Source of the DNA: Thermoproteota archaeon
GTDB taxonomy: Archaea; Thermoproteota; Thermoprotei; Thermofilales; B9-G17
Length of the DNA: 64,000 nt
Assembly: GCA_029258885.1 (NCBI GenBank)
Contig: JAPDJW010000019.1
Location: 12,056 to 76,055 of the forward strand
Direction of reading: 5' to 3'
Every line of letters begins with the position of its first letter. Position 1 is the stretch's first letter. Both the position numbers and the translations under genes were made by a program. This document shows positions 1 to 64,000 of this stretch, in pieces. Below the pieces are notes generated by a model. That model ran no database searches. It saw only the letters and a list, made by a program, of their open reading frames with translations, and was not told the origin of the DNA.

Positions 1-1512
1 GGTTTAGAAACAATAGCACAAACCGTAATGCTATGTAACCTTTTCTGGTCTAAAACGTTTAATCAGAAATTTCTTTTCTTTGTAAATAATAAAGAGGCAA
101 TAGAGCGTCTATATCATTTCATCCGTGATATAATAATAAGAGAACGTGGAGAAATCTATGATCACGTTTTTCTCTCTGATAGAAATCCCGGAACAAATAG
201 AAGCAACTACATATATAAATCATGGAAAAGTCATGAAAATGTGTTATTAAGCAATAATTATATCTTAATCAAGGCTTTAGAAGATCCACTTTACTGGCTC
301 TCGTTTACTTACATTTCATACTTAAGTAGTTTAATATCACAAAATAGGAATTTAGATAAAATATTAATATCTCTGAACTCTAATCAGAATATCCACTTTA
401 ACAATCTATTAAATCTTGCAGAGGCTACGTGTAACGGTATATTTAGAAGGAATACCTCATACTTAGAGATTCATCATGCGGATCTGAATAAAGCACGACG
501 TCAGAAAATAGAGGAAGAGCTTAAAAAGGGTAACTTGCTAGGAGTTCTTTGTACATCAACACTAGAGTTGGGAATAGATATCGACAATGTATCAACAATA
601 ATTCAGTATAAACCGCCGACAGCTGAGAGCTTTGTTCAAAGGCTTGGAAGGGCTGGTCGGAGACGAGAAACAATGTATATAGCAATAGGTTTCTTGCTTA
701 TAAGTAACTTTGATATATTATATCTCAACGAGGAATATTCGTCAAGAGAGCTATTTAACATTAGGCCAGCGTTGTTGCCTCACGATAATCATCGTATACG
801 CGCAAATGCTATTTACTATGCTATGTTTGATCTTTTAGCATACTTTGGTCATAAGCTAAGCTACCGTAGGAGAATTAGAGATGCTGACAATATAAAAAAT
901 GAAATTCAAAGTATTTGTCATACGTTAACCAGGTACGAGAAAACCTTTAAATCAATCATAGCCAGCCTCTATGGTCTTTCGATAGAAGATGTTGAAAAAG
1001 AGTATGAAACATTTAAAAGCTATTTGCAGCTTTTGTATGCTAACATAGAAAATATGAATATGGTACCCACATTTATTAAAAACATCATATATAATCTTTT
1101 GGGAAATATACAGTCTCTGAAGAATATATTGTCAAATATAATTCTTGACCTGCACTCAAGGGGGTTATTTAGTGAATCATCACAAAGGATAGCTCAGTTA
1201 ACAATGAAACTAGATGATTTATGTGAAAAATTGTGTGAAATAGATCTTTATTACGACGCATATCCGGATTATTTATTAAATCGTAAAAATACTACGTCAG
1301 CTAGCATTAAGGAATATAAACATATGCTAGAAGAAACGCTGAATGATCTATTGAGTATAAAAATAGGCAAGTATGGTATTCTAAGTTTGAAAATCGAAAA
1401 GGCGGAGAATAAAATAAGAGAAATTATAGGTGATCTTAAGGCAGTAATTTATTTCTTGGAAACAGGACTTAATTATCTTTTTACGAATAATCTTAGGCGC
1501 ATTTTGAGGTGA
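1..1512 (+). CDS. SF2 DEAD/DEAH helicase, C-terminal part (DpdJ/DrmA-like); 5'-truncated by the window edge
   Basis: Helicase C-terminal motifs: HHADLNKARRQKIEEELKKG, CTSTLELGID (motif V) and SFVQRLGRAGRR (motif VI). The frame is open from base 1 (GLETIAQTVM), so the listed ATG at 28 is internal. Confidence 0.85.
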   Translation, partial: GLETIAQTVMLCNLFWSKTFNQKFLFFVNNKEAIERLYHFIRDIIIRERGEIYDHVFLSDRNPGTNRSNYIYKSWKSHENVLLSNNYILIKALEDPLYWLSFTYISYLSSLISQNRNLDKILISLNSNQNIHFNNLLNLAEATCNGIFRRNTSYLEIHHADLNKARRQKIEEELKKGNLLGVLCTSTLELGIDIDNVSTIIQYKPPTAESFVQRLGRAGRRRETMYIAIGFLLISNFDILYLNEEYSSRELFNIRPALLPHDNHRIRANAIYYAMFDLLAYFGHKLSYRRRIRDADNIKNEIQSICHTLTRYEKTFKSIIASLYGLSIEDVEKEYETFKSYLQLLYANIENMNMVPTFIKNIIYNLLGNIQSLKNILSNIILDLHSRGLFSESSQRIAQLTMKLDDLCEKLCEIDLYYDAYPDYLLNRKNTTSASIKEYKHMLEETLNDLLSIKIGKYGILSLKIEKAENKIREIIGDLKAVIYFLETGLNYLFTNNLRRILR

Positions 1513-1518
1513 ATTGTT

Positions 1519-4011
1519 ATGCAAAAAAGAGTTATTGAGTTATTTAGGTTACTTAAAGAGGGTGTATGCTTTAGGAGGCTTTCGGATCCACTACATATGG
1601 GTAGAAGTACAGTTCAAGAATGTAGACTTATAAAAAAGTACTCTGTGCACCCTGATGGACAGGAAGAAGGACCTAAATGGCCAGTAACAGACGTTTTATA
1701 TACATGGCTTAGACCTTTAAATATCCGCCGACTAGAGATTCAGCAGCAAAGGCAATGGGGTATTCTACTTTCCCCATCTTATAGCCTCTATAGAGTCAGA
1801 AGGTTTGATCATAAAAGAAGGATAGTTGAAATAGAGCGGGTATGGGGATCGCGTATTTACATAGATTCCTTAGATTATCTTCCCTATAGTTGTTATCCCG
1901 ATTCGTCATTTAGCTATGGGGAGAAATCGAATATCCGGCAGGCATGCATCCCCGAATTTGTAACATATATTACTTTTAGTCTGCTTCCTGAAGCCGATAA
2001 ACCTTTGCTATACATATGCGGTAGGAAGCGGGATCATGTACTAGAAGCATTGAATCTCGTATATATCTCAAGACCGATGGAGGAACTTGATAGTATACCA
2101 GTTGTATACTCATATGATTGTAGCTTTGTATGGATAGGCGTCACGTTAGAAGATTTACGTAGAATGGGTTTCAGAATACCTCCAGTAAACTATAAAATAG
2201 AGGAAATTACAAGAAAGGTTTCAAAGACTATAAGTTTTAACAGGAAGTATGCTTACGATGACCTACTAGAGAGCCAGAGTGTAAATAGGGCTATACGTTC
2301 TCATGCCGTAGTTAAAGTATACATTGATGCTCTAGATGTGAAATATTCTTCATGGCGCCCTATATTGGATATTGAGGATCATGGTTTTTATGTTGGAATA
2401 GTGCCTAAAATATGTTTTAAGAAGGTACTTCTCGGATCACGCTTAAGAACAACCACCACAATGGCGTCTTCAACACCCATATATATTAACATGGGCACTT
2501 ATCAGAGAGGACATGGGGGAGGAATAGGCGTTAGGATAGTTAATAGTGAAGGACTGGCTATACTTTTCGAAAAAGATAAATTTAGGAAGCTTATAGAAGG
2601 TATAATTCTTAGTAACATCAAACTATTAAAGACGCTGCTATTAAAATACTTAATCTTAAGACATTGCTATGTAAAATACGTGGATTATTATGATTTTAAT
2701 GCAATAATTGATTTTATTCTAGCCTTAATATTTAATGAAGATGTTGAACTTATCAAAAAATACTACGACATATTTCATGCTGGACATACAGATGAAATAA
2801 TTTTTAACTTTAAGAAGATACGCTTAGATTATAATGATTTCATTAAGTATGCTACTAAAGTGGCACTTTATTCCCTAGCACAGGTATTAGCGAAAGTAAT
2901 TATATCGCATGTACTCCATACGAGATTAGATAATTTCACATTATATGTAAGTGAAGAATATAAAGTTAAAAAGGAAAATAGGGAGATTCAATGCAGCACC
3001 ATAATGATCTTGGAAAATTCTCACGAGGGTCTTGGCTTCATAGAACAGCTATATAAAATGGTTCGTACAAGTCCAGAACGGAATTTACTATCCCTTATAA
3101 TAGATCCAGCTCTTCAGATGCTAGTGGATAGCAAGTCAGGAAAAGATCTATGCTTACTATACCATGAGAGTATAAAGCAGAGAGATAGAAATCTAGTAGC
3201 TAGCTTATGTAGGAGCAGTCAAGAGCTAGATCAGATAAGAAGACACCTACAATACTTAGTACATGAATGGAATAAGAACGTAAATACGTATTTTCCATCC
3301 GACTTCATGCGACTCCTATTATATCGCTATTTGGGCAGAGTCGATCAAGACCTACGTCGAAAACTTAACATGGATGCGTTCCTTCGTAGTGCAATACCAC
3401 AGATCTATAACGTTGAGGCACCTTTCTGCTGGGATAGTTGCCAAAGATGTGTAAGGCTAAAGAAAGCATACTTATTATCACCAATAGATCAAATATTTTA
3501 CACTTCGAAGAGTCTGACAATAGGATTACTCAAAGCGTTATCAGATATCCTTAAACCTGGTAAAAATTCATCAATAAGAACAGGCTGTGGACTAGGTCAT
3601 AGTGTCTTAAACTTAATGAAGCATGCAAATAGTGAAATAAGAATAATGAGCCCTTGGATCTCGCCGGACATAGTAAGGCAATTAATAAATTTAGCACTAG
3701 AAAAAGGATTGAAGATAAGGATAATAACACATCCGCCAAAAAGAGGAGAACCAAAACCTCACATACAAGCCATACAAATCCTAAAAAAGGCATCTAAAAG
3801 GTTAGATAAAATTAAGGTAAAATATGATGAGAAAGTACATGCAAAAGTAATAATAATAGATGATAAACTTCTTATAACAGGTTCAATGAACTTAACGAAA
3901 AGAGGAACGGAAATCAATATCGAAAGTATAACTGTATGCAGAAATAAAGCAGAAATATACACTACTATTGCAGATTATGAAAAACTATGGATTAATTCTT
4001 TATCAGAATAA
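1519..4011 (+). CDS. DUF1998 (DrmB/DpdJ C-terminal-like) domain fused to a C-terminal PLD-family nuclease (DrmC/DpdK-like)
   Basis: DUF1998-like LYSLAQVLAKVI ... ILENSHEGLGFIE ... CWDSCQRC. PLD-like IRIMSPWIS ... HAKVIIIDDKLLITGSMNLT (single HKD motif). Starts 6 bp after the helicase stop. Confidence 0.75.
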   Translation: MQKRVIELFRLLKEGVCFRRLSDPLHMGRSTVQECRLIKKYSVHPDGQEEGPKWPVTDVLYTWLRPLNIRRLEIQQQRQWGILLSPSYSLYRVRRFDHKRRIVEIERVWGSRIYIDSLDYLPYSCYPDSSFSYGEKSNIRQACIPEFVTYITFSLLPEADKPLLYICGRKRDHVLEALNLVYISRPMEELDSIPVVYSYDCSFVWIGVTLEDLRRMGFRIPPVNYKIEEITRKVSKTISFNRKYAYDDLLESQSVNRAIRSHAVVKVYIDALDVKYSSWRPILDIEDHGFYVGIVPKICFKKVLLGSRLRTTTTMASSTPIYINMGTYQRGHGGGIGVRIVNSEGLAILFEKDKFRKLIEGIILSNIKLLKTLLLKYLILRHCYVKYVDYYDFNAIIDFILALIFNEDVELIKKYYDIFHAGHTDEIIFNFKKIRLDYNDFIKYATKVALYSLAQVLAKVIISHVLHTRLDNFTLYVSEEYKVKKENREIQCSTIMILENSHEGLGFIEQLYKMVRTSPERNLLSLIIDPALQMLVDSKSGKDLCLLYHESIKQRDRNLVASLCRSSQELDQIRRHLQYLVHEWNKNVNTYFPSDFMRLLLYRYLGRVDQDLRRKLNMDAFLRSAIPQIYNVEAPFCWDSCQRCVRLKKAYLLSPIDQIFYTSKSLTIGLLKALSDILKPGKNSSIRTGCGLGHSVLNLMKHANSEIRIMSPWISPDIVRQLINLALEKGLKIRIITHPPKRGEPKPHIQAIQILKKASKRLDKIKVKYDEKVHAKVIIIDDKLLITGSMNLTKRGTEINIESITVCRNKAEIYTTIADYEKLWINSLSE

Positions 4012-4180
4012 TATAAGTAATAATATGTGCTATATGGGTAGGTAATATGCGGGCTTGTTAAATTTCAGGCTATGCTTCATATAGTTCAATGGAATAATTG
4101 ACGTTTTATGTAAGAATAGATATTGGGCGTGTTTGAGCGTTGTTTTTATATATGTTTTTGGTATATTTTAGTGGTGAATT

Positions 4181-5647
4181 ATGGTTTCTGGTTTGTTGAG
4201 GTATGGTTTGAGGTTTAATCCTTTTCCTAGGGGTGAGGCTGAGCAGTATATTGATACTCCTGAGAGGTTGAATATTTTCCTGTTTGATATGGAGAGGAGG
4301 AGGCTTTGTGAATACGCTTCTGAGGTGTCGAATTCAAGTGTGAGTTTTGTAGTTACGGGTGGGTGGGGTACTGGTAAGTCTCTTTTTCTGCTGTATTTCT
4401 ATAGGTTGTTGAGGGAGAAGTTTGGATCTGATAATGTTGTTTTGGTGTATGTTAAGGCTCCTAGTAGCTCGTATGATATTCTTGCTAGGATATATGACTT
4501 CTTTGCTGGGAAGGGTCTTATTAAGAGGTCTAGAAGGGAGATGTCGAGGGATGATCTTCTGGGGGTTATTAGGGATGTTTCCGCTAGGCTTGTTGATGAG
4601 GGTAGAGTTGTCTATATAGCTGTTGATCAGCTTGAGAGTGTACTGGAGTGTCTTTTGTCTTCTTCGGAGAGTGGGGAAGTTGGTAGATTAGCTGAGACTT
4701 TGCGTGGAGGTCTTTCGGCGATGTTGGGTAGAAGATATGCGTTAGGTGTTTCTGCTATTGATGTATATTGGAGGCTTTTCTCTGAAGGTTGGGAGTCCAT
4801 TAGGGGTCTTGATATAATTACTTTGCGTCCTCTCCTTAGGGAGGAGGCGGCTAGGTTTATTGAAAGCTACCTTGATATTGCACGTGATAATGAATATATT
4901 AATGGTGTACCGGAACTTAGGGAGGCTATTAAAAATAATCCTCTTTATCCATTTACAATGGAGGCTGTTAATGAGCTTTGGGCTTATAGTCGTGGTGTTG
5001 AGAGATACTTGTGTAGCTGGGCTAGTAAGGCCTTGGATTTAGTCGTGGAGCAGAATATTCCCGAGATTGGTGTTGATCTCATTAGGATTGCTATTGATCA
5101 GAGATATGAGTTTTACATAACTGCTGGTAACGAGGTCTTTAGGTATCATTATACGCGTGTTGTTCCATTGGTTAGGGAGATTATGGCCTGGTTTTCGGAG
5201 AACGTTCCGAGTGCTAATATCGTGTACTTGGGGCAGGTGGATAATGTACTGCTTATCTCTGTTAAAGATAAGCCTGTGGCTATAATTAACATCTTTGGCT
5301 TCTTTAAATCTGACCATGTGAAGTATATTAAGGAGATTATTGATAACGGTGTAAAGATTGGAAACCGTATATTTAAGCCTGAAAAGGTTCTTATTCTCTT
5401 GTGGGTGTCTAAACGTCTATTGCCTAGTAAGACTATGGATGTGGAGGCTAGAATGTTTTGGTATGAAAATCGAGATAAAGTTTTAATTAAAAGAATTAAT
5501 CGAGACGATGTTTTAGCCTGGGGTCGTCTTGCTGCATACTATGCTATAATAACTGGTTGTCTACCCGATTATTTATCCTCTGATAAGGAGAGAGAGGAGG
5601 AGAAGCGTGAAATCCTTAGGATCTTAGGTATTTCCGATATTATGTAG
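4181..5647 (+). CDS. P-loop AAA+ ATPase with an uncharacterised C-terminal domain
   Basis: N-terminal FNPF, Walker A GGWGTGKS, Walker B YIAVDQLE, and lid-like PLYPFTMEAVNELWAYSRGVER. Confidence 0.8.
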   Translation: MVSGLLRYGLRFNPFPRGEAEQYIDTPERLNIFLFDMERRRLCEYASEVSNSSVSFVVTGGWGTGKSLFLLYFYRLLREKFGSDNVVLVYVKAPSSSYDILARIYDFFAGKGLIKRSRREMSRDDLLGVIRDVSARLVDEGRVVYIAVDQLESVLECLLSSSESGEVGRLAETLRGGLSAMLGRRYALGVSAIDVYWRLFSEGWESIRGLDIITLRPLLREEAARFIESYLDIARDNEYINGVPELREAIKNNPLYPFTMEAVNELWAYSRGVERYLCSWASKALDLVVEQNIPEIGVDLIRIAIDQRYEFYITAGNEVFRYHYTRVVPLVREIMAWFSENVPSANIVYLGQVDNVLLISVKDKPVAIINIFGFFKSDHVKYIKEIIDNGVKIGNRIFKPEKVLILLWVSKRLLPSKTMDVEARMFWYENRDKVLIKRINRDDVLAWGRLAAYYAIITGCLPDYLSSDKEREEEKREILRILGISDIM

Positions 5648-5665
5648 CTAGAGGGTTATATCGTC

Positions 5666-6562
5666 ATGGTTGGAAGGGAGGTGATTGAGTCTATTTACCA
5701 TAGATTCAGGGAGCAAGCAGTTATTTTGGGTTATGAGTCACTGAATTTATCTAGGTTTGGTGGCGAGCCAGACGCTATAGTAATCTCCCGTTATGGGGAT
5801 GGGCTTAAGCTTGATAATTCAAAGTTTGAGTATCGGGCAATAGTTTTCGAGTTTAAAACTTCTGTTAATTACAGGGATTTGGCTCAACTTATTCGCTATA
5901 AGACTGTTTATGGTCCAACTTTTTTAGTTGTTACACGCGAAAACAGTGTTCCATATCTCTTCAGGCAAATATTATCTAGTGAGGGTATAGGTCTGATTTA
6001 TTTCCGTAACGGTCAGCTTGCTTTAGAGCTTGAGGCTTGTAATGATCCCTCTAGGGAGGTAATGCTTGGAGAGATCATGTTCTGGTATGTTGTATCTATG
6101 ATAACTCATCTCATAAACTTATATTCGTCTGATAGGCGGGGATTTACGAGAATATACGATGCTTTGAGACGTAAGATGCTTTCCTCCAGCGAAATAGAGC
6201 TGGTTAAACTATATGGGGAATTGAAAAATATGCTTTGTTGCCTGAAACCTTCCTTAGAGGTGCTGGGTGTCTGCCTTAAGGTAACTGAGGATGTCCTGAA
6301 GATATTTGATCAAGAATGTCTACCTGAAAATTTCATGGAGCTAGTTAGATACATCAATGGTAAGCTAAATATGGTGCATGTTATTAGGGAGTTGAGGGAT
6401 CTTGTTGGTGATCCCGCTAAGCTTTGGGTTAGAGCTTCGAGCGGTCTCAAGTATTATTTAGGCCTTAAGCACCATCCTATAAATGCTAATAGTCTGGCTA
6501 GGTATATTGATAGCATCTATAGGAGGTTATCTATTCTAGATGAATGTGGGCTTGAAAAATGA
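5666..6562 (+). CDS. PD-(D/E)XK restriction-endonuclease-like protein
   Basis: GGEPDAIVI ... IVFEFKT ... LAQLIRY matches PD-(D/E)XK with a QxxxY motif. 18 bp after the ATPase. Confidence 0.65.
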   Translation: MVGREVIESIYHRFREQAVILGYESLNLSRFGGEPDAIVISRYGDGLKLDNSKFEYRAIVFEFKTSVNYRDLAQLIRYKTVYGPTFLVVTRENSVPYLFRQILSSEGIGLIYFRNGQLALELEACNDPSREVMLGEIMFWYVVSMITHLINLYSSDRRGFTRIYDALRRKMLSSSEIELVKLYGELKNMLCCLKPSLEVLGVCLKVTEDVLKIFDQECLPENFMELVRYINGKLNMVHVIRELRDLVGDPAKLWVRASSGLKYYLGLKHHPINANSLARYIDSIYRRLSILDECGLEK

Positions 6563-7441
6563 AATTGTTAATGGCTCGATTTTACCGTTTGGACTAAGCA
6601 ACCAGCTTACTTTTACTTTTCCATAGTATGCTGGCGTATCTAAGCTCCTCAGATATTCCCTAAATTCGTTCCATGTGAGCTTTCTATAGTTGAGTCTTTC
6701 AAGTTTTTTATTGAGAATTTCGAAGAGCCCTTCGGTTCCCCATATTTCCTTATTTCCTACTGCTGCTATATACCCGTATGGTGTGCCCTGCTTTAGGTGC
6801 CATCCTTTGTTTTGGCTTATTTCAATATATGTTTCCTCTAGCAACCTGTAGAGTGTTTTAAGTTCTGGTACTTTTGTGAGCTTCTTGTACAGTTTTTCGT
6901 AGGCGTCGGGTTTTACGTTTTTTACTTTCTGGAGACTCTGCCTGTATCCGATGATTATTCTTCTGACCGTTAGACCTAATATTTCCGCCAGTTCTGCCAG
7001 TTCTATCGGTACTACATTTGGATGTAGAAATAGAAGGTATGGGTATACATTTAATATACCTCTTCCTCTAGATCTCTTATAGGGCTTCCATATAACTCTC
7101 GAGAGTTCTATTGAATGCTTCAGCTCTTGTGGGTTTTCTAGGTTTTCCGGATATTTCCATTTTATTATGCTTAGTATCGCGTATGTTCTATCAGTTTTCC
7201 TTCTAGCGGTATTTAATGTGCTTAATATCACTAGAATATCGTTTTTGGATGCATTCATCCATGCTTTTACTGTCTGAGGAGAGGGAGGAACTCCCCATAG
7301 ATGGATGCATGAATATGAGTCTATCAAATTGTCGGGAACTAGGCCTATTATTTTCTCTATGGTTTCTCTGTCTATTCCCTCAACTATTGATCTATGTACG
7401 TTCTCGAAGCCGCCTCGTGATATATAAATATCTTTCTGCAT
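6536..7441 (-). CDS. EVE/PUA-like domain protein, putative modified-DNA reader
   Basis: LWGVPPSPQTVKAWMNASKNDILVIL resembles the WG...W..(M)..GD.(V)L pattern of EVE-like domains, followed by ELSRVIW ... YPYLLFL. Confidence 0.45.
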   Translation of the reverse strand: MQKDIYISRGGFENVHRSIVEGIDRETIEKIIGLVPDNLIDSYSCIHLWGVPPSPQTVKAWMNASKNDILVILSTLNTARRKTDRTYAILSIIKWKYPENLENPQELKHSIELSRVIWKPYKRSRGRGILNVYPYLLFLHPNVVPIELAELAEILGLTVRRIIIGYRQSLQKVKNVKPDAYEKLYKKLTKVPELKTLYRLLEETYIEISQNKGWHLKQGTPYGYIAAVGNKEIWGTEGLFEILNKKLERLNYRKLTWNEFREYLRSLDTPAYYGKVKVSWLLSPNGKIEPLTISFFKPTFI

Positions 7442-7494
7442 TCTGTTTCATTTGGTATAAAGCTTATTAACATTTAAATTTATATTATTTTACA

Positions 7495-8808
7495 ATGCCA
7501 ACTTTCTCAGATAAATGTTTGGACGTGTTTAAGTTTAAGCTTAGGTATTTTGGTTCTAAGCCTAGGGTATTTGAATATATTTCGAGATATTCGCAGGCTA
7601 ATGATGTTGTTTTTGATCCATTTGCTGGAATGGGAACTATTACTGTTCAGGCCCTTGCGATGGAAAGGAGGGCTATATACAATGATTTGAATCCTGTCGC
7701 ATATTTTGCATTTAAGACTATTGTTGAGGCGTCTTCTAGCGATCTTTGTTTTCGTGATGTTATTAGGGCTATGGGGGATGTTTTACGCTGTTTGGTTGCT
7801 ACTGTCAGGGATCGACGAGAAGGGCTTACTAAGATTAATGTGGAGGATCTTTACTTGGTGAACGATATTCCAGCTAGGTTCTTTGTGTGGAATGGTTCTG
7901 AGATAGAATATGCGGTGCTTGTAGATGGGACTATTGTGAGAAGTTCTATGGGAGATTTTACTTGTAGTTTTGAGCCACTACACTATAGTCTCGCTAAGCT
8001 TTACTATGAATCTGGGGTGCCGTTCTATACTAGGAGATCTGTTGACGATTTAGCTGAATTGTTTAGCAGGAGAAATTTCATAGCTCTAAAGGCTTTATAT
8101 GAAGCTATTGAGAGGAAGAGCGAAGGTTTAGTTAGGGACTTATTGAAAGTTGCCTTTCTCTATTCGCTCTATAAATGTAGTCGTATGCAGCATTTAAGCG
8201 GCGGTAGCTGGCCTGTGCCGAAGTATTGGGTGCCTAGGAGACATATCGAGTATAATCCTCTTATTGCCTTCAGGGAGAGCGTTAAAAGGATATTGAATGT
8301 TGTTAAATCGTTGAGGAGATATTTAGGTAAAGTATCTATAGGTGATCTAACAGCTCTGCTTAGAGGGGAGGCCGACCTAAATATCATCAATCGTGATGCT
8401 AGATATCTCGATTTTCTTCCTGATGCTTCCGTGGATTATATAATTACCGATCCACCCATGGTTGATGAGGTTCAATATCTTGAGTTAAGCTATTTCTATG
8501 CCGTTTGGCTTGGTTTAGATATGCCTTTTTCAAAGGAGTTTATAGTTAATCCTAAGCGTGGGCAGGATTTCGAATACTATATGCGATGTTTTCGATGTTT
8601 TATATCGGATGCGTATAGGGTTTTAAAGGATGACGGATTTTTAACGTTAATAATTCATGATGTTAAAGGATTATACCGTATTATCCTCGATATTGCCCGT
8701 GAACATGGATTTAAACTAGTGGGGATTGATACTAAGGTAAGATTTAGAGGCATGAATGCGAGGCTTAGCATGGATAGAGAGCTTTACATCACCTTCGGTA
8801 AGCATTAG
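7495..8808 (+). CDS. Amino (N6-adenine/N4-cytosine) DNA methyltransferase, DUF1156/DrmMI-like architecture
   Basis: SAM-binding motif I VFDPFAGMGT and NDLNPVAY near the N-terminus. Catalytic motif IV region DYIITDPPMVDEVQYLELS. Also AYRVLKDDGFLTL. Confidence 0.85.
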   Translation: MPTFSDKCLDVFKFKLRYFGSKPRVFEYISRYSQANDVVFDPFAGMGTITVQALAMERRAIYNDLNPVAYFAFKTIVEASSSDLCFRDVIRAMGDVLRCLVATVRDRREGLTKINVEDLYLVNDIPARFFVWNGSEIEYAVLVDGTIVRSSMGDFTCSFEPLHYSLAKLYYESGVPFYTRRSVDDLAELFSRRNFIALKALYEAIERKSEGLVRDLLKVAFLYSLYKCSRMQHLSGGSWPVPKYWVPRRHIEYNPLIAFRESVKRILNVVKSLRRYLGKVSIGDLTALLRGEADLNIINRDARYLDFLPDASVDYIITDPPMVDEVQYLELSYFYAVWLGLDMPFSKEFIVNPKRGQDFEYYMRCFRCFISDAYRVLKDDGFLTLIIHDVKGLYRIILDIAREHGFKLVGIDTKVRFRGMNARLSMDRELYITFGKH

Positions 8809-9065
8809 CTTATGTTAAATAATGTCGCGTTATGGCGTATTTTAATAAATAAGGCTAAAGTTGAAGTGAATGAAACTTGAGGCTTTATTGTGAATGTTAT
8901 GTCTAGTAAATGGAGTATAATTATGAGGTATTGGAGGCTGTCTACGTTTTAGCTTTTAGGATTTCGCCTGTGTTCAAGTATTTTTGTTTAGTTTGCTACT
9001 TTAGTTAGGTTGAATGTTGAGTAATATTTTTATTTGTATGGTTTTATTGGGAAGTTGGTGGTGTT

Positions 9066-9824
9066 GTGAGGGTTAGGGTTGGTGGTAGGGTTTTTGAGGT
9101 TTGTAGGGAGGATGTGTTTAAGGCTGTTAGGGGTGTTAAGCCTGAGCCTTTGTCTGGTAGGAGGAAGTATTATGTTGAGATTGATGGGAGGAGGTATCCT
9201 ATTAAGCAGGTTGTTGGTCTGCTGCTTGGTTTGCCTAGGGTGGCTTTTACGGCTATGGAAGCTTATAGGGTTCTTACGAGGCTTGGTTTTGAGGTGAAGT
9301 CGCGGGAGGATGTTAAGGTTTCCGGTGAGGTCTTGGCTGGCGAGTTGGTGGAGTGGATTTTTGATGAGTTAAGTAGGGTGTTTTCGTCTCATGATGGGCT
9401 TGAGGTTTTTGTTGTTCATAGGGCTAAGTTTGAGGGCTGGGTTAAGGTTGAGCTTGCCCGTGTTCTTGGGAGGCGTTTTAGGGATGTGGTTCCGGAGGTG
9501 GATAATATTGATCTTGTTGCTGATGGCTGGGCTATTGAGATAAAGACTGTGAATACTAACTATAGTTTTCCCGGTGTGCTTGTGAAGCATAGGCCTATAA
9601 CGAAGAATATTATGGATGTTGTGGGGGATATAAGGAAGCTTAAGGCTAAGGCTGGATATAGGTGTAGGGCTGTGTTTTTCGTGGTGTTTCCGCTGCCGGA
9701 TAGGGTTATGAATCAGTGGCGTATTCATCTTAGCAAGATAAGTAGGGAGTTAAAGCATATGTATTCACGTAAATTTAAGTTTAAAAACGGTGTGCCGGGA
9801 GTAATGTACTTGGGACTAATATGA
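9066..9824 (+). CDS. SCO5918/SBD-like N-terminal domain fused to a PD-(D/E)XK nuclease
   Basis: N-terminus VKPEP...YYVEIDGRRYPIKQVV...FTAMEAYRVLTRLGFEV. C-terminus DNIDLVADGWAIEIKTVNTNY. Confidence 0.55.
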   Translation: MRVRVGGRVFEVCREDVFKAVRGVKPEPLSGRRKYYVEIDGRRYPIKQVVGLLLGLPRVAFTAMEAYRVLTRLGFEVKSREDVKVSGEVLAGELVEWIFDELSRVFSSHDGLEVFVVHRAKFEGWVKVELARVLGRRFRDVVPEVDNIDLVADGWAIEIKTVNTNYSFPGVLVKHRPITKNIMDVVGDIRKLKAKAGYRCRAVFFVVFPLPDRVMNQWRIHLSKISRELKHMYSRKFKFKNGVPGVMYLGLI

Positions 9825-9915
9825 TCTGATATAGTTTACTTAGTCTATACGGATAATTTTGGTGTGTATCTTGGAAAGATATATACGTTTATGGTAATAT
9901 ATAGTTAGTGTAGCT

Positions 9916-10158
9916 GTGATTAGTGCTGTTAGGCTGGTTAATAGTTACTCCGATAGGTTTAATGAGATGGAGAGGAGAGTTGATGGGCTTTTGATGGATT
10001 TAGCTGCTGAGGTGGAGGAGGTTACTGGTTTTGCTGTAGAGATAGGTTCGTTGGATATTGATTTAAGGACTACTGTTAGTGTGCTTGAAAAGATGGGTGA
10101 GTCCTTTTATAGGAGGGCTAAGGCGGTTCTGGTTAATGAGGAGCTATTGGTATGGTAG
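9916..10158 (+). CDS. Small hypothetical protein
   Basis: 80-aa ORF with plausible composition and no recognised motif. Confidence 0.4.
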   Translation: MISAVRLVNSYSDRFNEMERRVDGLLMDLAAEVEEVTGFAVEIGSLDIDLRTTVSVLEKMGESFYRRAKAVLVNEELLVW

Positions 10159-10350
10159 AATGAACCAGGTTTAGTGATCGGAGTAATGTCATGCTACTTC
10201 TATCAATATATTAGGCTGGTATTTGGTCTATTATTTTTCTTAGCTTTTTGTTCGTTTGGATTAGAAAATCCTTAAATTTTTCCCTGTCTGGTTGTATTAT
10301 GAATAGTGACAGTTCGTAGCTGTTTGCCACTGACTCTAGAGATATACATC

Positions 10351-10906
10351 CTAGCAAGCTCCCTTGAACAAATATTCTTTTAGCGTGTTTAGGGCTTCTC
10401 TGCGTGTTAGTGTGCCGTACCTAGAAAGGTATAGGAAATCTAGTAGGGTTTTTTGAGGTCTGAATATATTAGCTCGTCTCTTTTAATAAGGCCGAACTCC
10501 GCCATCCCCTGCTTAATTTTTACGAGTTTTACTTTTTCACCTACTATTTTTATGATTTTAGGTCTGAAGAGGGAGTAGCTTACTATGAAGATTACGTCAT
10601 AGTGCTCGTGGGTTACCCCATTTAGCCTTAATGCGGTATAGAGGCCGAAGTACCATTTGTCCCCAACTTGTTCATACCTGGCGATAAAATCCTTAGAGGA
10701 TTCAAGCTCTTCCTTAATTTGAACTCCTCGATAGTCTTAACATAGTAGAGGCCTCTTAGTATTCTGATCACATATCCATATCTTATAATGTGGTTCATGA
10801 AGTAGTCGGGATTTACTTTAAACCTCTCACATAAGTCAGCTATTTCAACCCTAGTTATAACCTTGTCTCCATGCCTTGATAACAGATATCTAGTTACGGC
10901 TTTCAT
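10351..10906 (-). pseudogene. AbiEi/COG5340-type (type IV TA antitoxin-like) wHTH protein with two frameshifts
   Basis: The listed 92-aa ORF (wHTH, RILRGLYYV) continues in another frame as WYFGLYTALRLNGVTHEHYDVIF...YSDL. After a second shift in an A-run it reads KTLLDFLYLSRYG. Confidence 0.7.
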
Positions 10907-10991
10907 GTAGATAGTTATATAACAACCGTCAACTTTTTTAACGCTTGTTATATAACTAACGGATTTGCGAAATTTTCTCTAATGCTAACAC

Positions 10992-11084
10992 CTATAGAGA
11001 ACCTTCAGGATCTATGTTGGTGTCGATGTTGGATGTGTAGAAATATTTCATGAAGAACTGTGTATCATAGACTTTATTCTTCAT
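10992..11084 (-). pseudogene. Truncated VapC/PIN toxin remnant
   Basis: ATGA overlap with the AbrB gene stop. Begins MKNKVYDTQFFMKYFY (PIN-like YDT) and stops after 30 codons. Confidence 0.45.
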
Positions 11085-11326
11085 ATATCTTCTTCTCTCA
11101 GTTTATCTAGCATTTTCTTCATTTTCTCTGGGGTTGCTTTGCTGGCTCCTGTTCCTCCGAGGTCGAATATCGTGGGTATGGGCTTCATGATTATTTTGTT
11201 GTCTTCAAGCCATATGGCTAGTTTTCCGCCTTTCTCTAGGCCTATTTTTCTCCTTATTTTGGCTGGTATTGTTACTTGTCCTTTTCTAGTGATGGTGACT
11301 TCCATGGTGTTTTCGCTTGTTGGCAT
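11081..11326 (-). CDS. AbrB/MazE/SpoVT-family antitoxin
   Basis: VTITRKGQVTIPAKIRRKIGLEKGGKLAIWLEDNKIIMKP. Confidence 0.9.
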   Translation of the reverse strand: MPTSENTMEVTITRKGQVTIPAKIRRKIGLEKGGKLAIWLEDNKIIMKPIPTIFDLGGTGASKATPEKMKKMLDKLREEDI

Positions 11327-11441
11327 TGCTATAATTGATGTGCTGTAATATTTAAGGATGCTGTTGGCTTTTTCTGTGCTTTAGTGCTATGATATTCTTG
11401 GGCTGGCTTTGTGGGTTTAATGGCTTTGTGTAGATATATGT

Positions 11442-12839
11442 ATGTGTGTTTTGTTGTTATATTTGAGGATGTTGTTGTGTAGGTGTTGTTTGGGCGGGTT
11501 GTTGCGGGGTAGGATGGGTGGTTTGGAGAGGTTGTTGAGGGTTTATTGTCTGGCTAATGCTTTGGGTGGGCTTGGGGGGACTGTTTATGTGAGGAAGGAT
11601 TTTGTTTTGAGGGTTGAGAGTAGGTCTAGGGGGTTGTTGCCGCTTTATAAGGGTTTTTCTGCCGACTATATGATGCAGTATTTCTTGAGGTCGTATATTG
11701 TATCGGATTTTATTGATCTGTTGTTGTTCTTTATTAAGGTTTTAGGGGATGTTAGGGTTCATGTTAAGGGTAGGGTTCAGTTGATTATGGTTGAGGATTT
11801 TTCATCTGTTTCCTTGGAGAGGGAGCCTACAAGCTATTTGGCTAAGGTGTCTCTGAGTTTTCCTGGACTATTTAGAGGTGGATGTGTGGATTTATCTGTG
11901 AGGGATTACCTTTATGCCCGTGCAATAGAGGCTGTGAGGAGGGGGCTTAGCGGGAATCTGTCTATTGAATCCTATGGTGTTCGGGGGCCTTGGAGGGGGC
12001 TTAATGGTAGGCAGGTGGGTTTTCTCGTTAGGTCTTTGAGGAACTATTCTCTTGAGGAGCTTTACTCGATATTTGCTTCGCTTAATCCATCTAGGAGTGA
12101 TTTTGAGTTGAGGGCGGGTCTGGATATATTCGAGTATGGTCGGGATGTGGCTGAGGTTTTTCTCTCGGTGTTGGGTAGGTTTAAGGGTAGGGCCGTATGT
12201 GGGAGGCTGAATAGGGCTGTATCGGAGGTTGAGGCGGCTGTATTGGGGAATAGGGATAAGCTTAACCCAATACTGCCTGATAGGGGGTTTGTGGAATGGC
12301 TGTTGGAGTCTATCGAGCATTTATCTGAGTGGGCGAGGATTGATAGGAGCGAGTTGCGAAGGATGCTTCCGTTCCTTGATAGGAGTGTGGTTATAAGGCT
12401 GTGGGAGAGGTCTGTAGATGACCTCTTTATGGGCTTTTATGCGGGTACGTGTATTGCGCTGGATGATAGGAAGGTTATGCACGAATACATCTTTGATCCA
12501 TATACTATCTTCTTTAGGATATACGTTAATGAGAAGCCTATTGGCCACGTAAAGGTATTTATCTGTAGGGATGAGGATGGAGAAGTAGTGCTACACATCG
12601 ACTACATAGGCTTAGCTGGTGGGAAGTATAGGAGGCTTCACGATGCTTTAAAGCTGTACTCCCTATCAGCTGTAGTAAGGTATGCAATGTCTAAAGGCTA
12701 TAGGAGGGTGTATGTTGCAAGGGATATTGTGCAACTACCTCTGAAACCGGTTGAGAATAGGCTGGCTAAATTGGGTAGACACGTGTATTCACAGTATCTC
12801 GATAGTGATAAGTTCCTAATATGGAGTTCATCTACATAG
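11442..12839 (+). CDS. Hypothetical protein with a possible C-terminal GNAT-like fold; true start may be the ATG near 11514
   Basis: Long ORF. C-terminal LWERSVDDLFMGFYAGTCIAL...DPYTIFFRI...IGHVKVFI...LHIDYI. Confidence 0.6.
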   Translation: MCVLLLYLRMLLCRCCLGGLLRGRMGGLERLLRVYCLANALGGLGGTVYVRKDFVLRVESRSRGLLPLYKGFSADYMMQYFLRSYIVSDFIDLLLFFIKVLGDVRVHVKGRVQLIMVEDFSSVSLEREPTSYLAKVSLSFPGLFRGGCVDLSVRDYLYARAIEAVRRGLSGNLSIESYGVRGPWRGLNGRQVGFLVRSLRNYSLEELYSIFASLNPSRSDFELRAGLDIFEYGRDVAEVFLSVLGRFKGRAVCGRLNRAVSEVEAAVLGNRDKLNPILPDRGFVEWLLESIEHLSEWARIDRSELRRMLPFLDRSVVIRLWERSVDDLFMGFYAGTCIALDDRKVMHEYIFDPYTIFFRIYVNEKPIGHVKVFICRDEDGEVVLHIDYIGLAGGKYRRLHDALKLYSLSAVVRYAMSKGYRRVYVARDIVQLPLKPVENRLAKLGRHVYSQYLDSDKFLIWSSST

Positions 12840-12990
12840 CCTGGGCTTAATTTATTGCCTTATCGGCTTAACTAATTTTAGATCATTTCATTTCCGCTTA
12901 CCGCTGGACAGGCATACTTCTTTTAAATGTTAATAACGCGACTATTAAAAATTTAGAGTTTAAAATTGCTATAGAAATATTTGGATTAGG

Positions 12991-13205
12991 GAATGTGAAA
13001 ACATTACTGTTTTGGAAAACAATCTTTCCCGGGAGTTTATGGAATAGACATCACATATTCATCAGGAATAGTCGTTAAAGACGATATATTCGCGGAAAAT
13101 GGCTTATATGTATTTATGTCTCCGGATAATATCGTTGAAAATAATACGTGTACTAGGTATATATTGTTTGAACGGTTTACTTTACTCCATTTTATGGTTA
13201 AATAG
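12991..13205 (+). pseudogene. Remnant of a NosD/parallel beta-helix (PbH1) repeat protein
   Basis: ECENITVLENNLS, then after a frameshift YGIDITYSSGIVVKDDIFAENGLYVFMSPDNIVENNTC. No start codon or full ORF. Confidence 0.5.
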
Positions 13206-13364
13206 CTACCGGTTTAATGGAGCGGACTGTATTAGTGGCGTATTGCTTCTGTGGGATAGGCTGGTTAAATAAGTGTTCTTTGGAGTAGCTTTATTGTTGG
13301 AGGTATGATTCTGGGGTATGTTTGTTGCGTTGTGGTTGGGAATGTTTATTAGGTAGTAGGGTAT

Positions 13365-13402
13365 TTTACTAACGGGGTGTTAGTTTACTAACGGGGTGTT
13401 AG
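13365..13402 (+). repeat. Perfect tandem 19-bp direct repeat (TTTACTAACGGGGTGTTAG x2) ending 1 bp before the ATG
   Basis: Read directly at 13365-13383 and 13384-13402. Each unit contains the inverted pair CTAAC/GTTAG. Confidence 0.95.
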
Positions 13403-13403
13403 T

Positions 13404-14489
13404 ATGTTCTTTGATCCTAAGCCTAAGATGTGTAGGGAGGATTTATATGATAGGGAGAGAGAGTTGCGGGAGTTTGAGTTGGCTTTATCGTCGTCACCTT
13501 TGACTGTTGTTACGGGTATTAGAAGGCTGGGTAAGACCTCCCTTATTCTGGTGGGTTTGAGTGGGAGGCCGAGTGTTATAGTGGATTTAAGGGGTGTTGC
13601 TCAGGCTAGGAGGGCGCTTTATAAGAGGATAGAGTTTGCATTAAATCAGTTCTTTAGGAGTCATAGAAGCTTATGGGATAGGGTGCGTGATAAACTTAGG
13701 GTGGTTAGTGGGGTTGAGGTGCTGGGGGTGGGGGTTTATCTCTCCTGGGGTAAGGGTGAGACTGATCTCGCGGCTCTTTTTAGGAGCCTTGAGGACTATG
13801 AGGTGGTTTTGGTGTTTGATGAGGTGCAGTATATAAGGGGTCCCATGGGGAGGGAGTTGGCGGAGACAATAGCGTATCTCTACGACTACTCCGACTTAAG
13901 GATTGTTGTTAGTGGGTCTGAGGTTGGGCTTCTCTACGATTTTCTGGGGTTAGAGAATCCTAGGGCTCCGCTCTATGGCAGATACTTTAGGGAGGTGAGG
14001 CTAGCGCCATTTACTAGGGAGCAGAGCATAGATTTCCTGAGGAGAGGTTTTGAGCAATTCAGGGTTGATGTGCCCGAGGACGTGCTGGAGGAGGCGGTTG
14101 AGAAGCTGAATGGAATAGTGGGCTGGCTGGTTTACTTCGGTCTAAGGTATATTGAGAAGCGCGGCGGAGATGGTGTAGTTGAGGAAATTGTAGAGGAGGC
14201 TGGCAGGCTAGCGCTGGAGGAGTTTATTAAGTTCACTAGGAAGCATCTGCCAGCGGATAAGAGGATGCTAGAGGTTGCGAAAGCTATAGCTCGGGGACAG
14301 GATACTTGGACGAGTATAAAGCGGCATCTAGAGGACGTGGAGAAGAGAACTGTCCCAGATATGACGCTCAGCCGTACGTTAAAGGCACTATTAAAATCAT
14401 CCTATGTAAAGAAGATTGTCGAGGGGAGAAATATTCGCTACGTTATAGCTGACCCAACGTTAAAGTATGCGCTACAGAAACTCGGCTAA
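13404..14489 (+). CDS. Archaeal ATPase (ATPase_2/AAA) with C-terminal wHTH
   Basis: MFFDPKPK..EDLYDRERE, Walker A GIRRLGKTS, Walker B VFDEVQ, SGSEVGLL, YGRY, C-terminal YVIADPTL. Confidence 0.9.
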   Translation: MFFDPKPKMCREDLYDRERELREFELALSSSPLTVVTGIRRLGKTSLILVGLSGRPSVIVDLRGVAQARRALYKRIEFALNQFFRSHRSLWDRVRDKLRVVSGVEVLGVGVYLSWGKGETDLAALFRSLEDYEVVLVFDEVQYIRGPMGRELAETIAYLYDYSDLRIVVSGSEVGLLYDFLGLENPRAPLYGRYFREVRLAPFTREQSIDFLRRGFEQFRVDVPEDVLEEAVEKLNGIVGWLVYFGLRYIEKRGGDGVVEEIVEEAGRLALEEFIKFTRKHLPADKRMLEVAKAIARGQDTWTSIKRHLEDVEKRTVPDMTLSRTLKALLKSSYVKKIVEGRNIRYVIADPTLKYALQKLG

Positions 14490-14611
14490 CGTTATAGCTT
14501 CACTACAGTATAGGGACTGCTACTGTATGGCTAATAGCATGGGTGAAACTATAGGTTTTCGTAAACTATTAACTTAGTACCCTAAGTTTTCTAAAATATT
14601 AAATATTCAAG

Positions 14612-15433
14612 TTAAAGTATTTTTAATAGGGCTTCTATGGCGACGAAGATTCCTACTCCTATAATTGATAGGGCGTATGCTAGTCTTAGTAGGTAGGGTG
14701 GGGATATTTTCGTCATTTTAGCGCCGATCCACGATGCAAAGAGGGTTGGGATGCCTATTGCTAGGAAGAGTGTCCACTTCATGAAGCCGTGGTATGTTAG
14801 GACTGTGGTTCCGAGGCCGCCTGTGAATATCATTTCGGTGCTTGAGGTTCCTACTGCTACGTGGGTGGGGTATCCGAGTCCTATGAATATTGGGATGTAG
14901 TATATTCCTCCTCCGAAGCCGCATATTCCGGTGGCAAAGCCTGCTAGGAACATCAATGTGAAGAGCTTGTATCCGTGCTCTAACTCCCCTATTTCTGTAA
15001 GGCTAACTATCTTCCTCAATTTTCCCTTCATTTTTAGGGTTTTGTTGAGGACGTATATGCCTATGAGGGTGCATGCTGTGCCGAAGATGACTCTGAGTAG
15101 GAGTCTTGGAACGTATTTTGCGACGATGTAGGCTCCGATGCTTACTCCGAGGCAGGCTGCTATAGCCGATACGATAAGCCCCTTCTTGTATACGTATTTG
15201 TTTCTGAAGTGTACTATTACGCCGGGCAGCGTCGTTAGGGCGATTATAGCCTGATTTATACAGTAGGCTGTCTTTATCGGTACGTTGAAGAGGTATATCA
15301 GCATCGGTATTCTCAGGAAGCAGCCGCCTACTCCTAGCCATGTTGCCATAAATCCTGGAATTAATGCTGTTAGGATCACGTAGAGCCAATATAATAGGAG
15401 ATCCATGAAATCACCATTTGAAAAATTTTTCAA
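14612..15433 (-). CDS. Sulfite exporter TauE/SafE family membrane protein
   Basis: Duplicated GVGGCFLRIP / GFGGGIYYIP...AVGTS motifs and about 8 hydrophobic segments. Confidence 0.85.
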   Translation of the reverse strand: MKNFSNGDFMDLLLYWLYVILTALIPGFMATWLGVGGCFLRIPMLIYLFNVPIKTAYCINQAIIALTTLPGVIVHFRNKYVYKKGLIVSAIAACLGVSIGAYIVAKYVPRLLLRVIFGTACTLIGIYVLNKTLKMKGKLRKIVSLTEIGELEHGYKLFTLMFLAGFATGICGFGGGIYYIPIFIGLGYPTHVAVGTSSTEMIFTGGLGTTVLTYHGFMKWTLFLAIGIPTLFASWIGAKMTKISPPYLLRLAYALSIIGVGIFVAIEALLKIL

Positions 15434-15480
15434 ATGATAATATTTAAGGTTTTCGTTACAATAAAAGTCTCGGTGAATGT

Positions 15481-15870
15481 ATGAGGGTAATCGAGATACT
15501 ACGGGAAATTAACATGCCTCAGGACGTTATCGAATACTATAGGGCGGAGGGCAGATTGAATGAGGTAGTTAAGATCCCTGAGGATGAGGAGATAAGGGAA
15601 ATTGTGGAGGCCTTTAAGTGTCTCTCGAATCCGATAAGGCTTAAATTAATATTGTTGTTGAGTAAGCCGCACTGCGTATGTGTATTGGCTAGGCTGTCTG
15701 GATATGATGTAACGTTAATATCTCATCATCTTGCAAAATTAAAGAAATGTAACCTCGTCAAGGCTAAACCTGTAGCAAGAGCGAGAATATATGTGAGAAA
15801 TGAGGAGTTTTTGAGGGAGCTTTTTACGAAGCTAATGGTTTTCTTCAACGTGAAAATTAGTGCTACCTAG
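15481..15870 (+). CDS. ArsR/SmtB-family transcriptional regulator, divergent from the TauE/SafE gene
   Basis: FKCLSNPIRLKLILLL...CVCVLARLSGYDVTLISHHLAKLKKCNLV. Confidence 0.85.
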   Translation: MRVIEILREINMPQDVIEYYRAEGRLNEVVKIPEDEEIREIVEAFKCLSNPIRLKLILLLSKPHCVCVLARLSGYDVTLISHHLAKLKKCNLVKAKPVARARIYVRNEEFLRELFTKLMVFFNVKISAT

Positions 15871-15883
15871 GAGCGTTAAAGCC

Positions 15884-16561
15884 CTATTTTCTACGTTTCC
15901 TATGCTTCATTTTCGCGTAGCCTATGATTTTTCCAAATAGTTTTGATATTTTTGGTATTGTCGGTAGGTAGCCTACGTCTTCGGCAGCTGCTGTCAGCAT
16001 TATGGTTTTATCGAAGATATGTATCTCCGTGTAGTCTGCATCGTATGACTCTAGATGTTCGTCTATGTCCTCCGAATACTTTATCCTCGCTTCCTCTAGT
16101 TCATCCTTCATTTTCTCGTATAGCTCCTCATCTATGTGACCTACTGCGATTAAGTTTGCGTATCCTATTAACCCCTTCATGTTTACGCCAAATGATGATA
16201 CCCTCAGTTTCGAGTTTTTACATTGCTCGAAGTTTAACATTATCTCGTTTTTCTCTATATCTATGGTCATATCATTTAGGATATAGTGGCCCTTACATTC
16301 AAGTACCTCTAGCACCTTTCCTACGAGACCTTGATATAGGAAATAGTATCCTTCTATAGCTTCCAGCAATGCCAGTAACAGCCTCTCCTTTCTCGGTACA
16401 TATTTATGGTTTTTCATTAGGCTTGTTAGAAAGTGTTTATCATAACGGAACGCCTCAATCAATGATTGTATTGTTTCCTCCCACCTGTAGCCTATTTCCA
16501 TGTAGAAGTCCTCTAAAGCCTCTATCTGTCTCTTAGTTAATTTTATCGATATTTGTGTCAT
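15884..16561 (-). CDS. Hypothetical protein
   Basis: 225-aa acidic ORF with no recognised motif. Confidence 0.55.
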   Translation of the reverse strand: MTQISIKLTKRQIEALEDFYMEIGYRWEETIQSLIEAFRYDKHFLTSLMKNHKYVPRKERLLLALLEAIEGYYFLYQGLVGKVLEVLECKGHYILNDMTIDIEKNEIMLNFEQCKNSKLRVSSFGVNMKGLIGYANLIAVGHIDEELYEKMKDELEEARIKYSEDIDEHLESYDADYTEIHIFDKTIMLTAAAEDVGYLPTIPKISKLFGKIIGYAKMKHRKRRK

Positions 16562-16689
16562 GTATAAATAAGTTCCTGCTTTGCAAATTTTTATTTTTCT
16601 ATACTCATTTTACAAAACGTAGTTTAATTACCGCTTCTATCGGGAGAATTTCTTAGGAAAGAATATATTTTCTTTTATGATAGTACATT

Positions 16690-16929
16690 TTGATGCCTAT
16701 TGTTAAGATTATGCCTAATTTTCAAGTTGTAATTCCCAAGGATGTTAGAGAGAAGCTTAATTTAAGGGTAGGCGACCTACTCAGGGTAGAGATTGAAGAT
16801 GATAAAATAGTTTTAATTCCGATGGTCAGGCGTAAAGGTGATCCGGTAAAGGAGTTGCTTAGTCTCATAAGGGAGCCACTGGATATTGATGCTGTAAGGC
16901 TTATCGAGAAATCCTGGAATGAAGATTAA
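16690..16929 (+). CDS. AbrB/MazE/SpoVT-family antitoxin
   Basis: VKIMPNFQVVIPKDVREKLNLRVGDLLRVEIEDDKIVLIP. Confidence 0.9.
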   Translation: MMPIVKIMPNFQVVIPKDVREKLNLRVGDLLRVEIEDDKIVLIPMVRRKGDPVKELLSLIREPLDIDAVRLIEKSWNED

Positions 16930-16999
16930 ATCTACGTTAATACAAACATTTAGTAGTGCGGGAAAATATGGGAGAAATTCTACAGGAGTTTTTACGTGA
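16919..16999 (+). pseudogene. Possible decayed VapC/PIN start
   Basis: An ATG overlaps the antitoxin end. A shifted frame reads IYVNTNI, like VapC IYVDTNI, then stops. Confidence 0.35.
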
Positions 17000-17104
17000 C
17001 ATACCTCTACGTAACTAAGCCGTAGATTTTCTCTTTCCACCTGAGTAATCTAAGTATACTATGAGTATATCCGATGCCTCTCCTCAGCTTACGGGTTTTT
17101 ATAA

Positions 17105-17467
17105 TTACTTCAATATTTGATTGAATTTTTCCTGTGTTAGCTTATTTATTGCGAATGCTACGAATACGTCCTTTGGCCTAGGCTTAGGCTCCTTAAATAT
17201 CTTCTCTACCTTGAACTTTATCTTTAGCGGCCATAGGCATCTTCCTTCCTCCTTCTCTCTGGGCCATAGGGGTGTTTCATCCCTATATTTCTCGACTACT
17301 CTACCGTATCCAAGTATACCCTTCTTGCCTGTCGCGTAGAATACTACTACGTCTCCCTCCCGGATTTTATTCCATAGTCCCTTGGCTTTTTCACTTACTC
17401 CCCATACACCTTTCTCTAATGCTATTTCCCAGTTTTCGGGTGTTCCACTTAGGAGCCAGTACTGCAT
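17105..17467 (-). CDS. Stand-alone EVE domain protein
   Basis: MQYWLL...NWEIALEKGVWGV...IREGDVVVFYATG...ILGYGRVV...LW......WPLKIKF. Confidence 0.85.
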   Translation of the reverse strand: MQYWLLSGTPENWEIALEKGVWGVSEKAKGLWNKIREGDVVVFYATGKKGILGYGRVVEKYRDETPLWPREKEEGRCLWPLKIKFKVEKIFKEPKPRPKDVFVAFAINKLTQEKFNQILK

Positions 17468-17512
17468 CCTCCCACGTTGTTCATATAGTTTTTATCCTTT
17501 TATTTTTGGTGT

Positions 17513-18295
17513 TTGAAAACGTTTTATAGTAACTATGCCTCTATTTTATCTATGCACGATATCCTGCTTTGGCATCTCGATGTACCTGAGGAGCGTAGTT
17601 TCCTCGAGTCCATATATATTATAATGCTTATCCGTTTGGCTGAAGAGAAGCTTAACGTTAAGTATCGTAGGATTTTGGATGTTGCCTGTGGCGTAGGTCG
17701 GCATCATAGGTATCTTAGGGAAGCCGGCTTCAAAGTCTATGGTGTTGATGTCAATCGTAGTTTAATTGAGGAGGCTAGGAGGAGGAATCCTGGGTTTGAG
17801 GAGTGCTATGAGGTTGCCGATATGAGGGAGATTAAATATAGAGGCGAGTTCGACGTGGTCTTGAACTGGTATACATCCTTCGGCTATTTTAGCGATGAGG
17901 AGAATAGGCTGGTCTTAAGGAACTTTTATGAGGCCTTGAAGCCAGGTGGCTTGCTTATAATGGATCTCCCGGCCCGCTGGCACGAGTCCGCTAGTCTCAT
18001 TGAACACGGCGAGGATTTAGTTGAGGTGATTACAAATAAGAGGATTGACGACTATGTTTTCGATTATTGTGGTAGGCTTTATAGGAGGAGGGGTAATGAT
18101 CTCGTTTATCTAGGTGAGTTGAGGCTTAGGTTGACGGTTTATCCGCCAGCTGTTCTTAAGGATATGCTGGAGGAGGCTGGCTTCAAGCTTCTCTATGCGT
18201 TTTTAAACTATAGTGTTGTTCCAGTTAGAAGCTTTAGGCCCGAGGAGATACTGGAGAGAAACGTTAGAAGAATTGCCTGGCTGGCCCATAAGTGA
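17513..18295 (+). CDS. Class I SAM-dependent methyltransferase
   Basis: ILDVACGVGRH, GVDVN, ADMR, FDVVLNWYTSFGYF, ALKPGGLLIMD. Confidence 0.9.
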   Translation: MKTFYSNYASILSMHDILLWHLDVPEERSFLESIYIIMLIRLAEEKLNVKYRRILDVACGVGRHHRYLREAGFKVYGVDVNRSLIEEARRRNPGFEECYEVADMREIKYRGEFDVVLNWYTSFGYFSDEENRLVLRNFYEALKPGGLLIMDLPARWHESASLIEHGEDLVEVITNKRIDDYVFDYCGRLYRRRGNDLVYLGELRLRLTVYPPAVLKDMLEEAGFKLLYAFLNYSVVPVRSFRPEEILERNVRRIAWLAHK

Positions 18296-18339
18296 GGTTA
18301 AAATACGTCTTCAGCATACTAATATATAGGGATTATTCT

Positions 18340-18900
18340 ATGCCCACGCTGGAGGACGTTAAGATTTTAGGCGGTATAGGAGCTTTATGTTCATTGATAT
18401 CGTTTGTTCCATACGTTGGATGGCTGATATCGATTGCAGGCTTTATTCTAGTGCTTATAGCTATCAAGTATCTCTCAGATATATTCCACGAGCCCCAGAT
18501 CTTTACAAACCTTATCATTGCAATAGCCGCGTATATAGTGGGTATAATACTCTTCTTCGTAATCATTGTTGGATCACTATTAAGCTTTATAGCATCTCTG
18601 CCCCATGAAAACAGTCCTAACCTTGCTCTACTCCTAGGGATTATCGTTGCATTCTTAGCATTCTGGGCGGCATGTATCGTTGGAGGAGTATATATTAACC
18701 GCGCCTATGGTAGGATGGCGGAGGTAACTGGTGTTGAATTGTTTAGAACCACGGGTCTAGTCTATCTGATAGGCTCTATCCTAGTGATAATCCTAATAGG
18801 CCTGCTGTTTCTGGTGATAGCCAAGATACTCGAAGCTGTATCGTTCTTCTCAATAAAAGAGGAAGCACCTCCTCCACCGCCGCCACCGCCTGTCTACTAG
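18340..18900 (+). CDS. DUF996 family membrane protein with a poly-Pro C-terminus
   Basis: KILGGIGAL...GFILVLIAIKYLSD...FRTTGLVYLIGSIL, ending PPPPPPPVY. Start taken at MPTLE (18340) rather than 18292. Confidence 0.8.
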   Translation: MPTLEDVKILGGIGALCSLISFVPYVGWLISIAGFILVLIAIKYLSDIFHEPQIFTNLIIAIAAYIVGIILFFVIIVGSLLSFIASLPHENSPNLALLLGIIVAFLAFWAACIVGGVYINRAYGRMAEVTGVELFRTTGLVYLIGSILVIILIGLLFLVIAKILEAVSFFSIKEEAPPPPPPPPVY

Positions 18901-18948
18901 CTAAAACAATATAAATTTAAACGCAAAATGAGTATTAAGAAGTAGGGC

Positions 18949-18977
18949 AGGGGGGTATCCTGGTAAGGGGGGTATCC
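18949..18977 (+). repeat. 12-bp direct repeat AGGGGGGTATCC x2 (17-bp period) ending 1 bp before the TTG start
   Basis: Read at 18949-18960 and 18966-18977. Confidence 0.9.
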
Positions 18978-18978
18978 A

Positions 18979-20088
18979 TTGACATACTTCGATTTAAGGC
19001 CTAAATCTCGCTTGGAGGACTTCTATGATAGGAGGAGAGAACTGAATGAACTTAGATTAGGCATAGAGCGAAGAGAGCCTCTTATACTCGTCTTAGGTTT
19101 AAGAAGATACGGAAAGACTTCGCTTGTTCTAACGTGTATGGAAGAATATAGGATACCCTATATTTATGTTAACTGCAGGCTCCTTCCGTCACCATCACCC
19201 ATTAGTCCAGCAGATTTAGTTCTACTGTTTGCTGATGGTTTATCGGCGTTTTTAAATAGGAGGAGGAGCTTTTTAGAGAAAATGAGGAATATCTTAGGGA
19301 GAATCGAAGGAATTACAATAGTTGGCTTTAATGTTAGGATTAAGGCAGCGAAAGCTAGCTATGAGACTATTATCGATATATTTAACAGTATTAACATGCT
19401 TGGCAAGCATATCGTTGTAGTAGTGGATGAAGCTCAAGAGCTGAGAAGGCTTGCTAGATATAGGTTTGATTCTCTCCTTGCATACGTTTATGATCATCTG
19501 CCTAATGTTACAGTTATACTAACAGGGTCGGAAATAGGCCTGCTCTATAGGCTTATAAGGAAAGGCGACCCTGAAGCTCCACTTTATGGCAGATTCTACC
19601 GCGAGATAAAACTATCTCCTTTAAATTCGGAAAAGTCGAAGGATTTCCTTATAAAAGGTTTTAAGCAGGAGGGGCTTAATCCGCCTAACTGGTTCATAGA
19701 TTTAGCTGTCGAAAAGTTGAATGGAGTTATAGGCTGGTTATCCTACTTAGGCTATTATACGGCTGTTAAAGGCATATTCACTAGAAAGGTAGTTTACGAC
19801 GTGTTAACTGAAGCTGGTAGGATAGCATTAAGTGAACTAGAAAATTTTCTCAAACTGAGGCCTCTTGCAAGGAAAAGATATATTGCAATCCTTAAAGGCA
19901 TAGCTCAGCTGGGTGAAGCTTCATGGAGCAGAATATACAGATTGGCAGAGGCTGAGGCTGGCAGAATACCTAAGCCCACCTTTAATGAAATGTTGCATAA
20001 CCTTCTCGATGCGAGTTTTATACAGAAGAAAAATAGTGTATATCGGATCGCTGATCCAGTATTGCGATATGCCCTTATAAACCTATAA
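18979..20088 (+). CDS. Archaeal ATPase (ATPase_2/AAA) with C-terminal wHTH, paralogue of 13404..14489
   Basis: YFDLRPKSRLEDFYDRRRE, GLRRYGKTS, VVDEAQ, TGSEIGLL, YGRF, YRIADPVL. Confidence 0.9.
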   Translation: MTYFDLRPKSRLEDFYDRRRELNELRLGIERREPLILVLGLRRYGKTSLVLTCMEEYRIPYIYVNCRLLPSPSPISPADLVLLFADGLSAFLNRRRSFLEKMRNILGRIEGITIVGFNVRIKAAKASYETIIDIFNSINMLGKHIVVVVDEAQELRRLARYRFDSLLAYVYDHLPNVTVILTGSEIGLLYRLIRKGDPEAPLYGRFYREIKLSPLNSEKSKDFLIKGFKQEGLNPPNWFIDLAVEKLNGVIGWLSYLGYYTAVKGIFTRKVVYDVLTEAGRIALSELENFLKLRPLARKRYIAILKGIAQLGEASWSRIYRLAEAEAGRIPKPTFNEMLHNLLDASFIQKKNSVYRIADPVLRYALINL

Positions 20089-20207
20089 TGATCCACCTAA
20101 ACTTTAACCTAAATTCTCTTAATGGTCTGTAAATGGAGTAGCTTATTGGTGCTTCTTTGCTTCAACATAATCGGATGTATTATCCTTTCTAGTGGATGGT
20201 TTAATCG

Positions 20208-21392
20208 TTAAGGTATTGGTATTTCCTTAGGTATTACGATCGGCGATTTTCCTATGCATATTTTCGCTAGGAATGGTGATGCAATGACGCTTATTACTGC
20301 TAGGAGTATGAATGTCGAGTATGTTTCCGGTCCTATGATACCCGTTGCAACCCCGAGTTCGGCTGCCGCTATTATCAGGCTTAACCTAGCGTTCATTGCA
20401 AAGCCCATTGAAAGGCTCTCGTATTTATTGAATCCCAGTATTTTGGCTGGTATTGATGTACCCAGTATTTTGCCCATGAATCCCGCCGCTAGCAATGCTA
20501 TAAGTAGCTCGAGCTCTCCTACTCCGCTTATTAGGTATTTCAGGTTTGTACGTATCCCTACCGTGATGAAGAACGTTGGTATAAAGAATCCGTAGCCGAA
20601 GCTTAGCAGCTTCTCGAGTAAACCCTCAACTTTATCCTCCAGCTCTGATATTAATAGTCCCGCGAAGAATGATCCGATTATTGCATGTATCCCTACGTAT
20701 TCAGCGAATACTGAGAGGCCAAAAATCGTTGTTAGGCTGAGCTTTACGTCCAGGTGATGGCTTTCTAGGGATTTTACAATTCTCGTCCTCAAAGATTTAC
20801 ATGCCTTAACCAGCTCGGCTGCAGCTATGAGAGCTAGGAGCAGGATCATTATGAGGAATACCTTATCTAGTGTTAGGTAGGTCTGTTCTACAATGTACAT
20901 TAGGGCGAACATGCTTATTATATCCACTAGTATTGCTGCTCCAAGTATTACCTGAGCAACTTCCTTCTTCGAGGAGAACTCCTTGACTGTTGGCAGTATT
21001 ACTCCCATCGAGGTGGTTGATAAAGCTAACCCTATGAAACTTGGAGATATGTTGAAGTATACTCCTATTAGATAGCCGAGGGCGAATGGGGTAAGGAATG
21101 AGCCCAGCGATATAGCCACTACCTTGAATAAGCTTTCCTTAACATATGATAGCTCTACCTCAAGTCCTACTATAAACATTAGGTAGATGAAGCCTATCAT
21201 TGACATAAAGAGTAGCCAAGCCGATTCATGTAATAGATTGAGGAAGCTTGGACCAATTACTATTCCTATAATTATTTCAGCTACAACGACAGGTACTCTA
21301 AGGAACCTGGCTATAACTGGGGAAATTAGTATCATTAGTAGCAGTATGAATACTTCCTGCAGAATAGTTTCCATAGCGGTATAATGAAACAC
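20208..21392 (-). CDS. Cation:proton antiporter, CPA2/Kef type
   Basis: VPVVVAEIIIGIVIGPS, GFIYLMFIVGLE, ALSTTSMGV, ILGAAILVDI, GFFIPTFFITVG. Confidence 0.9.
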   Translation of the reverse strand: MFHYTAMETILQEVFILLLMILISPVIARFLRVPVVVAEIIIGIVIGPSFLNLLHESAWLLFMSMIGFIYLMFIVGLEVELSYVKESLFKVVAISLGSFLTPFALGYLIGVYFNISPSFIGLALSTTSMGVILPTVKEFSSKKEVAQVILGAAILVDIISMFALMYIVEQTYLTLDKVFLIMILLLALIAAAELVKACKSLRTRIVKSLESHHLDVKLSLTTIFGLSVFAEYVGIHAIIGSFFAGLLISELEDKVEGLLEKLLSFGYGFFIPTFFITVGIRTNLKYLISGVGELELLIALLAAGFMGKILGTSIPAKILGFNKYESLSMGFAMNARLSLIIAAAELGVATGIIGPETYSTFILLAVISVIASPFLAKICIGKSPIVIPKEIPIP

Positions 21393-21667
21393 TACGTATT
21401 AAATGTTGTGATAAACCATATTTTCCTAAAAATCAAGCCTCTCCTTGATGGCCATTCCTAATATTATTATTAAATGATTATATTATCAGTTTCTTCAGGT
21501 GTTTACTGCGGTATCAACCTTGGAACGCTTGGATTGGAGAGTTATTACCAATGCTTAATGAACTATTTCCCTATAGGGAATTGTGGATGGAGACGGAACA
21601 CATGTTTATGCCTAACATATAGCTTAAATTAAAACTATGCTTTATAACCAGGAACTTTATTTTTATA

Positions 21668-21994
21668 TTGATGACTCTAACAGCGCTTCAGCTTTGGCTA
21701 TTGACTGTAATTATTTCAATAGCTTTTTCCCTAAGCTACTATAGCTACCTAGCGCTGAAGAGAAGGTTCGACAGCGTATATGGGGAGAGGTTCCTGGTTA
21801 AGAGGGCTATACACGGGATAGTTTATATCCTGTTCCTTGTGCTGGCGAACGAGGCCATTAGGATCAAGGTGGCTTACGGAGAATACAGTTTGGCGCTGGA
21901 GTTTCTCCTCTACCTGCTCTTGGGCTCAATAGGTGTGCCCATCTTCATAGATATTATTTTAAGCATGTATAAGGTGCTTCATAGGGGGAGGTAG
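21668..21994 (+). CDS. Small membrane protein (about 3 TM), first gene of a transporter operon
   Basis: Hydrophobic segments. 4 bp before the next gene. Confidence 0.6.
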   Translation: MMTLTALQLWLLTVIISIAFSLSYYSYLALKRRFDSVYGERFLVKRAIHGIVYILFLVLANEAIRIKVAYGEYSLALEFLLYLLLGSIGVPIFIDIILSMYKVLHRGR

Positions 21995-21998
21995 AGCC

Positions 21999-23282
21999 TT
22001 GGAACCGCAGACGACGTTCTCCATCATATTCGTGGCTATAATCCTCCTGTTAATGGCTGAGATAGAGCATAGAGCACTCGTGGCTATGCTTGCAGCATCA
22101 CTATCCGTATACTTCGGCGTAGCATACGGCCTATTCGGCTTCCACGACGTACTGGAGATGCTCAACTTCGACGTTGTACTATTCATTACCTCAGTACTAA
22201 TACTCTTCGAGTCGATAAGCAGGTCCGGCCTCTTCGACTTCATAGGACTATATATGGCGCGTAAAATAGGCCGTAGGCCGTTTCTAATAGCGTTAATGCT
22301 TGTGCTCCTCACGACGATATTCTCGGGAATCTCTGCTAACATAATGGTGGTTCTACTTATAGGTGGAATAACGCTGAGGCTTGCCAAGGCACTAGGTTTC
22401 GACGGCAGGAAGGTAATACTCCTGGAGTGTATACAGACGGATATAGGCGGCATACTGTTGCCGATAAGCTCGATTCCAGCGCTAATAATAGTATCGAAGA
22501 CGGGGATGGATTTCATGAAATATGTTCAGGTGTCGTTGCCTCTCGTCGTCATCTTAACACTTCTGGCGCTGGCATATATGCCCTTCCTAAGGATCACCGG
22601 AGGAGAATCAGCGGAAGAAGTTGAGATAGATGATCCGTGGAAGGCTGTTCAGAATCCAACAGCGCTCTATAGGGCACTGGTGATATTCATACTATTCCTT
22701 CTAGCAATAATATTCTATGATAAGATAGGGCTAACGCCGGCTTACATAGCATTCTTTTTCGCCACTATAACCTTTATGCTGAGCGGAATAGATCCGGATG
22801 AAATATTCAGGCACGTGGACTGGAGCATACCCTTCTTCGTCGGCGGCTTTTTCGTGTTTATAGGCGGCTTAGAGAAGAGCGGGGTGCTGGAGAACATAGC
22901 GCACAATATCGCGCCCCTAATACTAAACATGAACGTACTGGTGGGCGCCCCCCTCCTGTTGCTAATATGCGCGCTCGTGTCGGCGGTCATAGACAATATA
23001 CCCGTAGTGCTACTGCTATACCCTATAGTTAGAGACATAACGTTGAAGGCGGGCATAAGCCCATACCCGTTCTACTGGGCCTTAATCATAGGAGGAAATC
23101 TGGGAGGAAGGTTAACCACCTTTGGGTCGCCAGCGGTATTGACGGGGATAAGGATGCTTGAACGCAGAGGAGTAAAGGTTTCGATAGGCGAATACCTTAA
23201 ATTTGGGCTACCTGTGGCACTAAGTCAGCTGGCCCTTGGAATGATCTATTTAAGCATACTGACGATGTATGGATTAATTTAA
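21999..23282 (+). CDS. ArsB/NhaD/SLC13-type anion permease
   Basis: ESISRSGLFDFIG, SAVIDNIPVV, WALIIGGNLGGRLTTFGSPA. Confidence 0.85.
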   Translation: MEPQTTFSIIFVAIILLLMAEIEHRALVAMLAASLSVYFGVAYGLFGFHDVLEMLNFDVVLFITSVLILFESISRSGLFDFIGLYMARKIGRRPFLIALMLVLLTTIFSGISANIMVVLLIGGITLRLAKALGFDGRKVILLECIQTDIGGILLPISSIPALIIVSKTGMDFMKYVQVSLPLVVILTLLALAYMPFLRITGGESAEEVEIDDPWKAVQNPTALYRALVIFILFLLAIIFYDKIGLTPAYIAFFFATITFMLSGIDPDEIFRHVDWSIPFFVGGFFVFIGGLEKSGVLENIAHNIAPLILNMNVLVGAPLLLLICALVSAVIDNIPVVLLLYPIVRDITLKAGISPYPFYWALIIGGNLGGRLTTFGSPAVLTGIRMLERRGVKVSIGEYLKFGLPVALSQLALGMIYLSILTMYGLI

Positions 23283-23356
23283 GGGTATTTATGGGGTGCC
23301 TGGCTCAGCGGAATATTTTATAATAGTAAAGGTATATCATAAGTAGGTGGGATTAA

Positions 23357-24202
23357 ATGCAGGATATATTTTTACGTCTACTCAATGAGCTCGTTCAGAT
23401 GATCATAGACTTACTGCCAAGCCTAATATTATCGATAATAATACTTGTAGTGGGATATCTTGTCGGTAAGATAACCGGCAAAGCCGTGGAGGGCGCTGTG
23501 AAGCTGATAAAGGGCGATGAAAGCTTCAGGAGTTCTGAATTAGGTAGAAGGCTGACCGAGTCTGGCTACCCGATCTCTAGAATACTTTCAATACTGGCTA
23601 GAGGCACTATATACGTGCTAACGATAACGGCTGCAATATCGGTGTTAAACATTCCAGCGCTGCAGGAATTCAGTACAACTATAGCAAACTATTTGCCAAG
23701 GCTTGTTGGTGCGGTAGTTATCTTTCTATTTGGAGCTATGTTAATAGAGTGGTTAGCCGGATTTACCGAGGGGCTGTTAAGAGGAGGAGTACTGCCCGAG
23801 AAACTTGTGGGAATGTTCACTACAGGCATTAAATACATATTCTACATAGTCTTAGCCTTCATGATGTTTGAAATAGCCGATATAGCTCCTCAGGTCGTAT
23901 CCTCAGTCGCCTTAGCTATATTTTCGATGATAGGTATAGGTGCGGGCTTAGCATTTGCTCTACTGGTTGGATTGGGATTAAGAGAGGAGGCGCCAATAAT
24001 ATTATTCGATGAGCCGAAGGAATTGAAGCCGGGAATAACTATAGAAGTCAACGGCTTAGTAGGAAAAATCAGAAAAATATCAACTTTGCTAATAGAGCTG
24101 GAAACAGAAGATGGCTTGCAGGTAATACCTAAGAGACTATTAATTAAAAATGGATACAAGATAATAAAGAATAGTCTGCATGATAAGCATGCTAGAGAAT
24201 GA
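23357..24202 (+). CDS. MscS-like mechanosensitive channel / TM-helix repeat protein
   Basis: LPSLILSIIILVVGYLVGK and NYLPRLVGAVVIF repeats. C-terminal GITIEVNGLVGKIRKI...IP. Confidence 0.75.
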   Translation: MQDIFLRLLNELVQMIIDLLPSLILSIIILVVGYLVGKITGKAVEGAVKLIKGDESFRSSELGRRLTESGYPISRILSILARGTIYVLTITAAISVLNIPALQEFSTTIANYLPRLVGAVVIFLFGAMLIEWLAGFTEGLLRGGVLPEKLVGMFTTGIKYIFYIVLAFMMFEIADIAPQVVSSVALAIFSMIGIGAGLAFALLVGLGLREEAPIILFDEPKELKPGITIEVNGLVGKIRKISTLLIELETEDGLQVIPKRLLIKNGYKIIKNSLHDKHARE

Positions 24203-24352
24203 TTCTATTTTTACTCTAAACCCAGCGCCTTTACCTAAATTTTCATGCCGCTAGCTATGTCACGTATCCAATTAAGCCTATCTTCGATTGCACGATTTTA
24301 GCTTAGTTTCGTGGTTGTTGAAAAAGAGGGAAACTATTGGAAATTAAAGAGG

Positions 24353-25390
24353 CTAGAATGTGTATGGAATTCTTTTAAGTGTTCTCTCGATATTTTCAAG
24401 CAACTCGCTAGTAACCTTTATTCCGGTGTGCCTATACGAGATTATTAGCGCTCCGACAACTTGAGGGAATCTAGGCTTCACTACAACAACATTCTTAAAT
24501 TTCTCATAAAGATAGTTCTTAAAGGGGTCAAGTATTAAGTCTTCAACCTCAAATACCTTGCCTACAACTGCAACCTTTATCTCCTCCAAAACTTCATCTA
24601 AATAAAGTCGCTTAATTACAGCCTCAGCCATCTCGGCGAGCGATATAGCTGCTCTTTTGAGTATATGTCTAGCAACATGATCGCCCTCGATAGCGGCTTT
24701 AATTACGAGATCGGCGAGGGAGGAGATCCTTCCTAAATCCAGCTTCTTTTCTATATAGGCTAACCTTATCAAATCCTCCACGTTTTCAATGCCTAATTCT
24801 TTAACTATCAGCTCAGTCAACCTAGTGCTTTCACCTCTTCCATCGTACTCCCTTAGCGCAGCCCTAATAGCTTGCAGACCTATATCATAGCTACTCCCCT
24901 CATCTCCTAGCAGGTAGCCCCATCCACCACACCTAATATATCTACCTGCTGAATCCATACCAGCAGCTATCGATCCAGTTCTGGATATGACAACGATTCC
25001 CGGCTCACCTGCAAGAGCACCTGCTAGGGCTATTTCACTATTATCCCTTAGAATAACCGTCTTGGCTGGTAGCCTGTATTTAAGCTGAGAAGAGATAAGC
25101 TCAATATCGTACCTAGTATCTAGACCCGCTAAACCCAGAGTTAGGCAGTTAATTTGCTTAAATCCAAGCCTAGACCTTATCATGGCGTCAAGTATGCTAC
25201 TTCTAATAGCATTTACTGCCGCACTAATGCCGACAAAGTGATGGTTTGATGGACCTGCTATTCCATATCCCAGTATCTCTCCTTTCTCATTACTTATCAA
25301 AGCTAGAGTTCCTGAATAGTTTCCGATTAATCCCCCGAGGTACATTTCTCCGCTCTTCTCTACAATATCCTTTTTACTCATTAACCTCAC
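24353..25390 (-). CDS. BadF/BadG/BcrA/BcrD (N-acetylglucosamine kinase-like) ASKHA protein with degenerate catalytic motifs
   Basis: AGPSN, LGLAGLD, TGS, RCGGWGYLLGDEGS are family-typical. Phosphate-1 and ND motifs are altered. Confidence 0.8.
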   Translation of the reverse strand: MRLMSKKDIVEKSGEMYLGGLIGNYSGTLALISNEKGEILGYGIAGPSNHHFVGISAAVNAIRSSILDAMIRSRLGFKQINCLTLGLAGLDTRYDIELISSQLKYRLPAKTVILRDNSEIALAGALAGEPGIVVISRTGSIAAGMDSAGRYIRCGGWGYLLGDEGSSYDIGLQAIRAALREYDGRGESTRLTELIVKELGIENVEDLIRLAYIEKKLDLGRISSLADLVIKAAIEGDHVARHILKRAAISLAEMAEAVIKRLYLDEVLEEIKVAVVGKVFEVEDLILDPFKNYLYEKFKNVVVVKPRFPQVVGALIISYRHTGIKVTSELLENIERTLKRIPYTF

Positions 25391-25472
25391 CTTTTAACAT
25401 ATAAAAATATACTGTTAGTTAGATAAGTTTCACGGAAATTCATATGTTAAGCTCCAATAAAGTATTAGCGTT

Positions 25473-26696
25473 TTACTTCTTCTTTTTAACTTTAATATCT
25501 AGAAAGTTGTCTAACGTATAAAATTTCTTTTCCTTAATCAACCTATCATTTAGGGGACATTCTTTATCGAGAAGTATTTTAACCATTCTGCTTTTCTCCT
25601 GTCTTGCTGGGACATATAGCTCGTCATCGCTCAAGTTAGACAATAATCCATGGTCACTTATTATTCGATAAGCTTTTTCGAGATCTTTACCCTTAACAAC
25701 ATAGGCCTTGGGCTCGGCGCCTACATCGTTTAGACATCTATCTATCACAAGCCCGTATCTATGCTGTAGCTCCTCCCTCCTCTCGTAGGCGTAGTAGAGC
25801 GTGTAGGCTAGAGCTATCATATGTATGTAGACTCTATCGTAGAGGAGGTAGCTTCCAAGCCCCACTCCCCATGTTTCAACTAGGACTTTAGCGCTGTTCT
25901 CGTAGGGTATATGTGTCCCTATGAAAGTTGCCGGCGCAACTACATCCTCTCCCTTAGCTTGCCCTACGAAATGCCTCTTCTTTATCGGCCAGTGACCCCA
26001 TCCTTCGCTCTTGACGCCCCGCTCTATCTCCTCCATAACCTTCCTCGAGATATCCTTAATGTCCTCATCAATCCAGAAATACGGCGTATCCGTGAAGGTT
26101 ATCATGAATTCGCCCTCCTTATTCGGCCACTTAGGCGGATACCCGCCGCCGAAGCAGTATTCATGCATATCCAACACTATATGAGGCTTCACCTTATTCA
26201 GCATCCTATGTATTGAGCGCGTCTCCGGCTGTTTAAGGAGCAGCCAGTCCCTATTTAGATCGTAACCGTTCGAATTAACCCTAGCAATCTCTATAGGGTT
26301 ATCCCATGAAGGCCTAGGATTCTCCAAATGCTTGGTGTAGTATAGCTGTGCTCCATCAGGGTTAGCTAGAGGAACTAGGGTAAGACTAACATTCTTCAGC
26401 GCTTCTCTAAGGTCTAGGCTTAGGATCCTTCCATCCTTAAGTGCAAAGTAGGTGAATAGAAGTGCAGCGTTTGTTGGAGCAGGCTCATTTCCGTGCAATC
26501 GGCATACTGCTGATACCCTTAAAGCCCCCTCCCCAACTCGTATTGAATATATATTTCTCCCCTCAATGCTTCCGCCTATGTTTTCAACCCTTGCCCCCAT
26601 ATCGGATAACGTTAAGAGAATATTCTTAACCTCGTCGGCTGAAACGATATTGTAGAGTAGCTTTTTAGGAAGCTTTTCAGTCATGTTTACCACCAT
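25473..26696 (-). CDS. M14-family zinc carboxypeptidase
   Basis: HGNE zinc motif, VPLANPDG, RVNSNGYDLNRDW, LDMHE. Confidence 0.9.
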   Translation of the reverse strand: MVVNMTEKLPKKLLYNIVSADEVKNILLTLSDMGARVENIGGSIEGRNIYSIRVGEGALRVSAVCRLHGNEPAPTNAALLFTYFALKDGRILSLDLREALKNVSLTLVPLANPDGAQLYYTKHLENPRPSWDNPIEIARVNSNGYDLNRDWLLLKQPETRSIHRMLNKVKPHIVLDMHEYCFGGGYPPKWPNKEGEFMITFTDTPYFWIDEDIKDISRKVMEEIERGVKSEGWGHWPIKKRHFVGQAKGEDVVAPATFIGTHIPYENSAKVLVETWGVGLGSYLLYDRVYIHMIALAYTLYYAYERREELQHRYGLVIDRCLNDVGAEPKAYVVKGKDLEKAYRIISDHGLLSNLSDDELYVPARQEKSRMVKILLDKECPLNDRLIKEKKFYTLDNFLDIKVKKKK

Positions 26697-26940
26697 GGCA
26701 TTAAAATAGTTCTATAAATAAAATGACTTAATATTGTTTTCCTATAAAGGACCTATTGATACAAACATATTAATTTAGACTTGAATTCGATGGGGGATCA
26801 TGGAGTATCAGGGTAATCATTATAGTTGCTCTCTCAAAGCATAAGCTGTAGCTAAGGATTACTATGCTTATGGGATTTATCGTTAGTAATATTGGTAAAT
26901 TGTTAAATACGATGTAAAATTCAGAATATCGGTGACATAA

Positions 26941-28233
26941 TTGAGGGTAGGCTATAGTAGATCCGTTATTACTCCACCCATAGGAACCTTTATGGCTGGC
27001 TACGCCGCTAGAACTAAGCCGTCGATAGGGGTACACGACGAGTTATACGTCAGAGCAATATACGTTGAGGATGGGGAGGAGAAGTTTATATCGTTAGCCC
27101 TAGACATACTCGGCGTTGACGTGGAGCTAGCGTCCAGGATATCGGAGATAATAAGCAAAGAGCTTCCGATCGAACGTGAAAAGATAATGATTTCGGCAAC
27201 CCATACACATGCTGGACCAGATATTCAGGGAGACTACTCTCAGATCAGGAATTACCTTAGGGAATATATAGTTGATGCATGCTGTGGAGCGGCTATGGCC
27301 GCGTATAATAACTTAAGAGAGGTATCGGTTGTACAAGGCGTTGGCTCCGTTGAGGGAATAACCGTTAACAGGAGGAATCCGGTAAAGGGTTCCGTTGACC
27401 CAAGGCTGCACGTTATCGGATTTAGGGTCGGCAGATGTCCCTATGCGGCAATTATAAACTTTACCTGTCATGCAGTTGTTCTAGGCCATAATAACCTGTA
27501 CATTAGTGCTGATTATCCAGGTACGCTGAATAAATATGTAGAGATTTTAACTGGAGCTAAATCACTCTTCCTAAACGGCACCTGTGGCGACATTAACCCA
27601 TATACTCCGGGAACAGACCTAAATAGGGTTTACGATAGAAGCGTTGGAACGTTCGACGACGTGGAATGGATGGGTAAGATACTCGCATGCGAGGCCGTGA
27701 AAACGATGTTGCTAAGGGAAGCTGAGGACGGTCGTCTATATATTAGGGCTAAGAAGCTGAGGATTGGAGTCAGGAAGCCGTATACTTTATCCGAAGCCGA
27801 GGAAATGCTCAGAAGAGCTGAGGAGAAGTACAAGGAGGCTCAGAAGAGCGGGGATTCGAAGAAGATAATTGAAGCCAGCTATGAGCGCTGGTTGGCTAGA
27901 AAAACATATGACACATTGAAGATCTACAAGGATATAGATGCAATAGAAACATGGATGGGTGCGGTAAGTTTCAGCCCGTCATGTGCCATGGTTTTCCTGC
28001 CAAGTGAAATTGTAGTTAAAGTTGGACTTGAGATTAAACGTAGATCTCCATTTGAAAATACGGTTGTCGTTGCGTATACTAACGGGTACTTCGGCTATAT
28101 TCCGATGCTCGACGAATATGAGAAAGGCGGCTATGAAACAATATTTCCTGTCTCAATAGTGGAGAAGGGCACGGGAGAAAAACTCATAGATGAGGCGATA
28201 TCACTGCTAATGCATCTTAGGTCCCTCTACTAA
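26941..28233 (+). CDS. Neutral/alkaline ceramidase-family amidohydrolase
   Basis: ITPPIGTFMAGY, GVHDELYVRA, ISATHTHAGP, NFTCHA, ISADYPG, NGTCGDINP, GYIP...GGYE. Confidence 0.85.
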   Translation: MRVGYSRSVITPPIGTFMAGYAARTKPSIGVHDELYVRAIYVEDGEEKFISLALDILGVDVELASRISEIISKELPIEREKIMISATHTHAGPDIQGDYSQIRNYLREYIVDACCGAAMAAYNNLREVSVVQGVGSVEGITVNRRNPVKGSVDPRLHVIGFRVGRCPYAAIINFTCHAVVLGHNNLYISADYPGTLNKYVEILTGAKSLFLNGTCGDINPYTPGTDLNRVYDRSVGTFDDVEWMGKILACEAVKTMLLREAEDGRLYIRAKKLRIGVRKPYTLSEAEEMLRRAEEKYKEAQKSGDSKKIIEASYERWLARKTYDTLKIYKDIDAIETWMGAVSFSPSCAMVFLPSEIVVKVGLEIKRRSPFENTVVVAYTNGYFGYIPMLDEYEKGGYETIFPVSIVEKGTGEKLIDEAISLLMHLRSLY

Positions 28234-28499
28234 ACCTCCATGGAACGTAGTCATAGTTGATTTACCTTATACTTGGGAACTTTAATCTTTTCTCGCTTCT
28301 CCATGGCTTAGGCAATTTAGCTTCAAAATAATGTATACTTCTATTCCTTCCTTAAGTTAACTATTCCTCTATCATTAGTATCATTAGGATTGTATATCGG
28401 GTGACATTACGATTGGTTTACTATTAGACCATGCAATGATATTCTCAGCTAAATCTAAAGCTCCTAAGGTTCATTTCATGATGCCAATAAAACGAGAAG

Positions 28500-29285
28500 C
28501 TAGGAGATAATGATAGGATATCGAGTAAAATAAATAATTCCCTCATCACTTAATAAGCTACTTAGTATAGTATCTTTTAAAAGAGTCTCTAGCGCCATTT
28601 TATTGCCATCTATTACTAATGTATTTTTAACTAATCTAACGCCGTGGCTGTAGTCGTAGTAGCTTGCCTTATGTACAATGCTTAGGGGCTGTATTGGTTT
28701 GCCATTGGGGTAATGCCAGCCGTAGATAGCAACTCTATCTGGGTGTTTTAAAAGCTTATTTGTAATGACCACGTCCTTTTTATGGCCTGCGGTTAACGCT
28801 CCTAATGGTTTACCTCTCCGCTGGTTTTCGATGAGCATTTGATGTAGGAGGAATATTAGGGGCGACGTGATATCGTATTTTCTTACGTCTATTGGCTGGG
28901 GATTTAGCTTAACTTTTGCGTGGCGCCATATATCGTCGACGATCTTTTTCGTGGGTAGTAGGCAGTTGAGTTGGTCGGCTATTCTTTGGGCTGTTTGTGG
29001 CGTCATTGGTATCCGTATGAAGTCCCTATCGGAGCCTACTGATAGATAGTCTGGTAGAACCCAGTAGGCAACTCTATGCCTTTCCCCGTTTAAGTCGACT
29101 CCGACCGTCTCTATTTTAACGAATTTCCTGAGGAAGCTCGGAATATTGCCGCTTATAATTTCACTGTAGATGGCTTTATCCCTCTCTTCAGGCGGCAGTG
29201 TGGCTAGGTACTTGGTGAATTCGCTTCCAGTAAGTGCCTCCTCATCCCTAGGTGGGATTTTCAACAGTATTTTCGATGAAGCCAT
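28500..29285 (-). CDS. Conserved hypothetical protein resembling a bacterial uncharacterised family
   Basis: IPPR..ALTGSEF, PDYLSVGSDRDFIRIPMTP, GHKKDVV, AIYGWHYPNGKPIQPL...H...YYDYSHGVRLV (recognised from memory). Confidence 0.6.
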   Translation of the reverse strand: MASSKILLKIPPRDEEALTGSEFTKYLATLPPEERDKAIYSEIISGNIPSFLRKFVKIETVGVDLNGERHRVAYWVLPDYLSVGSDRDFIRIPMTPQTAQRIADQLNCLLPTKKIVDDIWRHAKVKLNPQPIDVRKYDITSPLIFLLHQMLIENQRRGKPLGALTAGHKKDVVITNKLLKHPDRVAIYGWHYPNGKPIQPLSIVHKASYYDYSHGVRLVKNTLVIDGNKMALETLLKDTILSSLLSDEGIIYFTRYPIIIS

Positions 29286-29429
29286 ACTTAAAGGAGAGAG
29301 CTAACCTATAAATTTCTCACGGCTACAACTATTGACCGGAATTAGCCGAAATAAATCAAGGCTTAAGTTAAATAATGATAAAATTAGGTTTAAAATAAGG
29401 GAGGAATAATAGCTAGGTAAAAAATTAGT

Positions 29430-30611
29430 TTATTTTATGAGTGGTCTTTCCCTTAAGACTCTCCGTATTTTGATGTCCTCTACTAGCTCTAGGAGCTTCT
29501 GGTATGCTAATATCCTTGCTATATTCTTTGATCCTAGTGGTGCCGGCCTCTTCATGTAGAAGGCGTTTATCTCGTATACTGTTCCACTTAGTCCGGCATC
29601 TAGCGCTAGCTTGCCTAGTCTGGCTAGGTCGACCATGTAGCCTGCTAGTGCTGGGCTGTCGTTTATTCTCATGTTTACTATTATCTCGTCTACTGCACCG
29701 TTGAACGACTCGTACATTATGTGCATTGCTACGAACTTCTTGTCTCCGAGGGGTTCAAGGTATCCCGTTGGCCTAATGTAGTGTGGAACATCATATCCCA
29801 GGATGTCCTGTACAACGCTTGACTTTGTGAACCTCTTTGCCCTGTTTCTACGGTCGTCGAGCAGTGCTAGGAAGTCCGTGTTTCCACCAATGTTGAACTG
29901 TGCAATCGAATATACCCTGCGAGCTCTCTCCCTTAGATGTTCTAGGAGGTCTGCTGTCAATGGTGTGGCACCCGTAGCTCCATCGTCTCCAAGTATTAAT
30001 GCATCGAATTTCTTGGCCGCATCGACTATAGCTGGGCTGTTGGCTACGGGTGTCGGTATAAGGTTTATGTAGGCGACTGGTTGAACCTCCTGTGCATACT
30101 TTAACGCTAAGTAGGCGTATACCTGTGATGGAGCCGCAGCTCCCTCTAGGACGTCCTCCTCATATTTGCTCCAGTCCTCGTATACCTCGCCTTCCTGAGT
30201 TGTGGTTACGTCGAGTATGACGTCTGGTTTAAGCCTCCTCAGCAGCTCATATACCTTGTCTAGTGCCTCCTGATAATCCTCGTCGATGTTCCTAACGGGG
30301 AATAGGTCGTCGACTAGGTTCATGCTGATTCCAGGGTAAACCCTGACGTTCTTTAGAGTCTCTGGCACGTTATCCATCCTATAGAACTTCCTCGCCACGT
30401 CGTATATTGTCTGCCCTACCTTCCTCGCATCTACCTCTATTGTGCCGACTACCTCGACTTCATCGATACTTACGCCTAAGTCTACGTCAGCTAGTGGTAC
30501 GCCGTATGGCTTTATCTCGCCTGCCTTTATCCTCTCCAATCCTACGCTAAATGTTGTTCCAACCATACCTAAGCCTAATATGACTGTCCTAACCATAACA
30601 ACCACCCCCAC
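29430..30611 (-). CDS. ino1: myo-inositol-1-phosphate synthase
   Basis: GDDGATGATPL, QFNIGGNTDFL, KRFTKS, GDKKF, INDSPALAG. Confidence 0.95.
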   Translation of the reverse strand: MGVVVMVRTVILGLGMVGTTFSVGLERIKAGEIKPYGVPLADVDLGVSIDEVEVVGTIEVDARKVGQTIYDVARKFYRMDNVPETLKNVRVYPGISMNLVDDLFPVRNIDEDYQEALDKVYELLRRLKPDVILDVTTTQEGEVYEDWSKYEEDVLEGAAAPSQVYAYLALKYAQEVQPVAYINLIPTPVANSPAIVDAAKKFDALILGDDGATGATPLTADLLEHLRERARRVYSIAQFNIGGNTDFLALLDDRRNRAKRFTKSSVVQDILGYDVPHYIRPTGYLEPLGDKKFVAMHIMYESFNGAVDEIIVNMRINDSPALAGYMVDLARLGKLALDAGLSGTVYEINAFYMKRPAPLGSKNIARILAYQKLLELVEDIKIRRVLRERPLIK

Positions 30612-31018
30612 AAGCGTGATATAATCTTAGTTTATTTATTGTATATAATATGGAGAGAAATGTGCATAAACCAATAGCATAAATAATGTAAATACTCTTC
30701 TATATAAACTTTTCGCCAGAAAAGAGGCTAATTAGAACACTTTTTAATTTTTAGAAAGTTATAGGGTGATGGAATCTAGTTGACCTAGAGTTATTCGATG
30801 TATCGTATAAGGAAATAATCATGTTAGAGTGCTAGATAGAGGTTTACCCTGATACCATTATACTGTGTTATTGATGCATATAGTTTGCTCACAGTTTAAA
30901 ACGTTGCTATAGCTGGAATGTTGTTAGTCAGCGTAATATATATAATGATTTGCTATATATTTTCATGAAAATGGATGATAGAAAATGAGACTAAGATTTT
31001 GTTTACCTTATTCTACAA

Positions 31019-32182
31019 TTGATGTATGGAGGTGAGATTATTAAAAGCTATGAAATAGATAATGCGCTTTTAGTCTACACTGTATTATTGTTGCTTACCC
31101 TCACCTATATTTTCTCTTCCTACAAGCCTATTATCTTTAACTCCCTTATGTTGGCCGTTATAGATGTAGCTATTGTTCTCCTATGGTTTATAAATCCTAT
31201 TAGATTGAGGAGAGCTGTTCAAATGAAGTCTAGGGCTTTAAGCTACATAGAATTTATAACGGGGAGAACCTCGAGATTCTACCTTGCTATAATCCTTATT
31301 ATAGCCTTCCTAGCCTCTAGCCTAATTCGAAGCTCCCCTATAGTTGTGGTGTTCAGTTCTAGAAACTGCTCCTGTTGTGTAGAGCAGATTAACCTATTTA
31401 AGGATAAGTTTAGGGAGCTATATGTTATTGAACGTGATATATATTCTAGCTCCCTCTATGAAGATGTTTTAATGGAAATATATGGCACGTTATCTATTCA
31501 GGGATATGGCGTACCTCTTTCGATCGCTATAGTGGATTCTAGAATTGTAGCTGTTGTTGGCTGTATAGGTAACTACAGCTTTTGGAATAGGATTTTTAAT
31601 GATGAAAGCATTTATGACAGCATATTTTCTACTCAGGAGTACCGTGTGTTAGATAAGCATGTGGCTGATAGAATACTCTATCTCAGTATACTTGTTAGGG
31701 CATATGATTACGTATATCTATCCATACTAGCTCTACTACTTCTTCTTCTAGCATCTATCGTATGCGTTAAAGTAGCTCCGCTGAACTTACAGGGTTTGGT
31801 GAATATTAACTTAACCTTATTTACTGTGTTTGCTATTCAGTTTCTCGTAGGTTATCCGTTAGTTAACTATGTATCGTTAGGTGTTTTTACGCTATTCTCA
31901 ATTTTCCTGATTGTTGCTGCAAGCGTTTATAGGCTCCCTGTAGATGGTGGAGGTGTATTGAGCTTCTCGTATCCATTTCTACTACTATTTAACTATATGT
32001 TGTATACAAAGCATATTGATACTTGGCTTTTAGTGCCTTCAACATTCTTGGTGGTTAATACAATATGGTTTACCGTAAAGTTTCTTAGCGAGAGAGTAAG
32101 TCGAGTAAACAAGATTCTACAGGTACTTGAGGTAGTAATCGGCTTAACTATAACGGATCTAGCATTATTAGTGTATTATTAG
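31019..32182 (+). CDS. Multi-pass membrane protein with a thioredoxin/glutaredoxin-like CxxC insert
   Basis: TM segments flank VVVFSSRNCSCCVEQ...YGVPLSIAIVD. Confidence 0.55.
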   Translation: MMYGGEIIKSYEIDNALLVYTVLLLLTLTYIFSSYKPIIFNSLMLAVIDVAIVLLWFINPIRLRRAVQMKSRALSYIEFITGRTSRFYLAIILIIAFLASSLIRSSPIVVVFSSRNCSCCVEQINLFKDKFRELYVIERDIYSSSLYEDVLMEIYGTLSIQGYGVPLSIAIVDSRIVAVVGCIGNYSFWNRIFNDESIYDSIFSTQEYRVLDKHVADRILYLSILVRAYDYVYLSILALLLLLLASIVCVKVAPLNLQGLVNINLTLFTVFAIQFLVGYPLVNYVSLGVFTLFSIFLIVAASVYRLPVDGGGVLSFSYPFLLLFNYMLYTKHIDTWLLVPSTFLVVNTIWFTVKFLSERVSRVNKILQVLEVVIGLTITDLALLVYY

Positions 32183-32289
32183 CAGAGCTTATAGCATCTC
32201 ATATTCAAAAATGTAGTAAAGAGCAGTTATCATATCATTAATAAGGAGTGCGTAGAAAGTACTTTGTAATACTGCTAAAACCCTGAAGG

Positions 32290-32620
32290 TGGCATAATAT
32301 TTATCGATGAACTGTATATTAACGGTAAACAGCTAACATGAGCTTTTGATATAAACATGTCCCACAAGAGAATCTAGGTGTATTTATCAGCTAGGAGGCT
32401 CTTTAACGACTATATGCTGTATCGATATGAAAATTGGTTGCTACCAGTCTCGACCCCAGAGAAAACGTTGCTGGATACTATATACTATAATTATCCCTTC
32501 CAGGACGAGATAGTTGATGATTTAATTAATAAGATAAGCATCCTTAAAATAAGGAATTTGCTTAAAGAGCTGCCATATCCCAAGAGGGTTAAAGAGAAAA
32601 TATCTAAAATGTTAAAATAA
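32290..32620 (+). pseudogene. C-terminal remnant of an AbiEi/COG5340-like protein
   Basis: LPVSTPEKTLLDTIYY motif. The upstream part of the same frame has in-frame stops. Confidence 0.55.
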
Positions 32621-33076
32621 AGCTGTTAGGCTGGATGTTATGCTACACTAAGATTTCCATATATGAAGCCATTTACGTGTACCTTATGGAATACGTAATT
32701 GGCGGATAACTACTTAAATTATTTTCTTTAGGTTAGGGCTGTTGATCTAAATGTAAATAGATTCTTATTCTGATTAACGGTTATATATTCGGGTTATAGA
32801 GGAATTATGACTTAGGTATATGATGATTAGGATTAAAGATTAATTTCACAGGAAGTTTTAATTCTATCTTGTACTCTATTCTAGGAGAATTATCTGGTGG
32901 ACTTATACACTCTGAAATAACAGCACTAGTGGTTGGAAATCTGATGAATTCTCAATACATAGTTTTAGGGAAAAATTTAAATTTACCTGTATAGTAGAAA
33001 TATATGAATATATTTGTACGCTAACTTGCTTCTATGATTCATTTATCCCAATAATTATTTAATAGGGTGATTTAAA

Positions 33077-33871
33077 ATGATGTTAGATGCTATAGTGCTT
33101 GCAGCTGGATTAAGTGAGAGGTTTAGGGAGGCTGGCTATGGATTTAAGGTAGTTGCTCCAGTTGGCTCTATACCACTCATAGTGTATCCTTTAATGAGCC
33201 TAAAGGCATCCGGTATTAGTAGGATAGTTATCGTCGCTAATCCCGAAAATAAACGCTTACTAGAGGAGGTTATTGAGGAGTGGTTCGTGGATTTAAATGT
33301 AAGGTTTATAGTCAATAATGATGTATCGAGGGAGAACGGCTACAGCCTATACTTAGCCTGCAGGAGTGTTGGAACAGATAGTTTTCTACTCTCCATGGCT
33401 GACCACCTGTATCCGCATAGTATTCCACGTAAACTTATAGAGGCTAGGGAAAACGTGGAGTGGGATATAATCGTCGCTGGGGATAGGAACCCATTATACG
33501 TGGATATTTCCGAGGCTACGCTTATAGATGCATCTAACGGCAGGGTTCTTAAGGTGGGTAAAGGGTTAAAGCGTTGGAGATATGTTGATGCAGGAGTATT
33601 TCTAATGAGGAAGAGTGTTCTTGAAGTACTTGAGAACATGGTAAGGGAGAGATACGTTGTTAAGCTCAGCGACATCCTCAATACGGCTATTAGGATGGGG
33701 TACAGTGTTCTAGTAGCTGATATAACCGGTATCCCCTGGACCGAGTTGGATTCACTTGAGGATTACCGCTCCATTCTGTATGGTGTTAGGAAAAAAGTTG
33801 TTGAGGAGGTGGTGAAGGAATGGGGAAAATTATTGGAAAACGTACAGATGGTCCAATCTCACGCCATATAA
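33077..33871 (+). CDS. dipA: CTP:inositol-1-phosphate cytidylyltransferase (IPCT)
   Basis: AIVLAAGLSERF, RENGYSL, LSMADH, DAGVF, WTELDSLED. Adjacent to DIPPS and about 2.5 kb from ino1. Confidence 0.85.
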   Translation: MMLDAIVLAAGLSERFREAGYGFKVVAPVGSIPLIVYPLMSLKASGISRIVIVANPENKRLLEEVIEEWFVDLNVRFIVNNDVSRENGYSLYLACRSVGTDSFLLSMADHLYPHSIPRKLIEARENVEWDIIVAGDRNPLYVDISEATLIDASNGRVLKVGKGLKRWRYVDAGVFLMRKSVLEVLENMVRERYVVKLSDILNTAIRMGYSVLVADITGIPWTELDSLEDYRSILYGVRKKVVEEVVKEWGKLLENVQMVQSHAI

Positions 33872-34452
33872 ATAGAAAGTTTTCAAGTAAAATTACTAGC
33901 TTCATACTAAGACACGATATACCGGTTACTCCAAACCAAGTTTCGCTAATAAGCTTCCTGACGGCAGTGGTAGGCGCCCTACTCTACCTGTGGCGGCTTG
34001 ATCCAGTAGCGGGAATACTTGTACAGCTGGCGTCAATAGTGGATGGAGTTGATGGTGAGCTGGCGAGAGCTAGGAGTATGGCGTCGCCAGTCGGTGCATT
34101 CCTTGACTCGCTGTTGGATAGAATTGCTGATGCCTTCGTCATTTCAATGCTTACTCTCACGGCCTTCTGGATTTATGGGTGGCAGGCCTTTCTCGTAGGC
34201 ATTATAGCCCTCTTCGGAAGCCTTATGGTTAGCTATATTCACGCACAGGGTGTCACTAACCTGAAGGTGGCCGTATCGGAGATCGGTAAAGTTAGAACCT
34301 TTGCATCAAGGGATGTGAGGTTATTCATAGTCTTCCTTGGAAGCATATTCTTTAGGCCATTGGAAACACTAATAGTTTTAGCAATTATAACTCACAGCTA
34401 CTATATCCCAAAGATGATAGATGTTTATCTCTATTATAGGAAGAGGGATTAG
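33820..34452 (+). CDS. dipB: Di-myo-inositol-phosphate phosphate synthase (DIPPS; CDP-alcohol phosphotransferase)
   Basis: KRTDGPISRHINRKFS, TPNQVS, SIVDGVDGELAR, GAFLDSLLDR, ASRDVRLF. Confidence 0.88.
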   Translation: MGKIIGKRTDGPISRHINRKFSSKITSFILRHDIPVTPNQVSLISFLTAVVGALLYLWRLDPVAGILVQLASIVDGVDGELARARSMASPVGAFLDSLLDRIADAFVISMLTLTAFWIYGWQAFLVGIIALFGSLMVSYIHAQGVTNLKVAVSEIGKVRTFASRDVRLFIVFLGSIFFRPLETLIVLAIITHSYYIPKMIDVYLYYRKRD

Positions 34453-34556
34453 TGAACATTAGGAAATAATAGGCTTAATTTAGTTAGCGGAGAATATAAG
34501 CTGTAATAATAGCCGTCTAGGAAAGGCTTAAGTTTACTAAAGGATACACTATTGCC

Positions 34557-35528
34557 ATGGTTAAGGTAATTATCTACGAACCGGGATACGAGGAGGAGAT
34601 AGTATCTCTATGGAATAAGTGTCTATATAGGGATCCTATAAATATCGAGGTTTTCGAGAGAAAGATACTTCTCGACCCTAACTTCAGCCATGACGGGTTC
34701 TTAATAGCTATTAAAGATGGTAAACCCGTAGGTTTCGCGTATAACGTAGTTAGGAGATATCCTCTGCTTAAGGATGAGGATGAAAGGGATAAGGATAGGG
34801 GATGGATTGTAGCCTTCGGAGTTGATCCTGCGGTTAAAGGCAGTGAAGTCGGGGATATACTAATAGAGAAATCCCTTGAATACCATAGGAAGATGGAGAG
34901 AAGAATTGTCCTTTACTCCCCCTATATACCCAACTACTTTTTCCCAGGTATCGATGTCGAGGCATACCCCCATGAATACAATATTCTATTAAGGCACGGC
35001 TTCACGGAGGTTGCTGGTGCAGAGAGTTATGCCATGGACGCCGACCTGTGGCCCGACTTTAAATTCCCGGAGGATATACTTGAGAAGGAGAGGAGATTGA
35101 AGCTTAAGGGCATTGAAATAGTGAAGTTATCTACTAAATACATCTATCCCTTCATGAGCTTTATGAAAAACCACATGCCAGCCGACTGGTATAGGCATGC
35201 TAGGGAATTATTGCTGCATAATCGGAAGGAGCAGATAATTATAGCTGTTAAGGACGGCGAGGTAGTTGGCTACTGTCAGTTCTGGAACGGCGAAGGATAT
35301 AGCTGGCATGCTCCGGGTGCGCACTTCGGTCCCTTTGGCGTCAGGGAGGATATGAGGGGCATGGGGATAGGTTCAGTTCTGCTGTATAGGTGTCTGGTTG
35401 CTATGAGGGAATATGGTATTCATAGGGCGTTCCTCCTCTGGACGGGGGAGAGGGCCCGCAGGCTATATGAGAGGTTCGGATTTAGGGTAACACGTAGATT
35501 TAAGATCATGAGGAAGGTCCTCGGGTGA
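34557..35528 (+). CDS. Tandem-domain GNAT N-acetyltransferase
   Basis: Two GNAT halves: GWIVAFGVDP..KGSEVG and HFGPFGVREDMRGMGIGSVLL...ARRLYERFGF. Confidence 0.9.
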   Translation: MVKVIIYEPGYEEEIVSLWNKCLYRDPINIEVFERKILLDPNFSHDGFLIAIKDGKPVGFAYNVVRRYPLLKDEDERDKDRGWIVAFGVDPAVKGSEVGDILIEKSLEYHRKMERRIVLYSPYIPNYFFPGIDVEAYPHEYNILLRHGFTEVAGAESYAMDADLWPDFKFPEDILEKERRLKLKGIEIVKLSTKYIYPFMSFMKNHMPADWYRHARELLLHNRKEQIIIAVKDGEVVGYCQFWNGEGYSWHAPGAHFGPFGVREDMRGMGIGSVLLYRCLVAMREYGIHRAFLLWTGERARRLYERFGFRVTRRFKIMRKVLG

Positions 35529-36238
35529 CGGTGGTGAGTTCTAGGAGGACGCTGGCTGTTGTAGGCGCCCATGTCGGCGACTGTGAGGTCATGGCTGGTG
35601 GAATTGCCGCTAAGGCTGTTGCTGAGGGATACTCCGTATACTTCATTCACATGACCTATGGTGAGAAGGGTCATCCTAAGCTTAGTCCTGAGGAGTATTT
35701 GAGGCAGAAGAAGCTTGAGGCGGAGATATTCGCTAAAAGGCTGGGAATTAACGTACGCTTCATGGGCCTTAGGGATGGTGAGGTAGAGAATAACGTTGAT
35801 GTAAGGATTAGGTTGGCCGAGCTTATAAGGAGTATAAGGCCTAGCCTCATTATAACCCACTGGAAGGGGAGCATACATAGGGACCATATAGCTACGTATC
35901 AAATAGTTATGGACTCCGTTTTCTATGCAGCCAATAGGTGGTTTAAGGTAAGGGGAGAGCCCTGCTGGGCTAGGGTGTTTTTCGCCGAGAACTGGGAGGA
36001 TCACGATGGTTATCAACCTGAAATATACGTTGATATATCGGATGTCTATGATAAGTGGATTAGCGCACTACGTGAATGCGCCTTCGCACGTGGAGAAACA
36101 GGATTTAACTACATCGACTACTACTCCAGCCTAGCTAGATTGAGAGGGCTTGAATCAGGCACAACCTATGCTCAAACGCTAATGCGGCCTTGGTATCTAC
36201 GTAGAATTAGGATTAAGAGAATGGATGCACTAATATAG
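35525..36238 (+). CDS. PIG-L/LmbE-family deacetylase
   Basis: GAHVGDCE (AHPDDE variant), MTYGEKG, RPSLIITHW..SIHRDH. GTGA overlap with the GNAT gene. Confidence 0.85.
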   Translation: MTVVSSRRTLAVVGAHVGDCEVMAGGIAAKAVAEGYSVYFIHMTYGEKGHPKLSPEEYLRQKKLEAEIFAKRLGINVRFMGLRDGEVENNVDVRIRLAELIRSIRPSLIITHWKGSIHRDHIATYQIVMDSVFYAANRWFKVRGEPCWARVFFAENWEDHDGYQPEIYVDISDVYDKWISALRECAFARGETGFNYIDYYSSLARLRGLESGTTYAQTLMRPWYLRRIRIKRMDALI

Positions 36239-36241
36239 CTG

Positions 36242-36700
36242 CTAGCTATCTTTAATGAACTTAATCCTTGGGTTAAGGCGGTTTTCGATAAATGCTTCAA
36301 TAACTTTTTCTAAATTAAGTTCTTTAGCATAGTATAGGTGGGTGGGGCAGGATCTACAGTCGAATGAACCGAATTTCCTTATGTATGGTTTAAAGCCTCT
36401 AGATAACAGCGAAAGCGATATATTGCATTCAACCCTTTCGGTGCTGTGAGCATATACTATAAGTACGGGTTTAAATAGCTGATTTACCGTGAGATAATCT
36501 ATATGCCACCTAACCTTCTTACTGCTTCTGAGATGTCTGTAAATTCTAGCTCTAAGCCCTCCTGGACCCAGTGCTGAGCCAACATAATAGTAGTATCCCG
36601 GCTTGAACAGCTGGTAGGATAGGCTTCCAACCCTTAATTTAATCTTTCTATTTAGATGTAGGACTAATACGTATACTCCTTTTTCATTTGGTATTTCCAT
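36242..36700 (-). CDS. GIY-YIG nuclease family protein (DUF123)
   Basis: KGVYVLVL, GYYYYVGSALGPGGLRARIYRH, WHIDYL, FGSFDC..C.THL. Confidence 0.9.
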   Translation of the reverse strand: MEIPNEKGVYVLVLHLNRKIKLRVGSLSYQLFKPGYYYYVGSALGPGGLRARIYRHLRSSKKVRWHIDYLTVNQLFKPVLIVYAHSTERVECNISLSLLSRGFKPYIRKFGSFDCRSCPTHLYYAKELNLEKVIEAFIENRLNPRIKFIKDS

Positions 36701-36713
36701 TGGAAAACTCAGC

Positions 36714-37673
36714 CTAGGGCAGTTTTACGTTAACCTTAACGAGGTTTTTCTTACTAAGCTTATATACTATTTTCATTGATTCATCGATTGATAGACCGCT
36801 GTATCTGGATACAAGCTCAACTAGCTCATGAAATCTTATCGATCTACCATCTAATGCTCTACCTATTTTACCTATCTCCTTCAGTACTCTAGTCTCCTCT
36901 TTACTAAGCATTTCGCTAACCACCCTTTTAAGGAAATCCATATACTCTCTTATCTTAGCCCCGTAGCCCACAAGAGATTCGTCCGTATATGGCGCCCTCT
37001 GCTCTATCAAGTCGAGTTTTCTCTCAGTCTCGCTAATCCATTCCTTAATCCTTGTAACTTTCTCCTTATCTTCAAGGACAGCAATTCTATCAGCTATCTG
37101 AGCTAGACTACGTAGAGAACCTAGAGATGATCTAATTTCCCTAATTCTCTTTAGGACTAATGTACGGCAATTCCTAGTCAACATCCTGAGATCATCGCTT
37201 ATAACGGCGGCAGTTGAGAGGGCTTCAGAAACCTCTAAGTTCCCTATCTTAGTTAGGAAGGCATTATATCTACTTAAGGCTTTAAGCGCTTCACTATACA
37301 GGTATTCGTTGAGGTCCTTAGCTAGATTAGCCCAGGCCTCGAGATCTGATGCAAGCTTATCCATGTTATCTAGACCGTTTGAAAGCTTATCCAGGTGATC
37401 GGCATACCTTATTAGCTTCTTAAGGTAGAGCTCCATATCCCTTACGTAGTCCTCGAGGTTTCTAACGAGCGAGCCATCTATCTCGATAGGCTTAAGCTCA
37501 TACTCCCTGACTATCCTCTCGACCATTGGCTTCAAGTTTCCCCTGCTAGAATAGACCTTAACAAGTGTATCAACAAGGTTCTCGATCTGTTTCTTAAGCT
37601 TCTCCGCCCTATTGAGAATATCCGTGAGAGTCTCTAAATCGGCCCTTTTAGTTACAAGCTTACCCGTCGACAC
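36714..37673 (-). CDS. Hypothetical coiled-coil protein with a C-terminal winged-helix-like segment
   Basis: Heptad-rich helical body. C-terminal FHELVELVSRYSGLSIDESMKIVYKLSKKNLVKV. Confidence 0.6.
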   Translation of the reverse strand: MSTGKLVTKRADLETLTDILNRAEKLKKQIENLVDTLVKVYSSRGNLKPMVERIVREYELKPIEIDGSLVRNLEDYVRDMELYLKKLIRYADHLDKLSNGLDNMDKLASDLEAWANLAKDLNEYLYSEALKALSRYNAFLTKIGNLEVSEALSTAAVISDDLRMLTRNCRTLVLKRIREIRSSLGSLRSLAQIADRIAVLEDKEKVTRIKEWISETERKLDLIEQRAPYTDESLVGYGAKIREYMDFLKRVVSEMLSKEETRVLKEIGKIGRALDGRSIRFHELVELVSRYSGLSIDESMKIVYKLSKKNLVKVNVKLP

Positions 37674-37757
37674 GTATCATATACTCCTAGGCTTAAATTA
37701 AATAAACGTTTAAAATAGCAATCGTTCAACTATTAATGTTCAATTAATGTATCATAT

Positions 37758-38150
37758 TCAAACTCTGCTGTTGAATAGTTTTAAGCCGTAGCTCTTAAGC
37801 CTCTGAAAATGCTTTAAATTATTAGTCCACAGCATTGCCTCCCTAACTATGGCCGTAGAAGCAATCATTAAATCCCTAGCATCTATAGGCTCACCTCTCT
37901 TCATTAATTCTGCCTCAATTTCAGCGGATTTATCAGCTATCTCCCTAGTAATTGGAAGTACCTCAATATAGTTTAGGATTAACGGTTTCAGATATGTACG
38001 CCCAGTCCTGTAGACACCAACCATGAACTCGAAGAATACTACGGCGGAGATCTTGAAGTCATAGCGCTCCATGAGGCTAATGATCTCGTTTAATGGCTTC
38101 CTCTCTATTAAATCAATGAGTACATCAGTATCTAAGTGAACCTCGACCAT
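37758..38150 (-). CDS. vapC: VapC PIN-domain toxin
   Basis: HLDTDVLID, FEFMVG, GEPIDARDLMIASTA, LWTNNLKHF. Confidence 0.92.
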   Translation of the reverse strand: MVEVHLDTDVLIDLIERKPLNEIISLMERYDFKISAVVFFEFMVGVYRTGRTYLKPLILNYIEVLPITREIADKSAEIEAELMKRGEPIDARDLMIASTAIVREAMLWTNNLKHFQRLKSYGLKLFNSRV

Positions 38151-38383
38151 TTAAGCCCCCTTACCTCCTCGATAGCCCTTCTAAGTTCCTCTAGGCCGCC
38201 CTTTCTACGTATCTCCCTAACCTCTTCGGCGAATCCCAGGGCTCTCATCCGCCTCCAGTACTGGATAAGCCTGCTTATAGCATCCCCTAGACTCTTAGCG
38301 TTAAGTTCGCACTTAACTTTCTCAAGCTCCTCAACTATCTCCCTACGTAGGGTAATTGTAGTATATCTGCCCAACCCCATCAC
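38132..38383 (-). CDS. vapB: VapB-type (RHH) antitoxin
   Basis: YTTITLRREIVEELEKVK...SLGDAISRLI. Overlaps the vapC start. Confidence 0.8.
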   Translation of the reverse strand: MMGLGRYTTITLRREIVEELEKVKCELNAKSLGDAISRLIQYWRRMRALGFAEEVREIRRKGGLEELRRAIEEVRGLKWSRFT

Positions 38384-38493
38384 TCGTATATTTATATATT
38401 TATAAATTTATAAATTTATCCATTAAATCCTGTTGCTCCGGCATCGAGAAGTATCCTTTTCCGAAGTTCAGCTTACATTAGCAGGTTGTAATA

Positions 38494-40371
38494 ATGCTTT
38501 TATATGTGGAGAGACTGAATATCCTAGTTGTAAATCGTGGTGGTTCAATGGATTCTCAAAAGATTGTTGAGGAGTTTCGTGTAGACTATAAGTCCCTACT
38601 CGACGCCCCTCCTGAGAAGTTTGAGGAGATAGCTAGGCAGATAAGGCCTAAGCTAATGCCTAAACCCGGGGTAGACTTCAACGTATACCTCACCGAAACC
38701 CCCGAGCTTAAGGAAGGGGAGGAGCTGGTAACGTGGACTTTAAGCCTATGCCCCTACTGTAGGTCCCTGCTTAAGGCCGTAGTATTTAAACGCGACGGTA
38801 AGGTTTGGATTAGGAAGAGGTGCCCCGAGCACGGGGAGATTGAGGAGGTCTACTGGGGGAACGCCGAGCTTTACGAGAGGTTTAGAGAGTGGCAGTACGA
38901 TGGAAGAGGTATCTCAAACCCGCACCTGGATATAGTCTTCCCCTGCCCCTTCAACTGTGGATTATGTTCGAGGCATAAGTCCCATCCGGGGCTGGTGAAC
39001 CTTGTAGCTACCAATAGATGTGATTTAAGCTGCTGGTACTGCTTCTTCTACGCCAGGAAGGCTGGATACGTGTATGAACCTACTCTAAACCACATCAGAT
39101 ATATGTTGCGGCAGGTTAGGAAGCTTAAGCCATATCCGGCGATAGCCCTCCAGATAACAGGCGGGGAACCGCTCCTAAGGGACGATATAGTTGAGATAGT
39201 TAAGATCGCTAAGGAGGAGGGATTCACGCACGTTCAGGTGAATACTACGGGAATTAAGTTAGCCTATGAGCCGGAGCTTGCAGTAAAGCTACGTGAAGCT
39301 GGCACGAACGTTTTATACATGAGCTTCGACGGTGTATCGCCGTATACTAACCCTAAGAATCACTGGGAGGTCCCCTACATCCTTGAGAGCCTGAGGAAGG
39401 CTAAGCTGGGAGTAGTGCTTGTACCCACCTTGATCAATGGAGTAAATACACGTGAACTAGGCGCCATGATAAAGTTCGGGCTTAAACACGTCGATATAGT
39501 TAGGGGCGTTAACATGCAGCCAATATCGCTTGTCGGCAGAGTGCCTAGGGAAGAGAGGCTTAAACTTAGAATAACTATCCCCGATGCTATAATAGAGATT
39601 GAGAAGCAGACCGACGGCCAGATATCCAGGTACGATTGGTATCCCGTCCCCTCGGTTACGCCGATATCCCACTTTATTGAGGCTATCACTGGTAAGCCTA
39701 AGATAGAGCTAACGACGCACTTCGCGTGCGGTGCGGCAACCTACGTCTTTAAGGAGGATAACGAGATAATACCCATAACTAGGTTCGTTGACGTCGGCGG
39801 ATTTTTGAGATATCTCGAGGAGAAGGCTCAGGAGATAAATAGAGGCAGAAGTAAGTACATAGTTCTTCTAGAGACCCTAATTAAGCTGAGGAAGTTCGTC
39901 GACCTAAGCAAGGCTCCACGTAGGCTCAGAGAGAAGGGTAGACTCCTAAAGCACCTATACAGGATATTTATTAAACACGACTACCGGTCGCTGGGCGAAT
40001 TCCACTATGATGCACTATTCCTGGGAATGATGCACTTCCAGGATCTCTTCAATCACGACTTGGCGAGAGTTCAGAGGTGCGACGTACACTATGTCATGCC
40101 TGATGGAAGGGAGGTGCCGTTCTGCACATTCAACGTAATACCCGAGATATATAGGGATAGGGCTCAGAAAGCCTTCTCCTTTACGATAAGGGAATGGGAA
40201 GAGCTTACCGGTAGGAGATTAATCAGCTATAAGTATAAACGCAATATAAAGAAGCTGATAAGCAATGAGATCTACAGGAAGGCATACGAGGGGATATTCG
40301 ACGTCGACTCGGTAAGCTATGAGGAGCAGGTGAAGCTCTCCAAGAGGTTCGGAATACCCGTGGTAGAATAG
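38494..40371 (+). CDS. tes: Tetraether lipid synthase (radical SAM, Tes/MJ0619 family); start probably the ATG near 38548
   Basis: SLCPYC...KRCPEHG, CPFNCGLCSRH, TNRCDLSCWYCF (CxxxCxxC), ITGGEP, RCDVHY..PDGR.VPFCTFN. Confidence 0.9.
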   Translation: MLLYVERLNILVVNRGGSMDSQKIVEEFRVDYKSLLDAPPEKFEEIARQIRPKLMPKPGVDFNVYLTETPELKEGEELVTWTLSLCPYCRSLLKAVVFKRDGKVWIRKRCPEHGEIEEVYWGNAELYERFREWQYDGRGISNPHLDIVFPCPFNCGLCSRHKSHPGLVNLVATNRCDLSCWYCFFYARKAGYVYEPTLNHIRYMLRQVRKLKPYPAIALQITGGEPLLRDDIVEIVKIAKEEGFTHVQVNTTGIKLAYEPELAVKLREAGTNVLYMSFDGVSPYTNPKNHWEVPYILESLRKAKLGVVLVPTLINGVNTRELGAMIKFGLKHVDIVRGVNMQPISLVGRVPREERLKLRITIPDAIIEIEKQTDGQISRYDWYPVPSVTPISHFIEAITGKPKIELTTHFACGAATYVFKEDNEIIPITRFVDVGGFLRYLEEKAQEINRGRSKYIVLLETLIKLRKFVDLSKAPRRLREKGRLLKHLYRIFIKHDYRSLGEFHYDALFLGMMHFQDLFNHDLARVQRCDVHYVMPDGREVPFCTFNVIPEIYRDRAQKAFSFTIREWEELTGRRLISYKYKRNIKKLISNEIYRKAYEGIFDVDSVSYEEQVKLSKRFGIPVVE

Positions 40372-40389
40372 CCCCATAGGGGTGTTTGG

Positions 40390-40854
40390 ATGAAGATAAA
40401 GTCGTACGACTTCAAGCTGAAGCTATACGATCCAAAGAATATGGATATCGACGTTAAGACGTTAGTCTACAGCGTTGTCGACGATGAGATCAGCGAGATA
40501 AAGGGGAGCGACGAGCCGATAACGCTTGACGACTTCATCGATTTTGACCGAGAATTCAGCAATAATATTTTAATAACCTTCACCGACGCGATACATGGAG
40601 AATTTAAGGGAGTAAGGAAGATACATGTTGTAGAGGGTAAGCCAAGGTTCATACTGAAAGTCTACCTAATACGGTTAAACGGGGAGAAGCATAGGCTGTA
40701 CAGGGTACTTCGCATTAAAGACAGCGGTTTGGAGGATGTATACATGGATAGGTTATACGAGCCTAAACCCGAGAAAACTAGAATCGAAAATGTATCTAAA
40801 ATTATAGGATTGCCGCCCAGTAAGCTACCATTTAGCCTCGGAAGTAAGAGCTAG
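40390..40854 (+). CDS. Hypothetical protein immediately downstream of tes
   Basis: 154-aa ORF, 18 bp after tes, with a GGGGTG SD-like site. Confidence 0.6.
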   Translation: MKIKSYDFKLKLYDPKNMDIDVKTLVYSVVDDEISEIKGSDEPITLDDFIDFDREFSNNILITFTDAIHGEFKGVRKIHVVEGKPRFILKVYLIRLNGEKHRLYRVLRIKDSGLEDVYMDRLYEPKPEKTRIENVSKIIGLPPSKLPFSLGSKS

Positions 40855-41652
40855 ATCCTCAATTCCAGCTAGATATATTTTTCTTTCAAGCTCGCTGCTT
40901 TCAACCAATGCCCGTGCATAGACTCTACCGAACTCCGTCAGCTCTATCCTCCTATGCCTCCCCCTATGGAGCTTATAGACGAGCCCCTTCCTAGTTAGGG
41001 AGTCGATTAGCCTGCTAAACCTGTTCTTAGCTGCAGCATTATACCTGGGGTTAGGCACGCCGCACCACCTCATCAACTGTATTATCGAGTTAGCCTTACC
41101 GCCCTTCTCGTAGAGTATCCGGATAATCTTCTCGGACTCCTCATCCTCGAACAACCTAACCGCACGACCCGGCAGGTCGATTATCTGAGGCTTTAATCCA
41201 CGCTTATTATCCTTACTTCTAATCCAGTCCTCGAAGGTAGGTGTATTAGGGGCTGGAATGAAATCACCCCTCTTATCGGTCGGGACTATGTAGACCTTAA
41301 TGCTGGGAAACATGAGTGCAAGCATAGTTATGGCGGAGACGGCCTCCGGAGGCATATCAGTTATATCTATAAAGACATCCTTCTTCTCGCTACATTCCCT
41401 CCTTAATATAGCATAAACCTTCGAGAAAACGCTTTCAAAAGACTGCGGATTAACATCAATCATTATAGGTTTAAAGAACTGGAGTATCTGGCGAAGCTTC
41501 TCAGCGTTCCTCCTGGAGACGGCGCCGTATCTATCCCTCTTACCATCGTAAAGTATGTATATCCTCTCGACGGGGAATTGGCGTCTCAAATAGTCAAATC
41601 CATCCAACGCTAGCGTTGGGTGAAATCCAACGTAGTTCACTATGACGGCCAT
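40825..41652 (-). CDS. CARF-like (Csa3/DUF6293-type) domain plus wHTH transcriptional regulator
   Basis: N-terminal Rossmann-like VNYVGFHP...VERIYILYD...VFIDITDMP. C-terminal wHTH RFSRLIDSLTRKGLV...IELTEFGRVY. Confidence 0.7.
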   Translation of the reverse strand: MAVIVNYVGFHPTLALDGFDYLRRQFPVERIYILYDGKRDRYGAVSRRNAEKLRQILQFFKPIMIDVNPQSFESVFSKVYAILRRECSEKKDVFIDITDMPPEAVSAITMLALMFPSIKVYIVPTDKRGDFIPAPNTPTFEDWIRSKDNKRGLKPQIIDLPGRAVRLFEDEESEKIIRILYEKGGKANSIIQLMRWCGVPNPRYNAAAKNRFSRLIDSLTRKGLVYKLHRGRHRRIELTEFGRVYARALVESSELERKIYLAGIEDLALTSEAKW

Positions 41653-41875
41653 TCCACATCAGCGATAACATCGTATATATTACGATATTATTCTGGTCAA
41701 TATAATATATATAGTTTATGTATAATAACGAAGATTAACAGACAGTATCTATTTTGTGATACCATTAGCCTCAACCTCAGTATCATAAAATAGATACCAT
41801 CAGCTTAAACGGATATAATCGCATTTTTATTTTATACATCTTTAATCTTGATATTAAAGGAATTTTTATATTATT

Positions 41876-42925
41876 TTGATAAATATTTATTTTAGCCCAG
41901 TGATACGCATGCTATCGTATAAGGAGCTTGGAGTATCATTAACCGACCTGAGAATGGTCTTAGATAGGCTTAGAAGAATCTACGAGTATAGGTCTAAGGT
42001 TATAGAGTTTACGATAACAGGCGAACCTATAGTATCCCCTTATCCAGTCCTCAAGGTGTGCGGTAGAGTAGTTAGGGGATATACCATAAGTGAATCTAGG
42101 CTAAGGTCTATTGAACCAATACCCCACAGGAAGAGGGTTTTAACCGCCGATGCATCGATGAAGACTCTATTTGACCTCGGAAACATGAAGATCGTGGTTG
42201 CAAAGGTCGCTCTTGGGGTATGGAGGGGTGTCTCGAGAATATATACCTCTCAGCCTCTTAGGAGGCTTGCTATAGTATCCACTAGACAGGAGGCAGCTGA
42301 GTGGCTACTTAGGATAGAGCTTGAAGCGATAATGGGTAATATGCATAGGATAGGGGTTAACGACTACTGTATTCTGGATAGGGGTTTGATGGCCGTACCA
42401 GCCTTTAGGAGTTCCACTAGAATGCTCTTTGAGAAGCTTGATGTAATGGCATATCGACGTGGGGCGATCCTAGTTGGGATCTCTAAGTCGAGCCAGATAT
42501 CGCTCAACACGGGGGAGAGTTTGATAGGATATCTCATAAGGTTTGCGTCCAAGCGGCTGCCGTATACTCCATGGTACTATTACCCGGTGTTTAGGTCAAG
42601 CAATATGCCTCCATGGTATATTGGGGAAATCTCTGTGGCTAAGTTCGACGGCTGGTCTGAGAATGCCTTTAGAGTCGATATCTCGAAGAACTCCCTTAAA
42701 TCAAGGTATGTCAAGACGATTATGGGCGAGATCGCCTATATGCAGGATCCCGGTACTCCCGGCTATCCCTATCCGGTTAAGGGGGTGCATAGGGAGTCTA
42801 AGATTAGCAGGGATGAGCTTGAGGTATTGAGGATGTCGTTTCTAGAGGTTCTTAGGGAGGAGAAGCTCTACGATAAATTCACATCCGATCTGGGTACGGC
42901 GAGCTTCAGGGAGAAGTATCTCTAG
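41876..42925 (+). CDS. nurA: NurA-family 5'-3' nuclease (divergent active-site motifs)
   Basis: VLTADAS, CILDRGL, VGISKSS, GYPYPVKGVHRESKI. Abuts herA. Confidence 0.8.
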   Translation: MINIYFSPVIRMLSYKELGVSLTDLRMVLDRLRRIYEYRSKVIEFTITGEPIVSPYPVLKVCGRVVRGYTISESRLRSIEPIPHRKRVLTADASMKTLFDLGNMKIVVAKVALGVWRGVSRIYTSQPLRRLAIVSTRQEAAEWLLRIELEAIMGNMHRIGVNDYCILDRGLMAVPAFRSSTRMLFEKLDVMAYRRGAILVGISKSSQISLNTGESLIGYLIRFASKRLPYTPWYYYPVFRSSNMPPWYIGEISVAKFDGWSENAFRVDISKNSLKSRYVKTIMGEIAYMQDPGTPGYPYPVKGVHRESKISRDELEVLRMSFLEVLREEKLYDKFTSDLGTASFREKYL

Positions 42926-44551
42926 GTGGTGTTTATGGAGATAGGAGTTGTAGTTTGGGCTGAGGGCTTAACCGTTAAATTCCGGATTAAAAGCGGAGTG
43001 TTCGTTGAGAGAGGGGAGCTGGTAAAGGTCGTAGATAGGAACGTCAAGTTCATACTTAGGGTATACGATTTCAAGCCAGAATCATTGTTGACTCCGGCTG
43101 AGATAGCTAGGCTCAGCGAGAAGAGGGAGAGGGGCGAGGAGATAGTCCTCTACGATAGAAACATCAGGCTATATGACACCGCAATCGCCACCATAGTTGC
43201 CCAGGTCGATGAGGATGGGGTAGTCAGGGGACCTACTAGTGTTCCAGCCCTCTTCACTCAAGTGGAGAGCCTTGAGGCAAAGGATCTAGCTCAATTAAAC
43301 CTCGATACAGGCGACCTTCCACTGGGCTACGTTAGGGTTGGACACAGGGCGTCAAACAAGATAGTCTCGCTTAACGGCAGAAAGGTTATACCCCACCATA
43401 TACTTGTCTCGGGAGTTACTGGCGCTGGTAAAAGCAACCTCGGCAGGGTTCTAGCTGCGGCAATAATGATGGCTGAGGAGCCGATATATAGCCTCGTCCT
43501 ATTCGACTGTGAAAGCGAATATTTCTCAGGGCCTACACCCGATTCAATGGGTTTAGCGCACCTGCCAGAGGCTGAGGATAGGTTATTCTACGTTACAGGC
43601 AAGGTTGTTAGGCCTTCTAAAATTGAGTTTAAGTTCGAGTTCGAGGGGGAGGAGAGGATACATAGGATTCTAGCTCACCCGCTTGAGGTAGCCTACTCCG
43701 ACCTGAGTCCAGCGGACTTCTCGATGACCGGCGAGTTCAGCGGGCCTCAGGAGGAGCTTCTCTGGCTTGCTAGGAGGGTTATGAAGGAGGATTGGCTCAG
43801 CTTCCTCCTTAACACATCTGCTGAGGGAATATATAGGAGGCTTAGGGGGCTTGCCCATAAAAACACGATCAATACCGTTAAGAGGAAGCTTAGGTACCTG
43901 CTGGGAGATGGGGATATATTCAGGGAGTTCTGCGATACCTCCCTCTTTCACGCCGTTTTAAATGCTGTTGGAATGGGTAAGGTGGTCTTAATAGATATAC
44001 CTCATGCCACCGAGGGTGAGGAGAAGCTGTTGTCGGTTGCCGTTACTAGAAGAATATTTAAGACCTATGAGGAGCTTAGAAAGGTATCTCCAAGCGACTG
44101 GGAGAAGCTACCATATACTCTAATCACGGTAGAGGAGGCTCACAGGTATCTCTCCAAGACCAGCCTAACAAGCGGCGGTGAGGTAAGGGAGAATATCTTC
44201 TCAATTATAAGTAAGAGAGGCAGGAAGTATAAGGTTGGGGCACTCTACATAACTCAGATGCCCGGAGAACTAATAGAGCCCGTGGTCAGACAGACATTAA
44301 CAAAAATAATATTGCCTCTGCCAACGAAACCCGACTACACTAAGATAATTCAATACAGCCCCTTCCTCGACGAGGCTGAACAGGAAATTAAGACTCTGGA
44401 TAGGGGTGAGGCTTTGATAGTATCGCCTATCTCTGGGCTTAGGTTCGCAGTCCCCGTAAGGATATTTAAGTTCGAGGATATCGCGGTTAAAAGGCTTAGA
44501 GGCGAAAGACTAGCATATAGGAGAAGCATAAGGATAACATCCATAAATTAA
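42926..44551 (+). CDS. herA: HerA/FtsK-family ATPase with an N-terminal HAS barrel
   Basis: HHILVSGVTGAGKSN (Walker A), VEEAHRYL (Walker B), SKRGRKYKVG...ITQMP. Confidence 0.9.
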   Translation: MVFMEIGVVVWAEGLTVKFRIKSGVFVERGELVKVVDRNVKFILRVYDFKPESLLTPAEIARLSEKRERGEEIVLYDRNIRLYDTAIATIVAQVDEDGVVRGPTSVPALFTQVESLEAKDLAQLNLDTGDLPLGYVRVGHRASNKIVSLNGRKVIPHHILVSGVTGAGKSNLGRVLAAAIMMAEEPIYSLVLFDCESEYFSGPTPDSMGLAHLPEAEDRLFYVTGKVVRPSKIEFKFEFEGEERIHRILAHPLEVAYSDLSPADFSMTGEFSGPQEELLWLARRVMKEDWLSFLLNTSAEGIYRRLRGLAHKNTINTVKRKLRYLLGDGDIFREFCDTSLFHAVLNAVGMGKVVLIDIPHATEGEEKLLSVAVTRRIFKTYEELRKVSPSDWEKLPYTLITVEEAHRYLSKTSLTSGGEVRENIFSIISKRGRKYKVGALYITQMPGELIEPVVRQTLTKIILPLPTKPDYTKIIQYSPFLDEAEQEIKTLDRGEALIVSPISGLRFAVPVRIFKFEDIAVKRLRGERLAYRRSIRITSIN

Positions 44552-44583
44552 AGCTTATATTTGACTGTAGAGAACACTTATCT

Positions 44584-45285
44584 ATGCAATTAAAGTTATC
44601 TAAAGGCGACATCTACGTACTAATAGGCTACGCGATAAGCCTTCTACTTGCTGCATCCCTTTACCTACCTTGGGTACATATAGCGGTATCTCAAGACTAT
44701 ATAATAAACGTCTATGGGGGCGATCTCGCTAAAAGATATTTTGTAGTGTACCTCGTGCTGGCTCCAGTACTTATAGTATCAATACTGCCCATATTCAAGG
44801 ATAAACCTGATTCTAAATCCGTATACGTGCTAATACCTCTAATCTCAGCCGTAATACCTGGGCTCGTATATCTCTACATACTTAACATAGCTGGCGATCT
44901 AGGGAACTTGACTGTAGTTCCCTTGCCAGCCAATGCCATTCTCTCAGGCTTTGGGATAGGACTAAACCTCCTGCTCGCGTCGTCCGCTGCATTCGTGGCC
45001 TCCTCGATTCTAGCGGCCGTATTCTATAAGCCGCCTATAGTGGAGGTGAAGATTAAAGAAGTAAAGAAGAAAGTTGAGGAGAAGAAGGAAAAGAAGACAG
45101 TTACAGCAGTGCCTAGGGTTAAAGTTCTAAATAGGGAGAAAAAGCTTGTTTTAAGAAAGCTTAAAAAGCTTGAACAAATGAAGAAGAGTGGGGAGATAGA
45201 TAAGAAGACCTACAAGAAGCTTAAGGCTAAGTATAAGGCTAGACTAGTTAAAATAGAGGAGGAGCTGAGGAAGTTATCTACTTAA
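44584..45285 (+). CDS. Membrane protein (about 4 TM) with a basic C-terminal SHOCT-like/coiled-coil tail
   Basis: Hydrophobic N-terminal half. LKKLEQMKKSGEIDKKTYKKLKAKY. Confidence 0.65.
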   Translation: MQLKLSKGDIYVLIGYAISLLLAASLYLPWVHIAVSQDYIINVYGGDLAKRYFVVYLVLAPVLIVSILPIFKDKPDSKSVYVLIPLISAVIPGLVYLYILNIAGDLGNLTVVPLPANAILSGFGIGLNLLLASSAAFVASSILAAVFYKPPIVEVKIKEVKKKVEEKKEKKTVTAVPRVKVLNREKKLVLRKLKKLEQMKKSGEIDKKTYKKLKAKYKARLVKIEEELRKLST

Positions 45286-45607
45286 GCTCCTTTACGGGTT
45301 TTATCATAAGGTAGCTTATGAGTATCATTACTATAGCTATAAGGATGCCTATAATCACCAGTATTGGCCATGCTGTGCCCCAGCCTCCTATTATCGGTAT
45401 AGGACCTATAAATATCACGACAGCGCCTGAGCTTTCTCCTCCACTGAATATGGAGGCTATTATTAGGAGTATAATGCCTATAAATGATATCAGTATACCG
45501 GCTAGGAAAAGCTTAACTCCTAGAGTTTCATCCATCAGCACCACCACGTAATGATCATTAGCGCTAGAAATAACAATATTACAGATATCGTAAATATTAA
45601 TGCCCAC
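45278..45607 (-). CDS. DUF131 family membrane protein; true start probably about 45532
   Basis: GAVVIFIGPIPIIGG. Confidence 0.75.
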   Translation of the reverse strand: MGINIYDICNIVISSANDHYVVVLMDETLGVKLFLAGILISFIGIILLIIASIFSGGESSGAVVIFIGPIPIIGGWGTAWPILVIIGILIAIVMILISYLMIKPVKELK

Positions 45608-45786
45608 TTAACTACTTCCTTATCCGTCCCAAGTATTATCGGTATAGGCCCTATTAGAATTACTCCGCCAGCCTTAACCTCGCCCTCAGCCCTACCCTTA
45701 ATGCCTGAAATTATAGTTATAATTATGCCTATTAAAGCTAGGAGGAAACCCATTAGTATTAGCAATAGACCTATCGTCCAGAGCAT
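45535..45786 (-). CDS. DUF131/TIGR00304 family membrane protein
   Basis: VKAGGVILIGPIPIILGTDK. Confidence 0.85.
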   Translation of the reverse strand: MLWTIGLLLILMGFLLALIGIIITIISGIKGRAEGEVKAGGVILIGPIPIILGTDKEVVKWALIFTISVILLFLALMIITWWC

Positions 45787-45803
45787 GTTCTCAACTTGTA
45801 TAG

Positions 45804-46130
45804 CTAGGTTGGATATGGAGGCGGAGCGTATGCTGTTGATTTCCTCATTTCATCAACTGCCTCGTCGACTATAAACTTTACGTAGGTTGCAATAACTCCT
45901 AGTGTCATTATTATTCCGCCAATAAGACCGGTTATCGAGAGGAGGACCATAAAGCCGCCGAGCATATCTAATACCTCGCTTGGTTGGGCACCGCTTTGGA
46001 TAGCGCCCATTACCATTCCAATACTGCCTATGACCGGTAGAACTATTATAATTGAGCCTAGTATGACCCAGAGCAGCGATACAACAAGTATTTTTAATGC
46101 TACTATGAAGCTTCTACCCCAGGATACCAT
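45804..46130 (-). CDS. Small membrane protein with a Pro-rich C-terminus
   Basis: 2-3 hydrophobic segments, ends APPPYPT. Confidence 0.6.
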   Translation of the reverse strand: MVSWGRSFIVALKILVVSLLWVILGSIIIVLPVIGSIGMVMGAIQSGAQPSEVLDMLGGFMVLLSITGLIGGIIMTLGVIATYVKFIVDEAVDEMRKSTAYAPPPYPT

Positions 46131-46213
46131 TACATCACCGTATATTCTATAGATAGAAACTCCTTTTATAAATTAGCATTACTTAAAAGCATGAGAACAT
46201 AACTATTATATCG

Positions 46214-47116
46214 GTGTTGCTCTTGCTCGAACTTAAGGCTGAGGAATTCAAGAGAATGTGGAGAGAGTACGAGAGAAAACTCACGATGATGGCTGAGTCA
46301 ACCATAGAAAGGATTCTAGAGGACTACCCTAAGGCTAGATTTGCATGGAATTACATTAAAAATAACGAGTACATTAGGGGGCTTTGGGAAATGGCCGACT
46401 ACATTGTAGTGAGTAAGATGAAGTATAATGCGCACGGGGACACACACGCCAAGGTTGTTGCGGCAAACGCATTGAAGATACTTAATATACTACTTATGAA
46501 AGGATATAAGCCGGATATAGTTAAGGATGGTATAGGCGACACCGACGATACATTCCTCGTAGTACTACTTTCAGCCCTACTCCACGATATAGGAAACGGT
46601 GTCGAGAGAAAAAGGCATAACCACCACAGTGTGATTCTAGCCGAACCTATCCTAATGGAACTCCTATCTCAGATCTACAGCGATAAGTTTAAGCTGGCGA
46701 TGATTAAGGGCGCCATACTCCACGCAATATACACTCACATGGAGGATGAGCGATCCTACACTATGGAGGCAAGCATAGTTAAAGTCGCGGATGGAACGGA
46801 TATGACTAAGGGGCGCAGTAGGATACCCTACGACTTAGGGAACGTTAACATACACACAGTTTCAGCGATGTCGGTCGATGAGGTAGAGATAGTGGAGGGC
46901 GCGGAGAAACCTGTTGAGATCAGAGTGTATATGACTAACTCGGCGGGGGTATTTCAGGTAGAGGAGATACTCCACAAAAAGCTTATGTCCGGATGTATAT
47001 CACACTTAGTCGATATCGTGGCTAAAACAATACCGGAAAAAGTCGATACAGACGAAAGGATAGTTAGGAAGCTGGTAACGGAAGATGGGAGATTCGTACA
47101 CATAAGGGAATACTAG
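46214..47116 (+). CDS. HD-domain phosphohydrolase (COG3294-like)
   Basis: HGDTHAKVV, LLHDIGN, HAIYTH, VADGTDMTKGRSR. Confidence 0.88.
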   Translation: MLLLLELKAEEFKRMWREYERKLTMMAESTIERILEDYPKARFAWNYIKNNEYIRGLWEMADYIVVSKMKYNAHGDTHAKVVAANALKILNILLMKGYKPDIVKDGIGDTDDTFLVVLLSALLHDIGNGVERKRHNHHSVILAEPILMELLSQIYSDKFKLAMIKGAILHAIYTHMEDERSYTMEASIVKVADGTDMTKGRSRIPYDLGNVNIHTVSAMSVDEVEIVEGAEKPVEIRVYMTNSAGVFQVEEILHKKLMSGCISHLVDIVAKTIPEKVDTDERIVRKLVTEDGRFVHIREY

Positions 47117-47526
47117 GTAATTAATTTAATTACTCCCTTCTTTTTCCCAGCTATAACCTCCACCCTATCACCATCTGACAGTATCTTAAACGGGTTTTTA
47201 TCAGGTTTATCCATGAGAGGTATTTTAGCCATGATACATCCGATAATGATTATAGGCTCGCTTTCAATGTTCACTATGGCTTTTGGGGCAACACCATACC
47301 TCTTTAACCCGTATATCACGTAGGAGCCGACAGTGCTTCCCTTACCATATGGATATACCAGTATCTTGCCAGCAATGCTCTTACCGTATAAGCAGTGCCC
47401 TTTCTCAGTAACTACGCCAGTTTTAACGTCAACTCCTCCATAGAATGAGATAGGGTCCTCGGAAATCAATACCTCACCGGTAGCTCGCCCCTCAACCAGT
47501 GAACGACAATTTATAATAGTAGGCAT
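47113..47526 (-). CDS. DUF126 / aconitase X swivel subunit (putative mevalonate-5-phosphate dehydratase small subunit)
   Basis: PISFYGGVD..TG, SIAGKILVYPYGKGSTVGSYV, APKAIVN. Confidence 0.88.
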   Translation of the reverse strand: MPTIINCRSLVEGRATGEVLISEDPISFYGGVDVKTGVVTEKGHCLYGKSIAGKILVYPYGKGSTVGSYVIYGLKRYGVAPKAIVNIESEPIIIIGCIMAKIPLMDKPDKNPFKILSDGDRVEVIAGKKKGVIKLIT

Positions 47527-47535
47527 GCTATCTCC

Positions 47536-48552
47536 CTAGGAGCATAAATCGGTATTGAACATATAACTGTTAGCATGTTTCTCCGAGGAATAGAGCCTGA
47601 ACACCGTATCATCTCCACCATATCTGCTTGTAATTCGCTTATCCACCTTAAGGACGATACGGTCGGCGAATGGATCATATACTATAACTCCTCTGCCGGG
47701 AGAATATAGGATGGCCTTAAGGCCAGTAAGCATCCTATCAAAGATCATAATGGAGTAATCCCTATAGACTGCATATATGTAGGGCCTATTAAACAGCCCG
47801 AAGACAAGCCTATACCCCTTCAAATCCCTGAAAAGCTGGCGTATCCTCTTCTTTAATCTCTCGTCGATAAAACTCGATAGCACAGCCTTAAATGAAACAT
47901 ACCTTGAGCCAACGCTATATGCTAGATAGGTTGATTCAAGCCTACTAACCACCCACCTATAGTCGTCCATCGATATTCTCCTAACGGACTCTATGTAGCG
48001 CCTACCCAAATCCATAGAACTACCACAATCGATTGAACATGGAGTATGATAGATAGCCCAAAACTCTATGGGAACACGCATATCCAGACCTTTTCCTATA
48101 AGCTGCCTATGAAAACTCCTCCTAGCCCCAGCAACCCCACGCTCAATAAACTTCTCCACACAGCACCTAGGATAACCGAGAAGCTCACCAAGCCTACGAT
48201 GATCATCCACACCCTTAGTCTCTTTACTCCATAGATTGACCAGCTCAATTAATAGCTCATATTCCCTAGAAACAAGGATATCAGAAGCCTCAATATTCCA
48301 ATTAACTACAGGTCTGGGTCTACGTTCAATCCTCTCTAGACCATCCCTCAGCAGAAAATTCCCATCCCCCTTCCACAAAACGTAGCCTATACTCGACCTA
48401 TAACAATAGGATAAATCTAAGTCCTCGAGAAAACTTGAAATGTGATCCCAGTACAATATATCTATGGACTCTATAATAGCCGTAGGCTTCACACCGGTGT
48501 AGACTGCCGAAAGCTGGCAGAACTGCCTATGGTTAAACAGGTGGGCTATCAT
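47536..48552 (-). CDS. Hypothetical protein with a DUF483-like motif
   Basis: RLGELLGYPRCCVEKF and YHTPCSIDC. Confidence 0.6.
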   Translation of the reverse strand: MIAHLFNHRQFCQLSAVYTGVKPTAIIESIDILYWDHISSFLEDLDLSYCYRSSIGYVLWKGDGNFLLRDGLERIERRPRPVVNWNIEASDILVSREYELLIELVNLWSKETKGVDDHRRLGELLGYPRCCVEKFIERGVAGARRSFHRQLIGKGLDMRVPIEFWAIYHTPCSIDCGSSMDLGRRYIESVRRISMDDYRWVVSRLESTYLAYSVGSRYVSFKAVLSSFIDERLKKRIRQLFRDLKGYRLVFGLFNRPYIYAVYRDYSIMIFDRMLTGLKAILYSPGRGVIVYDPFADRIVLKVDKRITSRYGGDDTVFRLYSSEKHANSYMFNTDLCS

Positions 48553-48631
48553 CGAATATGTAAAGAAGGGCTAGGATATAAGCTGTTCGAGGGGAAAACG
48601 TTTAACTAGCGTTAATTAAATAGATAACTGC

Positions 48632-49306
48632 ATGGTCGTTATCCTGGAAATTATACGTAGACTAGAGGGTTCTCTCTCGATAGGGAAGGGGGAGTTCATA
48701 GCCTACGATGTCGCCAGAGAAACAGGTGATCCCTTCAAGATACTGGTTGCGACTATTCTATCCCAAAACACTAGCGAGGCGAACGCCTATAGAGCATACG
48801 ATGAACTTAAGTCCAGGATAGGCTTAGAGGTACACTCCATATACCGTGCGAGTCTATCGGAGCTAGAGGAGTCTATAAGGAAGGCTGGGTTATGGAAGAG
48901 TAAGGCTAGAGCTATCAAGGAACTAGCTAACCTCATTGTTGAGAGATTTAATGGTGAACCTAATGGCCTACTGAAGCTAACAGTAGATGAGCTTAGGGAT
49001 ATGCTCCTCAGTATCCAGGGTATAGGCGTTAAGACTATTGACGTCCTGCTTGTAAACATGGGATACGGCGTTATACCCCTCGATACACATATCCTACGGG
49101 TTTCCCGTAGGCTCGGCTTAACGGAGGCAAGGAGATACGATGACGTGCAGAGGGATTTACATAAACTAATTCCTCCCAAGCTCAGGTTGAAAGCTCATCT
49201 TCTATTAATTAAGCTGGGGAGAACATACTGTAGGGCGCGTAAGCCGCTATGCAGTGTCTGTGTATTGAACGATATCTGTCCGAAAATTGGAGTTGAAAAG
49301 GAATAA
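48632..49306 (+). CDS. nth: Endonuclease III (HhH-GPD, 4Fe-4S)
   Basis: ATILSQNT, LLSIQGIGVKT, PLDTHILRVSRRLG, CRARKPLCSVCVLNDIC. Confidence 0.92.
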   Translation: MVVILEIIRRLEGSLSIGKGEFIAYDVARETGDPFKILVATILSQNTSEANAYRAYDELKSRIGLEVHSIYRASLSELEESIRKAGLWKSKARAIKELANLIVERFNGEPNGLLKLTVDELRDMLLSIQGIGVKTIDVLLVNMGYGVIPLDTHILRVSRRLGLTEARRYDDVQRDLHKLIPPKLRLKAHLLLIKLGRTYCRARKPLCSVCVLNDICPKIGVEKE

Positions 49307-49333
49307 ATAGCTGTTTCATGTTAAGTTTTACCC

Positions 49334-50101
49334 ATGATAGATAGCCACTGCCACCTTGAACAGGAGGTTTACGATGAGGATAGGGATGAAGTAGTTGAGC
49401 GTGCAAGGGCTAATGGACTTAAGGCTATAGTCTTCTCATCGTCCAGCCCAAAACACCTCGAAAAGGCTATAAAGATAGTTGAAAGGTATAAGGGGTACGT
49501 TTTCGCAACCCTCGGCTTCCACCCAGAGCTTATAGGAGACTTCCCGCTACAAGTCATCGAGGAGTACCTGAATTCCATAGCGAAACATGGGGATTCGATA
49601 GTTGAAATAGGCGAGACGGGTCTAGACTACTATTGGGTTAAAGATGAAAAGCTTAGAAGGCTCCAGAAGGATCTACTAATTAAACACCTAGAGCTTGCGA
49701 AAAGGCTTGATCTCCCAGTAGTCATCCATTCGAGGGACGCCACTGAAGACACCTTCGACATCCTCGAATCATTCGGCTATAAACGGATACACTGGCACAT
49801 GTTCGGCTTTCATGACCAGCTTAAGAGAGCCATAGACAACGGATGGTACATATCAGTTAATGCAATACTATTCAGAAGCAAGAGATACAGGAAAATAGCT
49901 AGAGACGCCCCAATAGATAGGCTTATGGTTGAAACCGATGCACCATGGCTACTAGTAATTAGGGAGGGCAGAAACGAGCCATCAACAATAGTCGATATAG
50001 CCAGAATGATTGCCTCCATCAGAAAAACAGATTTCGAGGAAATATGGCTTCAACTAGGACTAAACGCCAAAAAATTTTATAATCTACCCGTGGAGCTCTA
50101 G
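49334..50101 (+). CDS. tatD: TatD-family deoxyribonuclease
   Basis: IDSHCHL, GFHP, EIGETGLDYY, PVVIHSR, VETDAP. Confidence 0.93.
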   Translation: MIDSHCHLEQEVYDEDRDEVVERARANGLKAIVFSSSSPKHLEKAIKIVERYKGYVFATLGFHPELIGDFPLQVIEEYLNSIAKHGDSIVEIGETGLDYYWVKDEKLRRLQKDLLIKHLELAKRLDLPVVIHSRDATEDTFDILESFGYKRIHWHMFGFHDQLKRAIDNGWYISVNAILFRSKRYRKIARDAPIDRLMVETDAPWLLVIREGRNEPSTIVDIARMIASIRKTDFEEIWLQLGLNAKKFYNLPVEL

Positions 50102-51078
50102 ATGGGCGGAGGCGGCGGTGGAGGCGCTGGACCTAGCCTACTTATGGCTTCATTAAGCTGTCTCCTCAGGTTTACGGGTATTATTCCGGTGATTTCTCTT
50201 TCTATCATGTATGCTTCGCCTATGACTTCGTGTTCGGGAATATCCTTTCTGTGGTGTATGTATTCGCATACTAGTATGGCTTGGATATAAGGGGTCAAGA
50301 AGGCGTAGTAGGTTATGGCTGCGGCTATGACTCCAAGTAGTATTGGTATGGGGTTTAGGGGTCCAGTTATGAAGTAGCCTGCGACGATTGCTACTCCTAG
50401 GAATGTCGCTAAAGTTACTGCGTAGTTTAGGATCATGAATATGATGGCTATTGTTAGGAAGCTGCCCCACTTCTTCTTGACTACGGCCATTCCTATTCTG
50501 GCGTTCATCCATGCGTCGTAGTTTTCTAGGACTACCGCGACCGTTACTACATCGAGTATGACTAGTATGAATCTATCTAGGATAGCCATAACTATTTTAG
50601 CTATAGTGCTTACGATGGGTATCCAGCTGGTGAGGAACCTTACGAGGCCCGTTAGTGTTCTAAAGAAGGCTCGTGCAACCATTCTGAATACCCAGAGGAC
50701 TGAGAGGGAAAGGGCCTTGGATTTAACGATGTCGACTCCGTATCTGATTTGTGAGGTAAACGTTATTTTGGGAAAGCCTCTGGCGTAGGCTCCCATGGCG
50801 GCTATGTGTGCGCAGAATATCATGAACATTAGATATCTGTATACTAGCCTGACGACTGCGATGAGGTATAGGGGTATGCCTACAACTGTCACTAGTCTAA
50901 CCCATATATTCTCTGGGAATATATCCGTGAAGAAAACTAGTGCTCCGAGCCAGAAGGCTAGGGCGACAAGTATTGCAAACAATACTGTAACGAGGATTCT
51001 CAGTAGTATGAAAGGTATGGTATTGAAGTATACTTTGAGTCCTAGAGTCATGCTTCTGCCGATGGGCAAATATTTCAC
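50098..51078 (-). CDS. Membrane protein with a poly-Pro C-terminus
   Basis: Several TM segments, ends GPAPPPPPPI. Confidence 0.65.
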   Translation of the reverse strand: MKYLPIGRSMTLGLKVYFNTIPFILLRILVTVLFAILVALAFWLGALVFFTDIFPENIWVRLVTVVGIPLYLIAVVRLVYRYLMFMIFCAHIAAMGAYARGFPKITFTSQIRYGVDIVKSKALSLSVLWVFRMVARAFFRTLTGLVRFLTSWIPIVSTIAKIVMAILDRFILVILDVVTVAVVLENYDAWMNARIGMAVVKKKWGSFLTIAIIFMILNYAVTLATFLGVAIVAGYFITGPLNPIPILLGVIAAAITYYAFLTPYIQAILVCEYIHHRKDIPEHEVIGEAYMIEREITGIIPVNLRRQLNEAISRLGPAPPPPPPPI

Positions 51079-51101
51079 CTAAAAATATCAATCATTTTAA
51101 A

Positions 51102-51929
51102 CTATTTTAAAACTTCCTCGACGTTAAACCCTAGTTCCTTAGCTTTAACTATAGCCTTTAACGCTTCACTCTTTCTTCCAATTCTAGCTAAAGCTAGACC
51201 TAAGGCGAACCATACCTCACCCCTCTCTCCGTTCATTTTAACTGCCTTTGATAAAACCTCGTGGGCTTCCTTAAACCTATTAACCGCCATTAGAGCTACG
51301 CCATAGTTAAATAATGTATCGGCATTATTCGGGTTGATTTTCATAGCCTTTTTAAATGCCTCCAGAGCCTCCGCGTATCTTCCGAGCTTTGTGAGTAACG
51401 TCCCTAGGTTATGCCACGATCTAAAGTCTTCGGGGTTAATCTTTAGACACCTTCTGTAGGCGTCAACAGCATCATTATACATCCCTATTCTCTCATATGC
51501 CACGCCTAGATTATACCATGCATCGTACATCTCCGGATCTCTCTTGACTGCAGCTTTAAGTTTATCAATCGCCTCCCTGTACCTGCCAATCTTACTGTAC
51601 ACAACCCCCAGGGCATAGAGAGCCCTAGCGTTATTCGGACTTAATTCGATGGCCTTTAGTAGGGCTGAAGCCGCTTCGTTGTATCTACCCAAGGCATCGT
51701 ATGCCATGCCTAAGTTGATCCAAGCGTCGACTACGCTATCATCTATACTTAAGGCTCTCTTTAAAGCGTCCACGGCGTCGCTGTATTTACCGAGCTTAAT
51801 ATATGTAAAGCCAAGGAGAATCCATGCCTCAACATTACTAGGATTCCTTTTTAAAATAGTTTTGAGCAGTTTAACCGCATCGCTATACTTTCCATCCACT
51901 ATAAGTCTACGTGCATCAGCGGGCTTCAT
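51102..51929 (-). CDS. TPR-repeat protein
   Basis: About 7-8 34-aa repeats of the type AW.NLG.AY...G.Y..A..A...A....P. Confidence 0.92.
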   Translation of the reverse strand: MKPADARRLIVDGKYSDAVKLLKTILKRNPSNVEAWILLGFTYIKLGKYSDAVDALKRALSIDDSVVDAWINLGMAYDALGRYNEAASALLKAIELSPNNARALYALGVVYSKIGRYREAIDKLKAAVKRDPEMYDAWYNLGVAYERIGMYNDAVDAYRRCLKINPEDFRSWHNLGTLLTKLGRYAEALEAFKKAMKINPNNADTLFNYGVALMAVNRFKEAHEVLSKAVKMNGERGEVWFALGLALARIGRKSEALKAIVKAKELGFNVEEVLK

Positions 51930-52081
51930 CGATGTTAAGGTAATATTAAGGTATAAAGTAGTGTATAAGTGAAAATCATCCGTATTTATGTGGCTATTCT
52001 CCGGATATCCCGACTATAATACTATATTTTAGCCAATAGGGTAATAAGTAGCGGACGAATTTAGGGTAAAATGGGTGGAAA

Positions 52082-52849
52082 ATGGAGTGTATTGAGAAAT
52101 ATTTTAAGATAGCGGCGGACGGCTACTACCTGGCGGCGTCAAAACATATCCCAGAGAAAGGGAGACCGGTAATAGTGTTTTTCCACGGATTCACGGGGCA
52201 TAGGATAGAGACTGGAAGGCTGTATGTGGATCTAGCTAGAACATTATGTAACTCAGGGTTTGTCTGCGTAAGATTCGACTATAGGGGGCACGGGGAGAGC
52301 CCATTCAGTTTTGAGGAGTTTAGCTTAGACTGGGCTTTCGAGGATGCCGAATCTACGGTAGAGTACATATTAAACAACATGAGAAACGAGGTAGATGTAA
52401 GTAGGCTGGGGATTATTGGATTCAGCTTAGGTGGAGCTGTAGCAATTCACATTGCCTCAAAATATCCGCAGCTTGTTAAGACGATGGCATTATTGGCTCC
52501 AGCCTTATCCTTCAGGAGGATAAGGGATAGGTTGAAGACTGGAATATTTCAGGTAAAGGATGGATTTGCATATTTTGGAGCTTTTAGGATGAGGCTGGAA
52601 AACATGCTTAAAATGTCCGAGTTCGATGGGTTAAGCCTAGCTCGCAGGATAAAGGCTCCAACATTGATAGTACACTGCAGGGATGACAATACCATACCTT
52701 ATGAGCTATCTACAGAGTTCTATGAGAAGCTGGCTGGGGAGAAGAAGCTGATACTGTATAATGAAGGAGGACATACCTTTAGCAACTGGCATCTAAGGAG
52801 AACCTTAGAGGGAAAGCTAGTGAAATGGTTTAAAGATACGCTTATATAG
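52082..52849 (+). CDS. Alpha/beta hydrolase (serine esterase/peptidase)
   Basis: FHGFTG, RFDYRGHGES, nucleophile elbow GFSLG, HCRDD, GGHTF. Confidence 0.9.
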   Translation: MECIEKYFKIAADGYYLAASKHIPEKGRPVIVFFHGFTGHRIETGRLYVDLARTLCNSGFVCVRFDYRGHGESPFSFEEFSLDWAFEDAESTVEYILNNMRNEVDVSRLGIIGFSLGGAVAIHIASKYPQLVKTMALLAPALSFRRIRDRLKTGIFQVKDGFAYFGAFRMRLENMLKMSEFDGLSLARRIKAPTLIVHCRDDNTIPYELSTEFYEKLAGEKKLILYNEGGHTFSNWHLRRTLEGKLVKWFKDTLI

Positions 52850-52910
52850 TTTAGCTAGTGAGCTTCAAGAATTGGGGTAAGTGCTTCTATAATACCTGCA
52901 GTTTAAGGTC

Positions 52911-54207
52911 TTAGGTAAAGTAATATATTGATTTTCCAATTCTCACTCTTCTGACGAGTTTTCTGTCGAATAGCTCCTTTAAGTATTTTCTCGCTGTTCT
53001 CTCGCTTACTCCTAGGTGCTTCGCTACCTCGCTGGACGTCATGCGCCTGCTTTTAAGTAGCTCCATTATCTTGCCGTGTATTTCAGATAACTCCTTTCTG
53101 TATAATATGACTAAAGAAGTTACCCTGCTCGATAAAGTCGGGTTCTCTTAGTCCTTCCTCTATGCACAGCTTTATCATCTTGTTTGTTCCAGTGCCCCAT
53201 TTCTCTATGTAGCCGTATAGGAACATTACGTTTCCTATTTTAGGGTTCCTGAGGATTGATTGATGTTCTCTTTTCAGGTCTTCAGGCGTTAGTGTGTCTG
53301 GGAGCTTGCCTGGGTTAATGACCTCAATCCTATCGTCGAATATCTTAACGTATATTGGTGATGGTATTGAATAGTCTCTATGAACTACAGCGTTGACTAT
53401 AGCTTCCCTGATAGCTCCGAGGGGTATTTCGTACTTCTCAACCCTAACGCCATTCTCGTTGATATAGCTTCTATACGACATATTTTCCCTAATGAAGCTG
53501 AGCGTTAGCTCCACTTGATCGAATAGGTTCCCTGTAATCTCCCTCTCGAGCAGGGGGTAAAGCGGATCCTTAAATCTGCCACATTTAACGACTGCATAGG
53601 GAACGTAGGGCTGAGGATCCTCGGAGAAAAGGAGGATCGAAGCTAGTGTAAGTGTGGAATCTCTAATTAACCTCATTCTCCTAAGGAAGTCTTCCTTACT
53701 CGAGTAGGCTAATCTAACATGTCTGGTATTCTCAGCTACATGAACAAATCTATTAATAATGGATTCGCTGATATCCGACAGCGTGGCATCAACGGGATTA
53801 TCCTCAGCACTAAGCCTAGGCTTATATTTTTCCAGTATAATTCTCTCCAGCTCCTCTCGACTAATTCTTTGGTTTGAGGCACCAACTCGCTTAAAAGCAA
53901 TTCCCTTATATAGATACGGCTTATCGATACCTTCATCCACTTTTATAACTATAATCTTCCTGCCATGGATTTCAGTAACCTCTATCTGGGGATAACTTGA
54001 GGCTCGATAGCATCCCTGATCATGCCCGCTAACCTGGGAATAGTTCCTCTACCTATATCAATACCCTTCACACGGCCGCTATCATCAACGCCTATAATTA
54101 CATGTCCGCCCCTAGAATTTAGGAAGGCACAGATTGTTTCCATTAAGCTCTCTTTAAACTCGACCCTCTCCCCCCTCGCCTGTTCTAATTAAACGGAAAA
54201 TATCCAT
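52911..54207 (-). pseudogene. AlbA_2 (Schlafen-like) plus RecG-C/HATPase_c_4 plus wHTH regulator, split by two frameshifts
   Basis: N-terminus MDIFRLIRTGEGERVEFKE...CAFLNSRGGHVIIGVDD shifts near 53990 (PQV|YPQIE). The middle has REAIVNAVVHRDY and RNPKI. After a shift near 53100 it reads HGKIMELLKSRRMTSSEVAKHLGVSERTARKYL. Confidence 0.8.
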
Positions 54208-54237
54208 ACATCATAGATTACATGGGAGAATAAATAC

Positions 54238-54267
54238 ATTCCGGCAAATGCCGGCATATGCCGGAAT
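54238..54267. promoter_or_regulatory. 30-bp near-perfect palindrome (ATTCCGGCAAATGCCGGCATATGCCGGAAT) upstream of the AlbA_2 pseudogene; putative operator
   Basis: Differs from its reverse complement at two positions. CCGG recurs every 10 bp, and the site lies about 30 bp upstream of the start at 54207. Confidence 0.55.
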
Positions 54268-54605
54268 CATCCAGTATCTCCAATAAGCTTCAACGTTTGT
54301 AGAAAGTATACTTTACTACTCAGCGTTTTAAAGTAGCTCTTAGCCAGGAACGTTTTTCCAGTTTTCCTTCTACCGTAGATGAGAAGTGGAGGCTTAAGTT
54401 TTCAAGGTTCTTTAGATCAGTATATCTGATTACGGTAACCATAATTACCCCTATAAATCTATCGATAAGCTGTTAAAACCTCTCAATAATTAGCTCAAAT
54501 GTAGATACTGAAATTCCTATGTAGCATGGAGCAGTAAGTTCGGGATTAACCCATTAAATACTCTCCTCCGAGGGGCGAATATTTAATTTTATATTTGTAA
54601 AATCC

Positions 54606-57236
54606 TTGTTATGGTTGGTGTCTGTGTTGAAGAGTAAGATATTGTTTGTTAGCCATACACACCACGACAGGGAGTGGTATCTGCCGTTCGAGGGCTTCAG
54701 ATACATACTCGTGAGGAACATCGATAAGCTCCTAGATATATTCGAGAAGGATCCGAGGTTCAGGTTTTTCCTGCTTGACGGCCAGACGGTGGTTATCGAG
54801 GACTACCTGGAGATTAGACCCTATATGGAGCATTTAATTAGAAAACACGTGTGCAGCGGCAGGCTTGCGATAGGGCCTCTCTACGTTCAGCCGGACGAGT
54901 TCCTAGTTTCAGGCGAATCCCTCGTTAGGAACCTATTGATAGGGCATAGGGTAGCGTGTAAATACGGGGGCGTAGCCAAGCTGGGATATCTACCGGATAC
55001 CTTCGGACATACCGCTCAGCTTCCACAGATGCTGAGGGGTTTCAATATAGATAACTTCATCTTCCACAGAGGCTTCAGCGAGAGCCTTAAGGAGTATGGA
55101 TGTGAGTTTATATGGCGTGCCCCGGATGGATCTGAGGTTATCGCTATATATCTTCCGAAGTCCTACTGTAATGCGAATAGATTTCCAGATGACCTGGAGA
55201 AGGCTTTGAAATGGATTGAGGAAAGCGTTAAACATTTGCTTAAATACTCTAAGGCTGGAGTTATTCTAGCTATGAACGGCTGCGACCACAGGCCTCCACA
55301 GGAGAATATTCCAGATATTATAGAGAAGCTTGGGGAAGCGGTTGGCGATGAGTTTGAGATCATACATGGCGGGCTGTTCGATTACATTAGGCTGCTTAAT
55401 TCAATCAGGGATAGGCTTAAGGTATTTACTGGAGAGATGATCTGGGGCAGGTATCATCCAATACTCACCGGAGTGTGGTCCTCCCGAACCTACCTGCTGA
55501 TGGAGAACTGGAGGACGGAAGCTATCTTAACGTATTATGCTGAGCCACTAGCAACTATAGCGTGGATTATGGGCATGAAGTACCCACAGGATCAGCTGAC
55601 TTATGCCTGGAAGACTCTGCTTAAAAATCATCCACACGACAGCATATGTGGATGTAGTACCGATGAGGTTCACAGGGAGTGTATGACTAGGTTTGCTAAG
55701 GTCCAGCACGTATGTAACATGATTATAAGGGATTCTATGGAACACCTCGTCGGAGGACTTGCGTTCTCGAGCGGGGATGAACTGGGCATAGTAGTATTTA
55801 ATCCGACGCCGTATGAGAGAACGGATGTAGCTGAAGTAATGCTACCGTTTGATGCGGACGAGGTAACAATTGTTGATGAGGAGGGCAATGTGGTTCCGCA
55901 TCAGCTCGTCGATGACGATGTCCCCTCATACTCGATAGTTCATCCAGTGAAGCTCGTAGGTAAAGGCAGGATAACATTTATGGCCGAGAAGGTTCCGTCC
56001 ATGGGCTTCAGAATCTACAGAATTAGAAGCGGAGCAAGCAACGTGGAGTTCGAGTCGGACGTTAAAGCTACAGGCGAGGACTCCATTGGGAACAAGTACT
56101 TCAGGGTTAAGGCCAGCGAGAAGGGAGGCACCTTAATGGTAGAGGATCTGAGAAGCGGCAGAGTGTTTAGGGAGATATGCATCTTAGAGGATATGGCGGA
56201 TGCCGGAGATGAATACGACTACTCTCCGCCAGATAAGGATAAGGTCTACTACTCAAGGGCTTACAAGGCATCAATTAAGGTTATCGAGAAAGGGCCCGTA
56301 AGAGCATGCCTGAGGATAGACCTAGACTTTAAGTTGCCGAAATCCTTAACGCCAGATAGGAGTACGAGGAGCGATGAACTCGTCAGTAATCCCGTGAGCA
56401 TATACGTGTTCCTCTACAGAGGCATACCGAGGATAGATATAGCAATTAAAGTCGACAATAGGAGTAGGGATCATAGATTGAGAGTTCTCTTCCCAACCGA
56501 CGTATCCTCCGACGTATCCTACGCTGATACCCACTTCTACGTGATTAAGCGTCCGCTGGAGCTACCTAAGGGCGATGACTGGAGGCAGCCTCCACTACCA
56601 ACTAAGCCTCAGAGGATGTGGGTTGACGTAAACGATGGAGAAAAGGGCTTCATGCTAGCTAATAGGGGGCTTCCCGAGTATGAAGTGTTTAAGGACGAGA
56701 ATGGAAGATGTATAATAGCCTTAACGTTATTTAGGGCTGTAGGTTGGCTCTCCAGACCCGACCTCAAGACTAGGAGAGGAAATGCAGGGCCTCAGATTGC
56801 GACACCAGATGCACAGTGTCTAGGCGAACACATATTCTACTGCTCGATTATACCTCACGAGAAGAATTGGCTTAAGTCTAGGGCATATCTAGTAGCTAGG
56901 GAGTTCAACATACCCCTTATGACTGCTCCCGTTAAACTTAGTGGAGAAGTTAAAGTGAAGAATTGGAGCATGAGCTTGACGCCGAAAACGCTACAGTTGT
57001 CAGCCTTTAAGAAGGCCGAGGACGATGATACGTTGGTGGTGAGGTTCTACGATGTATCGGGTGGAAGCTACACGGCCAAGCTGAGTTTCCCGGTGAGAGC
57101 TAGGGCGGCCTGGGAGACCAACCTCAATGAGGAAAGACTGAAGGATCTTAAGCCGAAGGAGAAGGAGGTTGAAGTGGAAATTAATCCATATAAAATAAAA
57201 ACAATATCGATTTTACTCGAGGGACTACTCGGTTAA
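54606..57236 (+). CDS. GH38 alpha-mannosidase
   Basis: SHTHHDREWY, FLLDGQ, DEFLVSGESLVRNL, YLPDTFGH, NGCDH, NHPHDSICGCS. Confidence 0.93.
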   Translation: MLWLVSVLKSKILFVSHTHHDREWYLPFEGFRYILVRNIDKLLDIFEKDPRFRFFLLDGQTVVIEDYLEIRPYMEHLIRKHVCSGRLAIGPLYVQPDEFLVSGESLVRNLLIGHRVACKYGGVAKLGYLPDTFGHTAQLPQMLRGFNIDNFIFHRGFSESLKEYGCEFIWRAPDGSEVIAIYLPKSYCNANRFPDDLEKALKWIEESVKHLLKYSKAGVILAMNGCDHRPPQENIPDIIEKLGEAVGDEFEIIHGGLFDYIRLLNSIRDRLKVFTGEMIWGRYHPILTGVWSSRTYLLMENWRTEAILTYYAEPLATIAWIMGMKYPQDQLTYAWKTLLKNHPHDSICGCSTDEVHRECMTRFAKVQHVCNMIIRDSMEHLVGGLAFSSGDELGIVVFNPTPYERTDVAEVMLPFDADEVTIVDEEGNVVPHQLVDDDVPSYSIVHPVKLVGKGRITFMAEKVPSMGFRIYRIRSGASNVEFESDVKATGEDSIGNKYFRVKASEKGGTLMVEDLRSGRVFREICILEDMADAGDEYDYSPPDKDKVYYSRAYKASIKVIEKGPVRACLRIDLDFKLPKSLTPDRSTRSDELVSNPVSIYVFLYRGIPRIDIAIKVDNRSRDHRLRVLFPTDVSSDVSYADTHFYVIKRPLELPKGDDWRQPPLPTKPQRMWVDVNDGEKGFMLANRGLPEYEVFKDENGRCIIALTLFRAVGWLSRPDLKTRRGNAGPQIATPDAQCLGEHIFYCSIIPHEKNWLKSRAYLVAREFNIPLMTAPVKLSGEVKVKNWSMSLTPKTLQLSAFKKAEDDDTLVVRFYDVSGGSYTAKLSFPVRARAAWETNLNEERLKDLKPKEKEVEVEINPYKIKTISILLEGLLG

Positions 57237-57440
57237 CCTGTAGAGTACTTTCTTTTTCTCTTTAATTATCTCTATTTTACCCTCCCTTCCAAGCCAGCCC
57301 AGAGCGCCGTAGACCTCCGTAACCTTTAATCCAGTCTCCTTAGCTATCTCCCTAGCAGTTAATGCTCCCTTCTCCTTAAGGACGTGCCACACCTTGCCAG
57401 CATTTACCCCAAATACTTCCTCAGGCTTCATGTTAATCAC
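57225..57440 (-). CDS. Small winged-helix protein (DUF2582 type)
   Basis: GVNAGKVWHVL...ALGWLGREGKI. Confidence 0.85.
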   Translation of the reverse strand: MINMKPEEVFGVNAGKVWHVLKEKGALTAREIAKETGLKVTEVYGALGWLGREGKIEIIKEKKKVLYRLTE

Positions 57441-57580
57441 TGAAATTGAGAATACATGCGAGCTATTTAAACTTTAATCGAGTCTAAATCTAGGCCTCCT
57501 GAATTTCGATAAAGTCTAGCTGATTGCTGGAGTTAAGCTTCACTATTAAATACCGCCTTACTAAAATATAGAGGGATAAT

Positions 57581-58570
57581 ATGAGCTTTAGGGAGACGCT
57601 GGATAAGGCCATAAGTTTGCTTCGTAGGAAGAAGGTCCCTTATGCTAGGGATCCTCTGCTTATAGAGTATTTTAGGAGAAGCTTCGATAATTCTCCGCCT
57701 ATAAGGCCTTACCACCTAGATTATCCTAATGATGACGTTTTAAGGCTTATAGTCGATAGAGGATGTGAACTTTATCTTGAGGCTAAATATGATGGAACCC
57801 ATATTCAGTTCTCTAAGTATGGGATCTTTAAACACGACGGTAAGCCCATAAGCAACGACCAATTAGCTGGCTTAATGCACATATGCCTAGATAACTCCTC
57901 TTTAGTTAGCAGAATATTTAGGGCTGTTGAGAAGGGATATGTTATAGAAGTTGAGCTCTTCGGGAAATATTATACGCCGATGGGATTTCACCTCACCTAT
58001 GATAGGCTTTACGACCTAACGGTTTTTGAAGTGGGATTGAATGGTAAGTGGATTCCTCCTCCAGAGAAGTATATTCTCCTTGAGGAACTTAAGCTACCGT
58101 ATCCTAGCTACTGTGTAATTAAGTCTAGTGACGTGGAGGAATTAAGGAGGAAGCTTTCCGAGTTTGCGGGTAGGGAGGATTATTTTGAGGGGGCTGTAGC
58201 TAAAACGAAGCTGGTGGATACCTCCGGATACAGGGTTAGGCAGTTTGTTAAGGACGGCTTAATAGCCTTTAAGGTTAAGGTGAAGGAACCTAGGATTAAG
58301 TTTAGGAAAACTAGGGTTAAGAGGAGAACTAGGAGAGAAGTACGTATAGGCGGTGCTTTAGCTAGGGAGATAGATGATGAATTGCTAAAGCTTTACTCTG
58401 AAAGTAGGAGTCTCTTCTCCTCTCCGAGGAATATTCCTAGGATAATTGAGTGCATCTTAGAGTATTTGAGGAAAGCCCATCCACACCTACTAGAGGGAGT
58501 AGAGGAAAAGGATTTGAAGAGGTATATAGCTGGAAAAACCCTGGAGATCATTAGGGGAAAGTTTGGGTAG
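57581..58570 (+). CDS. ATP-dependent RNA-ligase-like nucleotidyltransferase
   Basis: Motif I EAKYDGTH, III EVELFG, IIIa FEV, IV EGAVAK, V FKVK. Confidence 0.75.
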   Translation: MSFRETLDKAISLLRRKKVPYARDPLLIEYFRRSFDNSPPIRPYHLDYPNDDVLRLIVDRGCELYLEAKYDGTHIQFSKYGIFKHDGKPISNDQLAGLMHICLDNSSLVSRIFRAVEKGYVIEVELFGKYYTPMGFHLTYDRLYDLTVFEVGLNGKWIPPPEKYILLEELKLPYPSYCVIKSSDVEELRRKLSEFAGREDYFEGAVAKTKLVDTSGYRVRQFVKDGLIAFKVKVKEPRIKFRKTRVKRRTRREVRIGGALAREIDDELLKLYSESRSLFSSPRNIPRIIECILEYLRKAHPHLLEGVEEKDLKRYIAGKTLEIIRGKFG

Positions 58571-58609
58571 TATGGTAAACGTTAAATTTTCGTAGTTTAT
58601 TTAATAGGC

Positions 58610-59383
58610 GTGCCTGAAACCGTAGTAGTCCTTGATATAGATGGCGTTATACTTCGTAGGAATCCCGTATCATATGTTATTAGGAGTATTTTAGCTGAGG
58701 TTGCCTTCAGTAGGGGGCTGTGTTTCGACTACCTTTATTACCTTTTCTCTGAGGAATTTAAGGCTAGGGTTAGGTGCGGCAGATTTATCGAGGCATTTAA
58801 CTTCCAGCTTCTGCTCGAAAATTTGCTAGGCAGACTTGGGGTCAGGGATATTCCCTTAATCGAGAATCTAATAAATGAGTGTCTTAAGCCGCCCTTCCTA
58901 GAGGTTTATAAGGATGCTATCAAGTTTCTTAAGGAGGCGGATTGCGTAAAGCTTGCATTAACGAACGGGCTATCGAAGTTCCAGATTCCTATACTTGAAG
59001 CCTCTGATGTAGCAAGATATTTTGCCGATATCTTAACTCCCGACATTATCGGATTTGCTAAGCCCGATGAGAGAGTATATAAATATTTAATTGGAAAGTT
59101 TCATAACGATAATATCGTGGTTGTTGGAGATAGACTTTTCTTCGATATATCTGTAGCGCATAAGTTGGGACTTACATCAATTCTAGTAGCTCGAAGAATG
59201 CCTGAATATTTAAATAAAATACCATGGTCAGCTAGGGGAGAAAGCAGAGATATGAAGGTTTTCCTTAATAAGATTTATAGGACTGAGGCTTCACGCTATG
59301 GGTACTTTGACTATATCGAGCCTAATTACGTAATTAAAACTCTATATGAACTGCCCGAAATTATCTGTAAGCTAACCGGGTGA
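58610..59383 (+). CDS. HAD-superfamily phosphatase
   Basis: LDIDGVI, LTNG, FAKPD, VVGDRLFFDI. Confidence 0.88.
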   Translation: MPETVVVLDIDGVILRRNPVSYVIRSILAEVAFSRGLCFDYLYYLFSEEFKARVRCGRFIEAFNFQLLLENLLGRLGVRDIPLIENLINECLKPPFLEVYKDAIKFLKEADCVKLALTNGLSKFQIPILEASDVARYFADILTPDIIGFAKPDERVYKYLIGKFHNDNIVVVGDRLFFDISVAHKLGLTSILVARRMPEYLNKIPWSARGESRDMKVFLNKIYRTEASRYGYFDYIEPNYVIKTLYELPEIICKLTG

Positions 59384-60679
59384 TATTCCTTCAGACCTCA
59401 ATATGCCTCTTGCCGCTATTATTCCCGTGGCTGCTGCACCAACTATACCTCTGCTCACTCCGGCTCCATCGCCCGCTACGAATAGGTTTTTTATAGCCGT
59501 CTGGAGGTGCTTGCTCGTCTCTATTCTCATGGCGTAGAACTTTATCTCCGGGGCATAGAGTAACGTGGTCTCGTTGAATACTCCTGGGACAACTCTATCC
59601 AGCCTTTCAAGCCCCTCAATTATATCCTGAATTATCCTATGAGGGTAGGCCATAGCTATATCGCCCGGCGTAACCCCCTTGAGAGTTGGAGTAATGTAGC
59701 TTCTCTTAATCCTATCCCAGGTAGAGCGCCTATGCCTTATTAGGTCGCCTAACCTCTGAATTATAGGCTTTCCTCCGCCCAATGTATTGGTTATCTGTGC
59801 TATACGTTTGCCGTAGAGCATGGTATTCTCCAACGGCTCGGTTAGTGAGACTCGTACTAGGAAGGCGAAGTTAGTGTTATTTGAGCTGGTTCTCCTGAAG
59901 GAGTGTCCGTTTACTCCGAATAGGCCTTCCTCGTAGAACTCCTTAATTACGTATCCTCTAGGGCTAACGCAGAATGTTCTGACGAAGTCGTCGTAGCTCG
60001 GAGTATATATGTGAAACTTCGGATCCCACGACTTATACTCAAAAACTATCTCATCGAAAATCTCGGCTGGAACCTCGACCCTAACTCCTATATCGATCGG
60101 ATTATACTTCGTTTTAACTCCAAGCTTCGTTACGGTGGATGTAAGCCATTCGGAGCCGCTTCTTCCGGGGGCAGCTAACACGTAGTCCGTTTTAATGCTT
60201 CCTCCATTAAACACGACCTTACTTATCCTTCCACCTTCAGCCACTAGATCTAACACCTTAACTCCAAACCTGAACTCTACGCCTCTCTTTTCAAGTCTCT
60301 CAACAAATTTACCTATTATAACTGGCAGCTCATCGGAGCCTATGTGGCTCTGCCTAATAGGTATAAACTTCACTCCAGCCTTAGCAGCCTTAAGTTTAAG
60401 CCTTTCAAGCTTATCCGACTCAAAGTTGGCCTTAGGCGCCCCAAGACTAACGAATAACTGTTCAATATACTCAAGGAGCTTCCACGCCTCGTCCTCATCC
60501 ATAAAATCAAGCAGATTACCGCCTATCTCAGGATGAAAATTCAACTTACCATCAGACTTTAAGCCTGATCCACCTGGTTTAGGCGAAGAATCTAGGACAA
60601 CCACTTTAAACTTTCCCGCAAGCTCGTTCGCAGCAAAGAGGCCGGCTGGCCCGCAGCCTATTATAACTACCTTCTTCAC
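59372..60679 (-). CDS. FAD-dependent oxidoreductase (COG2509-like)
   Basis: IIGCGPAGLFAA, SDGKL, HIGSD, APGRSG, IGVRVE, TLLYAPEIKFY, AGDGAGVSRG. Confidence 0.9.
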   Translation of the reverse strand: MKKVVIIGCGPAGLFAANELAGKFKVVVLDSSPKPGGSGLKSDGKLNFHPEIGGNLLDFMDEDEAWKLLEYIEQLFVSLGAPKANFESDKLERLKLKAAKAGVKFIPIRQSHIGSDELPVIIGKFVERLEKRGVEFRFGVKVLDLVAEGGRISKVVFNGGSIKTDYVLAAPGRSGSEWLTSTVTKLGVKTKYNPIDIGVRVEVPAEIFDEIVFEYKSWDPKFHIYTPSYDDFVRTFCVSPRGYVIKEFYEEGLFGVNGHSFRRTSSNNTNFAFLVRVSLTEPLENTMLYGKRIAQITNTLGGGKPIIQRLGDLIRHRRSTWDRIKRSYITPTLKGVTPGDIAMAYPHRIIQDIIEGLERLDRVVPGVFNETTLLYAPEIKFYAMRIETSKHLQTAIKNLFVAGDGAGVSRGIVGAAATGIIAARGILRSEGISPG

Positions 60680-60783
60680 CTAATCCCTTAAATACAAATA
60701 TCATGTAGCAATTATAAGGTTTTCCAACCAAATGGTGGCGTACATTAAGCACCTAAGGTACTTCAAAAGCTAAAAAGATTTAA

Positions 60784-60802
60784 GACATTGTCAGACAATG
60801 TC
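60784..60802. promoter_or_regulatory. Perfect 9-1-9 inverted repeat GACATTGTC-A-GACAATGTC, 5 bp before the second AlbA_2 pseudogene
   Basis: Read directly. TGTCAGA also repeats with a 10-bp period. Confidence 0.55.
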
Positions 60803-60807
60803 AGAAT

Positions 60808-61500
60808 ATGATTAACTTAGAGAAACTTATTGAGGAAGAAGAAGGGAAAAAGGCTTGAGTTTAAATCCTCACTCGCACAGATTAAGGATATTCTTAAGAC
60901 CATCTGTGCTTTCGCAAACACCTACGGCGGTATAGTGGTTATAGGCATTAAGGGAAATGGAGAGGTCGTGGGCGTAAACATTACCGATGAAACACTGCTT
61001 AGCTTGAGGAGAAGCATTGAAACAAGCATTGATCACAGCCCTTCGTTAGGCTTAGGGTTCAGAGCTACAATGATAAGCCTATCCTTATAATTGAGGTAGC
61101 TGAGGGAGTCAATAAACCATACTTCTATAGAGGAAAATGCTACGTTAGGGTTGGTTTATCGAATAAGCTCCTCTCAAGAGACGAAATAAAGAAGCCATAG
61201 TAAACGCCGTAGTACATAGAGATTACAGATCAACTTCACTAACCTACCTGAAAATACATCCAGGTCGAATAGAGGTCATGAATTCCTGAGGATTGCCCAA
61301 GCCCCTAACGGTAGACGACCTAAGGAGAGACCATCCATTAATACCCAGAAACCCCATATCACAAGAATATTATTCTACTACGGGTATTTGGAAGAATGGG
61401 GCATAGGAACATTAATGATGATAAAAAGATGCAGAGAAGAAGATTATGGTATGAGGTACGGAATACTTAAAATCTCCTTAGAAAAAGACTCAACATTATA
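60808..61500 (+). pseudogene. Heavily decayed second AlbA_2/RecG-C regulator
   Basis: MINLEKLIEEEEG, shift, RLEFKSS...CAFANTYGG.VVIG; later fragments IIEVAEGVNKPYFYRGKCYVRVG and GYLEEWGIGT in different frames with deletions. Confidence 0.75.
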
Positions 61501-61926
61501 AGATTTCCGCATGGTTATTTGTCGAAGAAAATACTAGATTTCGAACCTGCAGGAATTGTTATTATACCAATGGTCTTCTAATTCTTCGGTGCTTCTTAGC
61601 TTTGTGAATACTCAATCCTCTTTCCGAAATGAAAACTTCTTCCACATAGCATCACACTTTACTTTTCTTTTCAAACTTGTATACCAATCTTCCTCATTTT
61701 TATCTCAAATGTCTCTTGCATCATTTTTCCCATCAATATGATGTTCTCTACCATCCTAAGCTCCTCAGTTTTCACCTTCTGAAGAATATGAATATCACAC
61801 TGAAAGAGATAGCAATAGGGAAAGAACGGAGAGTTATTATTTTTTACTTTCAACTTTCCCTTTAGCTTAGTATCGAAAGATTTATTAGATTAAGGTTTAA
61901 TCAAAATTTAGGTGAAAACGTGAGAG

Positions 61927-63564
61927 GTGCGTTACAAACACAAGGTGATTTCTCCTTATTCTAACTTAAATAAATTCTTGAGTATGGTTAGACGAATACA
62001 GTTCAGAAAATTCTTAAATCATAAGATTTTGAAAATAATATCGGAGAAATGTAAGAATCTGTTGAAAATGATACTTGAAGATTTGAAGAGAGAAGGTATT
62101 GGGATAATCGTTAGAAAAAATCCTGGAAGAAGTCTCAAGTTCATCATCTTGGATGTGAATGGCAAAGAATACGAGATTGATGTCGAAAATTGGGAAGAGT
62201 GTGAAGTTCTCAAGAAATTCCCTCTCCTTAAAATCCTAGTAAGGAACGAAGTTGTTGGAAAACCACCCAAGGGCATAGAACCAGCTCACGTAAAGGTTAT
62301 GAGAAAATTGGAGTTAGCTGATTATGAACCAATGTCGGATGTAGGTCATCTTAGATTCTATCCCAACGGTACGTTGATACACGATCTTCTTCAAGATTTC
62401 GCTTTTTGGAAGATAGTTCATCCACTCAAGTGTATGAAAGTAGACACACCCGCTCTTTACAGAGCGAATTATCCAAGGGTTAAAGAATTGTGTGGGAAGT
62501 TCGATGCGAGAATATACAAACTTAAAGTGGATAACGTTGAATTTGTGCTAAGACCTGCAGCCGGAGACCTAGGAGTTTTTGAGATGTTGAGTAAAGCAAC
62601 GATAAGTTGGAAGAACCTTCCGTTCAGCGTTTACGATTATTCACACTGTTACAGATTGGAACAACGCGGCGAATGTACAGGCTTAAAGAGAAACAGATAC
62701 TTCTGGATGCCTGACATTCATAGCTTCTGTAAAGACTGGGAGGAAGGAAAGAAAATATTTGAGGAACTGAGTTATGCATATTCTCGCCTAATGGACGCCC
62801 TCAACATAGAATATGCATTCGCATGGAGAGTCGTCAAGGACTGGTATCCGAAACTTAAAGATTTAATACTTCGTATACTCAAAAACGTGAACAAACCTGC
62901 ACTTATCGAGCTCCTTCCCGGAAAGAAACATTATTGGGTCATGAAAAACGAGTGGCAGGCCATAGGAAGCGATGGTTTCAATGCACAGATTTCCACGGTG
63001 CAGCTGGATCTTGAAAATTCGGAAAGATTCGGAATTTACTATATAGATAAAGACGGAAAGAAGAAAGGATGCATAATAGTCCATAGTAGCATAGGAAGCA
63101 TAGAAAGACAGATGTATGCTATTTTAGAGACTGCTGTGAAGCGGGAGAAGGAAGGAAAATTACCAATGCTCCCCCTCTGGTTATCTCCAGAGCAAGTTAG
63201 AGTCATTCCAGTCTCAGAGAGACATCTGGAGAAATGTGTAGAGATATGTGAGATCTTAGAGAAGAACAAAGTAAGAGTTGGGTTAGATGATAGAAGTGAG
63301 ACCGTTTCTAAGAAAGTATTCGAAGCAAAGCGATCTTGGATTCCTTACATAGTCGTGATTGGAGATAAGGAATTGAAGAGCGGAAAGTTGAGTGTTGTGA
63401 AAAGAGAACTTTCTACTGTCAAAAAGGATTATAAAGAAGAGATGACTGTAGAGGAGCTAATTAGAGAGATAAGAGAAAAATGTGGTGATATGCCCTTCAG
63501 ACCAATGTATGTTCCTAGGGAAATGAGTAAAAGAATATCGTTCGTTCCATGGGGAGGAGATTAA
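61927..63564 (+). CDS. thrS: Threonyl-tRNA synthetase, archaeal type, catalytic plus anticodon-binding domains; N-terminal editing domain not recognisable
   Basis: EPAHVKVMRKLELADYEPMSDVGHLRFYPNG, YRLEQRGE..GLKR...MPDIH, HSSIGSIER, PLWLSPEQVRVIPV, DDRSETVSKK, PYIVVIGDKE. Confidence 0.9.
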   Translation: MRYKHKVISPYSNLNKFLSMVRRIQFRKFLNHKILKIISEKCKNLLKMILEDLKREGIGIIVRKNPGRSLKFIILDVNGKEYEIDVENWEECEVLKKFPLLKILVRNEVVGKPPKGIEPAHVKVMRKLELADYEPMSDVGHLRFYPNGTLIHDLLQDFAFWKIVHPLKCMKVDTPALYRANYPRVKELCGKFDARIYKLKVDNVEFVLRPAAGDLGVFEMLSKATISWKNLPFSVYDYSHCYRLEQRGECTGLKRNRYFWMPDIHSFCKDWEEGKKIFEELSYAYSRLMDALNIEYAFAWRVVKDWYPKLKDLILRILKNVNKPALIELLPGKKHYWVMKNEWQAIGSDGFNAQISTVQLDLENSERFGIYYIDKDGKKKGCIIVHSSIGSIERQMYAILETAVKREKEGKLPMLPLWLSPEQVRVIPVSERHLEKCVEICEILEKNKVRVGLDDRSETVSKKVFEAKRSWIPYIVVIGDKELKSGKLSVVKRELSTVKKDYKEEMTVEELIREIREKCGDMPFRPMYVPREMSKRISFVPWGGD

Positions 63565-63729
63565 TAGCTTACCAGCTAGAGTGCTTCCACAGGAAGTTGA
63601 ACATCAGAAACAGAACGTTGGCAGATGTGTATTGACTCTTGCTCTAAAATGCTATGTTCTGAGGTGCCTAAAGTTTGGGTCTGTAAGAAAAAGGATAAAT
63701 TGTGTGTTATCGATTCAAGAAAAACCTTC

Positions 63730-63974
63730 TTCCTAATGCGACTTTTTTCATTTATCGCTCTAATCTATGCTATATCTTTTAAACTGTTGAAAACGTCGAA
63801 CTGGCGGAGGTTAAGGTGAAGAGCGTTAAGAGGAAGTTTAAGCAGAAGGATTTCGCTAGGAGAGTTAGAAGAGATAAGATAATGCTATGTGAAAAGATAG
63901 GTTTAAGCTTAGATGAGTTTATAGAGATAAGCTTGAAGGCACTGCAGGAAATCAGCGATAAGCTTGGGCTGTAA
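63730..63974 (+). pseudogene. C-terminal remnant of an HDIG/HD-domain phosphohydrolase
   Basis: LAEVKVKSVKRKFKQKDFARRVRRDKIMLCEKIGLSLDEFIEISLKALQEISDKLGL*, with the upstream frame broken. Confidence 0.6.
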
Positions 63975-64000
63975 AATACCCCTAATTTGATATTTTTAGC

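Follow-up and report, generated by a model that had tools for sequence, protein, structure and literature searches.

Do the clustered genes at the start of this archaeal DNA form one antiviral system, and of which kind would it be? The window (the whole stretch of 64,000 nucleotides analysed here) comes from a hydrothermal-vent archaeon, and the genes at its start form the right-hand part of a strain-variable defence island. A preliminary description had pointed to seven clustered ORFs, six on the plus strand and an EVE-like gene on the minus strand. All seven proved to be real and to lie on these strands, and library, motif and structure comparisons upheld most of the domain calls. We group six of them into two modules, H and T, and a methyltransferase common to both.

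Gene layout and composition of the locus

The features of the locus are as follows (window positions unless marked C6).

C6:8890-10464: conserved gene of 524 aa that precedes the helicase gene, module H
1-1512, plus strand: ORF1, helicase, C-terminal 503 aa, module H
1519-4011, plus strand: ORF2, DUF1998(MZB)-PLD fusion, 830 aa, nuclease of module H
4181-5647, plus strand: ORF3, P-loop ATPase, 488 aa, module T
5666-6562, plus strand: ORF4, PD-(D/E)XK nuclease, 298 aa, module T
6536-7441, minus strand: ORF5, YTH/EVE-type reader, 301 aa, module T
7495-8808, plus strand: ORF6, amino-methyltransferase, 437 aa, common to H and T
9066-9824, plus strand: ORF7, SCO5918 domain plus PD-(D/E)XK, 252 aa, island neighbour outside the conserved unit

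The conserved unit begins upstream of the window, with the 524-aa gene and the N-terminus of the helicase. The window start truncates the helicase gene, which in full (C6:10481-13567) encodes 1028 aa and starts 1575 bases before the window. The domain scan covered 16 long ORFs, from the contig start to window position 14500.

As had been proposed, the first 4 kb are AT-richer, with a GC content of 0.33-0.35 over positions 1-4000 vs 0.39-0.42 over 4000-10000. Near position 4000, the AT skew flips sign. An AT-rich gap of 170 bp, containing a putative TATA-like box, separates H from T ahead of the ATPase gene, which suggests that the two modules lie on separate transcripts. When the spacer between the divergent reader and methyltransferase genes was compared with those of the related loci L038 and L040, the sole likeness was the AT-rich TTTAAATTTA stretch, which could represent TATA boxes. 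A scan with a sigma-70 promoter model, irrelevant to archaea, gave a shuffle-level signal. An apparent contig joint (3838->8325 in X1) was disregarded, as one of its sides consists of 21 letters only.

Module H combines a helicase with a DUF1998-PLD fusion

Module H comprises the 524-aa protein, a YprA/DpdJ-like helicase and a DUF1998-PLD protein. The helicase matched the N-terminal part of DpdJ (9e-37), PADLOC DrmA (1.6e-18 and 7e-16) and the DEAD, ResIII and Helicase_C domains, the last at 3e-17 on the part inside the window, and YprA and Lhr were among its top solved-structure matches. Its motifs are intact (Walker A GTGKT, DEAH, SAT and QRxGR). Orthologues with 48-57% identity adjoin a DUF1998-PLD gene in loci L023, L028 and L030.

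ORF2 matched PLDc_2 (1e-20), DrmC (4.5e-15), DpdK (6e-15) and the C-terminal part of DpdJ (5e-4 to 1.5e-3); no PADLOC DrmB model matched it, and Pfam MZB/DUF1998 was found at 5.6e-6 in one member of its family. An ExxxGGxG motif, a CxDxCxxC cluster and an HxK..D..GSxN motif are conserved. The C-terminal PLD domain retains an intact HKD motif. The DUF1998 domain of ORF2 has a degenerate HxxxH motif, and its lineage is without the fourth cysteine. Judged from its sequence, ORF2 is the predicted equivalent of the DpdJ C-terminal part or DrmB, plus DpdK or DrmC. The family comprises 68 cluster representatives at E<=1e-30, including proteins of ~1600 aa with the helicase fused, and locus L052 carries an all-in-one helicase-DUF1998-PLD protein of 1615 aa.

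The 524-aa family had no match in a profile search of solved structures. A feature search of the ESM Atlas returned scores of 0.80-0.85 to unrelated small clusters for the 524-aa protein and for ORF5 alike, giving no lead, and kinship of the 524-aa family with the 418/428-aa accessory proteins of L025/L026 was rejected at an hhalign probability of 0.1.

Module T is a rare trio of ATPase, nuclease and reader

The ATPase of module T carries a Walker A motif (GxWGTGKS) and a Walker B-like DQLE. Its domain matches are weak (AAA_22 at 1e-4, KAP at 3.5e-4, and also the P-loop family AAA_16). Among 5.8 billion proteins, its relatives form only four other clusters, 38-49% identical, and homologues of the nuclease and reader genes follow the ATPase in three of these four, that is, in all whose contig shows the neighbours. 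A query for related loci with the ATPase returned only two irrelevant bacterial stretches. The trio thus defined has no matching family in the domain or defence libraries, and PHROGs gave zero matches for any unexplained protein of the locus.

The call of ORF4 as a PD-(D/E)XK nuclease was borne out. The domain is N-terminal (residues ~1-129), followed by a helical C-terminal part, and P35, D36, E62 and K64 of the PD..ExK motif are invariant. In the AF2 model, the N-terminal domain has a pLDDT of ~60-90 and reaches fold Z scores of 10.0 with AF2093, 8.7 with NucS and 8.3 with Can2, the top rows being nearly all PD-(D/E)XK nucleases.

ORF5, whose gene converges on that of the nuclease and diverges from that of the methyltransferase, has an N-terminal PUA-like YTH/EVE domain (AF2 pLDDT 83, pTM 0.83) and a C-terminal part with a helix-helix-strand-strand order of winged-helix-like look in the model. 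Its best Foldseek match was the N-domain of T. gammatolerans McrB (6p0f/6p0g, m5C DNA complex; E 1.7e-7), followed by the EVE proteins PH1033 and MJECL36 (3e-4) and, lower, by YTH, THYN1 and ASCH domains; the aromatic residues W49, W61, Y97, W118 and Y135 are invariant. The modelled fold confirms the proposed EVE-like reader. The family occurs in one of 401 genomes of the phylum, and two further weak matches (G171, G146) were set aside for their unrelated gene contexts.

This fold bears on a different reading of module T, namely as a Type IV system in which the reader would recognise foreign modified bases and recruit the ATPase and nuclease like a split McrBC, the methyltransferase serving H only or being a bystander. 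We consider this unlikely. The match to an archaeal DNA-reading McrB domain speaks for it, as do the typical use of EVE and YTH domains for specificity in Type IV enzymes (PMC7641849) and the GmrSD gene that adjoins module T in locus L036. In McrBC-type systems such as that of T. gammatolerans, too, a reader domain with this fold works as a set with an NTPase and a PD-(D/E)XK nuclease. In module T, however, the set is spread over three separate genes, and the ATPase appears to be AAA_22/KAP-like and to differ from the AAA_5 GTPase of McrB: the domain scan gave no AAA_5 (McrB-type) match, and solved structures yielded nothing in a profile search. Moreover, module T is accompanied by an ORF6-family methyltransferase in each of its four loci, even in L036, where module H is absent.

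The methyltransferase and its neighbour ORF7

ORF6 is an N6_N4/D12-like enzyme; it matched N6_N4_Mtase (4e-12), and its top PADLOC matches were to generic MTase_II (3e-29). Its motif I (FDPFAGMGT) is intact and lies ahead of motif IV, which reads DPPM and thus lacks the aromatic residue; our locus shares DPPM with L038 and L040, five other loci have DPPH, and three have DPPY or DPPF. Members of the family measure 360-570 aa, and all H and T modules examined have a homologue in their gene cluster. ORF6 is predicted to be the self-marking enzyme common to both modules.

The preliminary description counted two modification readers, of which one, ORF5, is shown. The N-terminal match of ORF7 to SCO5918_fam is clear (8e-12, residues 9-82), but neither the protein nor a three-sequence SCO5918 profile found a solved SBD structure, and the sequence gave the SBD-like label no support. 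The C-terminal ~160 aa form a small restriction-endonuclease-like domain that matches a widespread family of ~162 aa.

ORF6 and ORF7 could in principle be an ordinary Type II restriction-modification pair, with the remaining genes as unrelated island cargo, a reading to which we give very little credence. The two are neighbours on the same strand, and UniRef names relatives of the ORF7 C-terminal part restriction endonuclease or DpnII-like. Nevertheless, an ORF7 homologue lies beside the related methyltransferase in none of 12 related H or T loci, the ORF7 relatives in the two loci checked pair with a separate SCO5918 gene or an Mrr_N gene, and ORF6 and ORF7 are 257 bp apart. The inclusion of ORF7 in the system also failed for want of conservation alongside the other six genes, its relatives in those two loci forming a separate domain-plus-nuclease pair; ORF7 is a separate, stand-alone nuclease and an island neighbour.

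Gene linkage across related loci

H genes and an ORF6-family methyltransferase shared one cluster in 13 of 13 H loci examined (ours, L023, L024-L027, L028, L030, L038, L040 and L050-L052), directly adjoining each other except in the three H-T loci. Module T is rarer, with four loci (ours, L036, L038 and L040); its gene order and strands are kept in the other three, at identities of 43-49% for the ATPase and reader and 25-33% for the nuclease. The order H-T-methyltransferase recurs in L038 and L040, both metagenome contigs. Since these two are 88-92% alike and represent one further lineage, the co-occurrence of H and T was seen in two lineages only. Six of the seven genes thus recur in the same order on other archaeal contigs, and this conserved synteny argues against a random mix of island genes.

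Both modules also occur apart, each with a methyltransferase of the same family: T in L036, and H in the type A operons L023, L028 and L030. The locus is therefore composite, and the idea of one locus pairing all these genes held in part: the helicase/DUF1998/PLD core is tied to a methyltransferase, and the ATPase, nuclease and reader make up a module of their own. Our H cassette is 56-61% identical to the L023/L030 operons (methyltransferase-524aa-helicase-DUF1998PLD), whereas ORF6 is only 34% identical to the type A methyltransferases of L023 and L030, which are 61-70% alike among themselves. Together with the composition shift at ~4000 and the finding that ORF6 has no other close family member in its own genome, these values suggest that a cassette was swapped, with ORF6 remaining as the sole candidate partner of H.

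Given that H and T are each found on their own with a methyltransferase, they may represent two independent systems sharing an island. T and ORF6 would then form a self-contained four-gene system of restriction-modification-like type, and H would have arrived without its own methyltransferase and would either function without any or be inactive. This appears rather unlikely to us, although besides the separate occurrences it draws on the closer kinship of ORF6 to the L038/L040 methyltransferases (44%) than to type A, on the composition shift and the gap with the putative TATA-like box before the ATPase gene, and on the partly degenerate His and Cys motifs of DUF1998. It is opposed by the presence of an ORF6-family methyltransferase in all 13 H clusters, by the expectation that an H cassette lacking a cognate methyltransferase would be lost or toxic, and by the intact catalytic motifs of the helicase and PLD domain. 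The H modules of L038/L040 belong to a different lineage, 24% identical to ours, and the same H-T-methyltransferase order there argues for selection of the combination.

We lean towards a composite, restriction-modification-like system built around ORF6, with H and T as its effectors. The constant company of H and a methyltransferase, the order of T kept with one, and the H-T-methyltransferase order maintained despite the divergence of H favour this reading, as do the intact catalytic motifs of the helicase, PLD, PD-(D/E)XK and methyltransferase (motif I) and the supported reader fold. The literature adds the EVE-like domain of DISARM class 1 helicases and the many uncharacterised DISARM-like classes (10.1101/2025.09.15.676423), and also connections to McrBC-type systems noted for DISARM-like cassettes and for methyltransferases (PMC11090510). 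The reading is weakened because every locus lies in a defence island, a setting in which genes often adjoin one another, and because of the non-aromatic motif IV of ORF6 and the degenerate HxxxH motif and absent fourth cysteine of DUF1998.

In such a composite system, as read from sequence, module H would act as a DISARM/Dpd-like effector: the helicase and the DUF1998 'canopy' protein would form a complex on invading DNA and translocate, and the single-HKD PLD domain, as a dimer, would cut DNA without the host methyl mark. Module T would act as the other effector, again linked to the ORF6 family, its ATPase driving the nuclease against unmarked DNA. The reader may sense the methyl mark and thereby spare self DNA, or it may regulate the divergent methyltransferase gene. 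A more far-reaching version is that a single small methyltransferase would license two restriction modules that differ in mechanism, with T gated by a stand-alone YTH/EVE-type reader of the host's own methyl mark and H cassettes serving as interchangeable plug-ins; we regard this as quite improbable. If true, it would be a reader-gated restriction-modification, a form not described so far. Because the methyltransferase is common to both modules, the locus lends itself to asking how methylation-based systems discriminate self from non-self and whether one modification platform can accept different effector cassettes.

Relation to known defence systems

In searches of PADLOC and NCBIfam, none of the DISARM, Dpd or Druantia models was matched in full, in line with the proposal that this gene order and composition are not those of a named system; the locus is a variant of a DISARM-like kind. 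The proposed Dpd/Drm-type core with a methyltransferase was recovered through the matches of its helicase, DUF1998 and PLD parts to DpdJ, DrmA, DrmC and DpdK.

DISARM, which Ofir et al. are said to have described in 2018, reportedly consists of DrmA, DrmB and DrmC with either DrmMI/DrmD or DrmMII/DrmE. Our locus shares with DISARM (structure: PMC9142583) a PLD nuclease, linkage to a DNA methyltransferase, and an SF2 helicase of the YprA family whose gene is distinct from that of the DUF1998 'canopy' protein. The DrmA/DpdJ matches and helicase motifs agree with a DISARM helicase and the C-terminal PLD of ORF2 with DrmC, whereas the candidate counterpart of DrmB is a DUF1998/MZB region that is fused to PLD, has lost one Cys and one His and leaves the DrmB models silent. 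Unlike in DISARM, DUF1998 and PLD form one polypeptide, and a lineage-specific 524-aa protein is added. The small methyltransferase with motif I before motif IV also differs from the PglX-like DrmMI and the C5 enzyme DrmMII; no DrmM model was among the best 25 of 54 PADLOC families matching ORF6, and PglX matched at 1.5e-19 with partial cover. DISARM class 1 helicases bear an N-terminal EVE-like domain (10.1101/2025.09.15.676423), a reader resembling ours but fused to DrmA, whereas ours has a gene to itself and is accompanied by a dedicated ATPase and PD-(D/E)XK nuclease. The DISARM-like clade contains many uncharacterised classes (10.1101/2025.09.15.676423), and the H core fits those mentioned by Bell et al. 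2025. The locus would be a compact archaeal example of them, its core of three to four genes including a DUF1998-PLD fusion and a small methyltransferase.

The best family matches are to Dpd (DpdJ for the helicase and ORF2, and DpdK for ORF2), yet the NCBIfam scores of 116.5 bits for DpdJ and 55 for DpdK compare with cut-offs of 800 and 100. Unlike in Dpd, DpdJ is split here with its C-terminal part fused to DpdK, the modification enzyme is a methyltransferase, and part of the Cys cluster that canonical Dpd has lost is kept. No dpdA/B/C or TGT 7-deazaguanine genes were found in the 16 ORFs scanned, and among the relatives TGT genes lie nearby only in the distant locus L051. For Druantia, partial DruE matches covered the Helicase_C region, and no partner genes (DruA-D, DruH) were found.

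The suggestion that drmD or drmE might lie upstream led to an SNF2 gene 4.5 kb away (DrmD 4e-57, HmaA 2e-60), which did not qualify as a partner, as it belongs to a DUF1156-DUF499 operon; neither DrmD nor DrmE is conserved with the core in the type A operons L023, L028 and L030. This operon, directly upstream and across the C4/C6 contig break, encodes a DUF1156 methyltransferase, DUF499, a 182-aa protein and an SNF2+NOV_C helicase. BREX-related systems with DUF499 at their centre (Hma; COG1743-DUF499-SNF2-nuclease with EVE; MANTIS = type 2) resemble our locus in combining methyltransferase, ATPase and helicase-nuclease with an optional EVE reader, but this one is made of other protein families and forms a separate operon outside the seven genes.

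Composite structure of the gene cluster

The preliminary description had proposed seven open reading frames at window positions 1-9824 as a novel DISARM/Dpd-like system, and all seven (ORF1 to ORF7) were present as it gave them. This seven-gene finding is genuine and exceeds a random mix of island genes, yet the cluster is a composite whose start lies upstream of the window. The window (C6:12056-76055) belongs to an archaeal genome of 2.1 Mb (26 contigs, 99.9% complete), and the upstream 12 kb of contig C6 was retrieved as locus L001. A hydrothermal-vent metagenome run contains nearly all of the window DNA, and near-identical pieces of it occur in two runs from other studies (a sediment metagenome and one without habitat label). 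The first 4 kb are indeed AT-richer, with GC of 0.33-0.35 versus 0.39-0.42 beyond, and the AT skew switches sign.

The helicase/DUF1998-PLD module and its methyltransferase

ORF1 (1-1512, +) is just the C-terminal half of a helicase of 1028 aa in full, which has intact helicase motifs, an N-terminal part matching DpdJ (9e-37), and matches to DrmA models (~1e-18). ORF2 (1519-4011, +; 830 aa) carries a C-terminal PLD domain (PLDc_2 1e-20, DrmC 4.5e-15, DpdK 6e-15) with an intact HKD motif, and its residues ~438-604 match the C-terminal part of DpdJ. The DUF1998 hallmarks ExxxGGxG and CxDxCxxC are visible in its alignment with five relatives, one of which matched Pfam MZB/DUF1998 at 5.6e-6; the fourth cysteine is missing in the ORF2 lineage, and the window protein has Gln in place of the second His of HxxxH. 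No family match was obtained for the 524-aa protein encoded upstream of the helicase.

Among 401 genomes of the phylum, ORF2 has one full-length relative (58% identical) and four distant ones, and in all five the helicase homologue adjoins and a homologue of ORF6 (7495-8808, +) lies immediately beside the pair. A large protein database contained seven close ORF2 clusters (46-61% identical; one named Thermoprotei archaeon), on whose contigs we found a four-gene operon, here type A, of methyltransferase (MTase), ~540-aa protein, helicase and DUF1998-PLD; the ~540-aa protein is a homologue of the 524-aa one. Profile searching across 1.84 billion representatives recovered 68 ORF2 relatives at E<=1e-30, some of ~1600 aa with the helicase fused. 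In three further diverse members (L050, L051 and L052), an ORF6-family MTase again adjoins; together with the earlier loci, the MTase therefore accompanies helicase and DUF1998-PLD in 13 of 13 loci. These loci resemble DISARM in logic and differ from it in gene set, and in membership tests none of DISARM, Dpd and Druantia was matched in full. Bell et al. (2025; 10.1101/2025.09.15.676423) mention numerous uncharacterised classes within the DISARM-like clade, into which the core fits. The core is thus a variation on a known system type.

Each helicase/DUF1998-PLD lineage has its own extra protein of ~420-540 aa without family match, from three unrelated families including the 524-aa protein; these may be sensor or specificity subunits.

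Lineage-specific extra proteins
First set: L025:14311-15567 (-), L026:14371-15657 (-), L050:9539-10933 (-)
Second set: L024:3982-5403 (-), L052:3887-5323 (+)

Downstream of each of two type A operons, a few genes away, is a stand-alone EVE gene of 164-166 aa (L028:13818-14312, -; L030:13278-13778, -); the one in L028 adjoins an MmeI-like enzyme of 1044 aa. At L051:8527-12921 (-), a distant MTase-helicase-DUF1998-PLD locus lies beside two TGT-family genes (one with DUF6884) and a BrxC/BrxD-like gene, a cluster that looks like a Dpd-like 7-deazaguanine system.

A conserved ATPase-nuclease-reader trio

ORF3 (4181-5647, +) is a P-loop ATPase with only weak AAA_22/KAP matches; just four further clusters of it occur among 5.8 billion proteins. 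In ORF4 (5666-6562, +), P35, D36, E62 and K64 are invariant, and residues 1-129 of the AF2 model align with many PD-(D/E)XK nucleases (Z 10.0 for AF2093, 8.7 for NucS, 8.3 for Can2). The N-terminal part of ORF5 (6536-7441, -; model pLDDT 83) best matched the m5C-DNA-binding N-domain of Thermococcus gammatolerans McrB (E 1.7e-7), followed by EVE proteins, YTH, THYN1 and ASCH, and its family has invariant aromatic residues. The modelled helix-helix-strand-strand order of its C-terminal part looks winged-helix-like.

Trio loci, with identity to the homologues in the window genome
L038/L039: SNF2+NOV_C 74%, MBL 64%, helicase 24%, DUF1998-PLD 24%, then ATPase 43%, nuclease 30%, reader (-) 43%, MTase 44%
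L040: gene order as in L038/L039, starting with the helicase
L036: GmrSD, MTase 32%, ATPase 48%, nuclease 33%, reader (-) 49%; helicase and PLD absent

Because of these contexts, the trio is a conserved unit that the MTase always accompanies. It is joined to the helicase module in two lineages, whose helicase modules are different branches. The reader is uncommon (found in 1 of 401 phylum genomes, plus two weak matches in other contexts), and the trio is without counterpart in Pfam, NCBIfam, PADLOC and PHROGs.

ORF6 is an amino-methyltransferase in which motif I precedes motif IV. The latter reads DPPM in ORF6, L038 and L040; five relatives have DPPH, and three have DPPY or DPPF. ORF6 is the sole close family member in the window genome. 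The helicase-module genes of this genome share 56-61% identity with their counterparts in L023 and L030, but ORF6 is only 34% identical to the MTases of these loci, which are 61-70% alike mutually. This mismatch, the single family member and the composition break at ~4000 suggest that a type A cassette (524-aa protein, helicase, DUF1998-PLD) without its own MTase replaced an L038-like module ahead of the trio and its MTase.

By its predicted activity, ORF6 would mark host DNA. With DrmAB (PMC9142583) as the model, the helicase would assemble with the DUF1998 portion of ORF2 into a translocating complex, and unmarked DNA would be cleaved by the PLD domain. Bell et al. (2024) linked DISARM-like cassettes, and methyltransferases, to McrBC systems (PMC11090510). 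For the trio, we tentatively favour, on indirect evidence, a reader that senses the host mark rather than one with a Type IV role, since the trio is strictly linked to the MTase even where the helicase module is lacking.

Upstream neighbours

Contig C6 begins within a DUF499 gene (profile positions 295-1023). The missing DUF499 N-terminus (positions 2-277) lies with a DUF1156 methyltransferase at the end of another contig, C4, and the two contigs are therefore most likely contiguous. After DUF499 follow the 182-aa gene, SNF2+NOV_C helicase, MBL/beta-CASP, HEPN_Swt1 (-), 524-aa gene and helicase.

Upstream features
L049 (C4:176913-181043) and L001:3-5995, split by the C4/C6 break: DUF1156 MTase, DUF499, 182-aa protein and SNF2+NOV_C helicase
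L001:6005-7252: MBL/beta-CASP (RNase J-like) gene, directly after the SNF2 gene
L001:7262-8695 (-): HEPN_Swt1 protein (PADLOC PDC-M34B, 5e-20)
L049:2762-4159 (C4:172761-174158) (-): Piwi-domain protein, 465 aa (Piwi 2.5e-10)

The SNF2+NOV_C helicase matched HmaA (2e-60) and DrmD (4e-57), and the first four genes are a complete DUF499-centred BREX-related (Hma-type) system, a kind already described (PMC7641849; 10.64898/2026.09.23.753747). No TGT/dpdA-like gene is present in this upstream context. The MBL/beta-CASP gene is kept in L038, and the L026 helicase operon includes a relative at 31% identity. HEPN_Swt1 is an opposite-strand insertion found only in the window genome. The Piwi-domain protein, possibly a prokaryotic Argonaute, is encoded next to the island with two unannotated same-strand neighbours (356 and 472 aa).

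ORF7 and the right border

ORF7 (9066-9824, +), previously taken for an SBD-like REase, gave no likeness to a sulfur-binding domain in sequence searches. It is an independent two-domain nuclease, in which an SCO5918-family domain (8e-12) is joined to a ~160-aa nuclease domain of a widespread ~162-aa family (UniRef names: restriction endonuclease or DpnII-like). The related loci contain no ORF7 homologue; in two loci checked, relatives of the nuclease domain lie beside a separate SCO5918 gene (L046) or an Mrr_N gene (L047).

A strain-variable island seems to have its right border at window positions 10359-10371. At this site, contigs from each of the four metagenome runs show loose ends with a similar foreign left flank, and read depth is higher to the right (e.g., ~5 to 24-30 in run X3). 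The right flank is single-copy in the window genome, and no tRNA or Rfam match was found near the site. Farther right are a 465-aa ORF without family match (11442-12839) and an archaeal ATPase_2 (PF01637) protein with an MCM_C-like winged helix (13404-14489), which has paralogues at C6:31040-32140 and on contig C1.
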